From contig CAZSWO010000001.1 of NCBI GenBank assembly GCA_964611115.1, positions 20,309 through 84,308 on the forward strand: a stretch of 64,000 nt of DNA, in the 5' to 3' direction. The notes under the pieces are model-generated. The model saw only the letters and a program-made list of their open reading frames with translations. It had not been told where the DNA came from and searched no databases. Positions 1 to 64,000 of this stretch are shown in pieces; positions within the stretch are counted from its first letter, which is position 1, and the number at the start of each line of letters is the position of its first letter. Source of the DNA: an uncultured Gammaproteobacteria bacterium (GTDB lineage: Bacteria > Patescibacteriota > Patescibacteriia > Patescibacteriales > Patescibacteriaceae). Position numbers and translations under genes: made by a program.

Positions 1-1
1 G

Positions 2-997
2 TCGGCCGAAACGAATCGCCCGACGAATTAAACGGCGGACAATATAGCCTTGATCGGTATTTGACGGACCGACTCCCCTTTCGTCGCCCATAATAAAGGT
101 CGCGGCCTTAAGATGATCAGCAATAATTTCAAAGGATCGATTATCGTCTTCATACTTTTTACCCGACATGTCTTCAAGCTTGATAATGGCATCATTGAAT
201 AAATCGGTTTGGAAAACATTGCCCTTGCCTTGCAATGCCATTGATAAGCGTTCGAGTCCCCCGCCGAAGTCGACGTTCTTGCTCGCCAATTCTTTCCAAC
301 CATCTTCCGTTTTTTGATATTGCATGAAGACCGAATTACCGATTTCAATATATTTTCCGCAATCGCAGTTAACATGGCATTTCTCGCCAAACTTCGGATC
401 ATGAGCCTTGCCAGTGTCGTAAAAAGTTTCCGAGTCCGGACCGCCGAGCTCACCGACTGCGTCGCCACGCTGCCACCAATTTTTCTCGCGATACTCGAAG
501 ACTCGGTCATTGTCATCGACGCCGTACTTGTTAAAAATCTGTTTTACTATTTCAATTGATTCCGTATCCATCGGAATTTGTCCGTCTTCGGAGCCGCTGT
601 AAACCGTTTGATATAAACGATTCGGATCAAGCTTTGATTCTTCTACTAAAAACTCATACCACCAATTCAATTGCTCTGATTTCCAGTAGCCTGCCTCGGT
701 CGGCATGGCAAGGCCACTACCGAGCGACCAATTACCAAGCATTTCAAAGAAAGTGTTGTGACGATTGTCCCCAACTTCATCAATATCCTCGGTTCTAAAT
801 GATTTCTGGCTATTAACCAGTTTATTGCCAGCCGGATGTTTAGCGCCTAGTAAATACGGCACTAAGGGAAACATTCCGGAGTTAACAAAGAGCAGGGTTG
901 AGTCATTTTCCGGCAGCAAAGAAGCGCTCGGAATAAGGGCATGTTCCCGCGCTTTAAAAAACTCAATATATTTAGAACGTATGTCTTTTGAATTCAT
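2..997 (-). CDS. alaS: Alanyl-tRNA synthetase, N-terminal part (runs off the window edge)
   Basis: Manual translation from ATG at 997: MNSKDIRSKYIEFFKAREHALIPSASLLPENDSTLLFVNSGM...RHNTFFEMLGNWSLG...VDFGGGLERL...ADHLKAATF...GYIVRRLIRRAIR. Open to the edge with no stop, so absent from the ORF track. Confidence 0.97.
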   Translation of the reverse strand, partial: MNSKDIRSKYIEFFKAREHALIPSASLLPENDSTLLFVNSGMFPLVPYLLGAKHPAGNKLVNSQKSFRTEDIDEVGDNRHNTFFEMLGNWSLGSGLAMPTEAGYWKSEQLNWWYEFLVEESKLDPNRLYQTVYSGSEDGQIPMDTESIEIVKQIFNKYGVDDNDRVFEYREKNWWQRGDAVGELGGPDSETFYDTGKAHDPKFGEKCHVNCDCGKYIEIGNSVFMQYQKTEDGWKELASKNVDFGGGLERLSMALQGKGNVFQTDLFNDAIIKLEDMSGKKYEDDNRSFEIIADHLKAATFIMGDERGVGPSNTDQGYIVRRLIRRAIRFGR

Positions 998-1000
998 ATC

Positions 1001-1029
1001 TTGACTTTATCTTGTTTTTACCATATTAT
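1001..1029 (+). promoter_or_regulatory. Sigma70-type promoter divergent from alaS
   Basis: TTGACT (1001-1006), 17 nt, TATTAT (1024-1029); predicted start about 1035-1037. Confidence 0.7.
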
Positions 1030-1035
1030 CAAGCC

Positions 1036-1172
1036 AGTTCTTTTTGATCTTGAAGCTTAAGTCAGCGGGGACAGTAAAAGCCGTCGGATCAAAAGACATT
1101 ATCTGCTCATCTCCCGTTCGGGTGAAGGAGCTCCGGGTGAACGCTTAGGCAAAGTCTTAAGCGTCACCTGTT
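1036..1172 (+). ncRNA. Candidate structured RNA or 5' leader, family not recognised
   Basis: Hairpins 1039-1096, 1111-1130 and 1136-1168. G-U pairs favour the + strand, and the first stem begins at the predicted transcription start. Confidence 0.45.
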
Positions 1173-1204
1173 TATATAGTACTTTCAAATAAATATAAAT
1201 ATAA

Positions 1205-1381
1205 ATGCCATTAAATCAAGTTGATGTGTTCAGCGATAATAAACCTGAACACGGTATTAATAATCATGTTGATATTTTCAAGCCAGCTTCGCTTATGCCT
1301 ATTAATGTTAATTCAAAGCTAGAAAGCATTGAAAAAACTAAAAAGCATATGGCAAAAGAACTGGAAGATAATCCACTATAA
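1205..1381 (+). CDS. Small hypothetical protein (58 aa)
   Basis: ATG1205 to TAA1381: MPLNQVDVFSDNKPEHGINNHVDIFKPASLMPINVNSKLESIEKTKKHMAKELEDNPL; not in the ORF track (shortest listed ORF is 60 aa); no SD. Confidence 0.45.
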   Translation: MPLNQVDVFSDNKPEHGINNHVDIFKPASLMPINVNSKLESIEKTKKHMAKELEDNPL

Positions 1382-1390
1382 AGATTTCGA

Positions 1391-1469
1391 TTAAATTAAG
1401 ATTTCCGCTAGGGGTACAATCCCTACTTTGTTATTCGGAATGGCCGAAAGCAATGACTTCTTAATTTAA
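1391..1469 (+). ncRNA. Candidate three-way-junction RNA, family not recognised
   Basis: 11-bp closing stem 1391-1401/1459-1469 enclosing hairpins 1409-1425 and 1430-1457; lies just before an intrinsic terminator. Confidence 0.45.
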
Positions 1470-1478
1470 CAACCACAA

Positions 1479-1515
1479 CCCCGTGCAAGGACAGCTGCAC
1501 GGGGATTTTTTATTT
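1479..1515 (+). terminator. Rho-independent terminator
   Basis: CCCCGTGCA/TGCACGGGG stem followed by ATTTTTTATTT. Confidence 0.85.
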
Positions 1516-1516
1516 A

Positions 1517-1561
1517 TTGACAAAAATTCATAACGGCTATAATCTTCGGGCAGAAAGGAGG
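1517..1561 (+). promoter_or_regulatory. Promoter and SD for the 1572 ORF
   Basis: TTGACA (1517-1522) and TATAAT (1538-1543) with a short 15-nt spacer; AAGGAGG at 1555-1561. Confidence 0.55.
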
Positions 1562-1571
1562 CTCATTAAAA

Positions 1572-2117
1572 ATGATTCATATCAAATACGGAAGTACAAG
1601 AATTGTCTTTATTGTAGCCAATTCTTTCGTAATAAAATTCCCTAGATTTTGCATCCAAGAAAGTTTGGTCAAATTCAGACATCACAAAAAAAACTTCACA
1701 ACTAAATTCATAATAAAAAAATATGGATTTTGCAGTTTGTTTTTCGAACCATATGGTCTTTTGTTAGAAGGAGTAATTGCCAACAGACAGGAGCGAATAT
1801 TTTATAAACGAACAAAACATTCATTTTGTGTACCGACATGGTTCTCATTTTTCGGACTGCTTAATATTCAACCTTTTAAACGAATAATTTCAAATAAACT
1901 CGAGGATAAAATGCAAGCCACGTTACGAGATATTCTAAAGGAAAGACAATTGGGAATATACTCGGGCAGCATTCATACAATAAGTAACTTCGAAAATTAT
2001 TCGGTTGATAAAGGAAAAGTTAAGATGAATGATTACGGAAATATTCGAATGCTGTATTTCATAACGAAATACGGAAAATTAGTCCAAGATGGATTTCCAA
2101 AAGAATTGCTTGAATAA
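1572..2117 (+). CDS. Small protein-kinase-like-fold protein, probably degenerate
   Basis: G-loop-like YGSTRIVF, beta3 VIKFP, alphaC ANRQE, catalytic-loop-like HTISNFEN, DFG-like NDYG; own SD; AT-rich. Confidence 0.5.
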   Translation: MIHIKYGSTRIVFIVANSFVIKFPRFCIQESLVKFRHHKKNFTTKFIIKKYGFCSLFFEPYGLLLEGVIANRQERIFYKRTKHSFCVPTWFSFFGLLNIQPFKRIISNKLEDKMQATLRDILKERQLGIYSGSIHTISNFENYSVDKGKVKMNDYGNIRMLYFITKYGKLVQDGFPKELLE

Positions 2118-2150
2118 AAAACTGCGCGACTTACTAAGTTACGTAGTTTT
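2118..2150. terminator. Bidirectional terminator hairpin
   Basis: AAAACTGCGCGACTT/AAGTTACGTAGTTTT between convergent genes. Confidence 0.65.
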
Positions 2151-2158
2151 AATTTTGT

Positions 2159-2728
2159 CTATTTACAGATTCCCCAAAGTCCTCGTTTAGTTAAGCGCGC
2201 TTCTTTTTCAAGTTCGGAGAATAATACCGACTTGGCAACATCGGGTGGATAGGTTGCGGCGCTCGCAAAACCGTTTTCAACCAGTTCAAGATTTACAAAA
2301 GTTCCGTCTTTAAGATAGACGTATCCGAGCAAGCGGCCATACATATCACGTTCCGAAACATCTTTTTCGATTCTAATACTTTGACCTTCAACCAGTCGTT
2401 GATTCTCGGTGGTCGCTTCAAGCGCAAAACACTCGGTAGTTTCCGTCTTACCGAGCTCAGGGGCGTTTATACCGATATAACGCAGCTTCTCCCCGTTATC
2501 AAGCAAAACGGTATCACCGTCAATAACACGAGTTACCTTAATAAATTCACCGTACTGAAATTCTCCATCATCCTTAATCGCTGTTTTAATCCATTCATAG
2601 CCGCTAGCAAACAGGCCTTTTAGATCAGTAACGGAGGCCTTCTGTTTAAAAACATAGGTCGAAACTCCAACTCCGACCGATCCAAGGACCAGCAGAAACA
2701 GAATCAATTTAATAAGACGAAAATGCAT
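2159..2728 (-). CDS. Membrane-anchored thermonuclease (SNase-like)
   Basis: N-terminal TM helix; motifs VIDGDT, RYIGINAPE, DMYGRLLGYV, EKEARLTKRGLW. Confidence 0.93.
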   Translation of the reverse strand: MHFRLIKLILFLLVLGSVGVGVSTYVFKQKASVTDLKGLFASGYEWIKTAIKDDGEFQYGEFIKVTRVIDGDTVLLDNGEKLRYIGINAPELGKTETTECFALEATTENQRLVEGQSIRIEKDVSERDMYGRLLGYVYLKDGTFVNLELVENGFASAATYPPDVAKSVLFSELEKEARLTKRGLWGICK

Positions 2729-2748
2729 ATAGCTTAATAATACACCTT

Positions 2749-3894
2749 TTAAATATTTTTTCTAATCTCCTCCATCAAGCGCAAATAAAATTCAAGGTTA
2801 TTAAGAGTTGCGAGCCGTTTACCAAGCGGTTCGTTTATTTTATAGAGATAATTAAGATAGGCGCGGGAAAGATTGCGCAACTCCGGAATCTTTGAATTCT
2901 TAGAAATCGGTCTTTTATCATTAGCAAACTTTGCGTTCGTAATTGTTACAGTTTCATAAAAACTTTTTGTCGCCTTTGTTTTTGATTGCAATATTTTTTT
3001 TATTTGAGATGAAGTTGTTGGCTTCCAAGAAAATAAACGACCGTGTCGCCCTTCTCGCGTCGGAATTACGCAATCAAACATATCGACTCCCCGCTTAACC
3101 GCTTCAATAATATTTTCCGGATAACCAACGCCCATTAAATAACGCGGTTTATTTTTCGGAAGAGCTTCCGCCGTATAATCAAGAACGCTATACATTTCTT
3201 TATCAGTTTCTCCGACGGCGAGTCCCCCGATATTATAGCCATCGAAATTCAAGGCAGATAGCTCAGATGCGCTCTTAAGGCGCAAGTCCTTCTCTGTTCC
3301 CCCTTGCACTACGGCAAATATAAGCGGCTTCTTGCCTTTTAATTTCTTTGAATATAATTTTGTTCGCTTTGCCCAGGCGGTCGTCATATCAACTGATGCT
3401 TCTAAATATTTGCGTTTGGCGGGCAAAGCAACGCACTCATCAAGCACGACAGCGATATCGACGCCGAGATCGGCCTGAATCTGCAAAGAACGCTCCGGCG
3501 TCAAATAATGTTTTGAGCCATCAACATAAGAAGAAAATCCAACACCTTTGGGCGATAATTGCACGAGACTTTTGCCGGTTTTAGTTTTAGATGCTGCCAG
3601 AGAAAAAACTTGAAAGCCGCCGGAGTCGGTTAGGATCGCACCATTCCAATTCATAAACTTATGCAGTCCGCCCCACTTCTTTATAAACTTTTCTCCCGGT
3701 CGGAGCATTAGATGATAGGTATTAGAAAGCAAAATCGGCGAACCGAGCGCTCGAATATCTTCGGCTGAGGCGAACTTAATAGTCGCCTGCGTTGCAACAG
3801 GCATAAAGAACGGTGTTTCTAAAACGCCGTGGCCAGTTTTAAGTCGGCCGCGACGCGCTTTAGATTTTTTACTGGATTTTATTAATTTAAACAT
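2749..3894 (-). CDS. tgt: tRNA-guanine transglycosylase (zinc ligands absent)
   Basis: TPFFMPVAT, LSNTYHL, TDSGGFQVFSL, LDEC, VQGG, GGLAVGE, YLMGVG, DMFDCVIPTR. Confidence 0.97.
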   Translation of the reverse strand: MFKLIKSSKKSKARRGRLKTGHGVLETPFFMPVATQATIKFASAEDIRALGSPILLSNTYHLMLRPGEKFIKKWGGLHKFMNWNGAILTDSGGFQVFSLAASKTKTGKSLVQLSPKGVGFSSYVDGSKHYLTPERSLQIQADLGVDIAVVLDECVALPAKRKYLEASVDMTTAWAKRTKLYSKKLKGKKPLIFAVVQGGTEKDLRLKSASELSALNFDGYNIGGLAVGETDKEMYSVLDYTAEALPKNKPRYLMGVGYPENIIEAVKRGVDMFDCVIPTREGRHGRLFSWKPTTSSQIKKILQSKTKATKSFYETVTITNAKFANDKRPISKNSKIPELRNLSRAYLNYLYKINEPLGKRLATLNNLEFYLRLMEEIRKNI

Positions 3895-3898
3895 TTAA

Positions 3899-5764
3899 TT
3901 ATTGCACAATACCATTTGTATCGGCGATATCATCTTTTTCTAGTTTTGTTGTTTGTGCTTTTAGAGTTTGCGAAACATTATAGGTTGTTTGATTATCCGC
4001 ACCGGACAAATTCGTTCCCGAAACCAAAATCAGTAACTTATTCCGATCGGTAGTTTTCGGTTTAAGCGCAATACTAAATTCCGCTTCAACAGCTCTAGCC
4101 GATAATGGCATTCTTCCGATTATCCAGCTTACTTCATTAGTGGCTTCGTTATAGGTCAAGGTTCCGGTATCGGTTTGCTCTTTAGAATCCCAGCTAATAT
4201 AATCCGGTAACTTTGTTACTACCTTAAGCGCAGCAAGCTCATGCAATGAATTCTCAATTTTCCAATATACTTTGAAAGTTGTAATTTGTCCGGCTTGCGG
4301 CGGTAAGGGTCCCGTGCCAACCGCAATATTATCCTCATCAAAATATCTAACTGATTCGTCAAGGGAAACATCACTATTTATTTTTATAGTGATTTGATTC
4401 GATCGGTTATTTTCATTATCAGTTGAAAGATCTTCCGACTTTCCACCGGTGGCAAATTGCGCATAACTCTTAATTTCAAAATTTCGAATTAGGCTCGCTT
4501 CATTGACGCTTCTGACCGGCACGGAAAAATCAATCGTCCCCTCCTGGTCCTTTGATAATGATTCGAGTCCGGGAATTTCGCTTTTTGTCCAAACAATCGT
4601 ACGTCCGGTTAAGGTTCCGTTATTCTTATCAACCAACTTTCGCCAATCAAGCGCCTCACCGTCCAGCACAGCCATAATAATTACATCGGTCATTGCCTGC
4701 TCACCTTTATTAACATAGGAAATTGAATAATTAACCGTTTGCCCAAAATCGATTCCTTGGTCCGAAGCTTGTCCGTTCGCAACCATAGTTAAGTTCAGCG
4801 AGTTCTTAACGACTTCAATCGAAAATGTTTTTTCTTCAAACACATAGTTTTTCGCCGCTTCGGCAGGATGATATTCAAAATATACTTTCAAATCCTCTTT
4901 ATCATTCTTTTTATCCTTAAACTTGAATTTTAAACGCAGCTCCTTCTCTTCACTTCCGAGTTTAGATATCGTAAAAACGCCGGGATCGGACATTGAGACA
5001 TCGTCGCCGTAATCATTCTTAGGAAATTCGAGATTTTCAAGTTCTCCGAATCGAACAGTAAAAGCGTCGATAAATGTTTTTTCCTGTGGTTTATAAGTAA
5101 GGACCAGCTCTGAATCCTGCCCTACTAAAATACTTGTCGGAGCAAGAGTATTCAGCTCAAGACCCGAAGAAATTATAACTGACTCAAGGCTAGCCGACTT
5201 CTTAAACTCACTGGTAATATTTGAAGGTCGATAATTTAAATCGGCAAATATAATATTCGGGGAGCCGACTTGCGCGATTAAGCGTCCGCGGACAGTTACT
5301 TTTCCGCTACCAAACTGTCGCACATCAGGCAGGTTCCAATTATTATTGTTGTTTGAGGTTGCGGGCGTGCTTGATTCAAAAATAAAATTATCCGGGTATA
5401 CCGCAGTCAACTCTAAATTCGTCAACGAGGCATTCTCTTGATTCTTATATTCAATCGTATATTCAAAGCTTTCATTAGCAACAAGCTCGTCCGGCGCGGA
5501 AATAGTCAAATCAACCGAACTTGAATTTGAATCACGGCTAATAACCCAGTAATAAGCTCCCGCGGCGACGCCCGCCGTAATCAAAATATACAAGAGTATC
5601 ATTCCGATTCGCGTAAACAAACTGCGTTTCGGTTTTATATCGACTTCTTTGACATTGATCCGCTTGCCTCCGTCATCTTGATAAATTTCCGACAAGCTGC
5701 GATCGATGTCTTTTTTATCCATCTCGTTATTAATATATTGATCGAAATTTTTTTTCTTTGACAT
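3899..5764 (-). CDS. Membrane-anchored multi-Ig-like (DUF11-like) surface protein
   Basis: One TM helix then beta-rich repeats with GTGPLPP..TTF..W motif; start moved to MSKKKNF (5764), just after the upstream stop; paralog at 56584-58305. Confidence 0.65.
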   Translation of the reverse strand: MSKKKNFDQYINNEMDKKDIDRSLSEIYQDDGGKRINVKEVDIKPKRSLFTRIGMILLYILITAGVAAGAYYWVISRDSNSSSVDLTISAPDELVANESFEYTIEYKNQENASLTNLELTAVYPDNFIFESSTPATSNNNNNWNLPDVRQFGSGKVTVRGRLIAQVGSPNIIFADLNYRPSNITSEFKKSASLESVIISSGLELNTLAPTSILVGQDSELVLTYKPQEKTFIDAFTVRFGELENLEFPKNDYGDDVSMSDPGVFTISKLGSEEKELRLKFKFKDKKNDKEDLKVYFEYHPAEAAKNYVFEEKTFSIEVVKNSLNLTMVANGQASDQGIDFGQTVNYSISYVNKGEQAMTDVIIMAVLDGEALDWRKLVDKNNGTLTGRTIVWTKSEIPGLESLSKDQEGTIDFSVPVRSVNEASLIRNFEIKSYAQFATGGKSEDLSTDNENNRSNQITIKINSDVSLDESVRYFDEDNIAVGTGPLPPQAGQITTFKVYWKIENSLHELAALKVVTKLPDYISWDSKEQTDTGTLTYNEATNEVSWIIGRMPLSARAVEAEFSIALKPKTTDRNKLLILVSGTNLSGADNQTTYNVSQTLKAQTTKLEKDDIADTNGIVQ

Positions 5765-5766
5765 AT

Positions 5767-7980
5767 TTATTTTTGATATAAAACTTTCAAAAAAGTATCG
5801 GTATCGAGCGGACCGCTGTAGGTCCAACCGCTTTCACTTAGTTCCAAATCATTCGGATAATTCCACATCGTTTTCCAACCTCCATTGATTGTTAATCGCG
5901 AGAATATGGAAGTATTGAGCGCACCCGGCTGTTTTTGTATGAGCAAGCTGTACTGCTCGCTCTTCTCTACATTAAAGTATGACTTAATCTTCTCCAAAAC
6001 GCCGACCGGACTTTCTTTCTCACCAATCTTAAAGGGCAAACGATAACGCAATTCAATAACGGCAGTTTCACCCGGATCAACCATCGACCAATTAGCGAAG
6101 ACGGTTTTACCATTCTCAGTATAGATCTTTGTTCCGCTGGCCGGATCGCTGATTGCCTCTCGCTCATTGGCTAACTGCGGCGAGAGTTCCCAGTTCGGAT
6201 CGGGCGATTCGAAATAGGCTTGATCAGGAGTGCGAAAACCGGAGGCTGATAACAAGCTGCTATTTTGAGGAACGTAGACACGCAACCAATTTACATTTCT
6301 AAAGCCAACGAATTGCTGGTTTTTCGGAGCGGTATGCTTGCGTTGTATCGTTAGTGTAACAGTAATCGAGCCGTCGGGCAAAACCTCCGCCTTATGATCA
6401 ATTACTTCTTCTATATAGCGATCGCTTTTCTGTCCTCCGATATTACTCGAAACGACCATTAAATAATCTTTGTCGTTTTTTTTAATTGAACCGTCCCAGC
6501 CAAAACCCTTCACTGAAGCCTGAAGCAGCGGATCATTAAAATACATAAGAATATGTTTCTCGCGCAAACTCTCTTCAAAAATTCCAATCAAAGCGAAGGC
6601 CTTTTCCGCCGACATATCTTTAGGGATATCTTCCATTAAGGTTGTCATCAAATCACCGATAATTTTTTTCGGTTCTTTGGTTACATCGGGCTTCTGCTCG
6701 GAAAAGGTTTGCGTAACTTCCCAAAAATTTTCAGAGTTTATAATGACACCATAATCCTTTGTCATATCAACCGGACCATGGATCTCCAATAAACGCTCGA
6801 TGACTGTAGGAGTAAAACTAATCACACCGTCAACAGTCGGTCCGTCACTCTTTTCATAAAACCACTGAAGGTTGCGAGCCGTCGTCGGCCAATCCGGCCA
6901 CCAATTCGCATCCCAAAAATGCCACAATGGATTAACCAACCACAGAGGCTCAGGCGCAACAACTCGACGATATAAGCCGGCCTCGGTATCGTAACTGCCG
7001 CCCTTAGGAACATTCAATTCTTTTATCTCTCCCTTGCTAACATCAACCGTAGCAAAACTTCCTACAAAGCCTCCGGAACCTCGACGTTCGGCATTATTCT
7101 GAAAGACGAGCAAATAACGTTTATCATGTTGCTTACCAAGAAAAACCGAGGCGCGTTTACTTAAATCTAAGGATTCTTCAAGGCTCGGCGCCAGCAGTTC
7201 TGCTTGGGAGCGGAGCTCCTTGAACTGAGCGCGGTAATTCTCGGGCAAATTATTTTCGTTGATTTTCTTTAACTCAATAACCAAAGCTCGAGCTTCTTCA
7301 CTGGCGGGAATCGCGTGCGCGGCGAAACGATCTAAGAAAGAAATAATATTTTGATTGGCAGAGGGCGTTATCGCCGCGCTCAGTTCGGCGCCGAGCCGGG
7401 CGGAAAGCTTACCGGCGGCAAGGATATGTCGTGACTCGGAAGCCAGCTTGGCATTATCATCCGGAATAATTCCAGCAAGATCGAGTAAGTTGCGATTGAT
7501 CGAGGCGAGATCGTTTTGCGCCTTAAGAAAATCATTACTCGCTTTTTCAAAAGCCGCTTCAGCGCCGCTATAATCTTCCTGCTCAATTAAATCTTTACCG
7601 GAAAAAATCCCAGCAAAGGCATTAGAGGTTGATTCGGTGACAGATTGACGAATCGGCGCCAGTGCCTGCCAACCCGAATACGCTAAAAACGGCAGAGCGA
7701 ATAAACTCATGACTAATAAAAAGTTCACTAATTTAAAAACTGGCGTATGTTTTTTTCCGGAAACTACTTCGAATTCTTTAACCTCCTCTTTTATTTCTTT
7801 TTTGAGACGCTTCGGAGCCTTGAATAATGTACGCAGACTGTATATAAACCTGCCGATAAAAATAATTAAGCGAATTACCAATAAATCACGCCAAAGCTTT
7901 TTCGGCCGAGTCGGCTTAGGACGCAAGTCGATAATTGAGTCCGGGTTAATCCTTTCGTTATTATGAGAGGCTCTGTTCAT
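5767..7980 (-). CDS. DUF4012 domain membrane protein
   Basis: YLLVFQNNAERRGSGGFVGS, FWDANWWPDWPT, VDGVISFTP, WLRVYVP; start likely MNRAS (7980), overlapping the GT stop. Confidence 0.85.
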   Translation of the reverse strand: MNRASHNNERINPDSIIDLRPKPTRPKKLWRDLLVIRLIIFIGRFIYSLRTLFKAPKRLKKEIKEEVKEFEVVSGKKHTPVFKLVNFLLVMSLFALPFLAYSGWQALAPIRQSVTESTSNAFAGIFSGKDLIEQEDYSGAEAAFEKASNDFLKAQNDLASINRNLLDLAGIIPDDNAKLASESRHILAAGKLSARLGAELSAAITPSANQNIISFLDRFAAHAIPASEEARALVIELKKINENNLPENYRAQFKELRSQAELLAPSLEESLDLSKRASVFLGKQHDKRYLLVFQNNAERRGSGGFVGSFATVDVSKGEIKELNVPKGGSYDTEAGLYRRVVAPEPLWLVNPLWHFWDANWWPDWPTTARNLQWFYEKSDGPTVDGVISFTPTVIERLLEIHGPVDMTKDYGVIINSENFWEVTQTFSEQKPDVTKEPKKIIGDLMTTLMEDIPKDMSAEKAFALIGIFEESLREKHILMYFNDPLLQASVKGFGWDGSIKKNDKDYLMVVSSNIGGQKSDRYIEEVIDHKAEVLPDGSITVTLTIQRKHTAPKNQQFVGFRNVNWLRVYVPQNSSLLSASGFRTPDQAYFESPDPNWELSPQLANEREAISDPASGTKIYTENGKTVFANWSMVDPGETAVIELRYRLPFKIGEKESPVGVLEKIKSYFNVEKSEQYSLLIQKQPGALNTSIFSRLTINGGWKTMWNYPNDLELSESGWTYSGPLDTDTFLKVLYQK

Positions 7981-9118
7981 ATAATTCATGGGTTTGCTCC
8001 GCGCAGCGATACCAATCATAAAGCTTTGATTGAGCGTAGCCTTTTGAAATTAAAGCCTTACGCAAATCCTGATCACCTAATAATCTTTTAATCTGCTTTG
8101 CTAAGGCACTAGCATCATCGGGATTAAAATAGAGTGCGGCGTCCCCCAACACTTCCGGTAAGCACGTCGCATCCGAGCTGATCACCGGACAACCGCGCGA
8201 CATCGCCTCTAAGGGCGGCAAGCCGAAACCTTCGTATTTTGAAGGAAAGATATACGCAACGGCGTGAGAAAATAAAACTTCTAGTTCACGATCCGGAACA
8301 TAGCCGGGAAAAATCACCGATTCGTCTTTAAATGTGAGCGCAAAGTCTTTTAAGCGTGAATAAAAATAGTCTTTCTTCCCGACTAATACCAACTTTAAAT
8401 CGCTGATTTCTTTTTTTACTTCACTGAAAACCGTAATTAAAAATTCCAGATTTTTATGCGGATAGGCGTTACCGACATATAAAATGTAAGGTTCTAAAAT
8501 ACAATATCCGGACAGAACTTCGCTCTGATCCAGTTTGGAAGTAAAGCGCGAATCGCTGCCGCTTGATAAATCGGTCGTTCCTTCATAGGTCATTGCAACT
8601 TTGTCAGAAGCAATTCCAAAATGTTTTATTATGTCCTGTTTAGTGAAATTTGAAATGGCGATAACTTTTTCTGAAGCCTTAACCGCATGTCTAATAACGA
8701 CTCGATACAGTGCATTTTTTATAACATACTTTAAGGGGCCGAGCGTTGTCGCTCGCATAGTCGGAAATTTTGTCAAAATCAAATCATGAACAGTAACAAT
8801 GAATTTGACTGGGCAAAAAATAGGAACATTAAAATGAGGAAAATGAATCAAATCAAGCTTCTCCTTATAGATAAGCCATGGCATTAGAAATTGTTCAGCC
8901 GCCGTATACCAACGAACATCAGCCAACACTTTTTTCAAATGCGGATGATCGCTTTGCAATTCGTCAAAGTTATCTTTGCTCAAAAAAATAACATACTCAT
9001 TGTTGCGATCAATTTTTAAAACATTATCAACAATTTCTTGAGTATAACGACCCAGCCCCTTTCCCAAGGGACCGTAAAAACGGGCGTCAATTCCAATGCG
9101 GCGGCGCTTAGTATTCAT
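7961..9118 (-). CDS. Glycosyltransferase family 4 (GT-B)
   Basis: [38 protein letters not shown]. Confidence 0.95.
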
Positions 9119-9130
9119 GAAAACATTATA

Positions 9131-10861
9131 TCATTTTCGAGCCCTTTCCGCAGGTTTAAGAGAATAGAGATTAAAACGGTCGGTAATTTCTTTAATCAGC
9201 TTAAGTTCGATTCCGGCTTCTTTAAGCGGACCATTGTTAAGATATTCTAAATCTTTTTCTTGGTAGGAAAAATTATAATAGTAGGTCGGCACTCGCGCGG
9301 CGATGTTCGCGTATTCAGCAATCATATTCTTATCATCGAACAAACCAATAACGACGTCGCGTTCGGGAAAGAATAATTTATCATGATAGCGCGTAATAAT
9401 AACCGCATCAGCTTCCGTCAATTCTAAAATTTGCTCCCATTCATATCGTGAAGCTGCTTGTTTCTCAATGGAAACTTTAATACCTTCTGCCGGATCAAGC
9501 CAAACGAATTGAACCGACAGGGTTGCTACAACCGCAATAGCCGCCAAACGGATACCCCAGACAGCAGATTTAAACTTAATCCAACAAGTCAGCTTGATTA
9601 AAGCTAAGCTCGCAAAGGGCAAAGCTCCAAAATAGACGGGTAACCAATATCGGGTGTAGGAATTGCCGATTGTTGTTGTACGATCCGGATTATCAAAAAA
9701 GGTCCAACTGCCATAATAAATGACAAGCACAACCGAAACAAAAACCCAGGCAAAGAAGAATAGCCAGCGACGCTTTGCGTATTCCTTAAAGAATAGAAGG
9801 AAAACGGCGACGCCCGCCGCAGTCGCGTAATACAACCACGGGAACATATCGCGCACATAGGCATTGAATAAACGATAACTTTGCTCAAGATTAAAACCGA
9901 AATGAAAGATTGTATCTTTAATGCTCAATACGATAGTTTTTAATTCGGCCAACTTCCCCGCTCCCGCCGTTGCAACCAAGCTAGAGCCATCTTGAGACAA
10001 GGAGAACAAAGAATCATTCAGCTCCGGATAGCCGCTTGAAAAAAATGAACCGTACAAAACACTGTTCCAATACAATATCGGCAAGAATGAAATAAAAACT
10101 CCATACAAAAAGAAAAATGGACGAACGATACCTATACGTTTACTATTAAAAATCCATAAGGCACAAACGAGGGGTCCGACCCAGATTAATTCCGAGGTAC
10201 GCGCCGTTAAAGCTGCTCCGATAAATAAACCGGAAAGCAAAGCATACAAGAATCCGAAACGATTACGGCGAAGGTAACTTTCTGACTCTTCTTTTTCGCT
10301 AATTCGGGTTGCAAAATACAAACCGCCTAATAGCATTGCTATAAAAATAACGTTATGAAACATGCTTCGCGCCGAGAAATATGTGTAAATCGGAAAAACT
10401 GACGCAAGCAGAGTCGAAATAATCGCATTAGCAGGGCTAAAGATTTTTTTTATCAAAAGAAAAAAGAAGACTAATCCGATAGCGCCAAAGAGAGGCGTGA
10501 GATAAGGCAATATTCCAATCCCGAAAACAGCAGCAATCTTACCGTAGAGAATCGGCATCCCTAAAAAACTGACAGGTTTAACGAGTCCCCAATCCGAACG
10601 GTAACTGCGCGGATGAATAATATCTTTTGCGAGCAAGTTATATTTTTCAAAATATGCTAGTTCACCGCTTTGAGCATACAGTTTCGCGGTCGCATAGTTG
10701 GCGGTTTCATCAGGCGACAGCCATTTAACAAAATCCTTGTCCTGACTTATATAATTAAAACTTGAGGCAAATAGAAAAAACCCGATTGATAACGGGATGA
10801 TAATGAGCCATTGCCAATGAACTCCGAGCCACGTTTTAAAGCTATTCTTAACTTCTTCCAT
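9131..10861 (-). CDS. GT-C-fold polytopic glycosyltransferase (GT39/PMT/ArnT-like)
   Basis: About 12 hydrophobic segments, SPDE motif in the first loop, RY(W)LP motif, soluble C-terminal domain. Confidence 0.65.
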   Translation of the reverse strand: MEEVKNSFKTWLGVHWQWLIIIPLSIGFFLFASSFNYISQDKDFVKWLSPDETANYATAKLYAQSGELAYFEKYNLLAKDIIHPRSYRSDWGLVKPVSFLGMPILYGKIAAVFGIGILPYLTPLFGAIGLVFFFLLIKKIFSPANAIISTLLASVFPIYTYFSARSMFHNVIFIAMLLGGLYFATRISEKEESESYLRRNRFGFLYALLSGLFIGAALTARTSELIWVGPLVCALWIFNSKRIGIVRPFFFLYGVFISFLPILYWNSVLYGSFFSSGYPELNDSLFSLSQDGSSLVATAGAGKLAELKTIVLSIKDTIFHFGFNLEQSYRLFNAYVRDMFPWLYYATAAGVAVFLLFFKEYAKRRWLFFFAWVFVSVVLVIYYGSWTFFDNPDRTTTIGNSYTRYWLPVYFGALPFASLALIKLTCWIKFKSAVWGIRLAAIAVVATLSVQFVWLDPAEGIKVSIEKQAASRYEWEQILELTEADAVIITRYHDKLFFPERDVVIGLFDDKNMIAEYANIAARVPTYYYNFSYQEKDLEYLNNGPLKEAGIELKLIKEITDRFNLYSLKPAERARK

Positions 10862-10869
10862 ATGGCTTA

Positions 10870-10898
10870 ATACTAACAGTCATAGTATTAATTTTCAA
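10870..10898 (-). promoter_or_regulatory. Sigma70-type promoter for the GT-C/GT4/DUF4012 operon
   Basis: TTGAAA-17-TAGTAT with a TG extension. Confidence 0.6.
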
Positions 10899-10929
10899 AT
10901 AAAAAAAGGACTGTGATTTACAGTCCTTT
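10898..10929 (-). terminator. Rho-independent terminator of the ORFan cassette
   Basis: AAAGGACTGT-aaatc-ACAGTCCTTT followed by a T run on the - strand. Confidence 0.8.
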
Positions 10930-10943
10930 AAACTTCTCACTTT

Positions 10944-11444
10944 TTAATACTTTTTGGTATATGGCCAAAAGTCGGTCATATTTTCACGCCTCCAATCGAT
11001 CGCCGCGACAACCTCCTTAAGATCTTCATAAATTTCAGGATATTTATTTATAACTTTTTCTTCTTTGAAGTCCAGATTGGCTGCTGTTCCATCATTGTTA
11101 TATACATACACTCTCATATAAATCTCCGGTTCGCCGTCTTTCCATTCCTCCGGTGGTGCTGGTCGAAGGAAATGAAAAGCACAACTACGAATTTTTGATT
11201 CAATCTCCCGCCACGCATCAGACTCATCGCGAGAATTGATAAATTCAGGGTCGTAAATTATTAGATAGGTCCCCAATTTATCAATATCAAGAATGCACTT
11301 TGAATTTTTATAAATATCTTCAAAAGTAAAAATTTGGGAGGAATCAATCCCCAGCTTCATATTTAAAGCTTGTTCGACTTTCCCGCAAAAATATTCAGAG
11401 TTTACTGATATAATAAAAACCTTGTTGAAATCTATTCTATTCAC
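10944..11444 (-). CDS. Hypothetical protein (ORFan, possibly receiver-like alpha/beta fold)
   Basis: GTG start with AAGGAG SD, own promoter and terminator; AT-rich. Confidence 0.75.
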   Translation of the reverse strand: MNRIDFNKVFIISVNSEYFCGKVEQALNMKLGIDSSQIFTFEDIYKNSKCILDIDKLGTYLIIYDPEFINSRDESDAWREIESKIRSCAFHFLRPAPPEEWKDGEPEIYMRVYVYNNDGTAANLDFKEEKVINKYPEIYEDLKEVVAAIDWRRENMTDFWPYTKKY

Positions 11445-11488
11445 GTTATGCTCCTTTTTTAAGAACTGCGTTATTATCTGTTTCCTGC

Positions 11489-11517
11489 TTTATACAATAT
11501 TATTTTGAAAAAGTCAA
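11489..11517 (-). promoter_or_regulatory. Sigma70-type promoter
   Basis: TTGACT-17-TATAAA. Confidence 0.7.
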
Positions 11518-11537
11518 TAATCTGCTATTATGAACCT

Positions 11538-13445
11538 ATGTCTCTTACTATACATACGCTCCGCCATTCATTTTTCGTCTTACTAAGCACTGTTCCGGCC
11601 GCCTTGGCCCTTTGCGGCAGTTTAGTATATTTCAGCTATGGTTTAAATAAAAGCGGCGCTTTTAGCGCCCTGCTTTTAAGCGTGCTTGTAGTTTGCTTTA
11701 TTTTTAAAAATAATCAGGCCTCAACCGACAATGAAGTTCGCTCAATTAAAGATATCGACAAGAAAGAATGGCTTCTTTTTGCTTTGTATCTTGCGGCCTG
11801 GCTGCTTGCCTTCTATTTTCTATACAGCGGACGTTCATATCGTTCGATCGTCAGTCCTTGGCAAGTCGTCTCATCATTCTATTTCGCCGCTTACGCTTTC
11901 GGTACTGCCTGCATATTTTTACTCGGGCGTCGCTCATCGCGCTTAATTGCACCGGCACTTATATTACATTGCTTCTTACTCTTTGGAACCGCGCTGATCG
12001 TTTACGTAATTGGCTACGGCTTTGATCCCTTCATTCACGAAGCTGCCGTTCAAGCAATCCAAAAGCTAGGTCAAATTATACCATTAACACCTTACTATCT
12101 CGGACAGTATAGCATTGTAATTATCACTAACGCCGTAAGCGGAATTGACACCGCCCTTATCGCCAAAGCGCTGGTTCCTATCTACGCCGCTATTCTTCTG
12201 CCACTCTTACTTTTCCGCTGGCTCAAATCTCATCACGCCAAGGAAAAAAATTGGGCGCTCGCCGCTGTCGCACTTTTGATTTTACCGGCTATGATATTCA
12301 TCGTAACTACTCCGCAAAATCTAGCCTATCTGTTTTTATTAATTGTTCTCTTCCTTCCTTCAGCAATTCCAACGGCTCAAGAAAAACGAATTACACTACT
12401 GGCGGCTTTGGCGGCGCTCGTTACCCAACCGATTGCCGGCATTCCGGCCTTGGCAATTGTCGCGGGCGATTATATCAATGCAACAAAGTTCAAACAAAAA
12501 CTGTATCCGATTCTAATCGCCTTGCTCGCTATCGCCTTACCGCTCGCCTTATTTGTCTTTAATGTATTAGGCAAGGGCGATATAACATTAGACTGGCCGA
12601 ATTTTAATTTTTTGCTGAATTATCTGCCTACTAATCCTAACCAATCAAGTTGGTGGCTTAACTTTATCTATTTGTTCCATGGTCTTTGGGGTTTTATATT
12701 AGTGGCCCTAAGCATCATCGGCGGATTTATTGCTTTTAAAAAGCATAATTCTGAATTAGTCGGTCGCTTTGCCTGGCCGGCGCTCGCCTTATTTGTTTCA
12801 GCCCTGATCGCAACAACCGTAAACTTTCATTATTTAATCGAATACGAGCGTTCGGATTATCCGGAACGTATAATGATTACCGCTTTGATTGTCGCTCTGC
12901 CGTTGATGGTTGTCGCCCTGCGATCATTGGCGGCTCGCCTTGAGTCAGTTTCAAAAACAACTTTTGCACTATGGCTCTCGCTCATCGTCGCCGCTTCAAC
13001 CGCAACTCTCTATCTTTCCTACCCGCGCTATGACGCTTATTATAATAGCCACAGTTACGCAACTTCGAAGGCCGATATCTTAGCTGTACGCTGGATTGAA
13101 GCGGACGCGAACAACAAACCTTACATCGTCTTAGCAAATCAGCAGGTCAGCGCCGCGGCCTTACGCGAGCATGGCTTTAAAACCTATTATAAGAATTCAA
13201 TTTTCTATTACCCGATTCCAACCGGATCGCCGATGTATCAACACTATTTAGCGATGGTTGAAAAACCCGATTTACAACAAATCAACGCCGCAATGGATTT
13301 AGCCGGCGTTGATAGAGCGTATCTAGTTCTAAACTCTTATTGGTGGCAATATAACAAACTCGTCGCTCAAATAGCGACGATAGCGGACTCATCCGAAAAC
13401 ATTGGCGATGGCCAACTAATGGTTTTCACATTCTCTAAAAAGTAA
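11538..13445 (+). CDS. Polytopic membrane protein, GT-C/STT3-like architecture
   Basis: About 13-15 TM segments; GFDPFIH in an early loop; C-terminal soluble domain starting AVRWIE; start likely MSLTIH (11538). Confidence 0.55.
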   Translation: MSLTIHTLRHSFFVLLSTVPAALALCGSLVYFSYGLNKSGAFSALLLSVLVVCFIFKNNQASTDNEVRSIKDIDKKEWLLFALYLAAWLLAFYFLYSGRSYRSIVSPWQVVSSFYFAAYAFGTACIFLLGRRSSRLIAPALILHCFLLFGTALIVYVIGYGFDPFIHEAAVQAIQKLGQIIPLTPYYLGQYSIVIITNAVSGIDTALIAKALVPIYAAILLPLLLFRWLKSHHAKEKNWALAAVALLILPAMIFIVTTPQNLAYLFLLIVLFLPSAIPTAQEKRITLLAALAALVTQPIAGIPALAIVAGDYINATKFKQKLYPILIALLAIALPLALFVFNVLGKGDITLDWPNFNFLLNYLPTNPNQSSWWLNFIYLFHGLWGFILVALSIIGGFIAFKKHNSELVGRFAWPALALFVSALIATTVNFHYLIEYERSDYPERIMITALIVALPLMVVALRSLAARLESVSKTTFALWLSLIVAASTATLYLSYPRYDAYYNSHSYATSKADILAVRWIEADANNKPYIVLANQQVSAAALREHGFKTYYKNSIFYYPIPTGSPMYQHYLAMVEKPDLQQINAAMDLAGVDRAYLVLNSYWWQYNKLVAQIATIADSSENIGDGQLMVFTFSKK

Positions 13446-14523
13446 CTCCCAGCGCCGTTCCAATTTTTGTCAGATATTCTTCGTTACCTAATACGCGCAA
13501 ACGAGCTCTTCCTTCTTCTGATATTTGTATCAATTCTGACTGATGCAAACAGGCCCATTTCAGTTTTTCTCCGAGCTGTTCGGAATTTGGTTCAAATAAA
13601 AGCGACTCTTCGTTAATCAACTCTCTAGTGCCGCCTGTATTACTGCCGATCACCGGTACCTTCGCTAAGGCAGCTTCGATCCCAACCGTCGGAAGATTTT
13701 CATAACAGGTAGAAGGAATAACAAGGCAATCAGCCTGAGCTAGTTGTTGATAAGGATTCTCGTAGGACCCGGTAAAGAAAATACGCTTATCGCTATTCTT
13801 ACGCGCTAATTTTTCCGCAATAGTTCCCGAACCTGCAATAATAAGTCGGGCTGGCAGATCCTGAAACTGAGAAAATGTACGCACTAACAGCGGCACGCCC
13901 TTATGCTCTTCAATCTGACCCAGATACAAAAAGGTGAATATTTCATTTAACTTTTTTTCTAAGGGCTCAGTCGCTTCGACCGGATTATGTACAACTAGAT
14001 AGTTATTGCCTTCGGCAAAACCAAAACTTATATAGAGCGAAGCCAGCCACTGCGATGGGAAAATGATCAAAGCCTGCGGTGAAAATAATTGTCGAACTAT
14101 CATTCGATACACTTGAGCGGTAAAAGACTCAAGTTTTTTTTCTTGTCCGTACATTAACAATCCCGAAGGGTGCAAGTATTGAATGTCATGGAAGGTATGA
14201 ACAACGCCTTTAGTACCAAGAGCACGCAGCGCTAATAATCCAAAACCGGTTAAATTATGCGCCCAGACAAGATCAAAATTTCCAGCCTTAATCTCCTCCT
14301 TCAATCGTATATAACTACTGATATTAACAATACTAAAGACATGATGCAGAAGACGTCGCCACTTCGGCAAGGCCGCCAAGCGCTTATAGGCAAGTGTTCG
14401 TTCAATAATTGTTATTGAGTGCCCGCGTTTTGTAAGATAATCCGTCAGATCCCTAATACTGCGTTCGGCGCCGCCGCGAACTTCATCGGGGTTATAGACA
14501 TTATTTATAAAACAAATCTTCAT
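13435..14523 (-). CDS. Glycosyltransferase family 4
   Basis: GGAERS, YLGQIEEHKGV, PSTCYENLPTVGIEA. Confidence 0.93.
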   Translation of the reverse strand: MKICFINNVYNPDEVRGGAERSIRDLTDYLTKRGHSITIIERTLAYKRLAALPKWRRLLHHVFSIVNISSYIRLKEEIKAGNFDLVWAHNLTGFGLLALRALGTKGVVHTFHDIQYLHPSGLLMYGQEKKLESFTAQVYRMIVRQLFSPQALIIFPSQWLASLYISFGFAEGNNYLVVHNPVEATEPLEKKLNEIFTFLYLGQIEEHKGVPLLVRTFSQFQDLPARLIIAGSGTIAEKLARKNSDKRIFFTGSYENPYQQLAQADCLVIPSTCYENLPTVGIEAALAKVPVIGSNTGGTRELINEESLLFEPNSEQLGEKLKWACLHQSELIQISEEGRARLRVLGNEEYLTKIGTALGVTF

Positions 14524-15662
14524 TATTGTTTCTTAGGCGTATATAAAATTCTCAAATAAGCAGCCTCAAGTCGCTCACCGACCTTATCCCAACTATAGCG
14601 TTCATCGATCCAGCGTCGCCCCGCCTCCCCCATTTTTTGTGCTTCCTCGGGATTGTCAATCATGAAAGCTATCTTTTCGGCCAACTGTTCAACATCATCG
14701 GCTTTAATTAAAAAGCCATGTTCCTTATTGTGAAAAACGTTGCGGACGCCGGGCAAATTTGAAGCGATTACCGGCGTCGCCGATGCGAGCGCTTCAAGCA
14801 AGACTAATCCGAATGCTTCGCTCTTATCGGTTGAAGCTAAGACTGAAACGCGAGCTTTTTGATACCAGGCCGCCAAATCATCATCCGACGCATTAGAATC
14901 AATTATAAAATTTTCACTTAAATTATTTTTAGAGGCCAGTTCTTTGTATTCAGTCTCGAGATCGCCTCGACCTATCAATACGAGTTTTGCCTGCGGACGA
15001 TCAACGGCAACACGAGCGAAGGCTTCAATTAATTGCTTTACACCTTTAAAATAATGCTGACGGTCGAGCGCTCCAACAAATAAGACAATCGGATCGCGTT
15101 GGGTCGCGCCGGGATGAAAACGTTCGGCATCAACGCCGAAGGGAACTTCGATAAACTTATCTTTATGATTAATATAGTAATCGCATAACTGAGAATGCGC
15201 GACATAATCAAGCGAGGCGCAGGTAATCTGCGAAGCAAGACGGACAATGACGGGCAAAAAGAAAAAACTATAAAACCAAAAAATGAAACCCTTAATTCCT
15301 TGGCTGACGGTATCCATATGATAATGAATAACTAACTTACCTTGGAAAATTATTTTTGCCAAAGCAACGACGTCGGCCGTTCCGTAAAAAGGATAATGAA
15401 GATGTACAATATCAAAATTGCGAAGTTTAAAAAAAAGCTGGGGTAATACCGCCGCGTTACCAATAGAGAATAAGGGCTTCAAACGGACAACGGTGGCATT
15501 TTCACCGATTGTTTCGCTGCTCGTATCAGTATCGCGATATGCCGGAGTGAATACAACGCTCGTATGGCCGCAGGCACCAATTTGGCGAGCCATATGATAC
15601 ACACTGTTACCCATGCCGTTTTTATACGGCGGAAATGTACAGATGACGTGAGCAACTTTCAT
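14523..15662 (-). CDS. Glycosyltransferase family 4
   Basis: FVGALDRQHYFKGV, SEAFGLVLLEALAS, YSWDKV. Confidence 0.95.
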   Translation of the reverse strand: MKVAHVICTFPPYKNGMGNSVYHMARQIGACGHTSVVFTPAYRDTDTSSETIGENATVVRLKPLFSIGNAAVLPQLFFKLRNFDIVHLHYPFYGTADVVALAKIIFQGKLVIHYHMDTVSQGIKGFIFWFYSFFFLPVIVRLASQITCASLDYVAHSQLCDYYINHKDKFIEVPFGVDAERFHPGATQRDPIVLFVGALDRQHYFKGVKQLIEAFARVAVDRPQAKLVLIGRGDLETEYKELASKNNLSENFIIDSNASDDDLAAWYQKARVSVLASTDKSEAFGLVLLEALASATPVIASNLPGVRNVFHNKEHGFLIKADDVEQLAEKIAFMIDNPEEAQKMGEAGRRWIDERYSWDKVGERLEAAYLRILYTPKKQ

Positions 15663-15664
15663 AT

Positions 15665-16003
15665 CTAATCTTTTTTCTCTCGAGCCGACGATAAAGCGGC
15701 GATACGGGTCAATTCCGTAATTTCTTTTTCCATAGTCGCAATCTTTAGTCGCAAGCGGAATATCACATAAAAAATCACAGCCACAGCAACATAGAGCAGT
15801 AATTGGATACCTGTGCTTGAGAATCCGAGCCGAGCGGCTAATTCATCGATTGAACGAATATACAGCAAAAGTAATCCGGCGACGCCCCAGAACGCCAACC
15901 AAAAAATAAATTGGCTTTTCGGAATCTGATCCTTATAAAATTGCCAACCCAAGCGTAGTAGGAATATAAGTATAACGGCCAAACCGATTAATTCTTGTAG
16001 CAT
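15665..16003 (-). CDS. DUF2304 family small membrane protein
   Basis: Three TM helices then KIATMEKEITELTRIAAL; lies next to a GT2, as is usual for this family. Confidence 0.8.
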   Translation of the reverse strand: MLQELIGLAVILIFLLRLGWQFYKDQIPKSQFIFWLAFWGVAGLLLLYIRSIDELAARLGFSSTGIQLLLYVAVAVIFYVIFRLRLKIATMEKEITELTRIAALSSAREKKD

Positions 16004-16007
16004 ATGG

Positions 16008-16670
16008 TTAGTTGTTCATTTTAGCGATAAACATATCGCGCAGTATTTTAAATCCGCCGCTTAGGCGCTGGCCGAACTCGGGGTACAATACCGTAATCGG
16101 AACTTCAACAATAGTTCGTCCGCTTCGATGTGCCGCTACTAAAATTTCTGAGCAGTGCGCCATTCTATCCTGCTCCCAATTTAAATCATACGCCGCTGCT
16201 CTGGTGAATGCCCGAAAGCCACTTTGCGGATCACTCATCTCTATCTTAAAAAAGACACGATTTATAAAATGAGCTAAAGGCATTATAAAATTCTTCTTGA
16301 ACGTTGGCATTTTAGTCGTATCATCTAGAAAGCGAGAGCCAAAAACTATTTCGGCTTGGCCGGAAATAATAGGCTCAATAACCTTTGTAATATCTTCGGA
16401 TCTAAATTGTCCGTCAGCGTCAAAGTGAATAATAATATCGGCTCCCCTTTCCAGGGCGTACTGCGTTCCGGTTTTTAAGGCCGCACCCTGACCGCGATTA
16501 ATCGGGTGACGCAAAAAATCTACGTTTAGACCCCTGAGAGCTTCTTCAGTATTATCAGTCGATCCATCGTCAACCACAACAACCCAGTCAACTTTAGTTA
16601 GAACCTGTTTAATAACGTCAACCAAGGTATGGACGCTATTGAGAGTTGGAATGACGCATGCAACTTTCAT
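16008..16670 (-). CDS. GT2 glycosyltransferase, DPM1/polyprenol-phosphate-sugar synthase-like
   Basis: VVVDDGSTD, NRGQGAALKTG, FDADGQ, DPQSGFRAF; start MKVACVIP (16670). Confidence 0.92.
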   Translation of the reverse strand: MKVACVIPTLNSVHTLVDVIKQVLTKVDWVVVVDDGSTDNTEEALRGLNVDFLRHPINRGQGAALKTGTQYALERGADIIIHFDADGQFRSEDITKVIEPIISGQAEIVFGSRFLDDTTKMPTFKKNFIMPLAHFINRVFFKIEMSDPQSGFRAFTRAAAYDLNWEQDRMAHCSEILVAAHRSGRTIVEVPITVLYPEFGQRLSGGFKILRDMFIAKMNN

Positions 16671-16671
16671 G

Positions 16672-17691
16672 TTATGCGCCGTAACCGATTCCTTTAATGC
16701 CTTTGTTGGCTCGCAAATCTGCAATCGTTTTTTCAAGTCCCGCTTCAAGACTGACGAGCGGCATCCAACCGAGTAAGTCGCGCGCCTTAGTCGTATCCGG
16801 AAGTTTCAATGGCGTCATGAACAATATCGGTTCTGCGTAAACGACTTTTGATTTAGAGCCGAGCATTTTAATTATCGTATTCGCCAATTCGGTAACATTA
16901 ACATCTTGATCGGAGCCAATATTAATCGGTCCGGACAAATCCGATTGCATGAATTTAATAATTGCATCGAGACAGTCAGAAATATAACAAAAGGAGGAAG
17001 AGAAACCGGCATCTCCGTAAATTTCTAAATCCTTATTATCAAGTGCGTTGCTGATAAAGTCAGGTAACATATGTCCCTGATCAAGGGGCATGCGCGGTCC
17101 GTAGGCTCTGAATAAACGAATTATTTTTGCGTCAATATTATGAACGTCTTTGTATGTCTTAACCATACTCTCGGCAAAACGCTTGCCTTCATCGTATGAA
17201 CAACGATCGGAAAGCATATCAACCGTACCGACGTTTTCTTCGCTCACTAACCTATTCTGTGAATCGCGTGAGCCGTAGACAACCGATGATGAAAACTGCA
17301 TAAACTTCGATTGGTACTTAACGGCAATATCAAGAGCGTTCTTCACTGCGTAGGAGTTAGCGAGCAAGTTAGCGATGCGATTTTTTTCAAAGTGAATCGG
17401 CGCAGTCGGACAAGCCATGTTATATATTTCCTGAATGCCCTGAAACTCGATTCTAAAGCTGAGAAGTTCGGGAAAACTCTCAAGATCAATCGCCTCACTC
17501 ATGTCATGTTTAATAAAGTGGAAATCGGGATGCTGCAACAAATGATCAATATTTTTTTCCTCACCCGAAGAAAAATTATCGATACAGATAACTTTGGCGG
17601 ATTTTATCAGCTCATCACACAAGTGCGAACCGAGGAAACCGGCACCGCCGATTACCAGAACGTTTTTCTTATCAAAAATTGCTCGTTTCAT
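16672..17691 (-). CDS. NAD-dependent epimerase/dehydratase, UDP-glucuronate decarboxylase (UXS)-like
   Basis: GGAGFLGSHL, NMACPTAP, SSSVVYG, YDEGKR, YGPRM. Confidence 0.88.
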   Translation of the reverse strand: MKRAIFDKKNVLVIGGAGFLGSHLCDELIKSAKVICIDNFSSGEEKNIDHLLQHPDFHFIKHDMSEAIDLESFPELLSFRIEFQGIQEIYNMACPTAPIHFEKNRIANLLANSYAVKNALDIAVKYQSKFMQFSSSVVYGSRDSQNRLVSEENVGTVDMLSDRCSYDEGKRFAESMVKTYKDVHNIDAKIIRLFRAYGPRMPLDQGHMLPDFISNALDNKDLEIYGDAGFSSSFCYISDCLDAIIKFMQSDLSGPINIGSDQDVNVTELANTIIKMLGSKSKVVYAEPILFMTPLKLPDTTKARDLLGWMPLVSLEAGLEKTIADLRANKGIKGIGYGA

Positions 17692-17696
17692 AGCTT

Positions 17697-20600
17697 TTAG
17701 TTATTAGTTAAAAAGACGGTTGCCGCGAGTCCATGATTGATAGACGACTCAAAGGCATAGAATGAAAAGACAAGGCGACCTCGATAATCAAAGATTCTAA
17801 CGTGAGGCGCTCCGCCACTCTCCGGTACAGTAATAATATCGGTAAATCCGTCTCTATTCAAATCAGCGCTTAAAACCTTAACATTACCGCTAAAAGTCGC
17901 TGAATAGGACTGCCATTGAAAGCGGCGTCCCCCGCGGAAGTCATAAGCTCCAACCAAACCCGAACCGCTCATCCGGCTAATTAAGAGCTCGGCCTGTCGT
18001 CGGCGCGGATTAGCATCTAAGTCACCGCTAGCGAGCTGCAAACCGCTCGCATCATAACGATTCCCGACTATAAAGTCATTAAGCTTGCGTCCGTCACGGC
18101 TAAAAATCTTAACCTGCGGAACACCGCCGCGGCCGGGAGCGGTGATAATTTCCCTGCCGCCTTCATCGCGCACATCACCGACGGCAATCGAAACTCCGCC
18201 TTTAAAGCTCGCCGGATAGGCAAGGAATGAACGAATGAATTTGCCTTCTCTTGAGAAAATTTTAACCAGAGGTTCAAAGCCGGCATTAGGAGCGGTAATA
18301 ATTTCTTTTTTTCCATCACCGTCTAAATCAGCGACGACAACCGTTGCTCCTCCCTTGTAAGCATAAGGATATGCCAGAAAATTAAAGAGCATATCGCCGT
18401 CTTCATTAAATATTTTAATATTGGATTCAAGACCTTTCTTCGGCGCAGTTATTATTTCATCATTACCGTCATTGTTCAAATCGCCCGAGGCCAATGAAAT
18501 TCCTCCAGTATATGTTTCCGGATAGGCTAGAAATTCTTTTTCTTTATTGCCAACATTATCCATCACTGTTACGAGGGCGGGCGCTGCTGAAGCCGGAGCA
18601 AAGGCAAATCGAGAACGCTGGGATTTAAGCTGCGTACTCGCTTCTAAAATAGCCTGCGCCATATTAACGCGGCCGCTGCCAAGCTGATTTATATAACTCG
18701 GATTAAGATCATTAAGATTATCCGCCGTGCGTTTCATAATATCGATCGCCTGCTCCGGAGGCATGCTCGGATTAGTACCTTGAATCAAAGCGAGTGTTCC
18801 GCTGATAAGCGGAACGGCCATCGATGTTCCCGACCAATAGCCGTCATAATACTGATTGAAAAATCTTCCTTCGGTTGATTTATCAGGTGCGTACACGGTT
18901 GTTGTATAAAAACTTACGCCCGGTGCCGCAATATCAATGCAATTACTTCCAAAGCCGGAAAAGTTTGCTTTTTGATCGATGCCGTCGGTCGCTGCGACGC
19001 CAACCGCCAATTTCTTTCCGTCGCTATCTCGATAGCAGGCCGGATAAATCGGACGTTCATTTAAATTAATTCCCTGACCGATGGCTTGTTCATTACCGGC
19101 CGGAGCGACAACAATAACGCCGGCGCGACGAGCGCGACGCAAGGCGTCTTCCAATCCGCGACTATAACCAAAACCGACAAAACTCAAATTAATGATATTG
19201 GCTCCTTTTGAAATCGCATAGTCAATTGATTTAATAACGGTTGCAATATCGCCGTTGCCCTTATCATCAAGCGCTTTAATCGCCATAATTTTAGAGTTCC
19301 AGCTAACTCCGGCAACACCTTGGTTATTGTTTCCCGCCGCCGCCGCAATTCCGGCAATAACCGTCCCGTGAATAACGCCGCCTTCGCTGAAGCCCGGTTT
19401 GAATTTAGGCGATGGATCAGCAAAGCCGTTAACAAAATCCCAACCGTAGACATCGTCGATCAGTCCGTTCTTATCGTCATCTCGATTGTTATTGGCAATT
19501 TCAGCAGGATTAACCCACATATTCGGTTTAATATCAGGGTGATAGACCTGCACACCGGAATCAATAACAGCAATCACAATTGTTGGCGCTGAGTGATTTA
19601 TATTCCAGGCAGTCGGAGCTTTAATCCGCTCTAGATACCATTGGTTTGAAAGCAGCGTGTCGGAAGGAGTAATCGCCGCAGTGACGATATAGTTTAACTC
19701 GGCATATTCAACCGAACTTAGTTTTGAATAATATGTTACTAATTCTTGATTGCTCTTGTTCTGTGGAACTCTAACAGTACGAGCCAGTTGTTCATTTTTA
19801 AATTTAACGATGATAGTTTTAGTATCAGCTTCGGGTTCATTAAATGCCTTACCTGGCGCGAAAGGCACAAGCATTGAAGAGATTACCAAGACAATGACCA
19901 AGGTTTTAATAGTCGTTAAAATTCCCTCAGCACATTTTTTCCAGCTGAAGTTCTTAACTCGTTCACTTCCCTCTTTAATTAAGCGCGCTCGCACTGCCTT
20001 GTCCTCAATCACTGAAATAATAGCCTGCGCCATATCGTCGGGACTGCTAGGATCAAACAAAACAGCGGCGTCGCCGGCGATTTCCGGAATCGACGCAGCA
20101 CGCGAAGCCGCAATCGGAGTTTTAGTCGCCATTGCCTGCAGCAAAGGAATTCCGAAACCTTCGTAATTAGAGGGAAAGACAAAGGCGTCGGCCTTGGCAA
20201 AAATATAGGGCAAATCTTTCTCCGCAACCCAGCCGGTCGTACAGACAATTGTTTCGAGACCGAAGCCATGAATTGAATATTTGATATCATCAAAGCCGTA
20301 GCTGGCATCGCCTACTAAATAAAGTTTATGCTGGAAATCCGGACGACGATTTTTTAGATAGTGAAAGGCTTCTATCAAAGTTGCAATATTTTTCTTTTTC
20401 TCAAGGCGTCCGACGTAAAAAACGTAGGGCTGGCGAATGCCGTAGGAAGCGAGAATCTCCTCTCCCTTCGGATCCTCTGTAAGATCTTTATATAATTCAT
20501 CATTATAACCGTTATGAATTACATCAATTTTAGCGGCGTCGGCATCCTTGTAGGTTTCAAGCAATTCCTTTTTGGTAAATTCAGAAATTGAAATAACGCG

Positions 20601-21107
20601 GCGGGCATGCTTTAGCGCATAATGGGTTGACCAATCAAGATAATCAAAAGTATTGGCACCATATTTTCCAAAGGTAAGCGTTCGAACAAGGGCGTTAACA
20701 AAACTGTGCCGAGCCGATGTTTGCGCACCGATGTTAGCTCGTTCGTATAATTTCGCATCGCTTCTAAAACCGATATCATGAATTGTGACAACGGACTTTC
20801 TCGGATGAATAATCGGCAAGGCATGCGCCGGAACAAATAACACATCAGGCGCGTTAAACAGCATCTCCAACGACAAGCGTCCCTGTGTCCAAAAGAATTT
20901 CCAGGGCCAGGCTAACACCTTACTTGTAAAATTTCGATGTTTTGCAACTAAAGACGCCAACTCGCCGCTCAAAGGCGTATCGGTGTATAAAATATATTCA
21001 TGTTCGCTATCCAGCTCAGCCAAGGCGAAAATCACATAATAGGAATACCATTCGGTTCCGCTTTTATGAGCGCGGTTGGCGCGGCTGGCGTCAATACCAA
21101 TCCTCAT
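17697..21107 (-). CDS. Fusion: GT4 glycosyltransferase + TM/signal segment + S8 subtilase + FG-GAP-like repeats
   Basis: GT4 (IGIDAS, FPSNYEGFGIPLLQAM), hydrophobic LVIVLVISSMLVPFAPGKA, triad VIDSG/HGT/GTSMA, 5-6 GD.D.DG..EIIT repeats; start MRIGID (21107). Confidence 0.9.
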   Translation of the reverse strand: MRIGIDASRANRAHKSGTEWYSYYVIFALAELDSEHEYILYTDTPLSGELASLVAKHRNFTSKVLAWPWKFFWTQGRLSLEMLFNAPDVLFVPAHALPIIHPRKSVVTIHDIGFRSDAKLYERANIGAQTSARHSFVNALVRTLTFGKYGANTFDYLDWSTHYALKHARRVISISEFTKKELLETYKDADAAKIDVIHNGYNDELYKDLTEDPKGEEILASYGIRQPYVFYVGRLEKKKNIATLIEAFHYLKNRRPDFQHKLYLVGDASYGFDDIKYSIHGFGLETIVCTTGWVAEKDLPYIFAKADAFVFPSNYEGFGIPLLQAMATKTPIAASRAASIPEIAGDAAVLFDPSSPDDMAQAIISVIEDKAVRARLIKEGSERVKNFSWKKCAEGILTTIKTLVIVLVISSMLVPFAPGKAFNEPEADTKTIIVKFKNEQLARTVRVPQNKSNQELVTYYSKLSSVEYAELNYIVTAAITPSDTLLSNQWYLERIKAPTAWNINHSAPTIVIAVIDSGVQVYHPDIKPNMWVNPAEIANNNRDDDKNGLIDDVYGWDFVNGFADPSPKFKPGFSEGGVIHGTVIAGIAAAAGNNNQGVAGVSWNSKIMAIKALDDKGNGDIATVIKSIDYAISKGANIINLSFVGFGYSRGLEDALRRARRAGVIVVAPAGNEQAIGQGINLNERPIYPACYRDSDGKKLAVGVAATDGIDQKANFSGFGSNCIDIAAPGVSFYTTTVYAPDKSTEGRFFNQYYDGYWSGTSMAVPLISGTLALIQGTNPSMPPEQAIDIMKRTADNLNDLNPSYINQLGSGRVNMAQAILEASTQLKSQRSRFAFAPASAAPALVTVMDNVGNKEKEFLAYPETYTGGISLASGDLNNDGNDEIITAPKKGLESNIKIFNEDGDMLFNFLAYPYAYKGGATVVVADLDGDGKKEIITAPNAGFEPLVKIFSREGKFIRSFLAYPASFKGGVSIAVGDVRDEGGREIITAPGRGGVPQVKIFSRDGRKLNDFIVGNRYDASGLQLASGDLDANPRRRQAELLISRMSGSGLVGAYDFRGGRRFQWQSYSATFSGNVKVLSADLNRDGFTDIITVPESGGAPHVRIFDYRGRLVFSFYAFESSINHGLAATVFLTNN

Positions 21108-21108
21108 A

Positions 21109-22116
21109 CTATTTGGTTGCAAAAATACTCCGTTTGTAGGAATCAAGATTTTCTAAGGCGATACCGGTTCCTTTGGCGACACAGAGAAGTGCATCATCGG
21201 CAACGTAGGCCGGAACGTCGGTCGTTCGATATAAAAGTTGATCAAGATTGCGCAAGAGCGATGAACCGCCCGATAAGACCATTCCCTTATCCATAATATC
21301 CGAAGCCAGTTCCGGCGGCGTATCGCGCAAGACATTCTTAGCCGCCGTTATAATAGCTTCTAACTCATTCTGAATCGCTTCTGTTACATCGTCGGATGAA
21401 ACAATAATATTTCTTGGTAAGCCGGTAATAATATCGCGACCGCGGATTTCCATTGTTAACTTATCTTCGAGATACAAAGCACTACCGATTCCAATCTTTA
21501 CTTCTTCGGCGGTACGCTCACCGATGACAAGATTATATTTGCGGCGGATGTAATCAATAATTGAACTGTCAAATTTGTTTCCGCCGACGCGAACGGAGGT
21601 CGAGGTAACAACACCGCCCAACGAGATAACGGCCATTTCCGCGGTTCCACCGCCGATGTCGACAATCATATGTCCCGAGGGAGAACCGATCGGGATATCA
21701 GCGCCAATCGCGGCGGCAATCGGTTCTTTAATAATGTAGGCGGCTTTAGCGCCGGCAGCAATTGTTGCGTCGATAACAGCGCGACGTTCCGTCGAAGTAA
21801 TTCCGGCGGGAACCGCGACCATAACTTCCGGACGAAAGAGACGAACGCCGGAGAGAGCTTTATTAATAAAGTAACGAAGCATCGCTTCGGTTGTATGATA
21901 ATCGGCGATAACGCCGTCTTTGAGCGGCTTGATTGCAACAATGTTTCCCGGAGTTCGACCAAGCATGTCCTTAGCTTCGTTGCCGACCGCTAGAATTTTT
22001 TTATCGGACATCGAGATAGCAACCACCGACGGCTCATTAATAACAATCCCGCGGCGCGGGACGTGAACGAGGGTATAGGTTGTACCGAGATCGATGCCGA
22101 TCCGTTTTATAAACAT
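21109..22116 (-). CDS. mreB: Rod shape-determining actin homolog MreB
   Basis: IGIDLGT, NEPSVVA, PLKDGVIAD, VDIGGGT, LSGGSSLL. Confidence 0.97.
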   Translation of the reverse strand: MFIKRIGIDLGTTYTLVHVPRRGIVINEPSVVAISMSDKKILAVGNEAKDMLGRTPGNIVAIKPLKDGVIADYHTTEAMLRYFINKALSGVRLFRPEVMVAVPAGITSTERRAVIDATIAAGAKAAYIIKEPIAAAIGADIPIGSPSGHMIVDIGGGTAEMAVISLGGVVTSTSVRVGGNKFDSSIIDYIRRKYNLVIGERTAEEVKIGIGSALYLEDKLTMEIRGRDIITGLPRNIIVSSDDVTEAIQNELEAIITAAKNVLRDTPPELASDIMDKGMVLSGGSSLLRNLDQLLYRTTDVPAYVADDALLCVAKGTGIALENLDSYKRSIFATK

Positions 22117-22118
22117 AG

Positions 22119-24029
22119 TTAAAATTCAATGAAAAAGCTGCGATCTATCTTTAAATCTCCGCTGGCGGTAAGCCGAGAGCTATCGGTTGCGGTTGAATAG
22201 AAATTCGCTGGACTATAGGATTTTATCTCATTTTTGAAGCCCAAGTCAACGGCCAAACGACTTAGCTGCTTTCCAGGCTGTTTTTGAATGGTTAAACGAT
22301 AATTCCTGTACTTTTGCATATTTGTCAGAATCTCAACCGGCAATTCATATTCGAACACAAGCTGTCCGATTTGTCCGGGCTCCACCGATAAAAATGCTGC
22401 AAAATAGGTTTTACCGAATTCTTCAGCGACCGTCACCTCGCCCTGAGAATGACCGCTGGCTCGTATTAAACGACTTCCGCCGGGAACATACACTCTCGTA
22501 TACGTTCGATAGCGAGTCGTCTTCCAATCAAAACCTCCGCCGTGTGAATAGCGCAGCGTTAAGGTTGCCATAAGCGTATCGCTTCCCTCTTCAACGTTGT
22601 ATTCAATCTGACGGTCCATAACAGCATCAGTTTTAAGCGCCGCCATGTTCGCATCAACAACCATTACATAGTCTCCCCAATCATGACGAATTGCACCGGA
22701 CCAACCCTGCTTAGTAATTAAATCTTGCAGCGCTGCATCATTGGAATAGAGCAAAACATTTTTGCGCGCGACGTTATCAGAAATAAGATTAATCATTTCC
22801 GGCCAGCGACCGAGAGGCAGATCCAATAAACGTTGTTTCATTTCTTTTGAGATGTCGCCGATAACTTCTTTGCGCTGCCAAGAAGGAATACCGAGACGGA
22901 CGTAATCTTTTTCAACTTTATACTGAAGCAGATCAACAAAATTTTGCGCCGTATAGGTCTCGCCTTGAATCGTAATCGGACCGGTCAGTTTCATTAAGTC
23001 AGTAATCAACTCCGGCGTAATCGCGATAACACCGTCAAAATCCGAAATCGGATCAGGCGTGGGCATCGCCGCATTTTCTAATTTATAAAAACGCAGCAAC
23101 TCACGCGCCGACGTCGGCCAATCCGGTGACCAGTTCGCATCGCGCATATACCATTTATCAACGCCAAGATATTGTTTAAGCGGAGCCGGCGGAGCAATCG
23201 AAATTTTATCTTTAACCGGCATATCGATGTGATAAATATCATGAGTTTCAAAGCGTTCGAAATCTCCGTCTTTAGTTTGAATAATTCCGTAGGTTCCAAT
23301 AAAGCCGCCGGTTGGTCGAAGTTCGTCGCTGTTTTGTAAAATCAAAAGATAGCGCGATGTATTCGGATAACCGAGCAAGGACGGCAGCAATCGAGTTAGG
23401 GGCGAAGCTTCTTCGATTGTGCGTTGTCCGACGCTGATCTTTTCTTTAAGTTCCTCAAGCCGCGCGCTTAAAGGACCGAACCATTTGAACGACCTTATTC
23501 CTTCGATGTCGCTCAAGCTGGCACTCAATTTTTCATTAACGGTTGTAAGCGACTCGTCAGCAGTATAAATTGTAGATAAAATCCGGCGTCGTTCATCAAT
23601 TGGCAGTTTAGAAAAAGTCATGCCGCCGTTAGCGGCAATAATATCGCCTAGACCGCTGCCGTAGTTCGTCGCCGCCTCCATTGCTTCGGCCAACGATTTT
23701 CCCGCAGAAACTAAATGTTCAGCGTCATTTTTATACGAGGCAAATATCTTGATATACGCAAAGGGTCCAATACGAAGACTATTAACTTCCTTAACCGCAA
23801 TTGAAAAAGAGGCAACGGCTTCATCAGCCGCTTTATTCGCAGAGCTAAAGTCGCCTGATTGAGCGAGGTGCAAAGAGCTTTCCAGCGAGGTTTTTCCGCT
23901 GTTTACGCTTGAATAAACGGTACTAACGTGCTTTAGGTTAAATCCAATCAACATTAAAACAACCGCTAAAACGGCGATGCCGGCGATAAATAATCCCCAC
24001 AAACATTTTGTAATAATTCGGATGGCCAT
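22119..24029 (-). CDS. DUF4012 domain membrane protein (second paralog)
   Basis: YLLILQNSDELRPTGGFIGT, MRDANWSPDWPT, FDGVIAITP, RTYTRVYVP; start MAIRII (24029). Confidence 0.87.
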   Translation of the reverse strand: MAIRIITKCLWGLFIAGIAVLAVVLMLIGFNLKHVSTVYSSVNSGKTSLESSLHLAQSGDFSSANKAADEAVASFSIAVKEVNSLRIGPFAYIKIFASYKNDAEHLVSAGKSLAEAMEAATNYGSGLGDIIAANGGMTFSKLPIDERRRILSTIYTADESLTTVNEKLSASLSDIEGIRSFKWFGPLSARLEELKEKISVGQRTIEEASPLTRLLPSLLGYPNTSRYLLILQNSDELRPTGGFIGTYGIIQTKDGDFERFETHDIYHIDMPVKDKISIAPPAPLKQYLGVDKWYMRDANWSPDWPTSARELLRFYKLENAAMPTPDPISDFDGVIAITPELITDLMKLTGPITIQGETYTAQNFVDLLQYKVEKDYVRLGIPSWQRKEVIGDISKEMKQRLLDLPLGRWPEMINLISDNVARKNVLLYSNDAALQDLITKQGWSGAIRHDWGDYVMVVDANMAALKTDAVMDRQIEYNVEEGSDTLMATLTLRYSHGGGFDWKTTRYRTYTRVYVPGGSRLIRASGHSQGEVTVAEEFGKTYFAAFLSVEPGQIGQLVFEYELPVEILTNMQKYRNYRLTIQKQPGKQLSRLAVDLGFKNEIKSYSPANFYSTATDSSRLTASGDLKIDRSFFIEF

Positions 24030-24097
24030 ATTGACAATTTCTCTTTTATTGTAGCATAATTGAGGCAAATCTAAAAAATCAAAGGGAGAAATCGTAC

Positions 24098-24529
24098 ATG
24101 AAAAACAGAATAAATATTTTTGTCCGCCTCATTGCTTTTGCCATAATTTACACTGGAGGGATCTGCCTCATAATAGGCATTCTCTACCATCAAGGCAACA
24201 TTGTCCCGGAAAAATTCTTAACAGAAGATCTAGGAGTTATTACGGTGATTTTATTAAGCACCGGTATACAACTTTTATTTTTGTCACTCAATTCAGAAAC
24301 ACCATTGCACAAACCCTCTAACATAACTATAACAATTGGTTATTGCATTATAATAGTTGCTATAACCATGACACACCCTGTGGTTACAATCGGAGTCTTC
24401 GCAATGTCTTGCCTTATGTTTACCTTAGTATGCATTCTTCTCTATTCTTGGCGAAACGAAGCCAACAAATCACAAGCGAAATTTTGGAGCTTAATAGACA
24501 ACATTGGAAGGAGGATGGAGAATGCATAA
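24098..24529 (+). CDS. Hypothetical 4-TM membrane protein (ORFan)
   Basis: AAGGGAG SD; TTGACA at 24031; four hydrophobic segments. Confidence 0.7.
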   Translation: MKNRINIFVRLIAFAIIYTGGICLIIGILYHQGNIVPEKFLTEDLGVITVILLSTGIQLLFLSLNSETPLHKPSNITITIGYCIIIVAITMTHPVVTIGVFAMSCLMFTLVCILLYSWRNEANKSQAKFWSLIDNIGRRMENA

Positions 24530-24974
24530 CCTAAACAAGAGAGTTGTGTACGTACTAAGTCTTGCTGCCTGGCTTTGGCTTTCTGCCGCCGCTGTTTTCT
24601 TCTTGATTTCTATATTATCAAGATCGCAAGCCAATCCAATTTTCTTGAAACTAGCCATTACTTCATTAGTACTATTTTCATTCTGCCTCCTAGGAGTAAT
24701 TGGCTTTAGAGATGAATTGATTATTACAAGACCATGGTCAATAGCCTGCTCATTGATTCATGGCGGAATGGTTTCGTTTGCAATGTGTTATTTTTGGGAA
24801 ATACGTCCTATTGAGATCTGGTTTTTCTTTCTTTTTATCACGCCTTATATCTGGGCGGGCATTGAAGAGTGGGAAGAGAAAGGGAGATATATTCAATCCG
24901 ACAGGAAATGGTTTTTTATTGATTGGATGATTTCAAAAACCGAAGGAACATATCAATCATTACATATTCGCTAA
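24522..24974 (+). CDS. Hypothetical 4-TM membrane protein (ORFan)
   Basis: GGAG SD before ATG 24522, overlapping the upstream stop; four hydrophobic segments. Confidence 0.7.
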   Translation: MHNLNKRVVYVLSLAAWLWLSAAAVFFLISILSRSQANPIFLKLAITSLVLFSFCLLGVIGFRDELIITRPWSIACSLIHGGMVSFAMCYFWEIRPIEIWFFFLFITPYIWAGIEEWEEKGRYIQSDRKWFFIDWMISKTEGTYQSLHIR

Positions 24975-24995
24975 AGATTCAAAAAAATACCCTAT

Positions 24996-25027
24996 AAAGG
25001 AATTGTCAAAGACAGTTCCTTTTTTTT
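24996..25027. terminator. Rho-independent terminator between convergent genes
   Basis: AGGAATTGTC-aaa-GACAGTTCCT followed by a T run. Confidence 0.75.
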
Positions 25028-26282
25028 ATTCCGTTCGCAGGGCTTCGATCGGATCAAGTTTGGCGGCGGTTCGGGCAGGAGTTACGCCGAACACAATTCC
25101 AAAGAAGGCGCTGAAGGAAATGGCAATAATGAAGGCTCGTAAGGGTATCGCGAATTCCCAGCTAAAACCGAGTGCGTTGGCTATAACACTGACAAGATAG
25201 GCAATTATCGAACCGAGCAAACAACCGATAAGGCCCCCCAATAAGGTAAGTAAAATTGCTTCAATTAAAAATTGTCGCAAAATATCGCCTCGCTTAGCGC
25301 CGACCGCTTTGCGCAGACCGATCTCCATAGTTCGCTCAGTAACAGAAACATACATAACATTCATAATTCCAACACCACCAACAACCAGCGAAATAGTGAC
25401 AATCGCTAATAACAAAAATGTCAGCGCGTCAGTGACGGTGTTCAAGGTATCGAGCGCTTCGGTCATTGTCGTAATATTAAAATCGTCCCGCGCCGGATCG
25501 CTGATGTCATGACGTCGACGTAGCGTATCTTCCATCTCAGCAACCGTTTCCTCGCCACGAGAAGGATCTTCTAGCTTATGCACCAAGAACGAAACGTGAT
25601 TAATGCCCAATAACTTTTTTTGCAAAGTTCTGATTGGGACATAAATATAATCATCAAAATTTACAAAACTGGCCGCTCCCCGCTCCGCCGCGACGCCGAT
25701 AACCGTAAAACGTTCATCACGCAGGCGAATAGTTTCTCCGACGGCATCCGAATCTCCAAACAATTTTTCTTTAATATCCTTGCCCAATACAACAACCGTG
25801 GCGAGTGAGCGATCTTCCGCGTCCGTAAAGAAACGACCGTCGGCGACAGTTGTCTTATCAATGTCGGGATAACTGGCGTTAACTCCGGAGATGTAGGCAC
25901 GCCGCAATTCATTGCCGCGACTTACCTGCTCTTGGGTTAATATAGATCCGTAAGCGATTCCGATATTGGGAAGTTTCTGTAAGGCTTCCATATCATCAAG
26001 CGTCAAGGAGGTAATCTGAACTCCGCTGGCGAGCGCATTAGCCGACTCGCTATCGCTGGAATTTCCTGTCTTATTGTTTGGTACTTTTATTTCCGTATAC
26101 ACCGTATCAGTTCCAAAGCCTTCAAACTGTCCGAGCACGAGGGCGCGGATTCCTTCTCCGGCGGAGAAAACAATAATAACCGTCATAATGCCGATGATGA
26201 GTCCGAGCAAGGTTAAGCCGGTGCGCATTTTATTGGCGCGCATCAGCTTGATTGAATTAGCGATGGAAGAAAAAATTGTCAT
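25026..26282 (-). CDS. MacB/FtsX-family ABC permease
   Basis: RTGLTLLGLIIG, GR.F...E, VGGVGIMNVMYVSVTERTMEIGLRKAVGA, LDPIEALR. Confidence 0.95.
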   Translation of the reverse strand: MTIFSSIANSIKLMRANKMRTGLTLLGLIIGIMTVIIVFSAGEGIRALVLGQFEGFGTDTVYTEIKVPNNKTGNSSDSESANALASGVQITSLTLDDMEALQKLPNIGIAYGSILTQEQVSRGNELRRAYISGVNASYPDIDKTTVADGRFFTDAEDRSLATVVVLGKDIKEKLFGDSDAVGETIRLRDERFTVIGVAAERGAASFVNFDDYIYVPIRTLQKKLLGINHVSFLVHKLEDPSRGEETVAEMEDTLRRRHDISDPARDDFNITTMTEALDTLNTVTDALTFLLLAIVTISLVVGGVGIMNVMYVSVTERTMEIGLRKAVGAKRGDILRQFLIEAILLTLLGGLIGCLLGSIIAYLVSVIANALGFSWEFAIPLRAFIIAISFSAFFGIVFGVTPARTAAKLDPIEALRTE

Positions 26283-26285
26283 ATG

Positions 26286-27542
26286 TTATTCGTAGCGGAG
26301 CGCTTCGATCGGATCAAGTTTGCTCGCCTTTGAGGCCGGATATAATCCAAAAATTAATCCGACGGCAATAGAAACCGAAACGGCGACGAGAATCGCTGAA
26401 AGTGAAAAACTGGTCGGCCAATCATAGCCAAGTTGCTGCGCAACCAACGCAATCACAACCGAAAGAACTTGTCCGACGATAATTCCGATAATTCCTCCGG
26501 AAAGCGTAATCGCCGCCGCTTCGGTTAAGAACTGAGCCATAATATCAAAGCGGCGCGCGCCAACCGCTTGCCGTAAACCGATTTCGCGCGTTCGTTCTAC
26601 CACTCTGATCAACATGATGTTCATAATACCAATTCCTCCGACCAGTAATGACAAGGCCGCCATTCCGGCAAGAAAGAAACGCAGAGCGTCAGTAATCGTT
26701 CTTAGAAGATCGAGTGCGTCGGATGTGCTGCGCACAGAAAAGTCATCGCTCTCCCCGCTCTGATCGCTGATCTTATGTCGCTCGCGCAGGGTCATAGCGA
26801 CGTCTTCAATTGTCTGGGGAATATATTCTTCGGAATCAACTTTTATTCGCATCAAACCAAGATAATCGACGCCGGCGATTAAGCGCTGAACGCTTGTTAT
26901 CGGCGCAACCACTCGATCGTCATAATTTTGAAACCCGACCGTGCCTCGTTCCTTTATAACCCCGATAACGGTAAATGATTCATTCTTAATTCGAACTAAC
27001 TCGCCAATCGGATCATTTTGTCCGAATAATTCATCCCTGACTATACTACCGAGTACGACAACTCGCGCCGTAGAGTTCTCTTCTTCTTGTGTAAAAAATC
27101 GCCCGCTTTCCAGCTCGCCACCCTCAACTTCAAAATACTGAGAACTTGTTCCGTAAATACTCGTATCATAGTTTTGGCTGCGCCAACTTGTTTTAACCGA
27201 ACTGACGGTAAAAGGCGCAACCGCAACAACGTGCGGAGCATTATTTCTATTAGCGATTGCCCTAGCGTCGTCAAGCGTCAACGTAGTTATAGAAATTCCC
27301 ATAACAGAAGCCGGCGGTCCATTTGATTCTGATTTACCGGGCAGGACACCGATCAGATTCGAGCCGAAACTTTGTACCTGAGATAGAATCAAGGATTGGG
27401 CACCGGCGCCGATAGCGATAATAATAATAACTGCGGCGACGCCGATAATAATACCGAGCATCGTCATTATGCTTCGACGACGGCTCGCATTCAAAGCGCG
27501 AAAAGCGCCGCTGACTAAATTTGAGTAGTAATCTTTTCTCAT
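26286..27542 (-). CDS. MacB/FtsX-family ABC permease (second)
   Basis: RSIMTMLGIIIG, VGGIGIMNIM, ERTREIGLRQAVGA, LDPIEALRYE. Confidence 0.95.
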   Translation of the reverse strand: MRKDYYSNLVSGAFRALNASRRRSIMTMLGIIIGVAAVIIIIAIGAGAQSLILSQVQSFGSNLIGVLPGKSESNGPPASVMGISITTLTLDDARAIANRNNAPHVVAVAPFTVSSVKTSWRSQNYDTSIYGTSSQYFEVEGGELESGRFFTQEEENSTARVVVLGSIVRDELFGQNDPIGELVRIKNESFTVIGVIKERGTVGFQNYDDRVVAPITSVQRLIAGVDYLGLMRIKVDSEEYIPQTIEDVAMTLRERHKISDQSGESDDFSVRSTSDALDLLRTITDALRFFLAGMAALSLLVGGIGIMNIMLIRVVERTREIGLRQAVGARRFDIMAQFLTEAAAITLSGGIIGIIVGQVLSVVIALVAQQLGYDWPTSFSLSAILVAVSVSIAVGLIFGLYPASKASKLDPIEALRYE

Positions 27543-28259
27543 CTACTTTATAAGTTCGGCGTCTTTAGCGAAGCGGCGATGAGTCACCTTTGTATCGTCG
27601 ATAATCATTCCGTCCTTCATTGTAATAATGCGCTTGGCATGTTCGGAGGTGAAGGTTTCGTGAGTAACGAGAATAATAGTATTGCCCGCGTCATTCAAAG
27701 CCTGCAGGATTGCCATAACCTGAGTTCCTGATTTTGAATCAAGATTACCCGTCGGCTCGTCGGCAAAAATAATCGCCGGATTGTTTATTAAAGCGCGGGC
27801 AATCGCAACCCGTTGTTTTTCTCCGCCCGAGATTTGATTGGTAAAAAATTCAAGACGATGCCCGAGACCGACCTGTTCTAAAACTTCCTTAGCACGTTTG
27901 GCGGGATTTTTATGAGGAATTTGTGAATATAAGAGCGGCAACTTTACATTCTCAAGCACGCTTGTTCGAGGTAATAAGTTGAAGGACTGGAAAACAAAAC
28001 CGATTTTTTCATTTCGAAACTTAGCGAGCTCGTCGTCTGATAAGGATGTAACATCGCGGCCTTCAAATTCAAAGGTTCCGGAAGTCGCACGATCAAGAAA
28101 ACCGAGTATATGCATCAGCGTTGACTTTCCCGAACCCGAAGGTCCCATGATTGAAACAAATTCTCCCTCTTCAATGCTAAAGGAGAGGCCGTGCAAAACC
28201 TTTGTCACGACCTCTTCATTTACATAGTCTTTTTTTAGGCCATCAACCTTGATGAGCAT
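27543..28259 (-). CDS. ABC transporter ATP-binding protein (MacB/LolD-type)
   Basis: [33 protein letters not shown]. Confidence 0.97.
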
Positions 28260-28262
28260 ATA

Positions 28263-30017
28263 TTATTTTTTGCTGCTATCTTTAACAAAGGTTACAACCT
28301 TATCGCCTTCATTAACACCCGAAATAACCTCGACCATTCCGTTATCGCCCGATAATCCGACGCTCACCGCTTCCTCGCGAACTGTAGTATTGTCGGCCTG
28401 CAAAATACGAACGATGCTGGCACCGTTTTTTTCAATAACGGCTCGTGCCGGCATAATCAAAATATTTTCACGTTTTGCCGTAAGAATTACGGCGCTCGCT
28501 GTCATTCCCGGCTTAACCGCGCTCTGTTCTCCCGGGTCAAAGCTAATTTTTACTTTATAATACGTAACTCCTTGAATAACGGTTGCGGCCGGTTCAATGA
28601 AATATACTTTGCCGGCAAAGATAACTTCCGGTCCAAGAGCGTCAAGTGTAATATCAGCCGTATCACCGGTTTTAAGCTTCGTAATATCAGTTTCAGAAAT
28701 ATCAACTTCTATTTGATAACTATTTTCGGTCAAAACTGACAAAAGGGCTTTTTGAGCGCTAACCTGTTCGCCGATTTCGTAATTGATCTTTGTAATAATT
28801 CCTTTAATCGGCGACTTAAGCATATTATCTGCAATCTGATTCTGAATCAGCTGAACATTGGCATTGGCTTGCCCGACCTGAGCCTGAGCAACGCTTAGGC
28901 TAGCGGCGGCGTTGTCGATCCTTGTTTGAGAGGATGCTAATTGTTGATCACGATTAAAACGAGCGCTCGAAACCGCATTACGCGCCGTTATCAAGGCATT
29001 GTCATAATTAACTCGAGCCTGCGTTACGCCCTGCTGCGCCGCAAGCACATTCGTATCATAGGAAAGTTTAGCGTCATCAACCGCTTGCTTAGCGCTTTGC
29101 AGTGCGCTGATCGACGCCGCCGTTATCGTTATTTGAGCATCGATGCTCGTTTTCGCAGAATTTAATTCAGTTTGAGAATAATTGTTATTTGGGATTGAGG
29201 CTTCAAGCGCCGCAAAGGTAAAGTTAAGCGCCTCAAAAACTTTGTTGTGTGCGGATTGAGTTGCATCATAACTTAAACTTGAATTCGCGGAAGCGACAAG
29301 ACTAACAGCGGCCGAATGACTGCTTTTTGCCGATGTGAGTGCGCTGCTGTTTTTAACGCTGAAGGTTGGTCTAAGATCATCATCCAAGAATAAACGGTTA
29401 ATCGCTTCAAGCGAACTCGAGGCGCCCGCTAATTTGTTTTGGATAGTTTGCTTTAAAGATTCAGTTTTATTATCAATACCGCGTTGATAGGTTGACTCGG
29501 TACTCTTAAGATTTGATTCAGCCGTAACAATCGCCTGCTCAGTCGTTGTTATTGTTCCCGAACCGCGATCCTCTAAATCATTCTTTGTTTTTTCCGCTTG
29601 TTTGATTACTTCGCCTAAACTGCCGGCTAATTTATCGTACTCTCTTCGCGCCGAGTCGTAACCCGATTGAGCCTGACGAACGTTGGCTTGCGACACAGCT
29701 AAACTGGCGGCAGCTTCTTGCCGTCTAATATTTAGATTTGATGAATCAATCTCACCGACAACTTGTTCCGGAACGACCTGATCGCCGACCTTAACATTTA
29801 TTTTAGTAAGCTGTCCGCTCGCCGAAAAATTAAGGTCAATTTCCTTGGCGGGAGTAATAGTGCCGGTTTCAGAAACAGACTGCAGAAGCGTACCGCGAGT
29901 TACATCGGCGGTCGTATATTCAATCGGTGATTTCTTATTCATTGCTCCATAAGTAACGGCGGCGCCTATCACCAAAACGATACCGCCAATAACCCAATAT
30001 TTCTTCTGAATTTTCAT
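28263..30017 (-). CDS. MacA/HlyD-type membrane fusion protein with an extended coiled coil
   Basis: N-terminal TM, KVGDQV lipoyl half-motif, long helical hairpin, SPIKGII, KPGMTA. Confidence 0.9.
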   Translation of the reverse strand: MKIQKKYWVIGGIVLVIGAAVTYGAMNKKSPIEYTTADVTRGTLLQSVSETGTITPAKEIDLNFSASGQLTKINVKVGDQVVPEQVVGEIDSSNLNIRRQEAAASLAVSQANVRQAQSGYDSARREYDKLAGSLGEVIKQAEKTKNDLEDRGSGTITTTEQAIVTAESNLKSTESTYQRGIDNKTESLKQTIQNKLAGASSSLEAINRLFLDDDLRPTFSVKNSSALTSAKSSHSAAVSLVASANSSLSYDATQSAHNKVFEALNFTFAALEASIPNNNYSQTELNSAKTSIDAQITITAASISALQSAKQAVDDAKLSYDTNVLAAQQGVTQARVNYDNALITARNAVSSARFNRDQQLASSQTRIDNAAASLSVAQAQVGQANANVQLIQNQIADNMLKSPIKGIITKINYEIGEQVSAQKALLSVLTENSYQIEVDISETDITKLKTGDTADITLDALGPEVIFAGKVYFIEPAATVIQGVTYYKVKISFDPGEQSAVKPGMTASAVILTAKRENILIMPARAVIEKNGASIVRILQADNTTVREEAVSVGLSGDNGMVEVISGVNEGDKVVTFVKDSSKK

Positions 30018-30071
30018 AAATTATATATAAATACATTCTCAGTATACAAGATTTTCCAATAAAAATCAAAT

Positions 30072-30096
30072 AAAAAGACTGTTTTGCAACAGTCTT
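30072..30096 (-). terminator. Rho-independent terminator
   Basis: AAGACTGTT-gcaa-AACAGTCTT followed by a T run on the - strand. Confidence 0.75.
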
Positions 30097-30106
30097 CTAA
30101 TGTTTT

Positions 30107-30298
30107 CTACTCTGCTGTGGGAGTGCTGGTTCTGCATTGTGCATTGGCAAAAGCTCCGATAATAATCATAGCGATACCTATAAAAAAGCAAGCAATTCCT
30201 AGCGATGATATATTTGTATCCATATTGCGACACATAAATGCTCCGCCAAAAGTCACAAAACTCCCTAAAATAAAAAGAGCAATAATCAATTTTTTCAT
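30107..30298 (-). CDS. Small 2-TM membrane protein (ORFan)
   Basis: MKKLIIALFILG...; GGAG SD 8 nt before ATG 30298; own terminator; TTGACT at 30349-30354. Confidence 0.6.
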   Translation of the reverse strand: MKKLIIALFILGSFVTFGGAFMCRNMDTNISSLGIACFFIGIAMIIIGAFANAQCRTSTPTAE

Positions 30299-30355
30299 TC
30301 TCAAGTCTCCGATTAATGTTCCTTAGAATTACAATATTTTATTAAAAAAGTCAAG

Positions 30356-31300
30356 CTAGAAGCCGATAAACTGGATTTCTTCTTCGAGATCAATCTTAAA
30401 AGCTTCTCGAACTGATTGCTTGGTTTTCTGAGAGAGTGAATGAACATCAATCGCTTTGGCATTATTAGCGTTTACAATAAAGTTGGCATGCTTCTCGCTA
30501 ATTTTAGCTCCGCCCAATTCCTCGCCCTTTAATCCGAGTTGTTCAATCAGATATCCGGCGCCGATCTTGCCTCCCCTAATCTTTCCGTCAGTTTGGGCTC
30601 GCTTAAATAATTCCGGATTTATTTTTTCTACATCAGCCGCAAAAAGATTTTTAAAAATACAGCCGGCACTCGGCTCTTTGGGTTGAGATGTAACTCGATA
30701 ATTTTTATATTCCGCCATTATTTTTTCCATCGCGATTTTATCCTCCGAAGCCTTAAGGCGCAGGAGGACATCCCATACAATAAAGTGCGGTTCGGTTTTA
30801 AAACGACTCGAACGATATCTAAAATCGCAGTCATCTTTGTGATAATCAACCCAGCAATTTTTTTCCGAATCATAGACAACAACCGATTCAACAACCTTAT
30901 CGAATGATCCGCCGTGCGCACCGGCATTGCCGCGAATTGCACCGCCCATCGATCCGGGAATGCCGATTGACCATTCAATCCCGCTCAAGCTTTTTTCCAA
31001 AGCGGCTTCGGCTAGATCCCAAACCTGAACTGAAGCGCCGCAGATTATTTTCTCATCAGCAAATTCAAGCTTAGAATTATGAACCTTAACAACTAGTCCC
31101 TTAACGCCCTCATCATTAATTAAAATATTAGAACCGCCGCCGAGAACGGTAACAGGCAACCTATGTTCCCTGGCCCAAGCCCAGGCCGCCTCAACCTCAT
31201 CACGCGTTTCTAATTCGACAAAATATTGCGCATTCCCGCCAATCTTAAATGTAGAAAGTTGAGCGAGCGGATAATTTTCTTTTATTTTATTTTTTATCAT
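30356..31300 (-). CDS. murB: UDP-N-acetylmuramate dehydrogenase
   Basis: FKIGG, LGGGSNIL, GIPGSMGGA..GNAGA, SAGCIFKN, HANF. Confidence 0.97.
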   Translation of the reverse strand: MIKNKIKENYPLAQLSTFKIGGNAQYFVELETRDEVEAAWAWAREHRLPVTVLGGGSNILINDEGVKGLVVKVHNSKLEFADEKIICGASVQVWDLAEAALEKSLSGIEWSIGIPGSMGGAIRGNAGAHGGSFDKVVESVVVYDSEKNCWVDYHKDDCDFRYRSSRFKTEPHFIVWDVLLRLKASEDKIAMEKIMAEYKNYRVTSQPKEPSAGCIFKNLFAADVEKINPELFKRAQTDGKIRGGKIGAGYLIEQLGLKGEELGGAKISEKHANFIVNANNAKAIDVHSLSQKTKQSVREAFKIDLEEEIQFIGF

Positions 31301-31314
31301 ATAAATTTTTCTCC

Positions 31315-31394
31315 AGGTTCACCTCTCCCCGTCCCTCCCCGCATGCATGCGGGGAGGGTGGTCCGCTTTTTAGCGGACCGGGAGAGGTGAACTT
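31315..31394. repeat. 80-bp GC-rich branched palindrome (REP-like)
   Basis: Outer stem AGGTTCACCTCTCCC/GGGAGAGGTGAACTT enclosing CCCTCCCCGCATGCATGCGGGGAGGG and GGTCCGCT...AGCGGACC; overlaps the murC stop. Confidence 0.85.
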
Positions 31395-32764
31395 AGTAAT
31401 CGTTCTCCAATTCTAAAGACATCCCCCGCTCCCATTAATAAAATCAAATCCTTGTCACCGACAGTTTCTCTAAGATAGCTTTCAACTGCTGCTAAGTCTT
31501 TTAAATATTTCACTTCTTTTTTATCAGAAATATTTTTCTTAATTTCATCAGCAACTTGTTGTCCACTTATCTCGCCCTTTGTTTCCCGCGCTGATGTATA
31601 AATATCTAAAACAATTACTTCATCGGCCTTTGCAAAACTTTTAGCAAAGTCATCAAGCAAAGCTTCGGTTCGGCTAAAGGTATGCGGATGAAAGACAACG
31701 CGAATCTTTTTCTTCGGCCATTTCTGTTTGACCGCCGCCAGTGTCGCTTTTATTTCGGTTGGATGATGAGCATAATCATCAATAATCAAAGCGCCCTTAT
31801 ACTCGCCTAGTTTTTGCAGACGCCGCGCCGTTCCGCTAAATCCTTCTAAGCCGCGCCTAATCGCGAGCAGATCGGCGTTCAACTCTATAGCGGCGACGAT
31901 GACGGACGCCGCGTTTAAAATATTATGTTCGCCGTTTAACTGAATTGAAAAAGTTCCGACCTCGACACCGTCGAGTGAAAGACTGAAATATTGTTTGATT
32001 CCGTCATAACCGTCATTAGAAATAATATAATCACAATCTTTAAAACCGTAACTCACTACCCTGCCCTTACATTGTTCAGCTAATTTCTTGACTATCCTGT
32101 CATTAAAGTTCGCGATTAAAATTCCTGATTTAGGCAACTTAGAAATAAAATCTGCAAAAACTTGTTCGTAGCTCGCTTCATCTTTAAAAAAATCCGGATG
32201 ATCATAGTCAATATTATTAAGCACAATCATCTTCGGATTAAAGTATTGTAATTTATTTTGATACTCATCGGCCTCTATTACTAAGAGGTTTGATTTTCCG
32301 ACGAGACCGGCGCCGTTGAATTGCGGAACCTGCGCACCGACCATTACGTTCGGTTCGAGTCCGGCTTCTTTTAAAACGTAACCGAGCCAAGCCGTTGTAG
32401 TTGTTTTCCCGTGCGAACCGGCGACAGCTACGCCGTAGCGCGTATTGAAAACCGCGCCCATCGTTTCGGCATAAGTCGCTACTCTCATCTTATTCTCTAA
32501 AGCAAATTTTAATTCCTCATTATTATTCTCGTTATAAGCCGAAGAATATATCACTAAATCTGCTTCTCTGTTTAACTGCTCCGAATTAAATCCCTGAAAG
32601 ACTTTGATGCCCGCACGTTCTAGAACGGCGTCGGTCATGAATTTTTCGGCAATATCACTGCCGCTGATTTCATAGCCTTCATGCGCCAAAAACTCGGCGA
32701 GCATAGTCATTCCCACGCCTTTAATACCGATCATGTATATTTTCTTGATTTTCGAGAGATCCAC
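31370..32764 (-). CDS. murC: UDP-N-acetylmuramate--L-alanine ligase
   Basis: IGIKGVGM, GSHGKTTTT, IEADEY, NIDYDHPD, RRLQ, DDYAHHPTEI, FHPHTFSR; start likely GTG 32764. Confidence 0.96.
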   Translation of the reverse strand: MDLSKIKKIYMIGIKGVGMTMLAEFLAHEGYEISGSDIAEKFMTDAVLERAGIKVFQGFNSEQLNREADLVIYSSAYNENNNEELKFALENKMRVATYAETMGAVFNTRYGVAVAGSHGKTTTTAWLGYVLKEAGLEPNVMVGAQVPQFNGAGLVGKSNLLVIEADEYQNKLQYFNPKMIVLNNIDYDHPDFFKDEASYEQVFADFISKLPKSGILIANFNDRIVKKLAEQCKGRVVSYGFKDCDYIISNDGYDGIKQYFSLSLDGVEVGTFSIQLNGEHNILNAASVIVAAIELNADLLAIRRGLEGFSGTARRLQKLGEYKGALIIDDYAHHPTEIKATLAAVKQKWPKKKIRVVFHPHTFSRTEALLDDFAKSFAKADEVIVLDIYTSARETKGEISGQQVADEIKKNISDKKEVKYLKDLAAVESYLRETVGDKDLILLMGAGDVFRIGERLLSSPLPVR

Positions 32765-32768
32765 GTTG

Positions 32769-33824
32769 TTAAAAAATATATTTACTAATAATCTCCACCA
32801 TCGCATCATTCGCGCCTTGCTTCATCGCCTTTCTAATATTAGAGGCGAGTTCGTTTCGTTTTAATTCATTAGAACTTAAATCTTTTAAAGTAGAAATAAA
32901 AGTTTCAGGGGTTAGAGTTTTCTGATCTAAGACAATTGCAGCATCATGCTCTTTAAAATAATTCGCATTTTCTTCTTGATGCGAATCCGGGATCGGAATG
33001 ATGACCGAAGCTTTTCCTAAAAATGAAAGCTCGGAAAGTGTACCGAGTCCGGCGCGCGTTACAACAATATCTGCGCCCGCCAAGGCTTTGGCAATATAAG
33101 AATTATCAAGCAAGTCGTAGGACTGATAACCGACGATTTCTTTCTTAAGTTCTGATTTTGCATTGTGCTTACCCGTGATATGAACAACATCGGCAAAGCT
33201 TACAATTTGTTCGATTGAATTTTTTACCAAAGTATTGATTGATTCTGATCCTGTTCCTCCGCCTAACACTAAAATGCAAGGACGGTTATTTTGAGTTGCT
33301 TGAATTGAGAGAAAGGCAGAGCGAATTGGATTACCAATCCACACCGCATTCTTTCCATAATCTTTCAAACTTTTCTCAAAAGCCGTTGTAATTATAGAAG
33401 CGCAGGATGCCATAAGTTTATTGGCCAAACCGGGACGGATGTCCTGCTGATGAACGATAACCGGAATCCCTAAAATTTTTGCCGCCCAGGCCACAGGAAC
33501 GCTAACAAAACCGCCGGCGGTAATAACTAATTTAGGTTTATGTTTATAAAGAATTGATAATGACTGCAAAAATCCGATTTTGATATTGATGAGGTCGATA
33601 AGATTCTGCAATGAAAAATAACGGCGAAGTTTTCCCGCCGCAATCGGAATATAGTTGAAATCATACCCGGCCGTCATTGTTCGTTCAATTCCGTTATGAG
33701 TTCCGATCCAAATAATTTTGTTATCTTTGGGTAAAGACTCCGCAACCGCCAATAAGGGCGTGACCGAACCGCCGGTTCCGCCACCACTTAAGACGATTGC
33801 ATTATTTCTTATTCTTGATTTCAT
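32769..33824 (-). CDS. murG: Lipid II GlcNAc transferase
   Basis: GGGTGG, GGFVSVP, HQQD..PG.AN, GNPIR, GGGTGS, RAG, HQEENA. Confidence 0.95.
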   Translation of the reverse strand: MKSRIRNNAIVLSGGGTGGSVTPLLAVAESLPKDNKIIWIGTHNGIERTMTAGYDFNYIPIAAGKLRRYFSLQNLIDLINIKIGFLQSLSILYKHKPKLVITAGGFVSVPVAWAAKILGIPVIVHQQDIRPGLANKLMASCASIITTAFEKSLKDYGKNAVWIGNPIRSAFLSIQATQNNRPCILVLGGGTGSESINTLVKNSIEQIVSFADVVHITGKHNAKSELKKEIVGYQSYDLLDNSYIAKALAGADIVVTRAGLGTLSELSFLGKASVIIPIPDSHQEENANYFKEHDAAIVLDQKTLTPETFISTLKDLSSNELKRNELASNIRKAMKQGANDAMVEIISKYIF

Positions 33825-34968
33825 AATATTTGTCTAGAAAAACCTGATACTGTTTGCGATGAACCGCACTCGAGGCTTGGATAAGATTGTCTAAGCGCAC
33901 CCAGCGATAGCCCTTGTGTTCGAGTGGATTGGTACGAACACTATTACGCGGTCCGTCATACTCTATGATAAAGAAACTCTGACGCTGGCCCTTATAGCCG
34001 TATTGCGTATAATGCTTCGGCCAATCGTATTGAAAGGTATTAGGAAATACAGCCAATATTCGTAATTTAGTCAAGCCGGTTTCTTCTTGAACTTCGCGTC
34101 GTACCGCTTTTTCCAGTGTTTCGCGTTTTTCAACGCCGCCCTGCGGCAAACCCCAATAGGTTCTTCGTCCTGCAGCGTTTAGCAATAATACTTCGCCTTG
34201 TTTATTTACAATCATCGCGACGACGTTCGGGCGATACTTAAATCGACGAAATTGCCAACCGACAACCGCGAGCGGGAAAACTATTACCGCATTATAAATC
34301 CGTTTAATACGCCAGGGCTGCTGAATCAAACGCCACAACCATTCGAATCCAAAGAATTGAATCGCGCGCGGCGCGCGTCGAATGTTACCTGTAATAAAAT
34401 CAAAACTGCCGCCGACGCCCATTGCGAAACGCAGCGACTGAATATCGCGCAGCAAGCGGCGACGAATAAAGATATCTTGTTCCGGCGCTCCGAGTGCAAC
34501 AAAGGCTATGTCCGGATGAAACGTTCTCAGTCGCGCGACGTCGTAGCTATGAGAGCCTCGCTCCATTGAAATAACTAAAACTTTTAGTTTTGGATAACGC
34601 CGTTTGATCGCTCTGATTATTTCTTCATCGCTCGATAAACCTTTGCTCCAGTTTATAACCGCAACGCGAAGGTGCATCTTATCAGCGATCTTTAAAAAGT
34701 AAGAAACTAAATTAGCACCGCTGTAACGACGAAGATTCACGCCTCGGATCCAACCGGCGAACTTTAGGCCGATTCCGTCAGGAATAGAGAGGCTCGCTTC
34801 TTCTAGCACAGAAAAAAATTCCTGGTTTTGTTGAGCCAGGAGAAGAAATTCAGGATTGGGAGTGACAATATGCCCGCGGCGCTGTTCAAGCAAGCGTCGG
34901 ACAGCTCGTCCGAGCTCGGCCGGTGTTAGCGAATCAACGGGAATACCGAGTATATGCGCCTTGCCCAT
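33802..34968 (-). CDS. WecB/TagA/CpsF glycosyltransferase fused to an RppH-like NUDIX hydrolase
   Basis: VTPNPE, PDGIG, LGAPEQD, GVGGSFDF, EWLWRL; then YRPNV, LPQGG and the NUDIX box GVEKRETLEKAVRREVQEETGL. Confidence 0.9.
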   Translation of the reverse strand: MGKAHILGIPVDSLTPAELGRAVRRLLEQRRGHIVTPNPEFLLLAQQNQEFFSVLEEASLSIPDGIGLKFAGWIRGVNLRRYSGANLVSYFLKIADKMHLRVAVINWSKGLSSDEEIIRAIKRRYPKLKVLVISMERGSHSYDVARLRTFHPDIAFVALGAPEQDIFIRRRLLRDIQSLRFAMGVGGSFDFITGNIRRAPRAIQFFGFEWLWRLIQQPWRIKRIYNAVIVFPLAVVGWQFRRFKYRPNVVAMIVNKQGEVLLLNAAGRRTYWGLPQGGVEKRETLEKAVRREVQEETGLTKLRILAVFPNTFQYDWPKHYTQYGYKGQRQSFFIIEYDGPRNSVRTNPLEHKGYRWVRLDNLIQASSAVHRKQYQVFLDKYYEIKNKK

Positions 34969-35046
34969 ATCGGCAATTATAGCTACTATTTATATAATTG
35001 ATTATAACACATTTTGTCCTGCCCGCCGTTCTATCAGGAAGGCGGG

Positions 35047-35086
35047 TTGACAACAATATTTAGCAGTCTTATAATGTGAGTGCTAA
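35047..35086 (+). promoter_or_regulatory. clpB sigma70 promoter overlapped by a CIRCE (HrcA) operator
   Basis: TTGACA(35047)-17-TATAAT(35070); TTAGCAGTC-N9-GAGTGCTAA at 35060-35086 (one mismatch to the CIRCE consensus). Confidence 0.88.
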
Positions 35087-35112
35087 AATTCAACATAAAA
35101 TTACTTTTTTAT

Positions 35113-37740
35113 ATGCTAGACAAATTCACCCATAAATCACAAGAAGCCATAATTAATGCACAGGTCATTGCTCAGGAATATGGCCAACAATACATTAATG
35201 CCTCTCACCTGCTCTTAGCCCTCCTTGAACAAAGCGACGGCTTAGTACGCCCAATTCTCGACAGCCTTGATATTAATAGTGATGAGCTGCACGAACGAAT
35301 TGAAACCAGCCTCGAGAAATTACCTAAAGTTGAAGCTACTCCGGCGGTCGGCATGGTTCAAGGTACAACCGAGATGGCGGTTATCATCGAACACTCAATG
35401 AAAGAAGCTAAAAAGATGGATGATGAATTTGTTTCAACCGAACATATTCTTTTGTCATTGCTCGATGTTAAATCCGAAGTCCAAAAGATTTTACAATCTA
35501 TGGGCATCACTCGCCCGACCCTCGAAGCGGCCATTGAAAAAATCCGCGGCGGAAAAAAAGTAGACAGCCAAGAACCGGAAGTCCGCTTCCGAGTTATTGA
35601 AAAATATACTCACAACTTAACCGCGATGGCGCGAACAAATAAACTTGATCCGGTCATCGGCCGCGATGACGAGATTAAACGCGTTATGCAAATTCTTTCC
35701 CGTCGCTTAAAGAATAACCCGGTCTTGCTCGGCGAAGCCGGTACCGGGAAAACCGCAATTATCGAAGGTCTGGCACAACGCATTATTTCCGGCGACGTTC
35801 CCGAAAGTTTAAAAGATAAAGAATTATTATCTCTCGACCTCGGATCCTTAATCGCCGGAGCGAAATTTCGCGGCGAGTTTGAAGATCGCCTTAAAGCCCT
35901 CGTCAAAGAAATCGAGGCAAACGAAGGACGCATTATTTTGTTTATTGATGAATTGCATACCATCGTCGGACTCGGCGCCGCTGACGGTGCGGGCGACGCC
36001 GCCAATATGTTGAAACCGGCTTTGGCTCGCGGTACACTCCGAGCAATCGGTGCGACAACAACCCGCGAATATCAAAAACATATTGAAAAAGATTCCGCCC
36101 TCGAACGACGCTTCCAACCGGTCTACGTTTCTGAACCCTCGGAAGAAGACGCGATTTCTATCTTGCGCGGCATTAAAGACAAATATGAATTGCATCATGG
36201 TGTAAAAATCAGCGACGACGCCGTCCTCGCCGCCGTTAAACTTTCTTCACGCTATATTTCCGATCGCTTTCTACCTGACAAAGCGATTGATCTTATGGAT
36301 GAAGCTACCTCGGCCTTACGCATGGAAATCGACTCATCGCCCGAAGAACTTGATGTACTACGAAAAGAAATCCGTCGCCTTGAAATTACCAAAGCTAACT
36401 TGATCCGTGATAAGCGAAACGATGCCAAACTTAAGGTCGCAAGCAAAGATTTGTCGGATTTAAAAGAAAAAGCCGCCCAGCTTGAATCCCGTTGGCAGAA
36501 CGAAAAAGATATTATCGGTCGTATTCGCGCTTCAAAATCAAAAATTGATGAATTGCGCGCCGAATCAGAATCCGTCCAACGTCTCGGCGACGATTTAACT
36601 CGAGTTGCTGAAATCCGTTACGCCGAAATCCCGGAGCTCGAAAAGAAAATTAAAAAAGAAGAAGCCGAACTCTTGCGTCTGACTACTTCGGGACAACGAA
36701 TCTTGAAAGAGGAAATTAACGAGGAAGACATCGCACGTGTTGTCGCTCGTTGGACCGGCGTTCCGGTTGCAAAAATGCTTGAACCGGAAGTTAAGAAACT
36801 CGGACGCGCCGAAGAAGAATTAAGCGGTCGAGTTGTCGGACAGGACGCCGCCATCAGCGCCGTTGCTCACGCTCTGCGCCGTTCCCGTGTCGGAATTTCC
36901 GAAGAAAAGAAACCGATGGGTTCCTTCCTCTTTGTCGGACCGACCGGTGTTGGTAAAACCGAATTGGCTAAAGCCTTAACCGAATTCATGTTCAATGACG
37001 ACAACTCAATGATTCGTCTCGATATGAGCGAATACATGGAAAAACACAGCGTCTCAAAAATGATCGGCTCCCCTCCCGGTTACGTCGGTCACGAAGAAGG
37101 CGGCCAGTTAACCGACCGTGTTCGCCGCAAACCGTACAGCGTTATTCTCTTTGATGAAATTGAAAAAGCTCATCCGGAAGTCTTCAATATCTTATTGCAA
37201 ATTCTTGATGACGGACGCTTAACCGATTCCAAGGGCCGCACCGTCAACTTTAAGAATACGATTATTATTATGACTTCAAACCTCGGCAACGAAATTATAC
37301 GAGAATATACCATCGGTTTCTCGGATCAAACCGACGTCGAAAAAGTTAAGCTCATGCAGCAAGACGAAATGCGTGAAAAAATTGATAAGATTTTACGCCA
37401 GCATTTCAAGCTTGAGTTCCTCAACCGTATTGATGAGATTGTGATCTTTAAGAGCCTGCTCAAAGAAGACTTGGTTAAAATTGTTGACCTTGAACTTACT
37501 AAAGTTGAAGACCGCTTACGCAATCAAGACATCAAAGTACGGATCGCCAAAAATGTTAAGCAATTATTGGCGGAAAAGAGCTTCGATAAAACCTTCGGCG
37601 CCCGTCCCCTTAAGCGCGTCATCCAAAGTATGATTTTGAATGAACTTGCTTCCGAGATCGTCGCCGGACGAGTTAAACACGGCGATCGAGTCAACATCAG
37701 CCTGGGCTTACAAAATAATATACTTGTCTCAGTGAAATAG
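35113..37740 (+). CDS. clpB: ATP-dependent disaggregase ClpB
   Basis: [22 protein letters not shown], coiled-coil middle domain, [24 protein letters not shown]; start MLDKFT (35113). Confidence 0.97.
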
Positions 37741-37744
37741 ATTT

Positions 37745-37782
37745 GATAAAACGCCGTTCTATATATAGAGCGGCGTTTTATC
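37745..37782. terminator. Terminator after clpB
   Basis: GATAAAACGCCG/CGGCGTTTTATC inverted repeat. Confidence 0.75.
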
Positions 37783-37817
37783 TTGTCCGTACCTCGTTTT
37801 TACGCTATACTTCAGAA

Positions 37818-39275
37818 ATGATTATATTAAAAAAATATCGTTTCCATGGATTAATATTCGCAATCTGCTGCATAGTCTTGTTACCGTTCGCGGCCAAGGC
37901 TGATTTTAATCCCAACAATATTATTTCGGATCAGGAAATACTTGATGCCAATGCAATGAGTCTCGCGGAAATTGACGCGTTCCTCAAAAGCCAAGGCGGC
38001 TTTATCGCCTTTAACTCCTTCGCAGATCCATTTGGCGCGACCCTAAGCGCCGCCGAACTTATTTATAACGCGGCTCATAACTTTGAATGCGATACCGCTG
38101 AGCAATACCGAAGCTATACTCGAGCTCAAAAAGAACAACTGTGCCGACCGGCGACAATCAATCCGAAATTTTTAATTGTCTTACTGCAAAAAGAACAAAG
38201 TTTAATAACCGCTCAAAATCCCACTCAAAAACAACTTGACTGGGCAACCGGTTACGGCGTCTGCGATTCCTGTTCGATGGATGATCCGGCGATTCAGCGC
38301 TGGAAGGGTTTCGGCAAGCAAGTTAATTCCGCAGCCTTACAATTTTTTGATTACGTAAAAAATCCGCGTCTCTATCGTTACAAAGCCGGTCAAACATATA
38401 CGGTAACAAATACGGGCCGCGAACCAAGCGTTATCACGATTGAAAACAACGCAACCGCCGGATTATACAACTACACGCCCCATGTTTATAACGGCAACTA
38501 TAATTTTTGGAAATTATGGCAGCGTTACTTTACTCGCGATTATCTCAATGGCTCATTATTGCAAGCCAGCGGCGAAAGCGGTGTGTGGTTGATTGAGAAT
38601 GGCGTTAAACGCGCCTTCTTAACTCGCAGTGCTCTAACTTCGCGTTATGATCCCTCTCGCATTCAAATCGTCTCTCGAGCCGACCTTGATAAGTATGAAA
38701 CCGGAGCACCGATTAAATTCGCTCAATACTCGATCATCAGAATTCCTAACGGACGAATTTACTTATTAGTTGATGCGCAGAAACGTCGCTTTGCCAATCC
38801 GGAAGCCTTTAAGAAAATGGGCTTCAATCCGGATGAGATTATTAACGCAGCCGAAGCCGATATTGCCGAGTACTCCGAAGGTGCCGTTATTACAACCGCC
38901 TCACGCTACCCGACGGGAGCATTATTACAGGATAAAAAAACGGGCGGAGTCTATTGGGTTAACGACGGTATTAAACAGCCCTTGCTTGACGCTTCTCTCT
39001 TAAAAACAAAGTTTAAAAACAAGTCCATTATTAAAACGACCGCGGCCGAATTAGCCAATTATCAAACCGGAGATCCGATTCGCTTGACCGACGGCGATAT
39101 CGTCCGCAGTGCTTCGCATCCGGCTGTCTACATTATTGAAAATGGATTAAAGCGACCGGTTGTCTCGGCTGATGCTTTCTTAAAGCTCGGTTATAAGTGG
39201 TCAAATATTTTCATTGTCTCCGATCGATTGCTCAGTCTCCAGCCAGACGGCGAAGCGGTCATTGTTGCTCAATAA
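37818..39275 (+). CDS. Secreted protein: possible lysozyme-like N-terminal domain plus four ~60-aa repeats
   Basis: Signal peptide (AKA-D); LLQKEQSL, ATGYG, NNATAGLYNYTP; repeats like GSLLQ....VWLIENGVKR; TTGTCC-17-TATACT upstream. Confidence 0.6.
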   Translation: MIILKKYRFHGLIFAICCIVLLPFAAKADFNPNNIISDQEILDANAMSLAEIDAFLKSQGGFIAFNSFADPFGATLSAAELIYNAAHNFECDTAEQYRSYTRAQKEQLCRPATINPKFLIVLLQKEQSLITAQNPTQKQLDWATGYGVCDSCSMDDPAIQRWKGFGKQVNSAALQFFDYVKNPRLYRYKAGQTYTVTNTGREPSVITIENNATAGLYNYTPHVYNGNYNFWKLWQRYFTRDYLNGSLLQASGESGVWLIENGVKRAFLTRSALTSRYDPSRIQIVSRADLDKYETGAPIKFAQYSIIRIPNGRIYLLVDAQKRRFANPEAFKKMGFNPDEIINAAEADIAEYSEGAVITTASRYPTGALLQDKKTGGVYWVNDGIKQPLLDASLLKTKFKNKSIIKTTAAELANYQTGDPIRLTDGDIVRSASHPAVYIIENGLKRPVVSADAFLKLGYKWSNIFIVSDRLLSLQPDGEAVIVAQ

Positions 39276-39276
39276 T

Positions 39277-40074
39277 ATGCCTATAGTTTTCGCGGCAATC
39301 GCGCCGCACAGTCCTCTCCTCGTTCCGAATATCGGAAAAGAAAATACCGCGCAATTTTCTGCAACATTGAATGCAGCGGAAAAAGTTGCGGCTGCACTTG
39401 CCAATTCCGCTGCTGAAACAATCATTGTCTTAAGCTCAAAGGGTCCCGCCTTCGAGAAATCATTCGGAATCAATATTTCGCCTCGCTTCAAAGCTAATCT
39501 AGAATTGTTTGGCGACCTCGTAACGAAGTGGGAATACAGCGGAGGCGGCGATTTGTGCGGGCGGCTTCGAGAAGAGCTTGAAACTGACTTTCCCCTATTG
39601 CTCGTGACCGACGCCGGACTTGATTATGCGAGCTCAATCGCTTTGTCGCTCTGCGGATCAACTCCCCAACAAAAAATTATTCCAATAACAATAGGTTCCT
39701 CTGTCAGTGCTGAAGAAGCTCTGCGTTTTGGAAAATCGCTCGGACAAACGCTGGCTAATGAAAAGGGGAAGATCGCCCTTATTGCGGCGGCCGACTTATC
39801 GCATCGCGCCACAAAAAAATCACCTTTAGGATATTCCTCTAAAGGCAAAAAGTTCGATCAAAAAGTTGTCGAAGCCTTAAAAGAATCCAGTCACAGTGAC
39901 TTACTAGAGGCTTCAAGCGCTGCGGAAGTTGCGGCTTGCGAAGATACGGAGGTTCTCGCCGCCTTACTTGGAGTACTTTATGATACCGGTGTTGAACCGA
40001 ATGCGCTTAGTTATGAGGCACCGTTCGGGGTTGGCCATCTCGTCCTTCACTACGATCTTGCTCAGACGACATAA
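39277..40074 (+). CDS. MEMO1/class III extradiol dioxygenase (LigB)-like protein (AmmeMemoRadiSam B-like)
   Basis: FAAIAPHSPLL, AAADLSH, YEAPFGVGH; start MPIVF (39277). Confidence 0.75.
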   Translation: MPIVFAAIAPHSPLLVPNIGKENTAQFSATLNAAEKVAAALANSAAETIIVLSSKGPAFEKSFGINISPRFKANLELFGDLVTKWEYSGGGDLCGRLREELETDFPLLLVTDAGLDYASSIALSLCGSTPQQKIIPITIGSSVSAEEALRFGKSLGQTLANEKGKIALIAAADLSHRATKKSPLGYSSKGKKFDQKVVEALKESSHSDLLEASSAAEVAACEDTEVLAALLGVLYDTGVEPNALSYEAPFGVGHLVLHYDLAQTT

Positions 40075-40324
40075 CAATTTTTAAAAAGTATTTCCATTGC
40101 TCGCCGCTCTTACATAATTCTTTGGTATCGGCGAGGCAGCGTTCAATAAGGGATCGAGGATAATCACGGCAGACCTTAAAAATCGAATTTCGCTTGAACG
40201 CAGGGACATGCAACTCGCGTTCGATTTTTAACGCGAGATCCTGCCATAAATACGCCGGCGCCTTCGGAGCGCTTTTTTTATTGGCGACGATTTCTTTAAA
40301 TGATAGCGGTTCAATCGGTTCCAT
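40007..40324 (-). CDS. Hypothetical protein
   Basis: APAYLWQDLAL...KYFLKIV; start likely MEPIEP (40324); 3' end overlaps the convergent gene. Confidence 0.65.
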   Translation of the reverse strand: MEPIEPLSFKEIVANKKSAPKAPAYLWQDLALKIERELHVPAFKRNSIFKVCRDYPRSLIERCLADTKELCKSGEQWKYFLKIVMSSEQDRSEGRDGQPRTVPHN

Positions 40325-40337
40325 ACTTTCAGTATAT

Positions 40338-40367
40338 AAAAAGAGGAGTAGTTTTACCACCCCTCTT
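40338..40367 (-). terminator. Rho-independent terminator
   Basis: AGAGGGGTGGT-aaa-ACTACTCCTCT followed by TTTT on the - strand. Confidence 0.7.
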
Positions 40368-40384
40368 AAATTTACAATAAAGCA

Positions 40385-40936
40385 TTATGTAAAGAACGTC
40401 CCACCCAGCTCTATGTCTCCTAACCTCGGCCTAATAATATTAGAAAAATCCTTTCTCTGACTTTTTAATGTTTCCTCTTTTAGGTACTTATCAAGAACTT
40501 CAGGGCAGGATTTAAAATGACAGAATAAAAGCATCAAAATATCATAAAGAGCTATTTTCATATTGGAATATGGAACCTGCTCTTTTTTATCTTCAAGCTC
40601 TTTAAGTGCCAAGCCTGTTTTATAAAATGTATAATCTGTTGTATTCTGTGAATTTTCTGAATCTAAACTTAACCATACGAAGGCCATTTCCTTATAGTAA
40701 GAGTTGCCATTATCTCCAACTTGGATACAGGGTACTTTTTTTGCAATTGTTTCCAAACTCTTAACAAAAAACTCTTTTTTTTCTTTTGATGTTTTACATT
40801 CTTCAAGCTCTTTACAGATTACCGAGGCTACTGCTTTAAAAACTGAAAAATATTGTTTTGCTTCTACACCATCAGGCTTTCTTAAAATAGCGATCACCCA
40901 ATTAAGCAGTGATTCAATCTTTTGTAAATGTTCCAA
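40385..40936 (-). CDS. Hypothetical helical protein (ORFan)
   Basis: TTG start with AAGGAGG SD; TTGACA-17-TACAAC promoter at 40963-40991; AT-rich. Confidence 0.7.
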   Translation of the reverse strand: MEHLQKIESLLNWVIAILRKPDGVEAKQYFSVFKAVASVICKELEECKTSKEKKEFFVKSLETIAKKVPCIQVGDNGNSYYKEMAFVWLSLDSENSQNTTDYTFYKTGLALKELEDKKEQVPYSNMKIALYDILMLLFCHFKSCPEVLDKYLKEETLKSQRKDFSNIIRPRLGDIELGGTFFT

Positions 40937-41041
40937 TTTCTTATCCTCCTTTTATTTCCTATGTTGTATCATATTATCATATTTTTGTCAATAAAATTCC
41001 GGCTTGATTTTTCCGCTTTTTTATATAATACTTAGGCTAGT

Positions 41042-41506
41042 ATGAGCCAAATATTACCCTTAGTTTTTAATCCCGATCCCCGCCTCCGGCAGGTTTCTGA
41101 ATATATCGATGTCAGCGAGATTCCTCATCTCCAGGAGTTGTGGCGCGATATGGCCGATACGATGATAGCCGATCAAGGCATCGGATTGGCGGCGCCGCAA
41201 ATCGGCAAAAATATCCGCTTGATTATCATCAATACGAACAAAGGACCGCAGGCAATGTTCAATCCAGTCTTGTTAAAAAAATCCTTGCGTAAAGAATGGG
41301 GCGAAGAAGGCTGTCTTTCGATTCCGAAAGTTTTCGGAGAAGTTAAACGTCATAAAAGCGTCCGTTGCTCCTTCATCGATCCGTCGGGCGAGGAGCGCGT
41401 CATCGACGCCGAAGGTTTGATGGCTCGCGTTATCCAACACGAAATAGATCACCTCGACGGTATACTCTTTATTGATACCGCCAAGAATATTCACACCATA
41501 GAATAA
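41042..41506 (+). CDS. def: Peptide deformylase
   Basis: GIGLAAPQIG, EGCLS, QHEIDHLDG. Confidence 0.98.
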   Translation: MSQILPLVFNPDPRLRQVSEYIDVSEIPHLQELWRDMADTMIADQGIGLAAPQIGKNIRLIIINTNKGPQAMFNPVLLKKSLRKEWGEEGCLSIPKVFGEVKRHKSVRCSFIDPSGEERVIDAEGLMARVIQHEIDHLDGILFIDTAKNIHTIE

Positions 41507-41508
41507 AA

Positions 41509-42444
41509 ATGAAACCATACCGCATCGCCTTTGCCGGAACTCCTAAAATCGCCGTTCCCTGCCTCGCTGCTTTAAGCGCCGACAGTCATTTTGAAGTTGT
41601 CGCAGTTATTACGCAGCCGGATATGCCGGCCGGACGCAATCTTGAATTAACTCCCCCGCCGATAAAAACCTTTGCCGTCGGTCATGACTTAGAAGTTCTA
41701 CAACCGCAAAAAATTTCGCAAATTGCCGATCAACTTCGCGCGATGGAACTCGATGCGATTGTCGTTGTCGCCTATGCGCAAATTATTCCCCAAAGTATTT
41801 TAGATTTACCGAAATACGGTTGCGTCAATGTACACGGTTCTCTCTTACCGAAGTATCGCGGCGCCGCCGTCCTGCAAGCTCCTATTCTAAATAATGACGA
41901 GGAAACCGGCGTTACGATAATGCTGATGGATAAAAACCTTGATACCGGTCCGATTTTAAAACAGCGCGCTTTTTCAATTGCTCCGAATGAAACCGCCGGA
42001 ACGCTCGGAGAAAAAATGGCCGAAGTCGGCGCAAAGCTTTTGCCCGATACCTTGCTTGATTATTTTGCCGGCCGAATTAAGGCGCAAGAGCAAAATAATG
42101 ACTTAGCCAACTACGTCGGACGCCTGTCTAAAGAAGACGGGCTGATCGACTGGACAAAACCTGCCAAGCAGGTAGAATGTTTTGTACGAGCAATGACGCC
42201 CTGGCCTTCGGCGTGGACCTGGGTTGCGGGTAAGAAATTAAAGATTTTAGAAGTTGATCAAAACGTCATCGGCTTAACAATGCACAAAGCCGGCAAAACA
42301 TTTATTTACAACTCGACACTCGCGGTGCAGTGCGGCGACGGTTCGCTCATTATCCGCCGCTTGCAGCTCGAAGGCAAAAATTCAATGAGTTCAGAAGAAT
42401 TTATGCGCGGTTATAGCGATTTTATCGGAACGGTTTTAGGATAA
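41509..42444 (+). CDS. fmt: Methionyl-tRNA formyltransferase
   Basis: FAGTP, TQPD.PAGR, VAYAQI, NVHGSLLPKYRGAA, DTGPI. Confidence 0.98.
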   Translation: MKPYRIAFAGTPKIAVPCLAALSADSHFEVVAVITQPDMPAGRNLELTPPPIKTFAVGHDLEVLQPQKISQIADQLRAMELDAIVVVAYAQIIPQSILDLPKYGCVNVHGSLLPKYRGAAVLQAPILNNDEETGVTIMLMDKNLDTGPILKQRAFSIAPNETAGTLGEKMAEVGAKLLPDTLLDYFAGRIKAQEQNNDLANYVGRLSKEDGLIDWTKPAKQVECFVRAMTPWPSAWTWVAGKKLKILEVDQNVIGLTMHKAGKTFIYNSTLAVQCGDGSLIIRRLQLEGKNSMSSEEFMRGYSDFIGTVLG

Positions 42445-42465
42445 ATTGTAAAAAAGAATTAATTT

Positions 42466-42537
42466 GGTCCCATCGTCTAACGGTTAGGACGCCAGGTTCT
42501 CATCCTGGTAATAGGGGTTCGATTCCCCTTGGGACTA
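42466..42537 (+). tRNA. tRNA-Glu (anticodon CTC), CCA not encoded
   Basis: Cloverleaf: acceptor GGTCCCA/TGGGACT, D arm GTC/GAC, anticodon arm CCAGG-TTCTCAT-CCTGG, T arm AGGGG-TTCGATT-CCCCT. Confidence 0.96.
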
Positions 42538-42540
42538 CAT

Positions 42541-43344
42541 ATGAAACTAACAATTTTAGGTTCAGGCACATGCGCCTCTCAGTTACCGGGAATCCCTAAT
42601 AGGTTTCCCCCGGCATTTTTGGTGGAGTTTGGAAATGAAAAAGTATTATTTGACTGTAGTGAGGGTGTTCGCTTTCGTCTGGAACAAGCAGGGTTTAACC
42701 ATGCCGACATACATCACATTGCTATTTCCCATATCCACCCGGATCATTTCGCCCTAATCCACTTTATTCAATCTGTATTTTGTAATGGCATATGGGGTGG
42801 AACAAAAAATACAGATATTACTGTTTATTGTTCTAAACAAGTAAAAACGTCTTTCCCTTTTCTTCTAAAATCTCAAATCCCCGCGATTGACCTGCCTTCT
42901 TTTGCTAATTTCCTACGACCAAAGCTTATTATCGCGAATGATAACATCACAAAAATCGGTGACGCATCATTAACAGCTAAAAAAGTTTATCATGAGTTTG
43001 GAGAAACAGATGCCATTTCCTTCCGATTGGAAACACCGGAAGGAATTTTTGTTTATTCTGGTGATACGGGAGAATGTCCTGGAATTCGAGAGGTATGTAA
43101 AGACGCAGATCTTTTTGTCTGCGAAGCTTCATCTCGAGTAGGCGATGAAAAAGGCCCTATTGAGTACGGTCACCTTAATCCTCGCTTAGCGGGTGAAATT
43201 GCTCATGAAGGAAAGGTAAAACACTTAGTACTATTTCATTACACAGGCCTTGATTCTGACGAAGATATTATTACTGACTGTAGGAAGTCGGGTTTTACCG
43301 GCGAGTTAACAATTGCAAAAGATTTTCAATCTATTAATATATAA
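42541..43344 (+). CDS. MBL-fold metallo-hydrolase, RNase Z/ElaC-like without an exosite arm
   Basis: LTILGSG, LFDC.EG, HIHPDH, YSGDT, EAS, GHL, LFHY; ATG at 42541. Confidence 0.85.
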   Translation: MKLTILGSGTCASQLPGIPNRFPPAFLVEFGNEKVLFDCSEGVRFRLEQAGFNHADIHHIAISHIHPDHFALIHFIQSVFCNGIWGGTKNTDITVYCSKQVKTSFPFLLKSQIPAIDLPSFANFLRPKLIIANDNITKIGDASLTAKKVYHEFGETDAISFRLETPEGIFVYSGDTGECPGIREVCKDADLFVCEASSRVGDEKGPIEYGHLNPRLAGEIAHEGKVKHLVLFHYTGLDSDEDIITDCRKSGFTGELTIAKDFQSINI

Positions 43345-43354
43345 TCTCAACCGT

Positions 43355-43585
43355 ATGTGGCAGGAAGAAAATAACAAACTGGTTCGCGAATTTGAGTTCA
43401 AAGACTTTAGGGAGGCTTTTGCGTTTATGACGAAAGTCGCGGCGATTGCTGAAGAACTAAAGCATCATCCTGAATGGACTAACACCTATAACAAAGTAAC
43501 GATTAAGCTATCGACGCATGATGCCGGCGATATTGTTACGGAAAAAGATACAGAACTTGCGAAACGGATTGATGAGATAGTATAA
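43355..43585 (+). CDS. Pterin-4-alpha-carbinolamine dehydratase
   Basis: REFEFKDF..AF.F, HHPEW, LSTHDAG, KD.ELA; ATG at 43355. Confidence 0.93.
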   Translation: MWQEENNKLVREFEFKDFREAFAFMTKVAAIAEELKHHPEWTNTYNKVTIKLSTHDAGDIVTEKDTELAKRIDEIV

Positions 43586-43625
43586 GGCTCAACTCACTCA
43601 GGGCTCAACTCACCTCTACCCTCTA

Positions 43626-43672
43626 CTCTACCCCCAGCCCCTCCTCACGCTTACGCGTAAGGAGGGGTGACT
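43626..43672. repeat. Left palindromic inverted repeat of the DUF559 module
   Basis: CTCTACCCCCAGCCCCTCCTCA...TAAGGAGGGGTGACT; near-identical to the reverse complement of 44064-44112. Confidence 0.85.
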
Positions 43673-43696
43673 TTTATTCAAGTAAATACTTTTAAT

Positions 43697-44065
43697 ATGT
43701 CCTATATCAATAAACTTTCTATTGCTCGTGAATTTAGGAATAATCCAACACGTGCGGAAAATATATTATGGAACGCGATAAAAAGAAACCAAATTTTAGG
43801 ATACAGATTTAGAAGACAATATGTTGTAACAGGATTTATCTTGGATTTTTATTGCCCAAAACTAAGATTAGCAATTGAAGTCGATGGTGAAATACATAGC
43901 TTAAATTCTAATCAAATAAAAGATTTAGAAAGAGAAAATATCATTAAACAATATAATATTTATATTATTAGATTTACAAACAAAGAAATAGAAGAAAATA
44001 TAATAACTGCATTAACAAATTTAAAGAAATACATTAAAAATATAGAACAAAAGAATTATACCTAG
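43697..44065 (+). CDS. DUF559 (Vsr-like PD-(D/E)xK) endonuclease domain protein
   Basis: AREFRNNPT.AE..LW..I, FRRQ, ILDFYC..LRLAIEVDG.IH, IIRFTN; very AT-rich. Confidence 0.93.
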   Translation: MSYINKLSIAREFRNNPTRAENILWNAIKRNQILGYRFRRQYVVTGFILDFYCPKLRLAIEVDGEIHSLNSNQIKDLERENIIKQYNIYIIRFTNKEIEENIITALTNLKKYIKNIEQKNYT

Positions 44066-44112
44066 TCTCCCCTCCTTATTCGCCTGCGAATGAGGAGGGG
44101 TCGGGGGTAGAG
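44064..44112. repeat. Right palindromic inverted repeat of the DUF559 module
   Basis: AGTCTCCCCTCCTTA...TGAGGAGGGGTCGGGGGTAGAG. Confidence 0.85.
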
Positions 44113-44116
44113 GCTC

Positions 44117-44145
44117 TTGATTTTTTTCTAAAAACCTGCTACATT
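44117..44145 (+). promoter_or_regulatory. Sigma70-type promoter
   Basis: TTGATT-17-TACATT with a TG extension. Confidence 0.6.
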
Positions 44146-44183
44146 TCAAATCTAATTAAACGCACTTTGAAAGGAGGAAGCGA

Positions 44184-44507
44184 TTGAATAAGAAACTTGA
44201 AGTAATGCTAATCGGTTCCCCCGATAATGCACTTCTTGCTTATATTGCCGCACGTATCGCAGGAATGAAAAAAATAGAAACACTCGACATACATTTTAAA
44301 GTTATCATTGTTGATCCTTGGGAGATAAATAAAGAAGACAAGCGAACTTCAATGGAAGAAATGCTCAAGAAGATGGCGGAGGAAAATATTAATGCAACTC
44401 ATTTTGACTCAGGCCCATCAAGGCTTGTGCGACGTAAAGAAGCCAACCTGCTACGAAAATTTCAACACAAGAATGTTAAGACTAAATTCAAAAGTCTTAA
44501 ACGCTAA
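44184..44507 (+). CDS. Hypothetical protein (ORFan)
   Basis: TTG start with AAGGAGG SD, own promoter and terminator. Confidence 0.7.
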   Translation: MNKKLEVMLIGSPDNALLAYIAARIAGMKKIETLDIHFKVIIVDPWEINKEDKRTSMEEMLKKMAEENINATHFDSGPSRLVRRKEANLLRKFQHKNVKTKFKSLKR

Positions 44508-44540
44508 AAAGCCAGCCCTTTCGGACTGGCTTTATTTTTT
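44508..44540. terminator. Bidirectional terminator
   Basis: AAAGCCAG...CTGGCTTT followed by ATTTTTTT. Confidence 0.75.
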
Positions 44541-46057
44541 TAATCTCCTCTGCCCCACCATCGTCCTCGACCGCTTCCCCAATTATTATTGTTGTTATTG
44601 TTATTTCCGTAACTTGTTCCGCCCGCCGTTCGAATCGAAGCTCGGCGTCCGTCAGCTGTGATATAGATGACACCTGCGCTCGTCGCTGAAATTTCGTAAC
44701 CGCCGCGCCACCACGGTTCAAAAGCTTTTTCACTTCTGACAAAGGTACCACTTGAACTGAAGATTCTAATATCCGGTCCGCCCTTGCTCGCGGGAACTGC
44801 GACGATCTGATAATCGCCCAAGGGTCCGACACTGTTGATGACTGAAACCTTTACTCCTCCTCTAAACGTATCCGGATAGGCGAAGAAGGAAGCATCAAGA
44901 TTACCTAAAGCGTCAAAAGTTCTAATATGCGGTCCGCCTAAGGTAAGCGGAGAAGTAACGATTCGAGCCGGTGAATTTAGTGACGCCGCCTTAACCGCTA
45001 CATCAACGCCTCCGCGGAAACCTGGGTCATACGCCATAAAACTAGCTAAAGGCGTCCCATCGGCCTTAAAAGCCCTAATATGAGGCCCTCCGCCCGGTCC
45101 GGCGGCGGTTATAATCTCGGCTTTTCCATCATTATCAATATCGGCCGCGGCAACTCTAACGCCTCCCCGGAAACTCATCGGATACGGGAAAAACTGTCCG
45201 CGCGGTGTTCCGTTCGCGGAAAGAATTCGAACATGAGGTCCGCCGCCCGCTCCGGCACCGGTAATAATTTCATCAATACCGTCGCCGTCAATGTCCCCGG
45301 CGGCAACATCAACGCCGCCTCTAAATGCCGACGGATAGGGAAAGAATTGATACAAGACAACGCCATCGCTCGACATTACTTTGACGTGCGGTCCGCCGCC
45401 CGGTCCAGCAGCTGCAACGATAGTTGCATTACCACCAAAGCGCCCGGAAGCAACGGTCGCTCCGCCTTTAAAATTTTCAAAAGGTAACATTTCGTAAGAC
45501 TGTTGCGGAGCCGGGACCGGCGTCGCGATTTTAGTCGCCGCCTGCAAACTCGCGAAGGGACTGAAAGGAGTTCCGTCGGGCGTATGAATTTCAAAATGCA
45601 AATGCGCGGTTGTCCCTTCGGCGTTCCCCGAGTCTCCCATCCAACCGATAAGCTGACCTTTAACGACCTTCGCTCCGTTAATAACATCAGGTGCGTAGGC
45701 ATGCAATCCGTCGCCTAAACCGTCGTCGGTTCCCGGATTGTCATTGTTGACGTGCAGGTACCAATATTGGTAACCGTCCGCATCGCGCAAGTTGATTGCA
45801 TAACCCCAATCCGGTTGCGGATATTGGACCCAGGATACAACGCCATCAACCGCCGCGACGAGCGGTAACATTTTTCGTCCCATTAAGTCATTTCCTTCAT
45901 GAGTATGACCGACACGAGGCGCTCCGAAATCATCATAGTATGAAACAGAGCCAATTACCGGAAATACAATAGATCGAATTTCAGCGGCCTTAATCGGAGC
46001 CGCTGCAAACACACTAAATAATAGTACAAATGATAAAAAAATGGCTGTTTTTTTCAT
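44540..46057 (-). CDS. Secreted M23 metallopeptidase with FG-GAP-like repeats
   Basis: Signal peptide; HEGND (HxxxD), HLHFEIH (HxH); about 6 FRGGV.VAAGD.D.DG..EIIT..G.GGGPH repeats. Confidence 0.92.
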   Translation of the reverse strand: MKKTAIFLSFVLLFSVFAAAPIKAAEIRSIVFPVIGSVSYYDDFGAPRVGHTHEGNDLMGRKMLPLVAAVDGVVSWVQYPQPDWGYAINLRDADGYQYWYLHVNNDNPGTDDGLGDGLHAYAPDVINGAKVVKGQLIGWMGDSGNAEGTTAHLHFEIHTPDGTPFSPFASLQAATKIATPVPAPQQSYEMLPFENFKGGATVASGRFGGNATIVAAAGPGGGPHVKVMSSDGVVLYQFFPYPSAFRGGVDVAAGDIDGDGIDEIITGAGAGGGPHVRILSANGTPRGQFFPYPMSFRGGVRVAAADIDNDGKAEIITAAGPGGGPHIRAFKADGTPLASFMAYDPGFRGGVDVAVKAASLNSPARIVTSPLTLGGPHIRTFDALGNLDASFFAYPDTFRGGVKVSVINSVGPLGDYQIVAVPASKGGPDIRIFSSSGTFVRSEKAFEPWWRGGYEISATSAGVIYITADGRRASIRTAGGTSYGNNNNNNNNWGSGRGRWWGRGD

Positions 46058-46074
46058 GAAATATCTTTAAATAT

Positions 46075-46111
46075 AAAAAAAGAACCCGGTATATACAACG
46101 ACCGAGTTCTT
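46075..46111 (-). terminator. Terminator after murF
   Basis: AGAACTCGGT...ACCGGGTTCT followed by a T run. Confidence 0.7.
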
Positions 46112-46136
46112 GCTTTGTTACAAATTATGTAAGGTA

Positions 46137-47384
46137 TTAATTACTCTGCCATTCCTTGCCTTGACGTACTAACAGTCTATCAGCTTCTTCGGGATTTGTC
46201 ATCAAACGCTTAACTATTTTTTCCATTCGAGCGGCCTGCGACCCTTTAATATAGAGCAGATCTCCCGCTTCTATTTTGTCAGCTAGATAGTCGGCTGCCT
46301 GTTCAGAATTCTCAAACCAAAGTTTTGAAACACCCTTAGCTTCATCACCGACCGCAACTACAAAATCAGAAATTTCCGCCGCTGTTTTGGCAACATCAAG
46401 ATGGCTTTGTTTAGTAGCATCGCCCAGTTCTTTCATCGCTCCAATAATAATCCAGACTCGTTTTTTCTTTTCAGTCGGAACTTCTTGCAGGGCCTTTAAA
46501 CCTTCAAAAACAGAATCCGGTGACGAGTTATAACTATCATCAATAATTAATGAATTATTTTTTCCGGAAATCAATTGCATCCGTCCCGCCGGTTGCTTTA
46601 CTTCTCGCAAAGCATTGGCAATATCGAGTCCGTTAATATCATAGGTAGCAGCAGTTGCCGCTGCGGCCAATGCCGCATATATCGCGGGACGTCCGAGAGC
46701 GCTCGGTAAAATTACCGGAATGGTTGAACCTTTATAAATCAATTTAAATCCCTGACCAACAATTCCTTCTCCGTTAATGACGAGCGATGCCTGCTCGGCT
46801 CGCACTTCTGCTCCTTCACTAAAGCCAAAGCCAATTGAACGTTTAGTGCTTTTTTCTACAAGGCTACTTAATTTGTCATCATCCGCATTATAAATAATCC
46901 AGCCGTCTTCACTAAGGGCTTCGGCTAGCTTGAATTTTTCGGCATGTAATTCCTCCAATGATTTAAAAAACTGAAGATGAGCGGTTCCGAGTTTTGTAAT
47001 CACGGCGCGGGAGGGACGAGCGATTTCAACCAGATAGTTCATATCACCCGGATGATCAATTCCCATTTCCAGAATCAAACATTCCGGATAATCACTTGAT
47101 GCTCCTCGAGCTAAAAGACGAGCTTGTTTAAAAACCTCTAACCAACCCGACAGCGAACGTCCAGGCGAAATTTGTCCGAGTATCGTCAGCGGCAAACCAA
47201 GTTCGTTATTATAGTTTTTATATGTTTCGCGCAACTTAAAATGCGACGCCAAAACTTTGGCAATCGCCTCTTTGGCGCTCGTTTTACCTACGCTGCCGGT
47301 TATCCCGACTATTTCCGGACGGTAAGCTCCGATAACGCGACGGGCATAGCGAGCTAGTATAGCTTGAATGAATTTTAAAATCAT
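46137..47384 (-). CDS. murF: UDP-MurNAc-tripeptide--D-Ala-D-Ala ligase
   Basis: GITGSVGKTSAKE, YNNELGLPL, LEMG.DHPG, AH..FF, GRM, IIDDSYNSSP, GAMKELG, KGSQ. Confidence 0.95.
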   Translation of the reverse strand: MILKFIQAILARYARRVIGAYRPEIVGITGSVGKTSAKEAIAKVLASHFKLRETYKNYNNELGLPLTILGQISPGRSLSGWLEVFKQARLLARGASSDYPECLILEMGIDHPGDMNYLVEIARPSRAVITKLGTAHLQFFKSLEELHAEKFKLAEALSEDGWIIYNADDDKLSSLVEKSTKRSIGFGFSEGAEVRAEQASLVINGEGIVGQGFKLIYKGSTIPVILPSALGRPAIYAALAAAATAATYDINGLDIANALREVKQPAGRMQLISGKNNSLIIDDSYNSSPDSVFEGLKALQEVPTEKKKRVWIIIGAMKELGDATKQSHLDVAKTAAEISDFVVAVGDEAKGVSKLWFENSEQAADYLADKIEAGDLLYIKGSQAARMEKIVKRLMTNPEEADRLLVRQGKEWQSN

Positions 47385-47396
47385 GGCGGTACTATA

Positions 47397-49493
47397 CTAC
47401 TTTTTTGTCTTAGTTTCAATAGCTCGCTCCTGCTTCATCTGCCAGTGATTAATCAAGAACTTTGTAATATCATGAGCCAAGGGAACGGCTGTTCCTTCAG
47501 CATAACGGGAGGATTGAGGACTATCAATTTTTGTAAGAATGACAAAAGACGCATTGGTTGAAGGAGCGAAACCAATGAAGGTGTGATTATGACGATTACT
47601 GTAACCTTTTGAATTTGTGGCCGCGACCTGAGCGGTTCCGGTTTTACCCGCAATATAATATCCGGGAATTTTAATTTCTTTAGAGTGTCCGTTTTCAACA
47701 ACGTTTACGAGCATACCGGAAAGAATCGCCGCTGTTCGTTCAGAGATTGCTCGACGAATAACCGAGGGTTTCGTTTCGTAACGAGTTCCGTCCGGCTCAA
47801 TAATTTCTTTTACGATGTACGGTTTCATAAGCTCGCCGCCATTGGCGATTGCGGCATAGGACATCGCCATCTGCAGGGGCGTAACAGTAATTCCCTGTCC
47901 GAATGATGCGGTAGCAGCAGAAATTTCTTTAACACGGATTCCCGTAATATTACGAATGTCGCCCGAACTTTCACCTTCGAGTTCAATGCCGGTTTTTTCA
48001 CCGAAGCCGAATTTTTTTACATAGTCAGCAAAGGTTTGATGGCCGACTTGTTGCATTGCAAAAATTGCACCGGTATTCAACGATTGCTCAAGAACTTTCA
48101 CCATTGTTGTTGTTCCCCAACCGCCGTGCGTTTCAAAGTCAGAGTTTTTAATCGGCTTTGGCCAACCCTTAATCATAATCTGACCATTGTCTTGATAGGT
48201 TGTTTCCGGTGTGACCTTGTCAGTATCGAGTGCGGCGGCCATAGTTATCGCTTTAAATACCGAACCGGGTTCGTATTGATCGAAGACCGCCGGATTATTA
48301 AAAACCTTGATATTGGCAACGTCTTGATAATTATTCGGATCGAAATCCGGCGCTGAACACATTGCGAGGATTGCTCCCGTCTTTGGTTCGATAACAATAA
48401 CGCTGCCTCCGAGCGCTTTGTATTTTGCAACCGCGTCATTGAGCATTCGACAGGCGGTAAATTGCGCGGAACGATCAATCGTCAACACTAAACTTGCTCC
48501 ATCTTCTTTTTTAACGTATTGACGATCGTTAACAATCACAAGTCCACCGGCGCCGCGCTCGGCGGTAACCGAGCCGTATTTGCCGAACATTTCTTGATCA
48601 AAAAATCCTTCGAGTCCGTACTTACCGTGCTGTTCTTCATTATCTTCATAACTGGCAAAACCTAGGATATTCGCTCCGATATTATTCTCCGGGTAATAAC
48701 GAAACGGCGCGAGCGAGAAACCAAAACCCTCTATTTCCAATTCAACGTTCGATTCTTTTGTTATCTGAATCGTTTCGCCTTTTATTTGAAGATCAGCCGC
48801 GCTTAAGTCATTGCGGCCCGTCATGAATATATAAAATGCTTTTAACTTTTCATCTTCAACCTTGCGTTCGATCGGTTCATAAATATCTTCCGCTTGATCA
48901 AGCTTACTACTATACTCGGCAATAATTTTTTCTTTCTCAATTCTAATCAACTCATCGCGCCGATCAGCTTCAAGCTGAAGCCAAAGCGCGTCAACCATCA
49001 AAGCCTCGTGCGCCGCTTTTAATTCCGCCTCTCTAGCAATGCGCTCGGCATCCGGCAATTCAACGGCTGTCTCTAACTCTTTTTTGAGTCGTTCTTCCCG
49101 TTCTAATTTTATAATTTCATCAGCTTTTTTTTCTACACTCGCTTTTTTAAAAAATTCATACAACTTTTCTGAAACCCCCGCCGGATCACTGACTAATTTT
49201 GGAATTGCATACACCAAAGCAAAATTCTTATTAACGGCAATCGGGTACATTTCCGAAGAATTCGTCAAGGCATTGTCTTGTATAAAAATCTTGCCTCGCT
49301 CCGGTAATAGCTCGTATGATGTTTTATGCTGTCCCTCGGCAAGAGCGGTATAACGGTCATTGTCGGCAACTTGAATATAAATAAGCCGTCCGATTAAACA
49401 GAGGGCAAATAAAAAAACAGCCGACGCGACAAAGGCCACGCGGCCGTTGCTCATTTCAACTGTTACCTGTCTTTTACTTCTTAGCCACGACAT
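47397..49493 (-). CDS. ftsI: Class B penicillin-binding protein (FtsI/PBP3-like) with a charged helical insertion
   Basis: ERGKI, RYYP, GKYGLE, LTID, SxxK (GSVFK), SLN, KTGTAQ; follows rsmH-ftsL. Confidence 0.9.
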   Translation of the reverse strand: MSWLRSKRQVTVEMSNGRVAFVASAVFLFALCLIGRLIYIQVADNDRYTALAEGQHKTSYELLPERGKIFIQDNALTNSSEMYPIAVNKNFALVYAIPKLVSDPAGVSEKLYEFFKKASVEKKADEIIKLEREERLKKELETAVELPDAERIAREAELKAAHEALMVDALWLQLEADRRDELIRIEKEKIIAEYSSKLDQAEDIYEPIERKVEDEKLKAFYIFMTGRNDLSAADLQIKGETIQITKESNVELEIEGFGFSLAPFRYYPENNIGANILGFASYEDNEEQHGKYGLEGFFDQEMFGKYGSVTAERGAGGLVIVNDRQYVKKEDGASLVLTIDRSAQFTACRMLNDAVAKYKALGGSVIVIEPKTGAILAMCSAPDFDPNNYQDVANIKVFNNPAVFDQYEPGSVFKAITMAAALDTDKVTPETTYQDNGQIMIKGWPKPIKNSDFETHGGWGTTTMVKVLEQSLNTGAIFAMQQVGHQTFADYVKKFGFGEKTGIELEGESSGDIRNITGIRVKEISAATASFGQGITVTPLQMAMSYAAIANGGELMKPYIVKEIIEPDGTRYETKPSVIRRAISERTAAILSGMLVNVVENGHSKEIKIPGYYIAGKTGTAQVAATNSKGYSNRHNHTFIGFAPSTNASFVILTKIDSPQSSRYAEGTAVPLAHDITKFLINHWQMKQERAIETKTKK

Positions 49494-49749
49494 CTTGATT
49501 CCAGCTTAGATACTGAACGTTATCGGCTGCAACCAGCTGCAAGGACTGGATTCTTGAACTTAGACTCTGATAGGAGCCCAGGGTCGAAATGGCCCCTTCC
49601 ATCGACTGTCTCTGATCGGTCAATTCATTGGCACGAGATTTAAGATCTTTAAATAAAAACCCCTTGGTTGACAGGTCGGTAACAACGAAAAAGTGCGCAA
49701 TTGCCGTTGCTCCAACTAAGACGGCAAGGAAGAAGTTAAATCGACTCAT
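49474..49749 (-). CDS. FtsL-like bitopic coiled-coil protein
   Basis: TM helix followed by a coiled coil; lies between rsmH and ftsI. Confidence 0.65.
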   Translation of the reverse strand: MSRFNFFLAVLVGATAIAHFFVVTDLSTKGFLFKDLKSRANELTDQRQSMEGAISTLGSYQSLSSRIQSLQLVAADNVQYLSWNQDVVAKK

Positions 49750-49773
49750 ATTTTTATTTTTTGTTTTTTTATT

Positions 49774-50724
49774 TTATAAAATGATAGCGGCGCGAAGCTT
49801 TGCGCTGCGGGACCGAGGATTTTGCTTAATTTCTTCGGGTCCGGGTAAAACTGCTTTCTTTGTAAGAACCTTGAGCCAAGCTTTGTGACCGCAGACACAA
49901 ACCGGAGCATCGGGCGGACAGAGACAGTCTTTTGCTTCCTGCCTAAAGAAATGTTTTACAATGCGATCTTCAAGGCTATGAAACGATATAGCAACTATCC
50001 GAGCGCCCGGTCTAAGCAGTGAATTTAAATTTGTTAAAAGTTTTTTTAAATTTCCAAGCTCATCATTAGTAGCAATCCGTAGCGCTTGAAAGGTTCGTGT
50101 CGCGAAATGAATCCGCTGTCGCTTGTACACTCCCGGAACTGCCGCACTTATCGCTTCGACCAACTCTTTCGTCGTTGTGATTGCTTTTTCCTTGCGGCGC
50201 TGAACAATTGAGGCTGCGATTTGTTTCGCGTATCGTTCTTCACCGTAATCCCGTAGAATGGCCGTTAACTCCGAAGCTGACATCACATTAACAATCGATT
50301 CAGTCTGATCGGCCGGGATTAAGGAACCAAAGGCCATACTCAACGGCGCATCTTGTAGAAAAGAAAATCCTCGATCCCGATCTTCGAGTTGAGCTGATGA
50401 TAGCCCCAGATCAAAGACAAGGCCAGAGACGCGAGCGAGCGACGAGTCGCCGAGCTCGCTTTCAATAACTCTTTGTAATTCCTTAAAATTGGCATGTCTT
50501 ACTACTACATTACTAACGCCCTCGCGGGCAATCTTTAATTTGGCATGATTAATGGCGCTTTCATCCAGATCAATCGCAATCACTTTTCCGTCGCTTCCAA
50601 CGCGCTTCGCTATTTCAAAGGTGTAACCTCCGCCGCCTAGAGTACAATCAACGATGATTTCTCCCGGCTTCGGATCTAGATACTGCATCGCCTCTTCGAG
50701 CATGACTGGTATATGACGATACAT
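49774..50724 (-). CDS. rsmH: 16S rRNA m4C1402 methyltransferase
   Basis: HIPVML.E, DCTLGGGG, DLGLSS.QL...RGFSF, TRTFQALRI..N.EL, SFHSLEDR, NPRSRSAKLR. Confidence 0.98.
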   Translation of the reverse strand: MYRHIPVMLEEAMQYLDPKPGEIIVDCTLGGGGYTFEIAKRVGSDGKVIAIDLDESAINHAKLKIAREGVSNVVVRHANFKELQRVIESELGDSSLARVSGLVFDLGLSSAQLEDRDRGFSFLQDAPLSMAFGSLIPADQTESIVNVMSASELTAILRDYGEERYAKQIAASIVQRRKEKAITTTKELVEAISAAVPGVYKRQRIHFATRTFQALRIATNDELGNLKKLLTNLNSLLRPGARIVAISFHSLEDRIVKHFFRQEAKDCLCPPDAPVCVCGHKAWLKVLTKKAVLPGPEEIKQNPRSRSAKLRAAIIL

Positions 50725-50731
50725 AATATTT

Positions 50732-51157
50732 TTAAATCTCTCCTAAAGCTTCAGCGATTTGATTGGTTTGCTTTTCGGTTGATTTTTTATAATTGTTCCA
50801 AGCCATCTCATCCCAGATTTCCAATCGGTTGTATAAACCGGCAATTACCGCCTTCTTAGAGAGCTTGGCAAAACTTCGCAAATGTTCCGGCAATGTAATG
50901 CGTCCCTGATTGTCAAAATCAGCGTCGGCGGCGCCGGCTAGAATGAAACGAGCAATAGTTCGATCATTCGTTTTGTTAAACGGCAAAGCGGAAATCTTCT
51001 CGGCAAGCTTCGCCCATTCCTTTTTCGGATACAACACTAAACAATTATCCAATCCTTTGGCTACGACCGAACCGCCGCGCAAAAGTTGGCGGAATTTAGC
51101 CGGAACAGCGAGCCGTCCCTTGTCGTCGAGCGTATGATTGTATTCTCCGATAAACAT
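50732..51157 (-). CDS. mraZ: Division/cell wall cluster repressor MraZ
   Basis: MFIGEY.HTLDDKGRL..P..FR, D.QGRI.LP..LR. Confidence 0.98.
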   Translation of the reverse strand: MFIGEYNHTLDDKGRLAVPAKFRQLLRGGSVVAKGLDNCLVLYPKKEWAKLAEKISALPFNKTNDRTIARFILAGAADADFDNQGRITLPEHLRSFAKLSKKAVIAGLYNRLEIWDEMAWNNYKKSTEKQTNQIAEALGEI

Positions 51158-51184
51158 TCATTTTAGGAGCGGGTTTGCAGCTTA

Positions 51185-51262
51185 TCCACAATTCCCCACT
51201 TTTCCCCTTTACTATTTAATTTTACACCATTTTTCCACCTCGGTCAATCATCATCCCCCACC
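51185..51262 (-). promoter_or_regulatory. Probable MraZ-binding direct repeats
   Basis: GTGG-N6-GTGG with a 10-nt period (51199/51189) and further GTGG copies at 51238 and 51261 upstream of mraZ. Confidence 0.55.
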
Positions 51263-51352
51263 AATATTTTCTTCACTTTTGTTAGATATTTCAGCAATTA
51301 TAAAAAGCGCCTCTGACTTATGCACAGGCGCTTCTAAATTAGTGGTGTAAAA

Positions 51353-51700
51353 CTATTTCTTTTTAGTAATACTGGGGCCGCGGGCGTACCTAGGCTTGGC
51401 GAGCCGTACCTTCCCCTCTTTCGGAATAGCGAGGGCGGCGCCGGTCGCGTACGCAAGAGCGTTCGCGGTCGTTACGCCGATGCGCAAAGCCGTAAAACCT
51501 TCGCCTTCGTTCTCAACAAGGATCTCAGTAATCTCTGATAACTTTAGTTTCTTTCGCTTCAACATTGCCTCAAGCTCCGGTAATAATTTTTCAGCCTGTC
51601 TATGCTTAGCCTCGATCGTTCGAGTCGCAACAACCTCCTTCCCCAACCTAAGTTCGAGAATTAATTCAGTATGTGATGCGGTTGAGATATATAATTTCAT
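51353..51700 (-). CDS. tsaB: Short TsaB-like t6A biosynthesis protein (N-terminal domain only)
   Basis: LYISTA, QAEKLLP, GEGFTALRIG...ANALA. Confidence 0.8.
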   Translation of the reverse strand: MKLYISTASHTELILELRLGKEVVATRTIEAKHRQAEKLLPELEAMLKRKKLKLSEITEILVENEGEGFTALRIGVTTANALAYATGAALAIPKEGKVRLAKPRYARGPSITKKK

Positions 51701-51729
51701 ACTGACAATGTATCATAGCGTAGAAAATT

Positions 51730-51765
51730 AAAAAACCCCTGTTTAATGTTTTCATTAAACAGGGG
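51730..51765 (-). terminator. Rho-independent terminator
   Basis: CCCCTGTTTAATG-aaaa-CATTAAACAGGGG followed by a T run. Confidence 0.85.
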
Positions 51766-51792
51766 CACCTCAAAGAGGATTTTTAAGAACTA

Positions 51793-52980
51793 TTACATTC
51801 CGACAAAAGGCATTCTTAGGTGCCAACCGCCGTATTGTGCTTCGTTAACCGCATAAATCGATCCATTGTAGTTTGCATCGATATTATTTTGTGCAGTATT
51901 TTCACAACCGAATCTTATTCTGGTGTAAGTACCCAGAGTTGTAATATAAGACTTTGATATTTCTATCACATACCATCCTGATCCGTTGGTCTGATATGCG
52001 CGTGTTGTTACTTCCTGATTATTCGGTGTTACCCATTGCGAATTCTTATATATCAAGAACCATGGATTAAACCCTGATGCATCGGTAACGTTGTTCATAT
52101 ACAAATATACTCTGTATGTTGTTGGGGTACTTTCCCAACGAACAACTTTATTCGATGAACCATCGCCAGAATTGCCTGGCAGAGGAATAGTAACTGTTCC
52201 CCATTTGTTAACTGTACCGCCGAAATAAACCACCCTCAGCTTACCATTTCCGAAATATGTACTTGAATCAAGTGCGGCATACTGCCATTGGTTCAAAGGA
52301 ATTGATTGACTTCCGTAACCGCCGTAGCTTTGCTCGGTTACAGTGTCCCACATCTGTTTCTGCTTTGTCCAATATGGCTTCTGGTTTATCATTATTGAAT
52401 CAACACCCATTGTATCTGCCACCCATTGCGATGGATGATTAAATACAACAAAGGGGCTGCTGGAATTTGAGCCTGTGAACCACAGTTTGTTATATCCTGT
52501 TGGATAAACGAACTTTCCGTTAGCGGGGTTGAAATATGGTGGTGCATAAAGCATAAAGTGCTCGCCGCGCGGTCCGCTGCTTCCTCCATTATTCGGTCCA
52601 ATATGAATATAACCATATGTCGAATCAGAATTTACCGGTCCATGAACAACCAAGCTGACCATAAATTTACCGGTATCATTACTGTATATATGAGTTACAT
52701 CCCGGGTTGTATAAGTGTTCGGATTATTTCCAAACATTCTCCATGTTCTCGAAGTACTGTTTGGATCATTATCAGAAAAGTTAACCGGCCCCCCTGAATC
52801 AAGATAAACGGTTTCACCTTCACCAATTAAAGTTTGCCCAACTTTGATATCGGCATGAACCATTTCAGAGGAAACATTGTTTACGCCAAGTCCGGTTGAA
52901 TCATCAGAACAACCTGTGAAATACGGTGAAGCTATTGCCATCATGGCAATCATTATGATGAAAAATGATAATTTTTTCAT
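51793..52980 (-). CDS. Putative lipoprotein with a PKD-like domain (ORFan)
   Basis: MKK-hydrophobic-FTGC lipobox followed by SDDS; PKD-like FSDN....RTW....VTHIYS..G.F.VSL; AAGGAG SD. Confidence 0.7.
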   Translation of the reverse strand: MKKLSFFIIMIAMMAIASPYFTGCSDDSTGLGVNNVSSEMVHADIKVGQTLIGEGETVYLDSGGPVNFSDNDPNSTSRTWRMFGNNPNTYTTRDVTHIYSNDTGKFMVSLVVHGPVNSDSTYGYIHIGPNNGGSSGPRGEHFMLYAPPYFNPANGKFVYPTGYNKLWFTGSNSSSPFVVFNHPSQWVADTMGVDSIMINQKPYWTKQKQMWDTVTEQSYGGYGSQSIPLNQWQYAALDSSTYFGNGKLRVVYFGGTVNKWGTVTIPLPGNSGDGSSNKVVRWESTPTTYRVYLYMNNVTDASGFNPWFLIYKNSQWVTPNNQEVTTRAYQTNGSGWYVIEISKSYITTLGTYTRIRFGCENTAQNNIDANYNGSIYAVNEAQYGGWHLRMPFVGM

Positions 52981-53020
52981 TATTTAATTACTCCTTTTGT
53001 TTGTTTTTTATTGGAATTTT

Positions 53021-53803
53021 TTAATTTGTGATTATCGGTACCTCAAATGTCCCTTGGGGATTGAGGAGAATCGAATTCTCTTTTGCACCTTTGGGCCAGG
53101 TCTTTTCTCCCGATGGGAGATAAGCTCCAAAACCCAAACGTTCAACATTATAATACTTTTCACCGTTTTCATCCTGATAAAATACATGATCAAGATCTTC
53201 GGAGATGCATCCCCAGCCCCAGCTGTTAATTATAGTAACCTCTTTCTCTTTCCACTTGCGCGAGGAAAGTTGAACGAACGGCACCATCGCCGGGTCAATT
53301 ATTGTCATTGTGTTGTAATTAAAATAAAGGTAAACTTTTCCCCCTTTTTTATCAACATCAACACCGATATATGAATCACCGTATTGTCCTAAAAACAATG
53401 GCTTAAACAGATCGTTTGTAATAATTTGTCCATCAACTAAGCCAATAAGAAGAAGTCCGGACTCTTCATCAAAGCATGGTTGCTTTGCTAAAAGCGGATT
53501 CCACTTCTTTTCAAGTGATGTCCAATAACATTTCAGTAAAATGTTCCAGCCGATATATGTATATTCAACTAGCCCATTTCCGTCCGAATCAAAGATCTCT
53601 ATCTTACTCCAAGTAGTTATGCCATTCTCTTCTACAAGAGGAAGCATATCGCCTGAAATAATATTTGTACCTTTTAATTGCGGAACCTCGAGCACGTACT
53701 TGCCCATTTTATTGGACAATTCTTCGTAGCTCTTTAAGACTTGTGCATCTACTCTTGGCATTAGAAACAATGCGAAGAGTATTACAACAAATACTTTTTT
53801 CAT
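53021..53803 (-). CDS. Secreted beta-rich hypothetical protein (ORFan)
   Basis: MKK-type signal peptide ending VDA-Q; AGGAG SD. Confidence 0.7.
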   Translation of the reverse strand: MKKVFVVILFALFLMPRVDAQVLKSYEELSNKMGKYVLEVPQLKGTNIISGDMLPLVEENGITTWSKIEIFDSDGNGLVEYTYIGWNILLKCYWTSLEKKWNPLLAKQPCFDEESGLLLIGLVDGQIITNDLFKPLFLGQYGDSYIGVDVDKKGGKVYLYFNYNTMTIIDPAMVPFVQLSSRKWKEKEVTIINSWGWGCISEDLDHVFYQDENGEKYYNVERLGFGAYLPSGEKTWPKGAKENSILLNPQGTFEVPIITN

Positions 53804-53905
53804 TTTTTTACTCCTATTATTTGATTTTTTAATTTACTTTCCTTTGATTTTCGAATTACGTTTCACGAATCGAGCGACTCATGAAACGTCTAACCGAGAA
53901 CCAAC

Positions 53906-55081
53906 TTAGAATAAGGGAATAATGCGCGAGAGCTGAGCTACTAGATTCTTAACGCGATTTGATAAGAATCGTTGCGCGACGGCTTGAGCATACACAATTT
54001 CAGTCTTTCCCGTAATCGCCCGCCAATCATATAAAAGTTTGACGCGTTCTTGAGCGGCCTTACCAAGATTGCTTGCCAGCTCAGAATCGGACAACAGAGC
54101 AGTTAAGACGCGAGCCAAGTCAACCGGATCAGTATTATCGAAAATTGCCGCTGTTTTTCCAACTGCTTCAAGATTTTCAGTAATATTTGAAACGACGATT
54201 GTCTTTGCGCGAGCCATAGCTTCTAAAAGTGCCAACGATAATCCTTCTGATTCCGACGGCTGAACGAAGACACAGGCGTTGTCATACAAAGCAGCTAAGG
54301 TTTCGCCAGTTTGGGTGCCGGTAAATATAATATTTGAGTTATGAGCGGCACGAGCCTTAAGCTGACCGACATATTCATCAGTAAACGCACCGTCGCCAAC
54401 AATGACCAATTTCTTGTCCGTCTTAAGTATTTCATAAGCATCAACCAAATGATCGAGGCCTTTGTGCTTAATTAAACGAGCCACTGCAAGAATATACGAG
54501 TTTTTTTCAATCTGCCATTGAGACAATAATGAAACATCGCTGCCGCTTTCAGGAATTACCGCACCGTTAGGAATAACGGTTGATTCGATTCCGTAGAATT
54601 TCTCAACATGTTGAGAAATCGACTTGGTTGCGACAATTAATTCGTCAGAGAAATAGCACATTGAACGTTCGCCGAGTTTAAGGGCAAAGCGAGCAAAGGC
54701 TCCCCACTTCTGATGTTCATAGTCGCGGCACTGCAGAGTTGAAACAACCTTTAACGTGCGGCTGAACAATTTCGGGATCCAAGCGAGCAAGGCCGGACCG
54801 ATGCTTTGGTAGTGAGCGATATCGACGCCGCGGCGTAAGACATCAAAACTTGCGAATAAGGTGTGAGTGATTGCATCAAGATGTTTTGTTCCGATCGACG
54901 GCAGGCTGACGAGCGTAACTCCTTTATAAGAAGTTAACTCTTTCGGTGTATAGTTTGGTCGTGTATAGACAATGACCTCGTGACCGAGGCTCGCCAAACG
55001 AACGGAAAGTTCTTCAACATACCGTTCGACGCCGCCAACATGGGCGGGAATACCTTTTTGTCCGATAAACGCGATTTTCAT
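53906..55081 (-). CDS. Glycosyltransferase family 4
   Basis: IGQKGIPAHVGGVE, VARLIKHKG, PSESEGLSLALLEAM. Confidence 0.95.
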   Translation of the reverse strand: MKIAFIGQKGIPAHVGGVERYVEELSVRLASLGHEVIVYTRPNYTPKELTSYKGVTLVSLPSIGTKHLDAITHTLFASFDVLRRGVDIAHYQSIGPALLAWIPKLFSRTLKVVSTLQCRDYEHQKWGAFARFALKLGERSMCYFSDELIVATKSISQHVEKFYGIESTVIPNGAVIPESGSDVSLLSQWQIEKNSYILAVARLIKHKGLDHLVDAYEILKTDKKLVIVGDGAFTDEYVGQLKARAAHNSNIIFTGTQTGETLAALYDNACVFVQPSESEGLSLALLEAMARAKTIVVSNITENLEAVGKTAAIFDNTDPVDLARVLTALLSDSELASNLGKAAQERVKLLYDWRAITGKTEIVYAQAVAQRFLSNRVKNLVAQLSRIIPLF

Positions 55082-55111
55082 AGTTTATAATGGTTTTTTG
55101 AGTAATATATA

Positions 55112-55140
55112 ATTATAACACCTATATATACCTTTGTCAA
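55112..55140 (-). promoter_or_regulatory. Consensus sigma70 promoter
   Basis: TTGACA-17-TATAAT with a TG extension. Confidence 0.85.
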
Positions 55141-55143
55141 GTA

Positions 55144-56463
55144 TTACTCAATCTGAAAGCCTATGTTGTATTTTAGATTGGAATCAAGACCGATCACCTT
55201 AATATCCGTACGACGAGCACTGACATTCGGGACTGTAATTACTTTGCTAAAACGACCATCAAGGCCGGCATCAGCGTCAAAGACAGTTTCGGCAAATTCA
55301 ATACGCAAGCTTTCGTTGCGACCGAAGCCTCCTCCGCTCAAAAGAATCTGAGAGTTGGCCGGCGCACGATTCTTATCAACATTCAAGAAAAGAGTTTCAA
55401 CAATTTCAGGAAATGAATCTTCCTCAGTCGAAGGGATAAAGGCGATATTAAAATCGCCGCTCGGCACGGTCTTTAAGTTGCTATCAAGAACCAAGATGTT
55501 TGAGTTATTGAATACAATAACTTTCTCACCCTCAGAAGTTTTAACTACTTTTAATCCCATAGCCCAACCGCCGAAATTGGCAACTGAACTCGTATAGATG
55601 TAGCTAACAACTGATAAGTCATCCTTGCGAAGTTTAACGATACCGATACCGTTCGAGAAATAAATATATCGTGCGTCATTAGACGGAGTAATATCATAAC
55701 CAAAAGGACCGGTGTACTTAAAGCTCTTTTCAATTTCACCGTTAAGGTTAAACTTCTTTACCGCAGAATCGTCAGCAATATAAATTGCATTATCTACCTT
55801 GTCGTTGTAAATCTGATGACGGTAGCTGCGATTTTCCCACTGCTTAGTAATATCAAATTGCTTTACAACTTTGCGAGATTCCTTATCAAAGATAGAAACC
55901 TTACCGCTGGCGATATTAAAGATGAATTTATCGCTTTGGGCAGAAGTAATATTGTATTGGTATTCCGGATTCTTAACATCAAAGGAATCGATGATCTGTA
56001 AATTGTTATTCCAAATCTTTACTCCCTTATAACCGATGGTGGCAACATTGCCGGAAATATCGTCGAGTTCAGCAAACCAATCCCATGAGTTATCTTTAGC
56101 TTGAGTAACCAAAGAAGCTTTGTTCAAGTCGCTAGCATCATACTTATAGATTGAACGCGGCTCAACAGCGTATACATAGAGCTTCGATCCTTCAACCTTA
56201 AACATCATGTCGGTAAAATCAACCTGAGTTCCGAAACGAGGATCAACAGTACGGAAATTCGCAAACTTAATAAGCTTGTTATCACCGTCCATCTTATATA
56301 ACTCAAGCGCGCCGGTGCTAGCCGTACCGACAATCAATTGACCTTTATAAGAAATGGCATCACCGCCGTAGTAAGATTTCAACTTACTTTCGGCACCGGG
56401 AACCGGCATAAGCGTACCGATGAAAAAGACGGCCGCCACAATAGAAAATAGAACTTTCTTCAT
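55144..56463 (-). CDS. Secreted beta-propeller-like protein with a C-terminal Ig-like domain
   Basis: Signal peptide, repeated short beta strands, C-terminal GGGFG.NE...F...I.VP motif; TTGACT-17-TAAGGT upstream. Confidence 0.55.
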   Translation of the reverse strand: MKKVLFSIVAAVFFIGTLMPVPGAESKLKSYYGGDAISYKGQLIVGTASTGALELYKMDGDNKLIKFANFRTVDPRFGTQVDFTDMMFKVEGSKLYVYAVEPRSIYKYDASDLNKASLVTQAKDNSWDWFAELDDISGNVATIGYKGVKIWNNNLQIIDSFDVKNPEYQYNITSAQSDKFIFNIASGKVSIFDKESRKVVKQFDITKQWENRSYRHQIYNDKVDNAIYIADDSAVKKFNLNGEIEKSFKYTGPFGYDITPSNDARYIYFSNGIGIVKLRKDDLSVVSYIYTSSVANFGGWAMGLKVVKTSEGEKVIVFNNSNILVLDSNLKTVPSGDFNIAFIPSTEEDSFPEIVETLFLNVDKNRAPANSQILLSGGGFGRNESLRIEFAETVFDADAGLDGRFSKVITVPNVSARRTDIKVIGLDSNLKYNIGFQIE

Positions 56464-56528
56464 ATAGTTTTGTTAGATATAACGATTATTTTATATATAA
56501 GTTAATGACTTACCTTACCATAATACAT

Positions 56529-56559
56529 AAAAAAAGTCAAGGCTTTGTAGGCCCTGACC
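56529..56559 (-). terminator. Terminator whose 3' arm doubles as the next -35 box
   Basis: GGTCAGGGC...GCCTTGACT followed by TTTTTT. Confidence 0.6.
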
Positions 56560-56583
56560 TTTTTGGATGTAAATTTTAATACT

Positions 56584-58305
56584 CTAATCAAGCGCTTCTA
56601 CGACTCCTTTTCCGGCAGCTTTTCGGTCACTTTCTATATTTGTTGTAATATTAGCCAATTTTTTAACAATATCAGCGCCTGTGTATAAGTCACTGCCTCT
56701 AAAACCTATATTTGTAAGCAAATCTGGAGTCTTGCCGACGTCTTCGGTTCTTGGGACTATGCTAACGGCAAAACTAGCTCGATAGTTGCCTCCGGTTTGC
56801 GATAGCGCGTCTACTTTCCAAAGAATTCGACGACCAACGGGAGAATAACTGAGGCTACCGGCAACCAGACTTTGCTGATCAAGCCAGACAACGTTAGCCG
56901 GCAAATCAGCACTCACTTCAAAATTAGCAATGTCATTACCTAAATTGTTTGCTTCCCATATAATCCAATACGTTGTAGGAATATCAACCTGCGGCGGAAT
57001 TGGTCCGATACCGAGCTGATCGCCTTGCGGTCCGTAATAATAACCACCTGAATTAACACTTAAGTTTGAATTTATTTTTAAACGAGGCACAGCCACAGAA
57101 TATCTAAAGTCTTGCCCATTCATTTGATAAGAAACAATAATCGAAGGACTTAGGTAATCATTAAGTGAATTTCCTTTACGATCAAAGGAAACCGTTACCG
57201 ATGCATTTTCCCCCGCTCCGGGAGCTAGCTCAGAAGAATAAGCAATCGAATTGTTTACCGCAACAAAAGAACTATCATTGACTGATACCTTTGAGACAGC
57301 CATTGTATCTCGCTTATTCTCAAAAGAGAATGACAACTTTGACAAAGCGTACTCACCATTATTCTTAAATGACAAACCTAAGACGGTATCTTTGCCTTCG
57401 TACGCAATTTGCTCAAAACTCGTTGATAGTTCAAGAACAGGTTCGCCTACACTGACCTTCTTAGTTATCGTAACTTGCGAAACAAGCGTCTCATCAATCA
57501 TAAGTCCGCCTTCAACAACGAAGTCTTTCTCGCCAACTTCGCCGAGGGGCGTCGCTTCAAAAGGGATCTTTCGTACTTCTCCGGGATCTAGTTTTGATAA
57601 TTTTGCTACACCATTACCAAAAGCCGCTTCGTTGGGAGCAATTTCCCAATCAGTCTTTGGCAATACAAGAGCGGCATTTTCAATAACGGCGTCGCCCGCG
57701 TTTTTTACCTCAACCGTTCCGTTAAAAGCGACGCCCGCGTAACTCGCCTCCGGAATCTCAAGTGCTAACTCAAGAGCCGAACTATCTATATGATAGACTA
57801 TTGAACTGAGCAATTGCTTCTTTAAATGTCCTCTTTGGTAGGTTAAGTTCAAGCCTATAAACTGACGCTCTCCAATCTCGCCTTGAATTATGCCCTTCAA
57901 CCGCAATTCGCCTTTATCGCCCGCTTCCATATCTCCCAAGTTAAAGGTATTGGAATTTGTATCAAACTTCAGGCTCGGATCGACAGAGGTAATGGCAAAG
58001 CCCTTTGGTAGATCTAATTTCAAAACAGCACCTTGAATCGGATAGCCCTCGTCATTCTTATAATTGATAATAAATTCATCACTGTTTCCGCTTAAAACGC
58101 GAGCCGAAGCGAGGCGGGCTTCAAGCATAAAGTCGGGTCGCGGTTGCCAAATAAGTAACCAGGCCAAGGTTGAGATAAGTGCGACAAGAACTCCGGCTAA
58201 GAGCATATCAGCCCAAAAATGGAAATAACTGTCTTTATAGTGACGGTCATGACGCGCCTTATAAAACCTTATTACCGGATGTTCTTTTTTCATTTTTTGA
58301 GGCAT
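56584..58305 (-). CDS. Membrane-anchored multi-Ig-like (DUF11-like) surface protein, paralog of 3899-5764
   Basis: One TM helix, beta repeats, GIGPIPP..TTY.I.W motif; start likely MPQK (58305). Confidence 0.65.
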   Translation of the reverse strand: MPQKMKKEHPVIRFYKARHDRHYKDSYFHFWADMLLAGVLVALISTLAWLLIWQPRPDFMLEARLASARVLSGNSDEFIINYKNDEGYPIQGAVLKLDLPKGFAITSVDPSLKFDTNSNTFNLGDMEAGDKGELRLKGIIQGEIGERQFIGLNLTYQRGHLKKQLLSSIVYHIDSSALELALEIPEASYAGVAFNGTVEVKNAGDAVIENAALVLPKTDWEIAPNEAAFGNGVAKLSKLDPGEVRKIPFEATPLGEVGEKDFVVEGGLMIDETLVSQVTITKKVSVGEPVLELSTSFEQIAYEGKDTVLGLSFKNNGEYALSKLSFSFENKRDTMAVSKVSVNDSSFVAVNNSIAYSSELAPGAGENASVTVSFDRKGNSLNDYLSPSIIVSYQMNGQDFRYSVAVPRLKINSNLSVNSGGYYYGPQGDQLGIGPIPPQVDIPTTYWIIWEANNLGNDIANFEVSADLPANVVWLDQQSLVAGSLSYSPVGRRILWKVDALSQTGGNYRASFAVSIVPRTEDVGKTPDLLTNIGFRGSDLYTGADIVKKLANITTNIESDRKAAGKGVVEALD

Positions 58306-58339
58306 ATGGTTCTTTATAGTGTAGCAAATCTTAGTAAGC

Positions 58340-60328
58340 TTAGAAACTATTAGTTCCGGCAAGAATTTCATTATTTCCGTCTCCATCAGTATCAGCGATC
58401 ATTACAGATACGCCGGTTCCCGACTTTTGATCATAGGCCATAAACTGACCGCGTAGACGTCCGGCATAATCAAAAATTCGAACATGCGGGCCGCCGCTGG
58501 CGGCGCCGGTCACAAGATCATTTTTTCCGTCATTATCAGCGTCGCCGACAGCCAGCGTCGTACCGCCGCGGAAATTTTTATCATAGGCTGTAAAAGATCC
58601 AACTGCCTTTCCCTTGTCCGTATACAATTTAACGGTCGAGGGCAGGCCCTTGCCGGGCGCGACTACAATTTCTCCAACACCGTCATTATTAACATCGCCG
58701 GCCGCAAGATAAACTCCACCTCGGAAATTTTTATCAAAGGGAAAGAATCCGGGGTTAAGCATTTTACCGGACGCAGAATATATTTTCACGTGCGGGCCGC
58801 CGCCGGACAAAGGCGCGACAACAATTTCCGTATTTCCATCTTTATTAAAATCATAGGCTGCAAAAGAAAGTCGTCCCTTAAAATTAGCGCCGTACGGAAC
58901 AATTCGAATCTGCCCCTTTCCGGCTCGAGCAACAACCAACTGACCATTTTGTTCGCTGATACGATCGCGTTGACCGTCACCATCAAGATCTCCTAAATAT
59001 ACAAAAGCATTCGGTTGCGTATCGGCTCGATACGCGAAAAATCCATTACGAAGCTGTTGGGCCCGCGAATTAAAAATACGGATAAAATTGCCGTTCGGGA
59101 AAACCGCATTGTTTATATCTTGCTTAATCTTACGCATAACAATACCGTCATTAACTCCTAAACGTACGTAATTTACTTTTGATCCGTCATTAAAATTGCG
59201 ATCCTGTGTTCCTTTGATTTTTTCAAATTGTTCGCGCGGAAAAATATAAAGCTGATCTTTGCCCGTTGCATTAACAATCGCTACTCCGTTCTCAAAATCT
59301 CGGCGCCACAAACCCGGTTCAACGTAGTCACTATTATTTTTTAAAAGATTATAATAGGAAGACTCTGCCCGACCGAGCACAAGGTCATATTCGTCGTACC
59401 ACCACAATTGAGCGTGAGTACTATTTCCGTTATCAAAGGAAAAATAACCGTCGCCCATTAATGCACTGGTCAATCCATAACGCATTTGACGATGATCGCC
59501 GGCGACACCGGAACGAGAAGTTCCATTAACAATATAAACATTGGGCGTTTTATTCTTCGTTGGCAAACGTTTCAAGTACTGATACATACTCGCCTGCCAA
59601 CTGCCGTTGCCTTCCCAAGGAGTTGGAAAACGCTCAAAAATTCTTCCATTCGTATTAGGTTGATAGGCGTCAATCGAGCTTCCATTGGTAACTATGATCT
59701 TATTTCCAAGCATCGACTTGGTCTGTGCGAACAAGGCCGCCATCCCCTCTCGCCATTTTTGATTAACCGTCGCAGTTGAATCAACCGTTCCGTTTGAATC
59801 AATATCAATACCACTACGACTATAATGCCCAATTTCCGCATCAACAACGTCGAACATTACACCGTCCCAAAGCGAAAGATTAATGCTGTCCCTTAGGTAA
59901 CTAACATAAAAATTTCTCCAATCGCGATTTGTAACATTGATTGTACTAATCTCGGACCACGGTTGTATTTTATTTCCGTTTCCGTCTCGGAGCCACCAAT
60001 TTCCTCGATTAACAGCGTCATATACTATTTTACGCAATTCCAAGCCGCCAAAACCGTTACGCTCTTCGTGAATCAAAGAAGAATAAATATATGGTAATAA
60101 AATTCCATCGGGTTTTCTCGAACGATAGTAATCGAAGAAGCCCGGGTTATAGGCAATCATATCGGCTTGGATAATCAACAGATCCCATTTTGCAAGTTGT
60201 TCGTAATCAGCTTGTCTAAAAAATGGCAGATAATAATTCGCCAATTTCGGATACGTGTCTTTAGCCGCAACAAAGCTCGGCAGAAAACCGACAATAATTA
60301 AAAGCAATAAGCTAAGCCTTTGTAACAT
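58340..60328 (-). CDS. Secreted putative glycoside hydrolase (TIM barrel, GHL15-like) with FG-GAP-like repeats
   Basis: Signal peptide; WDLLII, WDGVMFD, NG..FE, WWYDEY; about 5 GD...DG..EI repeats. Confidence 0.7.
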   Translation of the reverse strand: MLQRLSLLLLIIVGFLPSFVAAKDTYPKLANYYLPFFRQADYEQLAKWDLLIIQADMIAYNPGFFDYYRSRKPDGILLPYIYSSLIHEERNGFGGLELRKIVYDAVNRGNWWLRDGNGNKIQPWSEISTINVTNRDWRNFYVSYLRDSINLSLWDGVMFDVVDAEIGHYSRSGIDIDSNGTVDSTATVNQKWREGMAALFAQTKSMLGNKIIVTNGSSIDAYQPNTNGRIFERFPTPWEGNGSWQASMYQYLKRLPTKNKTPNVYIVNGTSRSGVAGDHRQMRYGLTSALMGDGYFSFDNGNSTHAQLWWYDEYDLVLGRAESSYYNLLKNNSDYVEPGLWRRDFENGVAIVNATGKDQLYIFPREQFEKIKGTQDRNFNDGSKVNYVRLGVNDGIVMRKIKQDINNAVFPNGNFIRIFNSRAQQLRNGFFAYRADTQPNAFVYLGDLDGDGQRDRISEQNGQLVVARAGKGQIRIVPYGANFKGRLSFAAYDFNKDGNTEIVVAPLSGGGPHVKIYSASGKMLNPGFFPFDKNFRGGVYLAAGDVNNDGVGEIVVAPGKGLPSTVKLYTDKGKAVGSFTAYDKNFRGGTTLAVGDADNDGKNDLVTGAASGGPHVRIFDYAGRLRGQFMAYDQKSGTGVSVMIADTDGDGNNEILAGTNSF

Positions 60329-61535
60329 AAGTATTATAAACCGACATTATATCTTTGTAATGATTTTCAATTGTTAAATGTGAAACCGATTTTCGTGCCT
60401 GCCGCCCCATTGATTCAATATCGAACGATGAAAGTTTTTCAAATATTGTCGATAAAGCAGCGCTATCACCCATCGTAAACAAAAACCCGTTTGAGCCGTC
60501 TTTCACTAACTCGGGCAATCCTCCGATACGGGAAGCGATAACTATTTTACCAAGCGCCAAAGCCTCTAGCATTGAGAACGGCATATTCTCGTACCAAACT
60601 GAAGGAATAACTACCGCCTTGGCACCGGCAATCAAATTTTCCAAGTCCGTTCCCGATTTGTGGCCAGTTAATTCAACTCGCTGCTCCAGTTTCAATTTTT
60701 TTATAAGCATCCGACAGACAACCTCTTCGGAACCTTCACCGGCGATTTTAAGCTTTAATGATCCGGTTGATTGTGCAATCGCATTTATTGCAACATCAAT
60801 TCCCTTTTCCGCCGATAAACGACCGAGATACAACACATAATCGTCTAAGGTTTTATTGGCAAGCGGAACAACGTCATCAACAAAATTATAGATGACTTTG
60901 ATTTTAGCTTCGGGAACGCCGTGCCGAACGCAAACATCTTTCATAAATTGACTCGGCGCAATATATAAATCAATGTTCTTTTCATAAATTTTCAAAATAT
61001 TGTGATGTAAATACATTTCGATTGTTACCACTAAGCTTTTTACATAGGAATTCTGAAAACATTTTTTTAAAAAACAACGATAGTAATTCGGCGCCGCGCA
61101 ATCTTCGCAGATCCGAGAACCGCAGAGCATCTGATAATTTGGACAAATTAATTTATAATCATGCAAATGCATAACAACCGGAATGCCGTATTTTCTTGCT
61201 ACTGGTAAAATTGAGGGTGAGATTTGATGATAAAGATTATGAACATGGACAATATCCGGTTTAAAATCTTTAAGAAGTTTTTCAAATTTTCGCTTAGCTT
61301 CAAAGCTGTACCAAATCCTAAAGGGGGCTAAGAGTTTATCGCGTAAACCGCCTTCATTAAAACTAATACGCGAAACAAAATATTTTGACCATTTCGATGG
61401 TAGATTTTTCGGATGATGCATTGAGAAAACGGCAACCTCATTCCCCTCTTCTTCCAATTTTTTAGAAAGTTTCAAGAAATAGTTATATGCGCCGCCGCGC
61501 ATGTAATTAAATTCACTGACCTGAAGTATTTTCAT
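60312..61535 (-). CDS. Glycosyltransferase family 4
   Basis: RGGA, HVHNLYHQISPS, LGRLSAEKG, PSVWYENMPFSMLEA. Confidence 0.95.
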   Translation of the reverse strand: MKILQVSEFNYMRGGAYNYFLKLSKKLEEEGNEVAVFSMHHPKNLPSKWSKYFVSRISFNEGGLRDKLLAPFRIWYSFEAKRKFEKLLKDFKPDIVHVHNLYHQISPSILPVARKYGIPVVMHLHDYKLICPNYQMLCGSRICEDCAAPNYYRCFLKKCFQNSYVKSLVVTIEMYLHHNILKIYEKNIDLYIAPSQFMKDVCVRHGVPEAKIKVIYNFVDDVVPLANKTLDDYVLYLGRLSAEKGIDVAINAIAQSTGSLKLKIAGEGSEEVVCRMLIKKLKLEQRVELTGHKSGTDLENLIAGAKAVVIPSVWYENMPFSMLEALALGKIVIASRIGGLPELVKDGSNGFLFTMGDSAALSTIFEKLSSFDIESMGRQARKSVSHLTIENHYKDIMSVYNTYVTKA

Positions 61536-61536
61536 G

Positions 61537-62379
61537 TTATTTTCCTAGCAATTTAAAGGCTGAAATTTTTAAACTATATAACAGACTGACAAAAGCGCTC
61601 AAGCCCTTCTTTGATGGCAGATGTTTTTTGAACCAATGACCCATATTGTTTTTCTCCATAATCATTTTTTTCGATGAGCGATGGCCGCCGGAAGAAAGCC
61701 CGTGATAATGGACGGTCGAAACAAGCGGATTATATATAATACCAAAGCCCGCCTGTCGCGCTCGAGCGCAATAATCAATATCTTCAACGCCAAAGAAAAA
61801 TACCTCATCAAGCAAGCCGATTTTTTCAATAAGTTCTTTTTTAATAAGCATACAACCGCCACTTACCCAGTCGACTCGCTGCGGTTCTTTAAAAAAGTTA
61901 AGATTAAAAATCGTTTTATAAATCAAAGTTCCGAGAGGAAAATATTTTCCCAGGGTCGAGAATCTAAAAAATTCTTTTATAAATGTCGGTTCGTAACCGG
62001 CACTCGGTTGAAAACTTTGATTAGGATATACAAAACAAGGCCCGCTAATCCCAATATTTTTATCTGTCTCAAAATTTTCTAGTAAACCACTGATACATCC
62101 ATCGCCAATAAACATATCCGAATTAAGCAATAATACATACTCGGAATTCGACAATTTTATTCCTTGATTAACCGCAGCGGCAAACCCCTTATTTTCATTG
62201 TTATGAATAAGAGTGACTCGAGTATCTTCGCTCGGCCAACTGATTAATTCCCGTGAAGCATTATCAATCAATATAACTTTGATATCAAGCTTAGGTTCAG
62301 CGGCAAACAAACGTTCGACCGCTCGAAGCGTTGTTTCTTTCGTATTGTAGTTGATAACAATAGCGGTTATTGAGGTCAT
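61537..62379 (-). CDS. GT2 glycosyltransferase (rhamnosyltransferase-like)
   Basis: IVINYN, IDNAS, NKGFAAAVN, LLNSD, WVSGGCMLI, EDID. Confidence 0.93.
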   Translation of the reverse strand: MTSITAIVINYNTKETTLRAVERLFAAEPKLDIKVILIDNASRELISWPSEDTRVTLIHNNENKGFAAAVNQGIKLSNSEYVLLLNSDMFIGDGCISGLLENFETDKNIGISGPCFVYPNQSFQPSAGYEPTFIKEFFRFSTLGKYFPLGTLIYKTIFNLNFFKEPQRVDWVSGGCMLIKKELIEKIGLLDEVFFFGVEDIDYCARARQAGFGIIYNPLVSTVHYHGLSSGGHRSSKKMIMEKNNMGHWFKKHLPSKKGLSAFVSLLYSLKISAFKLLGK

Positions 62380-62380
62380 A

Positions 62381-63724
62381 TTATTTTTCTTCGCCGCTAG
62401 TTAGTGATTTAAGATTCGGCAATAATCCAACAATCATCCAAAAGGCTACAGCGTAGAATAAGGTAAAAATAGTAACTTCAAAAAGTCCGTTAACCAAGGC
62501 GGCTATCAAACTTCCTACAAAACCATGGATAATAATTTGTTCTTGACCGAAAGTAGATGTTACAACCTTTCGAATCTGTTTATAAACCGCGCTGACTAAG
62601 AAGATTATTACCGTTAAACCAATGACTCCGTAATCAACCGCAGCTTGAACGAAATAATTATTGATTAATTGTTTATAATCGGGCTGAATGAGGCGCTGAT
62701 AGTAGATAAGCTGCTGACCCGATCCAACGCCAAGAATCGGATGTTCTTTAAATATTCGCCAACATACTTCATATTCCTGAATTCGAAAACGCGTATTCTT
62801 ATCAACAAAGGTATCGCCGATACGCGAAGCCAAACCTTCGGCATATTGAGAAAAAATCGTATAACCGAGAATTCCGAAGACTAGGACGAATAGAACAAAG
62901 CCGATGCGCTTTTTCTTTAGGCGTGCTAATAAATAGGCCAAACCCAGGAGCAGACTGACGATCGCCGCCTTACCCAACATAATAAATACTGCGATAAAGC
63001 CAAGCCCGAATGCAATCAAATAAATTATTCTTGACTTATCGTTTTTATCCGCTTGAAAATACAGACTTAGAATCAGAGGTAAGAGTAATGACAATACGGC
63101 CGCAACAAGCGCAATCGGTCCAAAGGGAATCATTATATAACTTCGATTGAAGAAAATGTCAGAAGAAAAACCAAGTGAATAAAAGGTCCAAAAAATCTGA
63201 ACGCTTAGTGCAATAGCAAAAATTGCCAGTGTCATCATAAACGCTGTTAATTTTGCCTTGGTTGTTAAAAGGTTCCGAGACAAGAAATACGCAACGAAAC
63301 CGAAGAATAGCACCTTCATTCCGGCGACATAGAGCTGGATATCAGAGATATACCAGAACGACGCCGCTGCAATCGCGGCATAAATTAAGAGCAGACGCCC
63401 AATAATACCGAGTTTAACCTTAACTTTCGGATAATGAAAGATGAAATCAATAATAAAGAATACAAGTGCCAAGGCCAGTAGCAGTTCGCCAAGACTTACT
63501 TCATAGGTCCAATTCGGACGGATTTCAAAGCTAATAAATTGACCGAATAGTAATCCGATTGGCGCAAAAATTAAAAAAATCCAAGCTTGGCGCTTGAATA
63601 TAAGATATAAAAGTATAATGGCGGCATAACCAAAAACAGCGTATGGGCTGATAAGTGAGAAGGCTGACAATAGTAAGAGAATAATTGCCGTTGCAAACAA
63701 TAAGATAAAGCCAAAACGGTTCAT
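62381..63724 (-). CDS. O-antigen ligase/polymerase-like (Wzy_C) membrane protein
   Basis: About 12 TM segments; R...YE....IF..HPILGVG.G and N.F.Q...D.G..G motifs. Confidence 0.8.
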   Translation of the reverse strand: MNRFGFILLFATAIILLLLSAFSLISPYAVFGYAAIILLYLIFKRQAWIFLIFAPIGLLFGQFISFEIRPNWTYEVSLGELLLALALVFFIIDFIFHYPKVKVKLGIIGRLLLIYAAIAAASFWYISDIQLYVAGMKVLFFGFVAYFLSRNLLTTKAKLTAFMMTLAIFAIALSVQIFWTFYSLGFSSDIFFNRSYIMIPFGPIALVAAVLSLLLPLILSLYFQADKNDKSRIIYLIAFGLGFIAVFIMLGKAAIVSLLLGLAYLLARLKKKRIGFVLFVLVFGILGYTIFSQYAEGLASRIGDTFVDKNTRFRIQEYEVCWRIFKEHPILGVGSGQQLIYYQRLIQPDYKQLINNYFVQAAVDYGVIGLTVIIFLVSAVYKQIRKVVTSTFGQEQIIIHGFVGSLIAALVNGLFEVTIFTLFYAVAFWMIVGLLPNLKSLTSGEEK

Positions 63725-63748
63725 AGAATATTGATATCAATTGTCCCT

Positions 63749-63777
63749 ACATTAACACATTTATTAGCTAATGTCAA
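63749..63777 (-). promoter_or_regulatory. Sigma70-type promoter
   Basis: TTGACA-17-TAATGT with a TG extension. Confidence 0.7.
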
Positions 63778-63780
63778 AGA

Positions 63781-63821
63781 AAAAATAAAAAAAATAGGCG
63801 CTCAGTTTTTACTGAACGCCT
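63781..63821 (-). terminator. Probable terminator
   Basis: AGGCG.TCAGT...ACTGA.CGCCT stem followed by an A/T run. Confidence 0.55.
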
Positions 63822-63851
63822 GTAATCAAATCTTATGATCTGAATCGCTGC

Positions 63852-63998
63852 TTATCCTTTTATAGGAAATAATGGATTATCAAATGCAACCCGGTGTTTA
63901 TCGCTGGTATGATTTATATAAGCCCATGATGGCATTTGTCCATCCGGGGTTACGAAAGTTTCGATATTAAAGTACCGAACGCTTTCTTTATCAACGTA
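63852..63998 (-). CDS. 3' end of a hypothetical gene (truncated by the window edge)
   Basis: Open frame YVDKESVRYF...FDNPLFPIKG to TAA at 63852. Confidence 0.5.
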   Translation of the reverse strand, partial: YVDKESVRYFNIETFVTPDGQMPSWAYINHTSDKHRVAFDNPLFPIKG

Positions 63999-64000
63999 CT

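Follow-up and report, generated by a model that had tools for sequence, protein, structure and literature searches.

The window analysed here is a 64,000-nt stretch of contig 1 (positions 20309 to 84308) from a Patescibacteria genome of 744 kb, assembled in 21 contigs with 42.7% G+C. It encodes a promoter-defined, structured, noncoding RNA on the plus strand, divergent from alaS, as the first-pass annotation of this DNA had proposed. We give about even chances to the reading that positions 1036 to 1175 constitute a structured leader with a leaky terminator, heading a short plus-strand unit that includes an open reading frame (ORF) of 58 amino acids (Table 1). The unit would run from promoter to RNA, ORF, and strong terminator, and its promoter would lie back-to-back with, and overlap, that of a probably leaderless alaS. 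The transcript is predicted to begin with AGUUCUUU, a boxA-like motif that heads a few transcripts per genome across the order and at which Nus factors may act, and its 5' end would fold back into the base of hairpin 1. Hairpin 3 would serve as a weak (leaky) intrinsic terminator; with partial termination, some transcripts would stop as an RNA of ~135 nt while others would continue into the cotranscribed ORF. A stand-alone RNA of ~135 nt is compatible with the leader reading as its second product.

Table 1. Features of the alaS-divergent RNA locus (positions within the window)
Feature	Position	Strand	Remarks
alaS (alanyl-tRNA synthetase), 5' part	2..997	-	Divergent neighbour; PF01411, E 9e-83
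Sigma-70-type promoter of the RNA, TTGACT-17-TATTAT	1001..1029	+	10/12 consensus matches
alaS promoter, TTGATA-17-TAAAGT	1004..1032	-	9/12 matches; interlocked with the plus-strand promoter
Predicted transcript start with 5' motif AGTTCTTT (boxA-like)	1036..1043	+	6 nt after the -10
Hairpin 1	1037..1097	+	Basal stem, 5' motif pairs with GATCAAAAGAC (1087-1097); from fold
Hairpin 2 with CTCC/GGAG and AAGGAG (1125-1130)	1105..1131	+	From fold; lineage-specific
Hairpin 3 (1134-1170) and TTTATAT	1134..1177	+	Terminator-like stem, weak T-run
Three-codon mini-ORF GTG-AAC-GCT-TAG	1137..1148	+	Inside hairpin 3; judged fortuitous
58-aa ORF	1205..1381	+	Probably the gene headed by the RNA; no Shine-Dalgarno sequence, unlike the next gene
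Strong intrinsic terminator	1479..1512	+	10-bp G+C-rich stem followed by ATTTTTTATT; ends the transcription unit

No notable ORF occurs between positions 998 and 1204. The promoter that had been claimed for the RNA is present, with TTGACT at 1001 to 1006 and TATTAT at 1024 to 1029 flanking a 17-nt spacer, and it is the best of five promoter-like sites between positions 800 and 1700 (shuffled sequences gave 2.7 ± 2.1). From its placement, we infer that transcription starts at 1036. The alaS promoter occupies nearly the same bases in the opposite direction, such that the minus-strand −10 lies on the plus-strand −35 and the minus-strand −35 on the plus-strand −10. Because the minus-strand −10 ends 6 nt ahead of the alaS ATG (997), the alaS transcript is probably leaderless.

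When positions 1000 to 1200 were compared by blastn with 61 relatives, matches were found in 8 genomes including the source genome, all of one genus, and these extended over the first ~43 bases only, or over 83 bases in the closest relative. The alaS loci of 18 of the 20 genus genomes were then retrieved and inspected in the direction leading away from the alaS start. The promoter block, TTGACT(T/C)TATC...ATA(T/A)TATCAAG(C/T)CA, adjoins alaS at 8 of these 18 loci (the window's own, L107, L102, L008, L110, L105, L111, and L104); a contig end truncates one more locus. Both hexamers of the minus-strand promoter are kept in all 8 loci that hold the block. Conservation does not stop at the minus-strand −35 but takes in GCCAGTTC, with which the plus-strand transcript would open, and this fits transcription of the plus strand. 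An alaS-based scan of public contigs returned 80 loci, all from distant organisms labelled Patescibacteria or CPR and at no more than 62% identity.

The RNA bodies behind this one promoter differ widely. The body is 145 nt as cut here in the window, 105 nt in L107, 99 nt in L102, and 83 nt in L008, and the long members L110, L105, and L104 measure 318, 324, and 271 nt. In three other congeners (L103, L106, and L112), RNAs of 404, 286, and 178 nt, each delimited by a promoter and a terminator, lie no more than ~1 kb from alaS. All-against-all BLAST linked only the window's RNA with L107, L110 with L105 and L111, L103 with L106, and L103 with L112. L107, the sole BLAST partner of the window's RNA, is 80% identical to it over 41 nt (RNA nt 8 to 48), shares the apical part of hairpin 1, AGTCAGCGGGGACAGTAAAAGC, and lacks hairpin 2. 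In a relative from a bioreactor metagenome (X4), positions 1035 to 1103 are replaced by 157 other letters (with the joint at 1034/1104), while 1104 to 1198, hairpin 2 included, are kept with 17 differences. The interiors of L102 and L110 are unrelated to that of the window's RNA, and a pattern scan of metagenomes returned two loci that do not differ from L107 in the part read. The RNA is a member of a genus-restricted, very fast-evolving locus.

What persists among these bodies is the AGUUCUU start, a stem engaging this 5' end, and the last hairpin. In predicted folds of the window's RNA, L102, L008, L110, L105, and L111, a basal stem pairs the 5' end with an (A)AGAAC-like or GAC segment, and in L107 the 5' end is unpaired. 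Among 30 unrelated loci with the same start motif, AAGAAC occurs downstream in only 3.

Folding of the window's RNA recovered the three hairpins that the first-pass annotation had described. The predicted free energy is −46.4 kcal/mol for the plus strand (z −2.69; equalled or bettered by 4 of 200 shuffles) and −39.5 kcal/mol for the minus strand (z −2.06; 6 of 200). The single-sequence fold is thus only moderately above chance, and the weight comes from comparison with relatives. In all 12 locus RNAs of congeners, the plus strand has the greater stability. The homologs collected from alaS-adjacent loci, as had been suggested, show that hairpin 3 covaries: its consensus helix from seven sequences has 14 pairs, 5 of which are changed on both sides, and 92.8% of its cells are paired. 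None of 500 shuffles reached the covariation score or the paired percentage, 6 of 500 reached the number of double changes, and controls with the helix slid along the alignment gave 43 to 52% paired; the seven sequences amount to about five independent lineages, so that these statistics are somewhat overstated. A simple terminator scan did not list hairpin 3. G-U pairs within the helix are kept, with columns 12 and 48 being GU in five of seven sequences and columns 21 and 40 being UG in four of seven. Together with the strand stabilities, these bear out the earlier view that G-U pairing favours the plus strand.

The same data bear on the possibility that the region is instead the long 5' leader of alaS, for example a T-box, read on the minus strand from a promoter-like site at 1219 to 1192. 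That site matches the consensus at 9 of 12 positions, and the minus strand does fold better than its own shuffles. However, it is the less stable strand in all 12 locus RNAs, the G-U pairs of hairpin 3 would turn into A-C mismatches on it, no T-box or other leader family was found on either strand, and the conserved alaS promoter abuts the ATG. We consider such a leader close to excluded.

A further possibility is that the RNA is a shrinking, functionless remnant of a larger RNA, of which sister species have versions of 180 to 404 nt, and that its promoter is kept by the overlap with that of alaS. The interlocking of the two sets of hexamers would account for the conserved block, and a remnant would sit comfortably with bodies of 83, 99, 105, 145, 271, 318, and 324 nt linked by BLAST within three small groups only, as well as with the foreign letters that stand in place of hairpin 1 in the X4 relative. 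A neutral remnant is nonetheless unlikely because the pairing of hairpin 3 is kept through compensatory changes. The consistently better fold of the plus strand and the conservation of the RNA's opening bases, beyond the reach of the alaS promoter, also speak against it, as does the general point that small genomes (0.6 to 1.4 Mb) rarely retain 140 idle bases.

Not all of the proposed elements withstood comparison. The strong ribosome-binding sequence AAGGAG and the three-codon mini-ORF that had been pointed out are both present in the window, but neither is conserved in L107, L102, or L110, and the region that holds them is missing altogether from L107, the closest relative.

To place the RNA among known families, positions 900 to 1600 were searched against Rfam at E ≤ 10. 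Nine weak matches were obtained, none on the plus strand within 1036 to 1175, in agreement with the earlier statement that no family could be recognised; at the relatives' loci, Rfam gave nothing at the RNAs, and the whole window gave a single match, a tRNA at 42466 to 42537. Fragmentary likenesses to the c-di-AMP, glycine, FMN, and 6S consensus had been reported, and none of these was recovered at E ≤ 10; models of c-di-AMP, glycine, FMN, 6S, T-box, and SRP RNA in Rfam 15 all stayed below the gathering score. A search of literature listings found nothing on this RNA, on the start-site motif in Patescibacteria, or on SRP loss in the group.

The notion of a riboswitch-like attenuator could not be upheld in its ligand-sensing part. 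According to this explanation, hairpins 1 and 2 would form an aptamer and hairpin 3 an expression platform. The RNA has the corresponding outline, a three-hairpin leader with a terminator-like last stem ahead of an ORF, and an 8-nt direct repeat, CGGGTGAA (1119 to 1126 and 1134 to 1141), might allow alternative pairing. The putative aptamer, however, is not conserved, being without hairpin 2 in L107, replaced at hairpin 1 in X4, and unrelated in L102 and L110, and the lack of any Rfam family extends even to E ≤ 10. Interiors that are replaced or deleted between congeners leave no conserved aptamer or ligand pocket, and no conserved aptamer core was found across bodies ranging from 83 to 324 nt, among which the window's RNA has a BLAST link to L107 only. 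A riboswitch is thus close to excluded; the RNA is not a ligand sensor and is most likely a leader heading the ORF. Hairpin 3 does provide what an attenuator calls for, a conserved G+C-rich hairpin and T-run just upstream of an ORF. In this respect the RNA resembles leaders with intrinsic terminators and small RNAs from 5' untranslated regions, which likewise have a promoter-proximal structured RNA with a G+C-rich hairpin and T-run before a small ORF. It differs from them in that no ligand aptamer, leader peptide, tRNA site, or protein site was identified here and in that its interior is not conserved even within the genus.

Several housekeeping RNAs were also considered and set aside. RNase P RNA, suggested by the appearance of the 320-nt relatives, is encoded elsewhere in 35 of 37 genomes (in the source genome at C4:11605-11980), and tmRNA likewise has its own copy at C9:35423-35804. 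SRP RNA was detected in none of five genomes with either the small or the large model. No Ffh M domain and no SRP54-type GTPase scored above the cutoff, so there is no SRP partner protein either. For 6S RNA (RF00013), no covariance-model match was obtained and the shape is wrong; since 6S was undetected in the five genus genomes, its role appears vacant. The window's RNA shares with 6S an abundant-type promoter and a small structured body; unlike the single rod with a central bubble of 6S, it has three separate hairpins, and the RNAs at this locus vary from 83 to 404 nt.

A likeness by eye between positions 1124 to 1156 and 16S nt 14 to 45 was not significant, as 16 of 200 shuffles scored as high against the source genome's own 16S, 6 of 100 against the 16S of genome G010, and 11 of 100 against 23S; blastn against rRNA gave nothing at E ≤ 1.

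Some RNAs of sister species do contain copies of 16S elements. In L106, 46 nt of the 286-nt RNA reproduce 16S helix 16 and the beginning of helix 17, with a score of 50 where shuffles reached 29 at most; the stem changes of this copy, as read from the alignment, preserve pairing (CCC/GGG to CUC/GAG). The same module occurs in L103 with a score of 31, reached by 0 of 200 shuffles against the own-genome 16S and by 1 of 100 against that of G010. L112 and L103 carry a copy of helix 18, the 530 loop, for which L112 scores 40 (a value reached by none of 200 and none of 100 shuffles); the match between the two RNAs is 30 nt at 90%. In the ribosome, 16S helices 16 and 18 are neighbours of ribosomal proteins S4 and S12. 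The L103 RNA additionally holds a 39-nt, 97% identical, same-sense copy of codons ~55 to 67 of its own alaS. Mimics of rRNA occur in ribosomal protein leaders, as in the autoregulatory sites of S4, S8, and S15, and the helix copies of the sister-species RNAs are similar in kind. In contrast, the window's RNA has no significant likeness to 16S or 23S, and no ribosomal protein gene follows it.

The leader reading depends on the association of the RNA with the 58-aa ORF, which has no Pfam or NCBIfam family. The frame is open at 58 to 64 amino acids in six species, with conserved ends, and third-position changes are the commonest in four of the five pairs compared (22, against 17 and 10, for the window and L107); the exception is L110 and L105, at 11/9/9. 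Homologues were found only in the same subclade, in five genomes by search and one more by eye, apart from one doubtful match inside a 655-aa frame. The strong terminator behind the ORF is kept with the same sequence in L107. At five of the eight promoter-block loci (the window's own, L107, L102, L110, and L105), the ORF follows the RNA directly; in the window, the distance from hairpin 3 to the ATG is 34 nt. At L111, the small ORF comes directly after the alaS-side promoter and is followed by a 304-nt homologue of the L110 RNA with a promoter of its own, and at L008 the sequence read contains no ORF after the RNA. Since at L111 the ORF and the RNA have separate promoters and at L008 the RNA is without an ORF, the RNA is not bound to the ORF.

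The T-runs differ between the two kinds of loci. At the five loci where the ORF follows, the T-run behind the last hairpin is broken, with no more than three T in a row, whereas the ORF-less RNAs of L103, L106, L112, L102b, and L104 end in runs of five to seven T. This contrast would fit read-through by design, as judged from the sequences; the two groups are clusters of kin and so represent few independent events.

RNA libraries were also consulted. Only one run, a metatranscriptome from another habitat, matched any words of the stretch, and it yielded a 237-nt contig (depth 2, 0 differences) covering positions 1139 to 1375. The contig is the sole identical cover of a 4-kb stretch in that run, in which nothing covers 1036 to 1138, a gap that is uninformative either way; the other two pieces derive from a conserved segment of alaS in other organisms. 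The contig shows neither ends nor strand and could stem from DNA carry-over. As evidence that a single RNA comprises the 3' half of hairpin 3, the spacer, and the ORF, it amounts to a weak hint. Overall, the proposal that the RNA controls the 58-aa ORF is plausible in view of the ORF-followed loci, the T-run contrast, and this contig, but L111 and L008 count against a fixed coupling.

The arrangements at L111 and L008 also favour a different function, in that the RNA can exist without the ORF. It may be a stand-alone small RNA of ~135 nt, ending at hairpin 3 and acting in trans through base pairing or a protein, independently of the ORF. We regard this as possible, at clearly less than even chances. 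In its favour, the RNA is served by a consensus promoter of its own and closes with a terminator-shaped hairpin, the RNAs of L103, L106, L112, L102b, and L104 are, like that of L008, without an ORF behind them, and the L111 homologue follows its ORF under a promoter of its own. Within the interior, the window and L107 agree best in the apical loop of hairpin 1, and positions 1087 to 1097 are identical to alaS nt 7 to 17 (E 0.047 in a small search), so that the 5' end could pair with the alaS start. This pairing was rejected, however, as the 11-nt identity is confined to the source genome and missing in the other congeners compared, and neither a seed nor a target emerged as conserved. The interior evolves too rapidly to keep a partner, and the sole conserved 5' stretch is an order-wide motif that is here paired in cis. 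At the 3' end, the T-run behind hairpin 3 is weak (TGTTTATAT), and the contig from the RNA library crosses hairpin 3 into the ORF.

The 5' end of the transcript connects the locus to a wider set. AGTTCTT stands 6 to 7 nt after the −10 in the window and at L102, L110, L105, L104, L103, L102b, and L111b; L107 and L008 carry variant forms, L106 an extension of 14 nt, and L112 is without the motif. The pattern TTGAC-N17-19-TANNNT-N5-8-AGTTCTT was searched in 301 sampled genomes of the order and occurred in 146 of them. About 222 matches were reported, whereas a control with the pattern reversed gave, by hand count, about 32 in 27 genomes. At 26 of 30 loci read, the base after the motif is T, seven of these loci being mutually homologous. 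The 30 loci head short leaders with a Shine-Dalgarno sequence and ATG, as well as structured RNAs; one is a long thrS leader that is T-box-like by eye, and none has rRNA downstream. The source genome has further motif sites at C14:5857, C4:10580 (1 kb before the RNase P RNA), C5:38017(-), and C13:13110(-), where the products encoded downstream are small or hypothetical proteins. Possession of the 5' motif does not set the window's RNA apart.

We take this motif to resemble the boxA of rRNA operons. As in boxA/Nus leaders, untranslated or short leaders begin with a U-rich AGUUCUUU followed by A/U-rich sequence, NusB is encoded (PF01029, 129 bits, C9:5177-5560), and the 16S leader of L195 has TGTTCTTTAACAAGA in the same placement, right after its promoter. 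On the other side, the 16S and 23S leaders of the genus bear other sequences, AATTTGAAAACAC / TTTTTGAAAA(C/T), with no GTTCTTT, and the Rho RNA-binding domain was not found in the source genome, which is 92.8% complete. Without a detectable Rho domain, the classical reason for a boxA is removed. Across 28 sampled 16S leaders of the order, [AT]G[TC]TCTT[TA] occurs in 2 and CTTTAACAA in 7; the latter represents a second half that the window's RNA does not have. L189 has TGCTCTTTATACAA in its 16S leader. With the motif absent from rRNA leaders of the genus and present in only 2 of 28 in the order, the boxA-like 5' motif as a putative Nus-factor site is unproven. Sites resembling boxA lie upstream of many genes other than rRNA, such as suhB in Escherichia coli (Baniulyte et al. 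2017, PMC5725501), and the boxA survey of that paper leaves noncoding RNAs out.

A broader interpretation would treat the RNAs at this locus as a fast-evolving class with a boxA-like start and a closing stem in which the 5' end pairs with a site just ahead of the terminator, resembling a miniature rRNA precursor; the 16S helix copies of three sister species, which preserve structure, would belong to this picture. The window's RNA would be the minimal member, and RNAs of the class would serve Nus factors or ribosomal proteins as a decoy or a loading platform, in a lineage apparently without Rho and the SRP pathway. This idea is speculative, and we hold it to be improbable.

Taken by itself, the RNA is a modest finding, one more lineage-specific structured leader or small RNA that belongs to no family and whose function is only proposed. 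The locus nevertheless points to RNA-level regulation in Patescibacteria, which is barely known. Within one genus, the RNA bodies behind a single orthologous promoter differ almost entirely from species to species, and some of them imitate parts of 16S. Of the 301 genomes sampled in the order, about half have a few transcripts that open with a boxA-like motif. Should the 5' motif prove to be a Nus site in organisms in which Rho went undetected, it would bear on roles of antitermination beyond opposing Rho.

Hairpin 2 of the structured RNA divergent from alaS is connected with the 5' strand of hairpin 3 by an 8-nt direct repeat, CGGGTGAA (window 1119-1126 and 1134-1141). As read from the sequence, this arrangement would allow either copy to act as a pairing partner for CTCCCG (1111-1116). 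The region 3' of the 58-aa open reading frame (1385-1512) is structured too, where a hairpin is followed by GGAATGGCCGAAAG and then by a strong terminator (1479-1504), the sequence of which is conserved at the alaS locus of the closest relative (L107).

The neighboring alaS gene appears to be leaderless (start region at window 995-1032, minus strand), and its -10 element ends 6 nt upstream of the ATG. Across the genus, open frames of alaS reach only about 595-658 aa, while bacterial AlaRS is usually longer. The 3' strand of hairpin 1 (window 1087-1097), TCAAAAGACAT, is identical to nt 7-17 of alaS (window 981-991; E of 0.047 in a small search), an identity confined to this genome among the congeners compared. 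Because of this match, the 5' end of the RNA could pair with the alaS start region in the way that it pairs in cis. In the sister species with the L103 locus, a 39-nt stretch of the RNA (nt ~27-65) matches codons ~55-67 of the species' own alaS in the same orientation at 97% identity; against alaS from four further congeners, this stretch shows 84-92% identity.

Coordinates of the downstream hairpin in the window and of RNAs near alaS in sister species
Feature	Coordinates	Strand	Content
Hairpin 3' of the 58-aa ORF	1409-1425		
Sister-species RNA	L106:2458-2743	+	16S rRNA helix 16 copy
Sister-species RNA	L103:406-809	-	copies of 16S helix 16 and 530-loop helix 18
Sister-species RNA	L112:1244-1421	-	copy of 530-loop helix 18

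Searches of the wider genome were also conducted. The genus seems to be without an SRP pathway, in the window's genome as in its congeners: neither the small and large SRP RNA models (E ≤ 1) nor the Ffh M domain (PF02978) matched in any of five genomes, and the SRP54-type GTPase (PF00448) gave only P-loop matches below threshold in the window's genome and five further ones, two of them single-contig. Controls were detected in 11-14 of 14 genomes, and a literature search listed no paper on such a loss. The RNA-binding domain of Rho (PF07497) was not found in the window's genome, which is 92.8% complete; NusB is encoded there. Also in this genome, about 1 kb of DNA with two open reading frames (165 and 105 aa) separates RNase P RNA from a consensus promoter on its 5' side, which is followed by GTTGTTCTTTAACAG (C4:10540-11980); similar promoters occupy the matching position in five other genomes (G001, G003, G014, G016, and G018).

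In this genus, the leaders of the rRNA genes have AATTTGAAAACAC (16S) and TTTTTGAAAA(C/T) (23S) in place of a canonical boxA (G000 C14:20850-21208 in the window's genome; loci L118, L170, and L171). About 30 kb separate the 16S and 23S genes in one relative (G010), each apparently with a separate promoter. Copies of 16S helices also occur in the RNAs near alaS in sister species (L106, L103, and L112), where pairing is preserved through stem changes, and each RNA has a consensus promoter at one boundary and a strong terminator at the other. These three RNAs are possible rRNA mimics.

Follow-up and report, generated by a model that had tools for sequence, protein, structure and literature searches.

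In FbcH, the cytochrome b-c1 precursor of Bradyrhizobium, neighboring gene products are fused, and the signal of the downstream, exported partner is internal. The FbcH precursor was reportedly found to be cleaved into two mature proteins by Thony-Meyer et al. in 1989-1991. A different arrangement is seen in PknB-type kinases, which are type II (N-in/C-out) single-pass proteins, and in KdpD. In these proteins, a large folded cytoplasmic N-terminal domain is followed by the first hydrophobic segment, which directs export and remains as a permanent helix of about 20 residues. Mycosins, the membrane-associated subtilases of type VII secretion, are anchored by a C-terminal TM helix. In E. coli KdpD, a 400-residue cytoplasmic N-terminal region precedes the first TM helix, and insertion depends on SRP (PMC2440551). 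Corin and matriptase-2 carry a protease ectodomain behind a signal-anchor, and flanking charges decide whether such type II transmembrane serine proteases are cut by signal peptidase (PMC11756421). Fusions of b and c1 exist in Bradyrhizobiaceae (PMC4986455).

The gene described here lies in a 64-kb stretch of DNA (the window) and encodes, in order, a GT4 glycosyltransferase, a single hydrophobic helix, a subtilase propeptide, an intact S8 protease and FG-GAP repeats in 1136 amino acids. Like FbcH, it unites two ancestrally separate proteins in one ORF with the downstream signal internal. However, its upstream partner is a soluble cytoplasmic GT-B enzyme, whereas FbcH begins with a polytopic membrane protein belonging to the same complex, and processing is demonstrated for FbcH but only predicted here. 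The cytoplasmic domain preceding the first hydrophobic segment recalls PknB-type kinases and KdpD; in place of their permanent helix, there is a 15-18-residue signal remnant with a c-region. Corin and matriptase-2 share the protease ectodomain, but they are eukaryotic ER proteins with an S1 fold, and their short cytoplasmic tail is not an enzyme. The S8 part resembles mycosin as a membrane-associated subtilase, although no T7SS is found near the fused gene.

The ORF listing of the window gives a single minus-strand ORF at 17697..21146, counted from the first TTG. The ATG at 21107, 1 base past the mreB stop codon, is the conserved start (MRIGIDAS; orthologs open with MRIGIDAS or MIIGIDAS). A gene caller began instead at TTG 21122 (P0001, 1141 aa), so an exact-protein look-up with the 1136-aa product returned zero matches. 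P0001 numbering equals ATG numbering plus 5; residues below are counted from the ATG unless P0001 is named. The features of the locus are as follows.

22119-24068, minus strand: DUF4012 protein, upstream in the same tightly packed unit (window gene annotation).
21109-22116, minus strand: MreB, upstream in the same tightly packed unit (window gene annotation).
17697..21107, minus strand: the fused gene, 1136 codons plus a TAA stop at 17697-17699, with the ATG start at 21107.
19911..21107, minus strand: GT4 (GT-B fold) domain, residues 1-399 (Pfam Glycos_transf_1, Glyco_trans_1_4 and Glyco_transf_4; AF2 pLDDT mostly >90).
19869..19943, minus strand: one continuous predicted helix, residues 389-413 (AF2 helix 394-418 in P0001 numbering).
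19851..19904, minus strand: uncharged hydrophobic stretch TLVIVLVISSMLVPFAPG, residues 402-419 (hydropathy and comparison of split and fused orthologs).
19842..19853, minus strand: predicted signal-peptidase I site G-K-A / F, residues 419-421 / 422 (-3/-1 rule scan).
19608..19844, minus strand: subtilase N-terminal propeptide (I9 or fervidolysin-prodomain-like), residues ~422-500 (AF2, conserved motifs and a sub-cut-off Pfam match).
18696..19580, minus strand: Peptidase S8 catalytic domain, residues 510-804 (Pfam PF00082, 154.7 bits, cut-off 21.8).
17700..18590, minus strand: C-terminal FG-GAP repeat region, residues ~840-1136 (FG-GAP_3 PF13517, 47 bits, cut-off 26.9; FG-GAP PF01839, 33.8 bits, cut-off 22.1).
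13435..17691, minus strand: NAD-dependent sugar epimerase/dehydratase, GT2, DUF2304 and two more GT4 genes, downstream in the same unit (window gene annotation).

Both Rossmann-like halves of the GT4 domain match Pfam profiles above curated cut-offs. The scores are 116.4 bits for Glycos_transf_1 (PF00534, cut-off 26.4), 101.5 bits for PF13692 and 38.4 bits for Glyco_transf_4 (PF13439, cut-off 28.5). In the AF2 model, beta and alpha elements alternate with pLDDT >90, and the nearest solved structures are GlgM (6tvp, 2e-17) and MshA (3c4q). The EX7E motif reads E...Q (YEGFGIPLLQAMA): the first Glu is kept, and the second position is Gln. This Gln is found in the window and in every inner-clade ortholog, fused and split, and Glu occurs only in L009-L011. 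Since the GT4 enzyme depends on a nucleotide sugar, it is expected in the cytoplasm.

The propeptide, placed between helix and catalytic domain, contains IIVKFKNE...VEYAELNYIV, and the motifs IIVK[FY]KNE and YAE.NYI are kept in all orthologs. Pfam Fervidolysin_NPro-like (PF22148) scores 17.1 bits here, under its cut-off of 21, and AF2 predicts a beta-beta-alpha-beta arrangement at 436-476 (P0001 numbering) with pLDDT 77-96. The catalytic domain matches the S8 profile and carries the ordered triad Asp516 (VIDSGV), His580 (HGTVIAG) and Ser762 (GTSMAVP) with the oxyanion Asn672 (AGNE). All four columns are invariant in alignment A2. The best solved relative is deseasin MCP-01 (3vv3, 1e-39; AF2 pLDDT >90). 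The best NCBIfam match, mycosin TIGR03921, reaches 133.8 bits against an equivalog cut-off of 278.75. Both FG-GAP repeat profiles score above cut-off; the region is presumed from its sequence to form a beta-propeller, and AF2 gives strands only, at low confidence. The intact triad and FG-GAP-like repeats listed in the initial annotation are thus borne out, as is its description of one ORF in which a signal-peptide-like hydrophobic helix connects a GT4 of cytoplasmic type with a subtilase of exported type.

The junction text FSWKKCAEGILTT-IKTLVIVLVISSMLVPFAPGKA-FNEP is found in frame at residues 387-425 (roughly 19833-19949). In the AF2 model, helix 389-413 runs without a linker from the last GT-B helix (SWKKCAEGILTTIK) into the hydrophobic core. 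Signal and TM assessment used simple hydropathy and the -3/-1 rule in place of SignalP or TMHMM. In a 19-residue Kyte-Doolittle window, residues 396-414 score 2.33; no other segment of the protein exceeds the threshold of 1.6, and the next best scores 1.41. TLVIVLVISSMLVPF has the build expected of an h-region, for which about 10-15 hydrophobic residues and a terminal helix breaker are typical. A conserved Pro, kept in all three fused lineages, marks the h/c boundary, and the c-region lies within a span of AF2 pLDDT <50 (419-431 in P0001 numbering). The uncharged stretch measures 15-18 aa in the fused forms versus 14-15 aa in the nearest split orthologs. From this comparison, residues 402-419 are recognized as the retained h-region of the former protease signal peptide. 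The segment is not N-terminal, as it begins at residue 402 of 1136, and the Met and positive n-region of the split orthologs (MKK.., MNKLKK..) are deleted in the fused forms. The statement that the signal-like segment has no ATG of its own start is correct by codon inspection. The in-frame canonical starts nearby, TTG Leu403, TTG Leu407, ATG Met412 and GTG Val414, all fall within the hydrophobic stretch. Topology prediction on the ORF by hydropathy and flank charges gives a single hydrophobic segment with a charge bias (+3/-1 before and +2/-3 after the helix) that favors N-in. The predicted signal peptidase I cut falls between 19845 and 19844, with equivalent predicted sites A-N-A/E in L002 and A-Q-S/E in L005. 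Small residues at -3 and -1 are kept in all three fused lineages, with differing identities, and the chance of a compatible site in such short stretches is estimated at roughly half. The kept site is therefore weak evidence. A motif search of the 64-kb window found no signal peptidase I gene, which is uninformative for such a piece.

The fusion is found in seven assemblies from three species-level lineages: the window, L002 and L003 (86% identity), and L004, L005 (Ca. Falkowbacteria UBA2355), L085 and L088 (72-74%). In nine more distant loci (L001, L006-L011, L086 and L087), the same two proteins (45-66% identity) are encoded by adjacent yet separate genes. Whether the two are always separate in relatives had been raised as a decisive question; this holds for the distant relatives and fails for the two nearest lineages. 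Each split S8 gene has its own ATG, and its product has a charged n-region with a normal N-terminal signal peptide or anchor, whereas the fused form has neither start nor n-region. The split GT4 ends in ...IK[AS]L(A) or ...LFENI. The stop-to-start gap is 0-3 codons or 2 nt, and in some loci both genes share a reading frame with nothing but stop codons between them. The junction reads ...LFENI TAA TAG ATG-KKLFLALLIVVFLSPLEMAAPVFA|MDEE in L001 and ...IKAL* KVA MNKLKKIFIIFTISALLTPCFNINLVQA|S in L087. In alignment, TTIKTL of the fused protein falls on the tail of GT4 itself (AFIKSLA* in L086, SLIKAL* in L087), so the n-region and Met were deleted. The same catalytic motifs were found in L001, L086 and L087, the only split loci where a narrow motif search found all of them. 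Gene order on both sides of the locus is identical in L001-L004; in L001, the split ortholog with annotated neighbors, it reads DUF4012-MreB-GT4-S8-epimerase-GT2-DUF2304, as in the window. GT4-S8 adjacency is kept in at least 12 species-level lineages. L012-L014 encode S8-FG-GAP proteins (34-39% identity) with no GT4 upstream within 4 kb (L012, L014) or the ~1 kb flank (L013), which restricts the gene pair to the inner clade. In NJ trees of GT4, S8 and their concatenation, the fused forms are monophyletic and nested among split forms. The fused architecture is unique to this clade among 1.84 billion cluster representatives.

Between the fused lineages, synonymous sites are saturated (pS 0.56-0.90), and dN/dS is ~0.04-0.10 in the GT4, S8 and FG-GAP parts. 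Both halves are evidently under strong purifying selection. These values refute the recent stop loss raised as an alternative in the initial annotation. A simple stop loss does not fit either, as the split/fused alignment shows that the stop, spacer, Met and n-region were all removed. By these comparisons, the gene is judged a real, old fusion that became fixed in a single small clade of Candidatus Falkowbacteria-like Patescibacteria from wastewater.

We favor the following explanation, to which we assign a probability of about 0.7 as a whole: an old fusion whose internal signal exports the protease half, with its later release leaving GT4 inside. In the ancestral state, a gene for a cytoplasmic GT4 came directly before one that encodes a secreted pre-pro-subtilase carrying an FG-GAP propeller. 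About 10 codons were then deleted, which took out the GT4 stop, the spacer, the protease Met and the charged n-region and placed the last GT-B helix directly against the hydrophobic core of the signal peptide. The GT4 domain would be made first and remain in the cytoplasm. The emerging 15-18-residue hydrophobic segment would then engage SRP/SecYEG as an internal N-in/C-out signal, and the ~715 residues after it would be translocated. Signal peptidase I would probably cut after Gly-Lys-Ala421 and free the pro-subtilase; even if it did not, the usual propeptide autoprocessing would release the mature protease. The favored reading thus coincides with the earlier proposal of a polyprotein that signal peptidase cleaves: the split/fused comparison and the trees establish two ancestral proteins in one ORF, and cleavage itself is what we infer. 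If the cut follows the helix, the spent signal peptide would serve GT4 as a C-terminal tail anchor and hold it at the inner membrane face. It is possible, at somewhat less than even odds, that the spent signal peptide escapes degradation and becomes the permanent C-terminal anchor of a once soluble or peripheral GT4. In that case, a single deletion gave rise to a tail-anchored glycosyltransferase and at once made 1:1 production of a secreted protease at the same site obligatory. The fusion would enforce 1:1 synthesis and co-localization, and joint action of the two enzymes need not follow. With the Met lost, re-splitting would need a new stop and a new start. The persistence of the fusion therefore shows tolerance of it and a need for the protease, not an advantage of being fused.

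The locus provides a natural example in which the states before (split) and after (fused) both survive in relatives. It suggests that a single small deletion can turn a cleavable N-terminal signal peptide into a membrane anchor or an internal export signal. It also suggests that bacteria can live for long evolutionary periods with a folded cytoplasmic enzyme of 400 residues ahead of a Sec signal. The protein is moreover a natural test case for the cleavage of internal signals by bacterial signal peptidase I. If fusion is taken as a sign of functional linkage, the S8-FG-GAP protease family, widespread in Patescibacteria and otherwise uncharacterized, is tied here to envelope glycan synthesis. 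In MltG/YceG-S8-FG-GAP fusions (P0073, P0177), the same protease family was joined independently to the C-terminus of a cell-envelope enzyme; unlike GT4, that partner already sits outside the cytoplasm behind an N-terminal TM of its own, and no hydrophobic segment is present at the junction. GT4 adjacency, the mreB neighborhood and these independent fusions lead in the same envelope-glycan direction, and the MltG fusions and mreB adjacency point to a shared role of the family in cell-envelope growth in Patescibacteria. Since only three uncultured species-level lineages carry the fusion, and it may be selectively neutral, its general importance is modest.

The initial annotation also offered a bitopic enzyme, in which the helix stays uncleaved as a permanent type II (N-in/C-out) anchor. 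The internal GT4 and the external protease would then remain linked and cooperate at the same place in the membrane. Hydropathy, flank charges and AF2 support this topology as well as they support the favored one. Lys401 sits on the cytoplasmic side immediately before the helix. Because positive charges at this interface can keep signal peptidase from cutting corin and matriptase-2 (PMC11756421), the helix might remain an uncleaved anchor here as well. The deepest split S8 proteins (L008, L010 and L011) carry longer uncharged N-terminal segments than the fused forms, reaching 21 aa in L010 and L011, which is more anchor-like than cleaved signals, and the conserved adjacency of the two genes fits joint action. 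However, no more than ~13-15 hydrophobic residues precede the conserved Pro, which is signal-peptide-like and short for a stable anchor, and the small -3/-1 residues are kept in every fused lineage. The position of the propeptide also argues against a permanently tethered bifunctional enzyme, since the usual autoprocessing would detach the mature protease. We regard this alternative as unlikely.

It is similarly doubtful that the two proteins are still made separately, by internal non-ATG initiation near the helix, with the full-length fusion a tolerated by-product. Candidate starts are TTG Leu403 (window, L002), a TTG four codons before Ile400 (L005) and ATT/ATA Ile400, and each fused lineage has an in-frame TTG within ~8 codons of the h-region start. 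The tight spacing of the split genes is compatible with such a start. Only 7 of 46 gene starts in the window show even a weak Shine-Dalgarno-like 4-mer; Shine-Dalgarno sequences thus seem little used in this genome, so a missing one is no argument against initiation, and we dropped this line of reasoning in either direction. Against internal initiation, the candidate start does not keep its position between lineages: Leu403 is encoded by TTG in the window and in L002, and by TTA in L005. An ATG, GTG or TTG arises by chance in an 8-codon stretch with P ~0.26-0.36. A start at Leu403 would yield a signal peptide without a charged n-region, and without a stop codon, the fused protein would be made regardless. 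The suggested ATT start at Ile400 fails as a mutated ATG, since the codon is ATA in L002, L003 and L004, and as an old Met, since the residue aligns with the GT4 tail IK[ST]L of split orthologs. An internal promoter scan showed no convincing minus-strand promoter-like site just upstream of the junction. Several gene starts in the window abut the preceding gene or closely follow a TATAAT-like hexamer.

Lastly, an artefact or decaying gene (mis-assembly, sequencing indel or a recent inactivating fusion toward pseudogenization) is highly improbable: L004, of a UBA2355-like lineage, is frameshifted in the C-terminal propeller (1049 aa + 91 aa), but L005 and L085 of the same lineage are intact at 1134 aa, catalytic residues are unbroken, low dN/dS accompanies saturated synonymous divergence throughout, and the fused junction agrees across the seven assemblies, which come from different projects. 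The suspected assembly error is also refuted by Logan contigs from three wastewater metagenome runs (per-run contigs, not raw reads), which span 19500-20300 at a word depth of 7-9 with no indel, joint or stop. One of the three runs carries substitutions at 19822 (Thr429Ile) and 19827 (synonymous).

The open reading frame (ORF) at window 17697-21107 is a real, old and lineage-restricted fusion of two neighboring genes, whose former signal peptide would now serve as an internal signal for export or as an anchor. The ORF listing gives a single unbroken minus-strand ORF whose stop end is at 17697. Its longest form starts with a TTG at 21146, and the version of the gene caller (protein P0001, 1141 aa) with a TTG at 21122. 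The orthologs all start with M[RI]IGIDAS, and the matching codon in the window is the ATG at 21107, one base past the mreB stop codon. Counted from this ATG, the product has 1136 aa. The initial annotation described one ORF joining a GT4 glycosyltransferase to a subtilase. This was confirmed by the ORF listing, Pfam and hydropathy, and the junction text that it quoted was found in frame on the minus strand.

Domains of the fused product (residues counted from the ATG at 21107)
Residues ~17-394, minus strand: complete GT4 glycosyltransferase (Pfam, above curated cut-off)
Residues 433-472, minus strand: fervidolysin-type prodomain (Pfam match, sub-threshold)
Residues 510-804, minus strand: Peptidase_S8 (Pfam, above curated cut-off)
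Residues ~876 onward, minus strand: FG-GAP repeats (Pfam, above curated cut-offs)

The columns of the catalytic triad Asp516/His580/Ser762 and of the oxyanion Asn672 are invariant across the ortholog alignment. The solved structures nearest the S8 part are ordinary secreted subtilases, deseasin MCP-01 and thermitase, and those nearest the GT4 part are GlgM and MshA, with modest scores. Assignment of the S8 part as a mycosin was rejected, its 133.8 bits being well under the cut-off of 278.75. In the EX7E motif of the GT4, the second Glu is replaced by Gln (YEGFGIPLLQAMA; window ~20110-20150, minus strand, residues ~320-332). This Gln is common to the whole inner clade, fused and split (also in the split loci L001, L006-L008, L086 and L087). 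The change is older than the fusion because the split loci L009-L011 retain Glu.

Using the S8 half as bait, 16 loci were gathered in which a GT4 ortholog lies directly upstream of an S8 ortholog. Nine are split, with S8 identities of 66% (L086), 61% (L087), 58% (L001 and L006), 54% (L007) and 45-47% (L008-L011), and in all nine the S8 gene starts with an ATG of its own and encodes a conventional signal peptide or anchor at the N-terminus. Relatives thus answer in two ways the question, raised with the initial annotation, of whether orthologs are fused or split: the fusion is shared by two other lineages, and the S8 gene is separate in nine relatives. The split junctions are tight in the nearer loci. 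L001 reads ...LFENI TAA TAG ATG AAA AAA, giving MKKLFLALLIVVFLSPLEMAAPVFA/MDEE, with S8 in the frame of the GT4. L087 reads ...SLIKAL TAA-KVA-MNKLKKIFIIFTISALLTPCFNINLVQA/STEAD. In L086, 2 nt separate the GT4 stop from the S8 ATG, and the frames differ. The spacer is 40-130 nt in L008-L011 and, at least in L008, L009 and L011, contains a TGTTATAAT box close to the S8 start or slightly upstream of it. Neighbor-joining trees were built from the GT4 half, from the S8 half and from the two concatenated, and in each the three fused lineages form one clade inside the split forms; therefore, the split state is ancestral and the fusion happened once. The fused 'TTIKTL' aligns with the C-terminal tail of the GT4 (AFIKSLA*, SLIKAL*); the old Met-Lys-Lys is not its counterpart. 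Some ten codons were thus deleted, comprising the stop, the spacer, the Met and the n-region, and the last GT-B helix was joined straight to the h-region.

Synonymous differences among the three fused lineages are saturated (proportion 0.56-0.90), and therefore the fusion is old. Where it can be computed, dN/dS between these lineages is ~0.04-0.10 for the GT4, the S8 catalytic and the FG-GAP part alike; strong purifying selection has acted on both halves ever since the fusion. The two results together lend no support to a recent stop loss, which had been offered as an alternative. After loss of the Met, the gene could be split again only if a stop and a start both arose anew, so persistence of the fusion signifies tolerance and a protease that is still needed, not an advantage of being fused.

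Residues 396-414 form the sole segment over the membrane threshold (Kyte-Doolittle 2.33; next best in the protein, 1.41). The charges on its flanks (+3/-1 toward the GT4, +2/-3 toward the protease) follow the positive-inside pattern of an N-in/C-out helix. In the fused forms the uncharged stretch measures 15-18 residues, and in the nearest split orthologs that of the signal peptide measures 14-15. A Pro at the boundary of the h- and c-regions is present in all fused forms and the nearest split orthologs (VPF, FPF, LPF; VPW, TPC, SPL, SPF). Sites obeying the -3/-1 rule lie 5-9 residues past this Pro in every fused lineage (GKA/F, ANA/E, AQS/E), and their residues have diverged. An AlphaFold2 model (64-row alignment, mean pLDDT 77) places the GT-B and S8 domains at pLDDT >90, with the propeller poorly modelled. 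In P0001 numbering (ATG numbering + 5), the model predicts one unbroken helix (394-418) that takes in the terminal helix of GT-B and the hydrophobic core, followed by a low-confidence stretch at the predicted c-region (419-431) and a beta-beta-alpha-beta prodomain (436-476).

In the proposed mechanism, the GT4 domain would fold on the cytoplasmic side. The hydrophobic segment, once emerged, would direct the nascent chain to SecYEG and insert N-in/C-out, and the ~715 residues downstream would be translocated. SRP-dependent insertion tolerates such an arrangement in E. coli KdpD, whose first membrane segment follows a 400-residue cytoplasmic region (PMC2440551). The h-region is short, a Pro stands at its boundary and the -3/-1 residues are small, which makes a cut by signal peptidase I after Ala421 the more likely outcome. 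Autoprocessing of the propeptide is established behavior of the subtilase family. As the predicted propeptide separates the helix from the catalytic domain, ordinary autoprocessing would free the mature enzyme with or without signal peptidase. The favored cleavage would leave a GT4 whose C-terminal hydrophobic tail may hold it at the inner membrane face, and would release a free extracellular protease, 1:1 with the GT4 and produced at the same site. The closest known precedent in mechanism is FbcH, the cytochrome b/c1 precursor of Bradyrhizobium, in which the c1 signal sequence is internal and cleaved. The cytochrome b/c1 fusion is mentioned in the literature (PMC4986455).

Less probably, the segment is a permanent type II anchor, which would make a truly bifunctional enzyme. 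Lys401 at the membrane interface would favor this, as in type II proteases of eukaryotes a positive charge there can keep signal peptidase from cutting (PMC11756421). However, the shortness of the hydrophobic span and the placement of the predicted propeptide both argue against a lasting linkage. Separate translation of the protease from an internal non-ATG start, also less probable, would draw on the TTG found near the helix start in every fused lineage, and the sparse use of Shine-Dalgarno sequences in this organism leaves room for it. However, this TTG varies in position (Leu403 in the window and the 86% identical L002, four codons before Ile400 in the more distant L005), and the Ile400 codon, ATT in the window, is ATA in the other fused lineages. 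The probability that an 8-codon stretch happens to contain a canonical start is ~0.26-0.36, so the TTG is not significant. With no stop codon at the junction, the full-length protein would be made in any case.

An artefact or a pseudogene is effectively refuted by clean per-run contigs, the fusion in other assemblies and purifying selection on both halves. Three wastewater-metagenome runs contain the junction stretch, and their independently built contigs (word depth 7-9) span 19500-20300 with zero indels, joints or stops; this check rests on assembled contigs rather than raw reads, and rare variants could escape it. An assembly error is thus excluded, and a stop or indel at the junction is contradicted at the level of contigs in three runs and, more strongly, by the same fusion elsewhere. 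One of the three runs has only two substitutions, 19822 G>A (Thr429Ile) and 19827 A>C (synonymous), which are strain-level variation. They fall just past the predicted cleavage site and leave the reading frame unaffected. An 86% identical fused protein (P0002, 1138 aa) is present in one ENA and one JGI assembly (L002, L003), and a 72-74% identical form in four assemblies (L004, L005, L085, L088). The L005 record is titled Candidatus Falkowbacteria bacterium UBA2355 of the Patescibacteria/Parcubacteria group. A frameshift in the FG-GAP propeller at L004:5760-6059 gives a 1049-aa and a 91-aa ORF; L005 and L085, of the same lineage, are unbroken at 1134 aa, and the frameshift is likely an assembly or strain-level error.

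An exhaustive HMMER search also yielded P0073 (1044 aa) and P0177 (806 aa), MltG/YceG-S8(-FG-GAP) fusions that arose independently, with S8 at the C-terminus of a peptidoglycan enzyme. Their N-terminal partner is already extracytoplasmic, behind its own TM helix, and no hydrophobic segment is found at their junction (...EEHKINKTKYLNSKEGYQQGELLVKYKNQ). The signal core of the protease thus seems to have been lost where unneeded and retained where the partner is cytoplasmic, which supports a continuing export function of the segment in the GT4 fusion. These fusions hint that the S8-FG-GAP family works in cell-wall growth.

The GT4-S8 combination is unique within the data searched. Among 1.84 billion 50%-identity cluster representatives, one (P0003, which stands for the fused clade) matched across both halves. 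The other top matches were lone S8-FG-GAP proteins (~650-770 aa), lone GT4 proteins (~400-428 aa) and larger multidomain S8 proteins, including the MltG fusions. PF00534 and PF00082 occurred together in P0001-P0003 only, in a word-indexed search of 5.8 billion proteins. Gene fusions and internal signals or polyproteins are already known kinds; this case, narrow in distribution, is of interest for protein translocation and Patescibacteria envelopes.

The fused gene lies in a closely packed minus-strand unit (DUF4012, MreB, GT4-S8, sugar epimerase/dehydratase, GT2, DUF2304, GT4, GT4) whose gene order is kept among relatives. This order and the MltG fusions tie the S8-FG-GAP family to cell-envelope functions. 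In the ORF listing, GT2 begins with a TTG at 16748 and so shares 77 nt (window 16672-16748) with the epimerase gene. Its true start is probably an internal ATG (MKVACVIPTLN...), as in orthologs of 220-226 aa. Three ORFs flanking the glycosyltransferase cluster had no Pfam match at E<=0.001.

ORFs without a Pfam match
9131-10861, minus strand: 576 aa
10944-11444, minus strand: 166 aa
11505-13445, plus strand: 646 aa

The corresponding neighborhood of L001 includes a weak PMT_2/STT3-like (GT-C) match. Five MAGs titled 'uncultured Gammaproteobacteria bacterium' (L006, L007, L011, L012, L013) contain an S8-FG-GAP gene, with an adjacent GT4 in L006, L007 and L011. The L006 junction is near-identical to that of L001, where the DUF4012-MreB-GT4-S8 order is complete. 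The Gammaproteobacteria labels on these MAGs are probably wrong.

A weak Shine-Dalgarno-like 4-mer precedes just 7 of the 46 gene starts in the window. Several starts lie directly 3' of a TATAAT-like hexamer (e.g. 9118, 34968, 35080, 60328) or touch the previous gene. These hexamers, the abutting genes and the boxes in the deep split orthologs suggest leaderless or coupled translation.

Follow-up and report, generated by a model that had tools for sequence, protein, structure and literature searches.

A DUF559 nuclease gene enclosed by inverted hairpin modules: a candidate nuclease-in-palindrome cassette

The DUF559 gene and its two modules

The 64-kb stretch of DNA analysed here, referred to as the window, contains a small DUF559 endonuclease gene standing between palindromic inverted repeats, and the locus raises the question of whether such a nuclease and its hairpins form a mobile, hairpin-guided module, as a preliminary description had proposed. 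The gene (43697..44065, plus strand, 122 amino acids and a stop codon) is tightly enclosed by inverted copies of a module of about 47 nt, located at 43626-43672 and 44064-44112, and all the features listed earlier for these mirrored modules were present. Each module consists of a C-rich outer arm and a hairpin. The G/C-rich base stem of the hairpin is 8 bp long (CCCCTCCT/AGGAGGGG); above it come a single conserved C.A/T.G mismatch and an upper stem that varies with compensatory changes. The outer arms (43626-43647 against 44091-44112) are 91% complementary over 22 nt and the inner ends (43658-43672 against 44064-44078) 93% complementary over 15 nt. Each copy is, as previously stated, itself a hairpin, with 13-bp arms in the left copy (43638-43650/43655-43667) and 15-bp arms in the right copy (44069-44083/44086-44100), and the hairpins folded as single-stranded DNA exhibit energies of -11.8 to -14.8 kcal/mol with z of -3.5 to -5.0. 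The pattern CCCCTCCT-N(6-30)-AGGAGGGG has exactly two matches in the 64 kb against 0.00 expected from shuffles, the 22-nt outer arm is restricted in the window to the two module sites with up to three mismatches allowed, and a covariance model run over the window gives the modules 66 and 62 bits, compared with at most 20 bits for the best unrelated site. One weak model match, at 51725-51770, was dismissed as an ordinary terminator.

The left module (IR-L, 43626..43672, plus strand) was detected by the covariance model with 66.1 bits (E=1.6e-13; DNA fold z=-4.9) and comprises the outer arm CTCTACCCCC (43626-43635), the base stem (43638-43645 paired with 43660-43667), the conserved mismatch (C43646 opposite A43659), the upper stem (43647-43650 paired with 43655-43658), the loop (43651-43654) and the inner tail TGACT, all on the plus strand, and its identity among orthologues is 89-98% where the synonymous divergence dS is 0.46-2.6. 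The right module (IR-R, 44064..44112) is an inverted copy of IR-L, detected by fold and by the covariance model on the minus strand with 61.6 bits, and contains the base stem (44069-44076 paired with 44093-44100), the same mismatch read from the other strand (T44077 opposite G44092), the upper stem (44078-44082 paired with 44087-44091) and the outer arm GGGGGTAGAG (44103-44112). The tetranucleotide GTAG is confined to this outer arm, 3' of the stem, with GTGAG or GTGGAG in the sister subtypes. A leader of 29 nt (TGACTTTTATTCA..., 43668..43696, plus strand), conserved on comparison with L013, L035, L212, L213 and L217, separates the left hairpin from the start codon. In both hairpins CCTCCTT pairs with AAGGAGG on the 3' arm, and AAGGAGG lies 31 nt 5' of the ATG. 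On the sense strand the left hairpin is the destabilising C.A version (-12.9 against -14.8 kcal/mol on the other strand) and the right hairpin has a G.U-compatible pair. Neither terminator-like sites nor convincing promoters were found in a scan of 43300-44400, and an intrinsic terminator or promoter role of the hairpins was rejected on that basis; in the Rfam scan of the window the sole match was a tRNA-Glu, the hairpins matching no known RNA family. In some annotated proteins such palindromes are translated as spurious PLSP.../GEG... tails.

The encoded protein, assigned to the Vsr-like PD-(D/E)xK fold, matches Pfam PF04480 over profile positions 4-107 of 109 with 89.9 bits (E=1.2e-25; family cut-off 20.6), and the NCBIfam DUF559 model with 55 bits, under the cut-off of 218 that this equivalog sets for itself. 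The gene is as AT-rich as described, with a G+C content of 23-31% against about 42-48% in neighbouring genes. Translation starts at the ATG at 43697 (MSYINK...), which is conserved across all homologues; the GTG at 43667 that opens the mechanical open reading frame was rejected as a start on account of this conservation and of a stop met by the GTG frame in L119 (88% identical). The stop codon TAG (44063-44065) overlaps the right module, in agreement with the earlier observation. The residues D50, E61, D63 and H67 of the D...E-x-D-G-x-x-H core are invariant in 25/25 homologues and all present in the window protein. The AlphaFold2 model (pLDDT 81.6) has 3HRL as its nearest fold match (TM 0.71/0.91) and the I-Bth0305I homing endonuclease 3R3P as the second, the similarity to 3R3P being weak (profile E=6e-3; Foldseek E=4.7e-4, TM 0.64/0.77); E. 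coli Vsr (1VSR) ranks only 21st in the fold search (E=0.43), and the PHROG 'homing endonuclease' families match weakly (E=8e-5 to 9e-4). The dN/dS values of 0.07-0.19 indicate that the window gene is functional and under purifying selection. Membership of a defence system was rejected, as the PADLOC search returned only weak domain-level matches. Phage or plasmid carriage was likewise rejected, with two weak phage and 38 distant plasmid matches in the phage and plasmid search, and ten distant relatives and no motif match in 2.9 million viral contigs. DUF559 is the sole open reading frame inside the element, and neither a transposase nor another relevant Pfam match was recognised there from the open reading frame list and Pfam.

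Flanking remnants, orthologous sites and gene-less copies

Outside the left module lies a scar region (43586..43625, plus strand) with two copies of GGCTCAACTCAC (43586-43597 and 43602-43613), the direct repeat D10 of the left flank, and two partial CTCTAC(C/T) units; the stutters reported earlier for this flank (GGCTCAACTCAC twice and CTCTAC three times) are present. In L125/L050 the position of the window element is taken by another DUF559 element, whose intact left end reads GGCTCAACTCACCCCTAACCCCTCTC, and L119 and UBA2355 (L029) have that sequence as well, outside their repeat. On the right, the remnant GCTCTTGA (44113..44120, plus strand) aligns, in a comparison of the flank sequences by eye, with TAGCTCTT[taagagggttaggggtgagt]TGA of UBA2355, itself recognisable as the degraded right end of an outer AACTCACCCC-type element. 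AGGCTC does occur on both outer sides (43585-43590 and 44111-44116), but the target-site duplication once seen in it was rejected by orthologue comparison, because the left copy is found 35 nt away from the repeat on its outer side, within the GGCTCAACTCAC outer-arm motif of a second, nested element type, and the right copy corresponds in the UBA2355 orthologue to what is left of a decayed element of that type. Flanking direct repeats abutting the ends were observed in none of the five related copies compared (window, L119, UBA2355, L121 and L122). By these alignments, the left scar region is made up of outer-arm remnants of earlier or nested elements and holds no target duplication.

Between murB and murC (31316..31393) lies a second palindromic element that has no gene and belongs to a diverged, though related, type; here the scan for C-first hairpins detected a 13-bp outer stem around such a hairpin together with a second hairpin (covariance model 20 bits, E=0.006; DNA fold -39.1 kcal/mol, z=-10.9). 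The copy number in the window is low, with one bracketed gene and one diverged solo element in 64 kb. The layout of the murB-murC element recurs in L051 and L044, to the right of their DUF559 genes.

Different states of the orthologous site were observed in relatives. L126 is syntenic (fmt, tRNA-Glu, PCD, M23 peptidase and murF) and has no element, representing the empty-site allele that had been called for; L125 carries at the same site a DUF559 subfamily of 54% identity with different repeats, and a nested element is found in L127/L043/L032. Comparison of the assembled loci shows in this way that the system may be present, absent or swapped at orthologous sites and that elements nest in one another. 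The identities of DUF559, PCD and fmt in three relatives are 88/89/97%, 83/78/90% and 67/71/68%, and a PCD-linked copy diverging in step with its neighbours implies vertical inheritance over the whole sampled period. Near-identical copies that would signal recent movement were not found, and the paralogues within a genome are only 47-68% identical. The gene is co-oriented with PCD in all the orthologues (window, L119/L120, UBA2355, L122/L123, L124 and L218) and in the L125 subfamily, and in every orthologue it fills the bracket exactly, with the stop within the repeat. Inversion and excision were checked on assembled contigs, and no strand-switch joints were present in the contigs of four runs, which cannot exclude rare variants; the one 'skip' joint in contigs corresponds to a separate gene-less doublet. 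The window element was recovered at 100% identity in independent assemblies of three runs. Contigs often end at such repeats (L124, L039), and most of the related sequences derive from metagenome-assembled genomes. From these alignments the window copy is shown to be an old, vertically inherited and functional gene, and the system seems to have settled in this Falkowbacteria-like lineage for the long term instead of invading it actively.

The content of the brackets is bimodal, being either a DUF559 gene (inner length 360-520 nt) or 28-146 nt. A metagenome scan with the motif only gave 22 loci, with DUF559 in eight, doublets in about 12 and solos in two. The doublets retain the first 13 nt of the DUF559 gene leader, one contig carries both gene-bearing and doublet forms, and the wastewater samples containing the window also contain doublet and solo copies on other contigs at similar depth. 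No orthologues of the doublet loci, sought as empty sites, were found inside the 64-kb window. Dispersed copies therefore exist, gene-less REPIN-like doublets included. The idea of a mobile hairpin-guided module is sustained as to enrichment around DUF559 genes, an empty site, dispersed copies and co-varying repeats, and fails as to recent mobility of the window copy, which shows vertical inheritance and purifying selection.

Enrichment across phyla and matching of repeats to nucleases

In a sample of 72 DUF559 loci from many phyla, perfect C-first hairpins were observed at 3.14/kb within about 200 nt of the DUF559 gene ends against 0.18/kb elsewhere, an enrichment of about 17-fold. Of the oriented modules, 54 were located at DUF559 gene ends and 12 in the remaining 407 kb, bearing out across many phyla the predicted enrichment of paired inverted palindromes, and control PCD loci totalling 372 kb had none. 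The outer arm is directed away from the gene in 44/54 modules and towards it in a minority. The bracket architecture also occurs in the isolate genomes of Spirosoma panaciterrae DSM 21099 (L057) and Maribacter huludaoensis (L102), and C-run/G-run hairpins flank DUF559 in the cyanobacterial locus L096. Across the broad sample, some 40% of DUF559 loci are without a clear repeat pair. Prompted by L006, PDDEXK_3/GxxExxY, an unrelated small nuclease family, was considered as an alternative cargo of the same bracket and rejected, with C-first hairpins at 0/69 loci upstream and 1/69 downstream and with the PDDEXK_3 genes carrying different terminal repeats of their own (GTCWGAACCACTGATT); the PDDEXK_3 copy of L006/L226 is an independent element whose insertion point was a degenerate palindrome. 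That PDDEXK_3 has repeats of its own hints that bacteria may more generally harbour selfish or domesticated elements consisting of a small stand-alone nuclease and its cognate inverted repeats, a type of which we found no description.

The repeats also match the nucleases that they enclose. The own partner repeat was the best of 77 candidates in 31 loci and among the top three in 45 loci, and repeat type correlates with protein subfamily (Mantel r=0.22, p=5e-4); in the CAZRDY genome, three DUF559 paralogues have three repeat types, which follow the protein subfamily rather than the host. Within the hairpins 95% of cells are paired, against only 48-65% in slid controls, and double-sided changes number 48 against 17.7 in shuffles, with 0/500 shuffles reaching 48. 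At least 25 different upper stems are set atop the invariant base stem. The position-9 pair, read from outer to inner, is C.A in 34/56 modules and never T.G, and the polarity of the G.T pair is 42 against 7, a ratio inflated by shared ancestry among the modules. The repeats remain 80-98% conserved where dS reaches 0.46-2.6. As judged from these comparisons, the modules are shown to be under selection for structure, and the DUF559 gene and its two modules to evolve as a unit.

Explanations, known systems and significance

The element at 43626-44112 is probably, though far from certainly, a copy of a widespread 'nuclease-in-palindrome' cassette family, resembling either REPIN-RAYT or a free-standing homing cassette and built on a different nuclease fold. 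We infer that DUF559 acts on the hairpins: the nuclease would recognise its own module once folded, whether into a cruciform or, in single-stranded DNA, into a hairpin containing the mismatch, and would nick at or near it, and repair of the break by copying from another element could bring the gene into gene-less palindromes in a homing-like manner and/or multiply doublets in the manner of REPIN-RAYT. A wider reading, offered as tentative and doubtful rather than expected, is that DUF559 proteins are the cognate nucleases of pan-bacterial C-run/G-run palindromic repeats, a PD-(D/E)xK counterpart of REPIN-RAYT that could also supply the missing enzyme of small palindromic repeats nested in each other, like the cyanobacterial ones; each subfamily would read its own folded module, perhaps via the T.G/C.A mismatch, nick it and trigger copying into other palindromes. 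Vsr, a relative of DUF559, recognises T.G. In the literature on DUF559, PF04480, GxxExxY, the repeat sequences and Vsr-like palindromic mobile elements the association was not found described. The recurrence of the package, and of hairpin pairs with no gene, in many bacterial phyla suggests a repeat system of which we found no description, associated with a nuclease type not previously linked to such repeats.

The palindromes might instead be REP-like repeats spread by another enzyme or by recombination, with DUF559 genes as homing-type passengers that land or are retained there and mobilise nothing. Elements do nest in and replace each other at palindromic sites, and a PDDEXK_3 element has likewise ended up in a palindrome of this kind (L006/L226); a homing endonuclease is the closest relative that has been characterised, and gene-less copies match or exceed the gene-bearing ones in number; but a passenger would hardly explain why the repeat subtype tracks the DUF559 subfamily even among paralogues of one genome, why the left and right repeats of one gene match far above chance, or why the gene fills its bracket exactly, stop inside the repeat, in every orthologue, and no other candidate enzyme was seen within the 64 kb, so we regard this explanation as unlikely. 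A cis-regulatory role is considered improbable, in which the hairpins would be transcript elements (mRNA stabilisers, RNase III sites or Shine-Dalgarno-hiding insulators) of a host housekeeping or toxic nuclease gene and the gene-less copies unrelated uses of the motif. It would agree with vertical inheritance, with purifying selection on gene and hairpins, with the Shine-Dalgarno-like AAGGAGG paired to an anti-SD mimic in each hairpin and with the G.U-compatible pair on the sense strand of the right hairpin, but the left hairpin on that strand is the destabilising C.A version (-12.9 against -14.8 kcal/mol), AAGGAGG is placed 31 nt upstream of the ATG and no terminator-like site was called; the modules mirror each other about the gene, which is at odds with a transcript read one way, and doublets, nesting, an empty site and subtype swapping are unexpected for a regulatory element.

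The 47-nt inverted repeats flanking the gene could also flip it as a programmed switch turning the nuclease on and off, and 'DUF559 domain-containing protein' is indeed enriched among predicted programmed-inversion targets with an odds ratio of 14.3 (PMC9881135). All the examined copies at the PCD site, that of L125 included, are nevertheless co-oriented with PCD, strand-switch joints are absent from the contigs of the four runs and no recombinase gene is adjacent; since the gene occupies the whole bracket, nothing outside it would be switched, and the repeat architecture found here explains the published enrichment more simply, which makes such a switch very improbable. Most relatives are metagenome-assembled and their contigs often break at repeats, yet chance similarity or an assembly artefact has a negligible probability given the 0.00 matches expected in shuffles, the same architecture in both isolates and the identical independent assemblies.

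The cassette reading can be placed beside REPIN-RAYT systems, in which inverted imperfect palindromes flank a nuclease gene and inverted short-spacer doublets, vertical inheritance, purifying selection and subtype matching are found (10.1101/2021.07.10.451892, PMC3337134, PMC5581495), and the DUF559 system shares its palindrome flanks, doublets, vertical inheritance, purifying selection and subtype matching. The differences are that DUF559 has a PD-(D/E)xK Vsr-like fold whereas RAYT is an HUH/Y1 (IS200-like) tyrosine transposase, that several diverged DUF559 paralogues per genome with their own repeats stand against one RAYT, and that the copy number appears low (two modules and one diverged solo in 64 kb, with further copies on other contigs of the same samples) against tens to hundreds of repeats per genome. 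At their 5' head REP palindromes have a conserved tetranucleotide, GTAG or CGTC (PMC3733652); in those DUF559 modules that have GTAG, it belongs to the outer arm and follows the stem on the 3' side. I-Bth0305I represents the EDxHD/Vsr-like homing endonuclease family (PMC3239194), to which DUF559 is likened by an apparently related fold and catalytic core and by presence, absence and allele replacement at a fixed site; unlike such enzymes, DUF559 is intergenic rather than in an intron, intein or coding target, is bracketed by its own structured inverted repeats, has gene-less doublets and is rare in viral contigs.

With insertion sequences and MITEs the element has in common terminal inverted repeats, bimodal sizes, short forms keeping the termini and the first leader bases, and nested insertions; it differs in lacking target-site duplications and any transposase of the DDE, serine, tyrosine or HUH type, and in having hairpins as termini, whose upper stem is conserved in structure rather than sequence. 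Integron cassettes are likewise small promoter-less genes bounded by imperfect palindromes, and these palindromes are recognised as folded single strands with unpaired or mismatched bases; one attC follows each cassette and an integrase with attI is required, whereas each DUF559 gene has two inverted modules and neither an integrase nor an array was present among the window open reading frames. The small dispersed repeats of cyanobacteria, reportedly described by Elhai et al. in 2008 as very short palindromes inserting into one another, have to our knowledge no known mobilising enzyme, and we know of no reported link between them and DUF559; the C-run/G-run hairpins flanking DUF559 in cyanobacterial L096 are similar.

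DUF559 is among the commonest bacterial domains of unknown function, and its members are annotated as 'endonuclease domain-containing protein' or, misleadingly, as 'very-short-patch-repair endonuclease'. A defined hairpin with a defined mismatch provides the first concrete substrate hypothesis for the family, and nucleases that read such hairpins would be attractive as reagents. The repeat architecture would account for the enrichment of DUF559 among predicted 'programmed inversions' (PMC9881135). If the proposal is true, it would explain a class of G/C-rich intergenic palindromes that break metagenome assemblies, and it would supply, next to REPIN-RAYT, a second example of a nuclease and a repeat family coexisting over long times, by an independent mechanism.

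Organization of the DUF559 element and its structured repeats

The pterin-4a-carbinolamine dehydratase gene (PCD; Pfam E=3e-30), with its stop at 43583-43585, is followed by a stuttered 40-nt stretch (43586-43625), the left module IR-L (43626-43672), a 24-nt leader, the DUF559 gene, which runs from ATG 43697 (the true start codon, correcting the gene model) to TAG 44063-44065, and the right module IR-R (44064-44112). The location of this gene between palindromic inverted repeats, as claimed in the preliminary description, was borne out by repeat finding, with outer arms of IR-L and IR-R that are 91% complementary across 22 nt, inner ends that are 93% complementary across 15 nt, and two self-complementary hairpins at the gene ends (arms of 13 and 15 nt); by motif counts, with exactly two matches in the 64-kb window for the hairpin motif and likewise for the outer arm (0.00 expected for each); by a covariance model, which recovered IR-L and IR-R as the only full modules (66 and 62 bits); and by the match of the protein to the DUF559 family profile (E=1.2e-25). 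The AT-richness of the gene (23-31% G+C within a 42-48% background) and the overlap of its stop codon with the right repeat were confirmed as well. The protein retains D50, E61, D63 and H67, all invariant in the family, and its predicted structure (pLDDT 81.6) is like that of 3HRL, a DUF559 protein from Neisseria, and has a more remote resemblance to the catalytic domain of the homing endonuclease I-Bth0305I.

Each module comprises, in inward order, the outer arm CTCTACCCCC, two variable bases and an 8-bp base stem CCCCTCCT/AGGAGGGG, above which a C opposite an A, an upper stem of 4-5 bp and a 4-nt loop are found, with (T/A)GACT as inner tail; the upper stems differ between the window's two ends (ACGC/GCGT vs ATTCG/CGAAT). 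The C.A of one strand is a T.G wobble on the opposite strand, which therefore folds better, as in IR-L (-14.8 kcal/mol for the T.G strand vs -12.9 for the C.A strand). The hairpin and its one mismatch are under selection as structure. When 29 modules were aligned with MAFFT, 95% of the cells of the proposed helix are paired, and 48 double-sided changes were observed vs 17.7 in shuffles (0/500 shuffles reach 48), while sliding the partner along the helix as a control lowers pairing to 48-65%. In the 56 modules whose base stem is perfect, upper stems of at least 25 kinds were counted, and the pair above the base stem, read from outer to inner, is C.A in 34, C.G in 20 and T.G in none. G.T pairs number 42 on the inner-to-outer strand vs 7 on the other, a count inflated by shared ancestry, and the polarity is taken as no more than suggestive.

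Distribution across DUF559 loci and gene-less forms

A first motif scan, using 18 specified bases of outer arm and stem in one genome per species, gave 38 matches, about a dozen of them real modules, including five adjoining DUF559 genes and four gene-less inverted module pairs. A profile from 25 DUF559 homologues then yielded 80 loci in Patescibacteria, Bacteroidota, Chloroflexota, Gemmatimonadota, Spirochaetota, Cyanobacteria, Margulisiibacteriota and other phyla, and the same layout recurs in DUF559 flanks, such as those of the isolate Spirosoma panaciterrae (L057), Dehalococcoidia (L106) and Peregrinibacteria (L046), among others. Paired palindromes around DUF559 genes, for which a survey had been proposed, proved to be enriched: perfect pyrimidine-first 7-bp hairpins reach 3.14/kb within ~200 nt of DUF559 ends vs 0.18/kb elsewhere in 72 loci, 38 of which carry them upstream, 44 downstream and 28 on both sides. 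Oriented modules, which are not phylogenetically independent, number 54 at DUF559 gene ends vs 12 in the remaining 407 kb and none in control loci (Bacteroidota PCD, 372 kb), with the outer arm directed away from the gene in 44 of the 54; in PDDEXK_3/GxxExxY nuclease loci, a further control, such hairpins were found upstream in 0/69 and downstream in 1/69. The bracket architecture is general and specific to DUF559, although about 40% of DUF559 loci gave no clear repeat pair with the detectors used; the comparative data are nearly all MAGs and short contigs.

The DUF559 gene and its two structured repeats co-evolve as a unit. In alignments of each upstream flank with the reverse-complemented downstream flanks of all loci, a locus's own partner ranked first among 77 in 31 loci and within the top three in 45 (median score 37 for own vs 18 for cross pairs), and repeat similarity tracks protein similarity (Mantel r=0.22, p=5e-4). 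The three repeat subtypes carried by three DUF559 paralogues in the CAZRDY MAG each match those that accompany the corresponding protein subfamily in other genomes. What lies between the modules is either a DUF559 gene, with an inner length of 360-520 nt, or a stretch of 28-146 nt.

Several further features were observed at these loci. A Bacteroidales DUF559 gene (L107, 2481-2933) is preceded by at least ten tandem 42-nt units of C-first hairpin plus outer arm, and the outer arm is turned towards the gene in L107, L102 and L075, the reverse of the CPR layout. Some annotated DUF559 C-termini, ending ...SPLCPEGVERG or ...PLSAPKGKRGVRGE (P0018-P0023; L043, L045, L050), are the translated downstream hairpin, an annotation artefact that is probably common wherever such palindromes occur. 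The motif T-N3-TGAAAA(Y)AAAAA lies directly outside the outer arm in many independent copies (L122, L212, L215, L216, L217, L223, L225, L120), is similar to the doublet-spacer centre (TTCAcGTGAAAAC) and often adjoins a terminator hairpin; it may belong to the element, mark a preferred target or be the tail of a terminator.

Non-autonomous derivatives of the element exist, and dispersed copies, a search for which the preliminary description had proposed, were found as gene-less inverted pairs (doublets) and single palindromes (solos). A motif-only scan of metagenome contigs gave 22 loci, comprising 8 with DUF559 between modules, about 12 doublets and 2 solos; the doublet spacer, mostly 28 nt, opens with 13 nt that also start the gene's leader (TGACTTGTATTCA) and forms a palindrome of its own around TTCAcGTGAA. 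Gene-bearing and gene-less copies occur together on contig Ga0265297_10001018 (L204 and L220), and three wastewater runs in which the window is present at 100% identity also contain similar-depth contigs with a doublet and with single modules in other contexts. In L217 (10160-10340), the doublet spacer contains a further unrelated palindromic insert (GTGTCATCCTGAAC...GGGACAGGATGACAC). A second, diverged gene-less Y-shaped palindromic element lies in the window at 31316-31393, between the minus-strand genes murB (30356-31300) and murC (31370-32809); it folds at -39.1 kcal/mol (z=-10.9), with a 13-bp outer stem (GTTCACCTCTCCC/GGGAGAGGTGAAC) around two hairpins, one of them C-first. The final murC residues, SPLPVR, are read from this element, so the annotated murC C-terminus may be spurious.

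Descent and turnover at the locus

The order def-fmt-tRNA-Glu-...-PCD-DUF559 recurs in relatives, in which the DUF559, PCD and fmt identities to the window drop together, from 88%, 89% and 97% in locus L119, through 83%, 78% and 90% in Falkowbacteria UBA2355, to 67%, 71% and 68% in Falkowbacteria GCA_026396835 (L122). DUF559 dN/dS is 0.07-0.19 among relatives, and where dS reaches 0.46-2.6 IR-L retains 89-98% and IR-R 80-98% identity, with compensatory upper-stem changes; the window copy displays long-term vertical persistence. Gain, loss and swapping at the fixed site, together with nesting, were also observed among close relatives. An empty-site allele, which the preliminary description had proposed to look for, is present in L126 (PCD 84%), fully syntenic and without the element, where the PCD stop leads directly to a terminator; L125 (PCD 93%) has a DUF559 of another subfamily (54% identical) whose element has GGCTCAACTCACCCCTAACCCCTCTC ends; in L127/L043 and L032, this second element type is nested in a remnant of the window's type; and a further copy, with a matched repeat pair of its own, is present at another place in GCA_026396835 (L121).

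The GGCTCAACTCAC units in the window's left flank belong to the second element type, as its outer arms, and this motif also occurs outside the repeats in L119 and UBA2355. UBA2355 still holds the matching right arm TTAGGGGTGAGTTGA, and the window's right-flank GCTCTTGA aligns to its TAGCTCTT...TGA with 20 nt deleted. L001/L039, L050 and L045 also have alternating outer arms piled up beyond their right ends. Judged from sequence, the stutter and arm piles may be scars left where elements repeatedly nested in or replaced one another at a single site. The reading of AGGCTC as a target duplication was not upheld, since the left units are the second type's outer arms and no flanking direct repeat was found at any copy compared.

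Just 3' of the element lies a 107-aa ORF (44184-44507) that has no match in Pfam, NCBIfam or PHROG and is missing in L126 and L122. The MAGs of L124-L127 and L040-L051 share synteny with the window, with identities of 75-80% for fmt (amino acids), 100% for tRNA-Glu and 84-95% for PCD; as the window is also close to UBA2355 (90% fmt identity), their 'uncultured Gammaproteobacteria bacterium' titles look wrong, and the window belongs to a Falkowbacteria-like CPR bacterium. The window PCD (43355-43582) is 64-76% identical to many Bacteroidota PCDs (L128-L203), unusually close across phyla, which may reflect horizontal transfer.

Proposed mechanism and related systems

The DUF559 nuclease would recognise and nick its own folded module, and break repair would then copy units from palindrome to palindrome. 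Vsr nicks at T.G mismatches (PMC3424549), and together with the conserved T.G/C.A of the modules this may serve as a lead, not as evidence. A passenger homing gene is an unlikely alternative account. A distant fold and occupied/empty alleles are common to the DUF559 element and EDxHD homing endonucleases, whereas the DUF559 element is not intron- or gene-embedded, owns its repeats and is rare in viruses. An RNA regulatory element is somewhat less probable still. An inversion switch is quite improbable; the 14-fold enrichment of DUF559 proteins among predicted inversion targets, the only trace in the full-text searches, in a table (PMC9881135), is explained by the bracket architecture. An artefact can practically be discounted.

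IS/MITE pairs have terminal repeats and short derivatives in common with the DUF559 element, which, unlike them, lacks a transposase and target duplications. The closest analogue in working to this proposed nuclease-driven system is REPIN-RAYT, with flanking inverted palindromes, doublets and vertical persistence common to both, but enzyme class and GTAG position exclude membership.

Small PDDEXK_3/GxxExxY nuclease genes of CPR bacteria and Bacteroidota (L226-L305) are bracketed by their own, different inverted repeats (GTCWGAACCACTGATTnnCACTGATT... / ...AATCAGTGGTTCWGAC; e.g. L226, 1120-1200 and 1600-1650). Here the own left/right partner ranks first among 69 in 19 loci and within the top 3 in 37, which makes these genes another family of small nucleases with cognate repeats. 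One such PDDEXK_3 element, together with its repeats, lies in L006/L226 (CAZRDY010000001.1) inside a degenerate CTCTACCCCC-type palindromic element, a case of unrelated small elements nesting in such palindromes. Full-text literature searches found no description of the DUF559-palindrome association, which is rated here, from sequence comparison, as a putative palindromic repeat system associated with a nuclease of a different fold.
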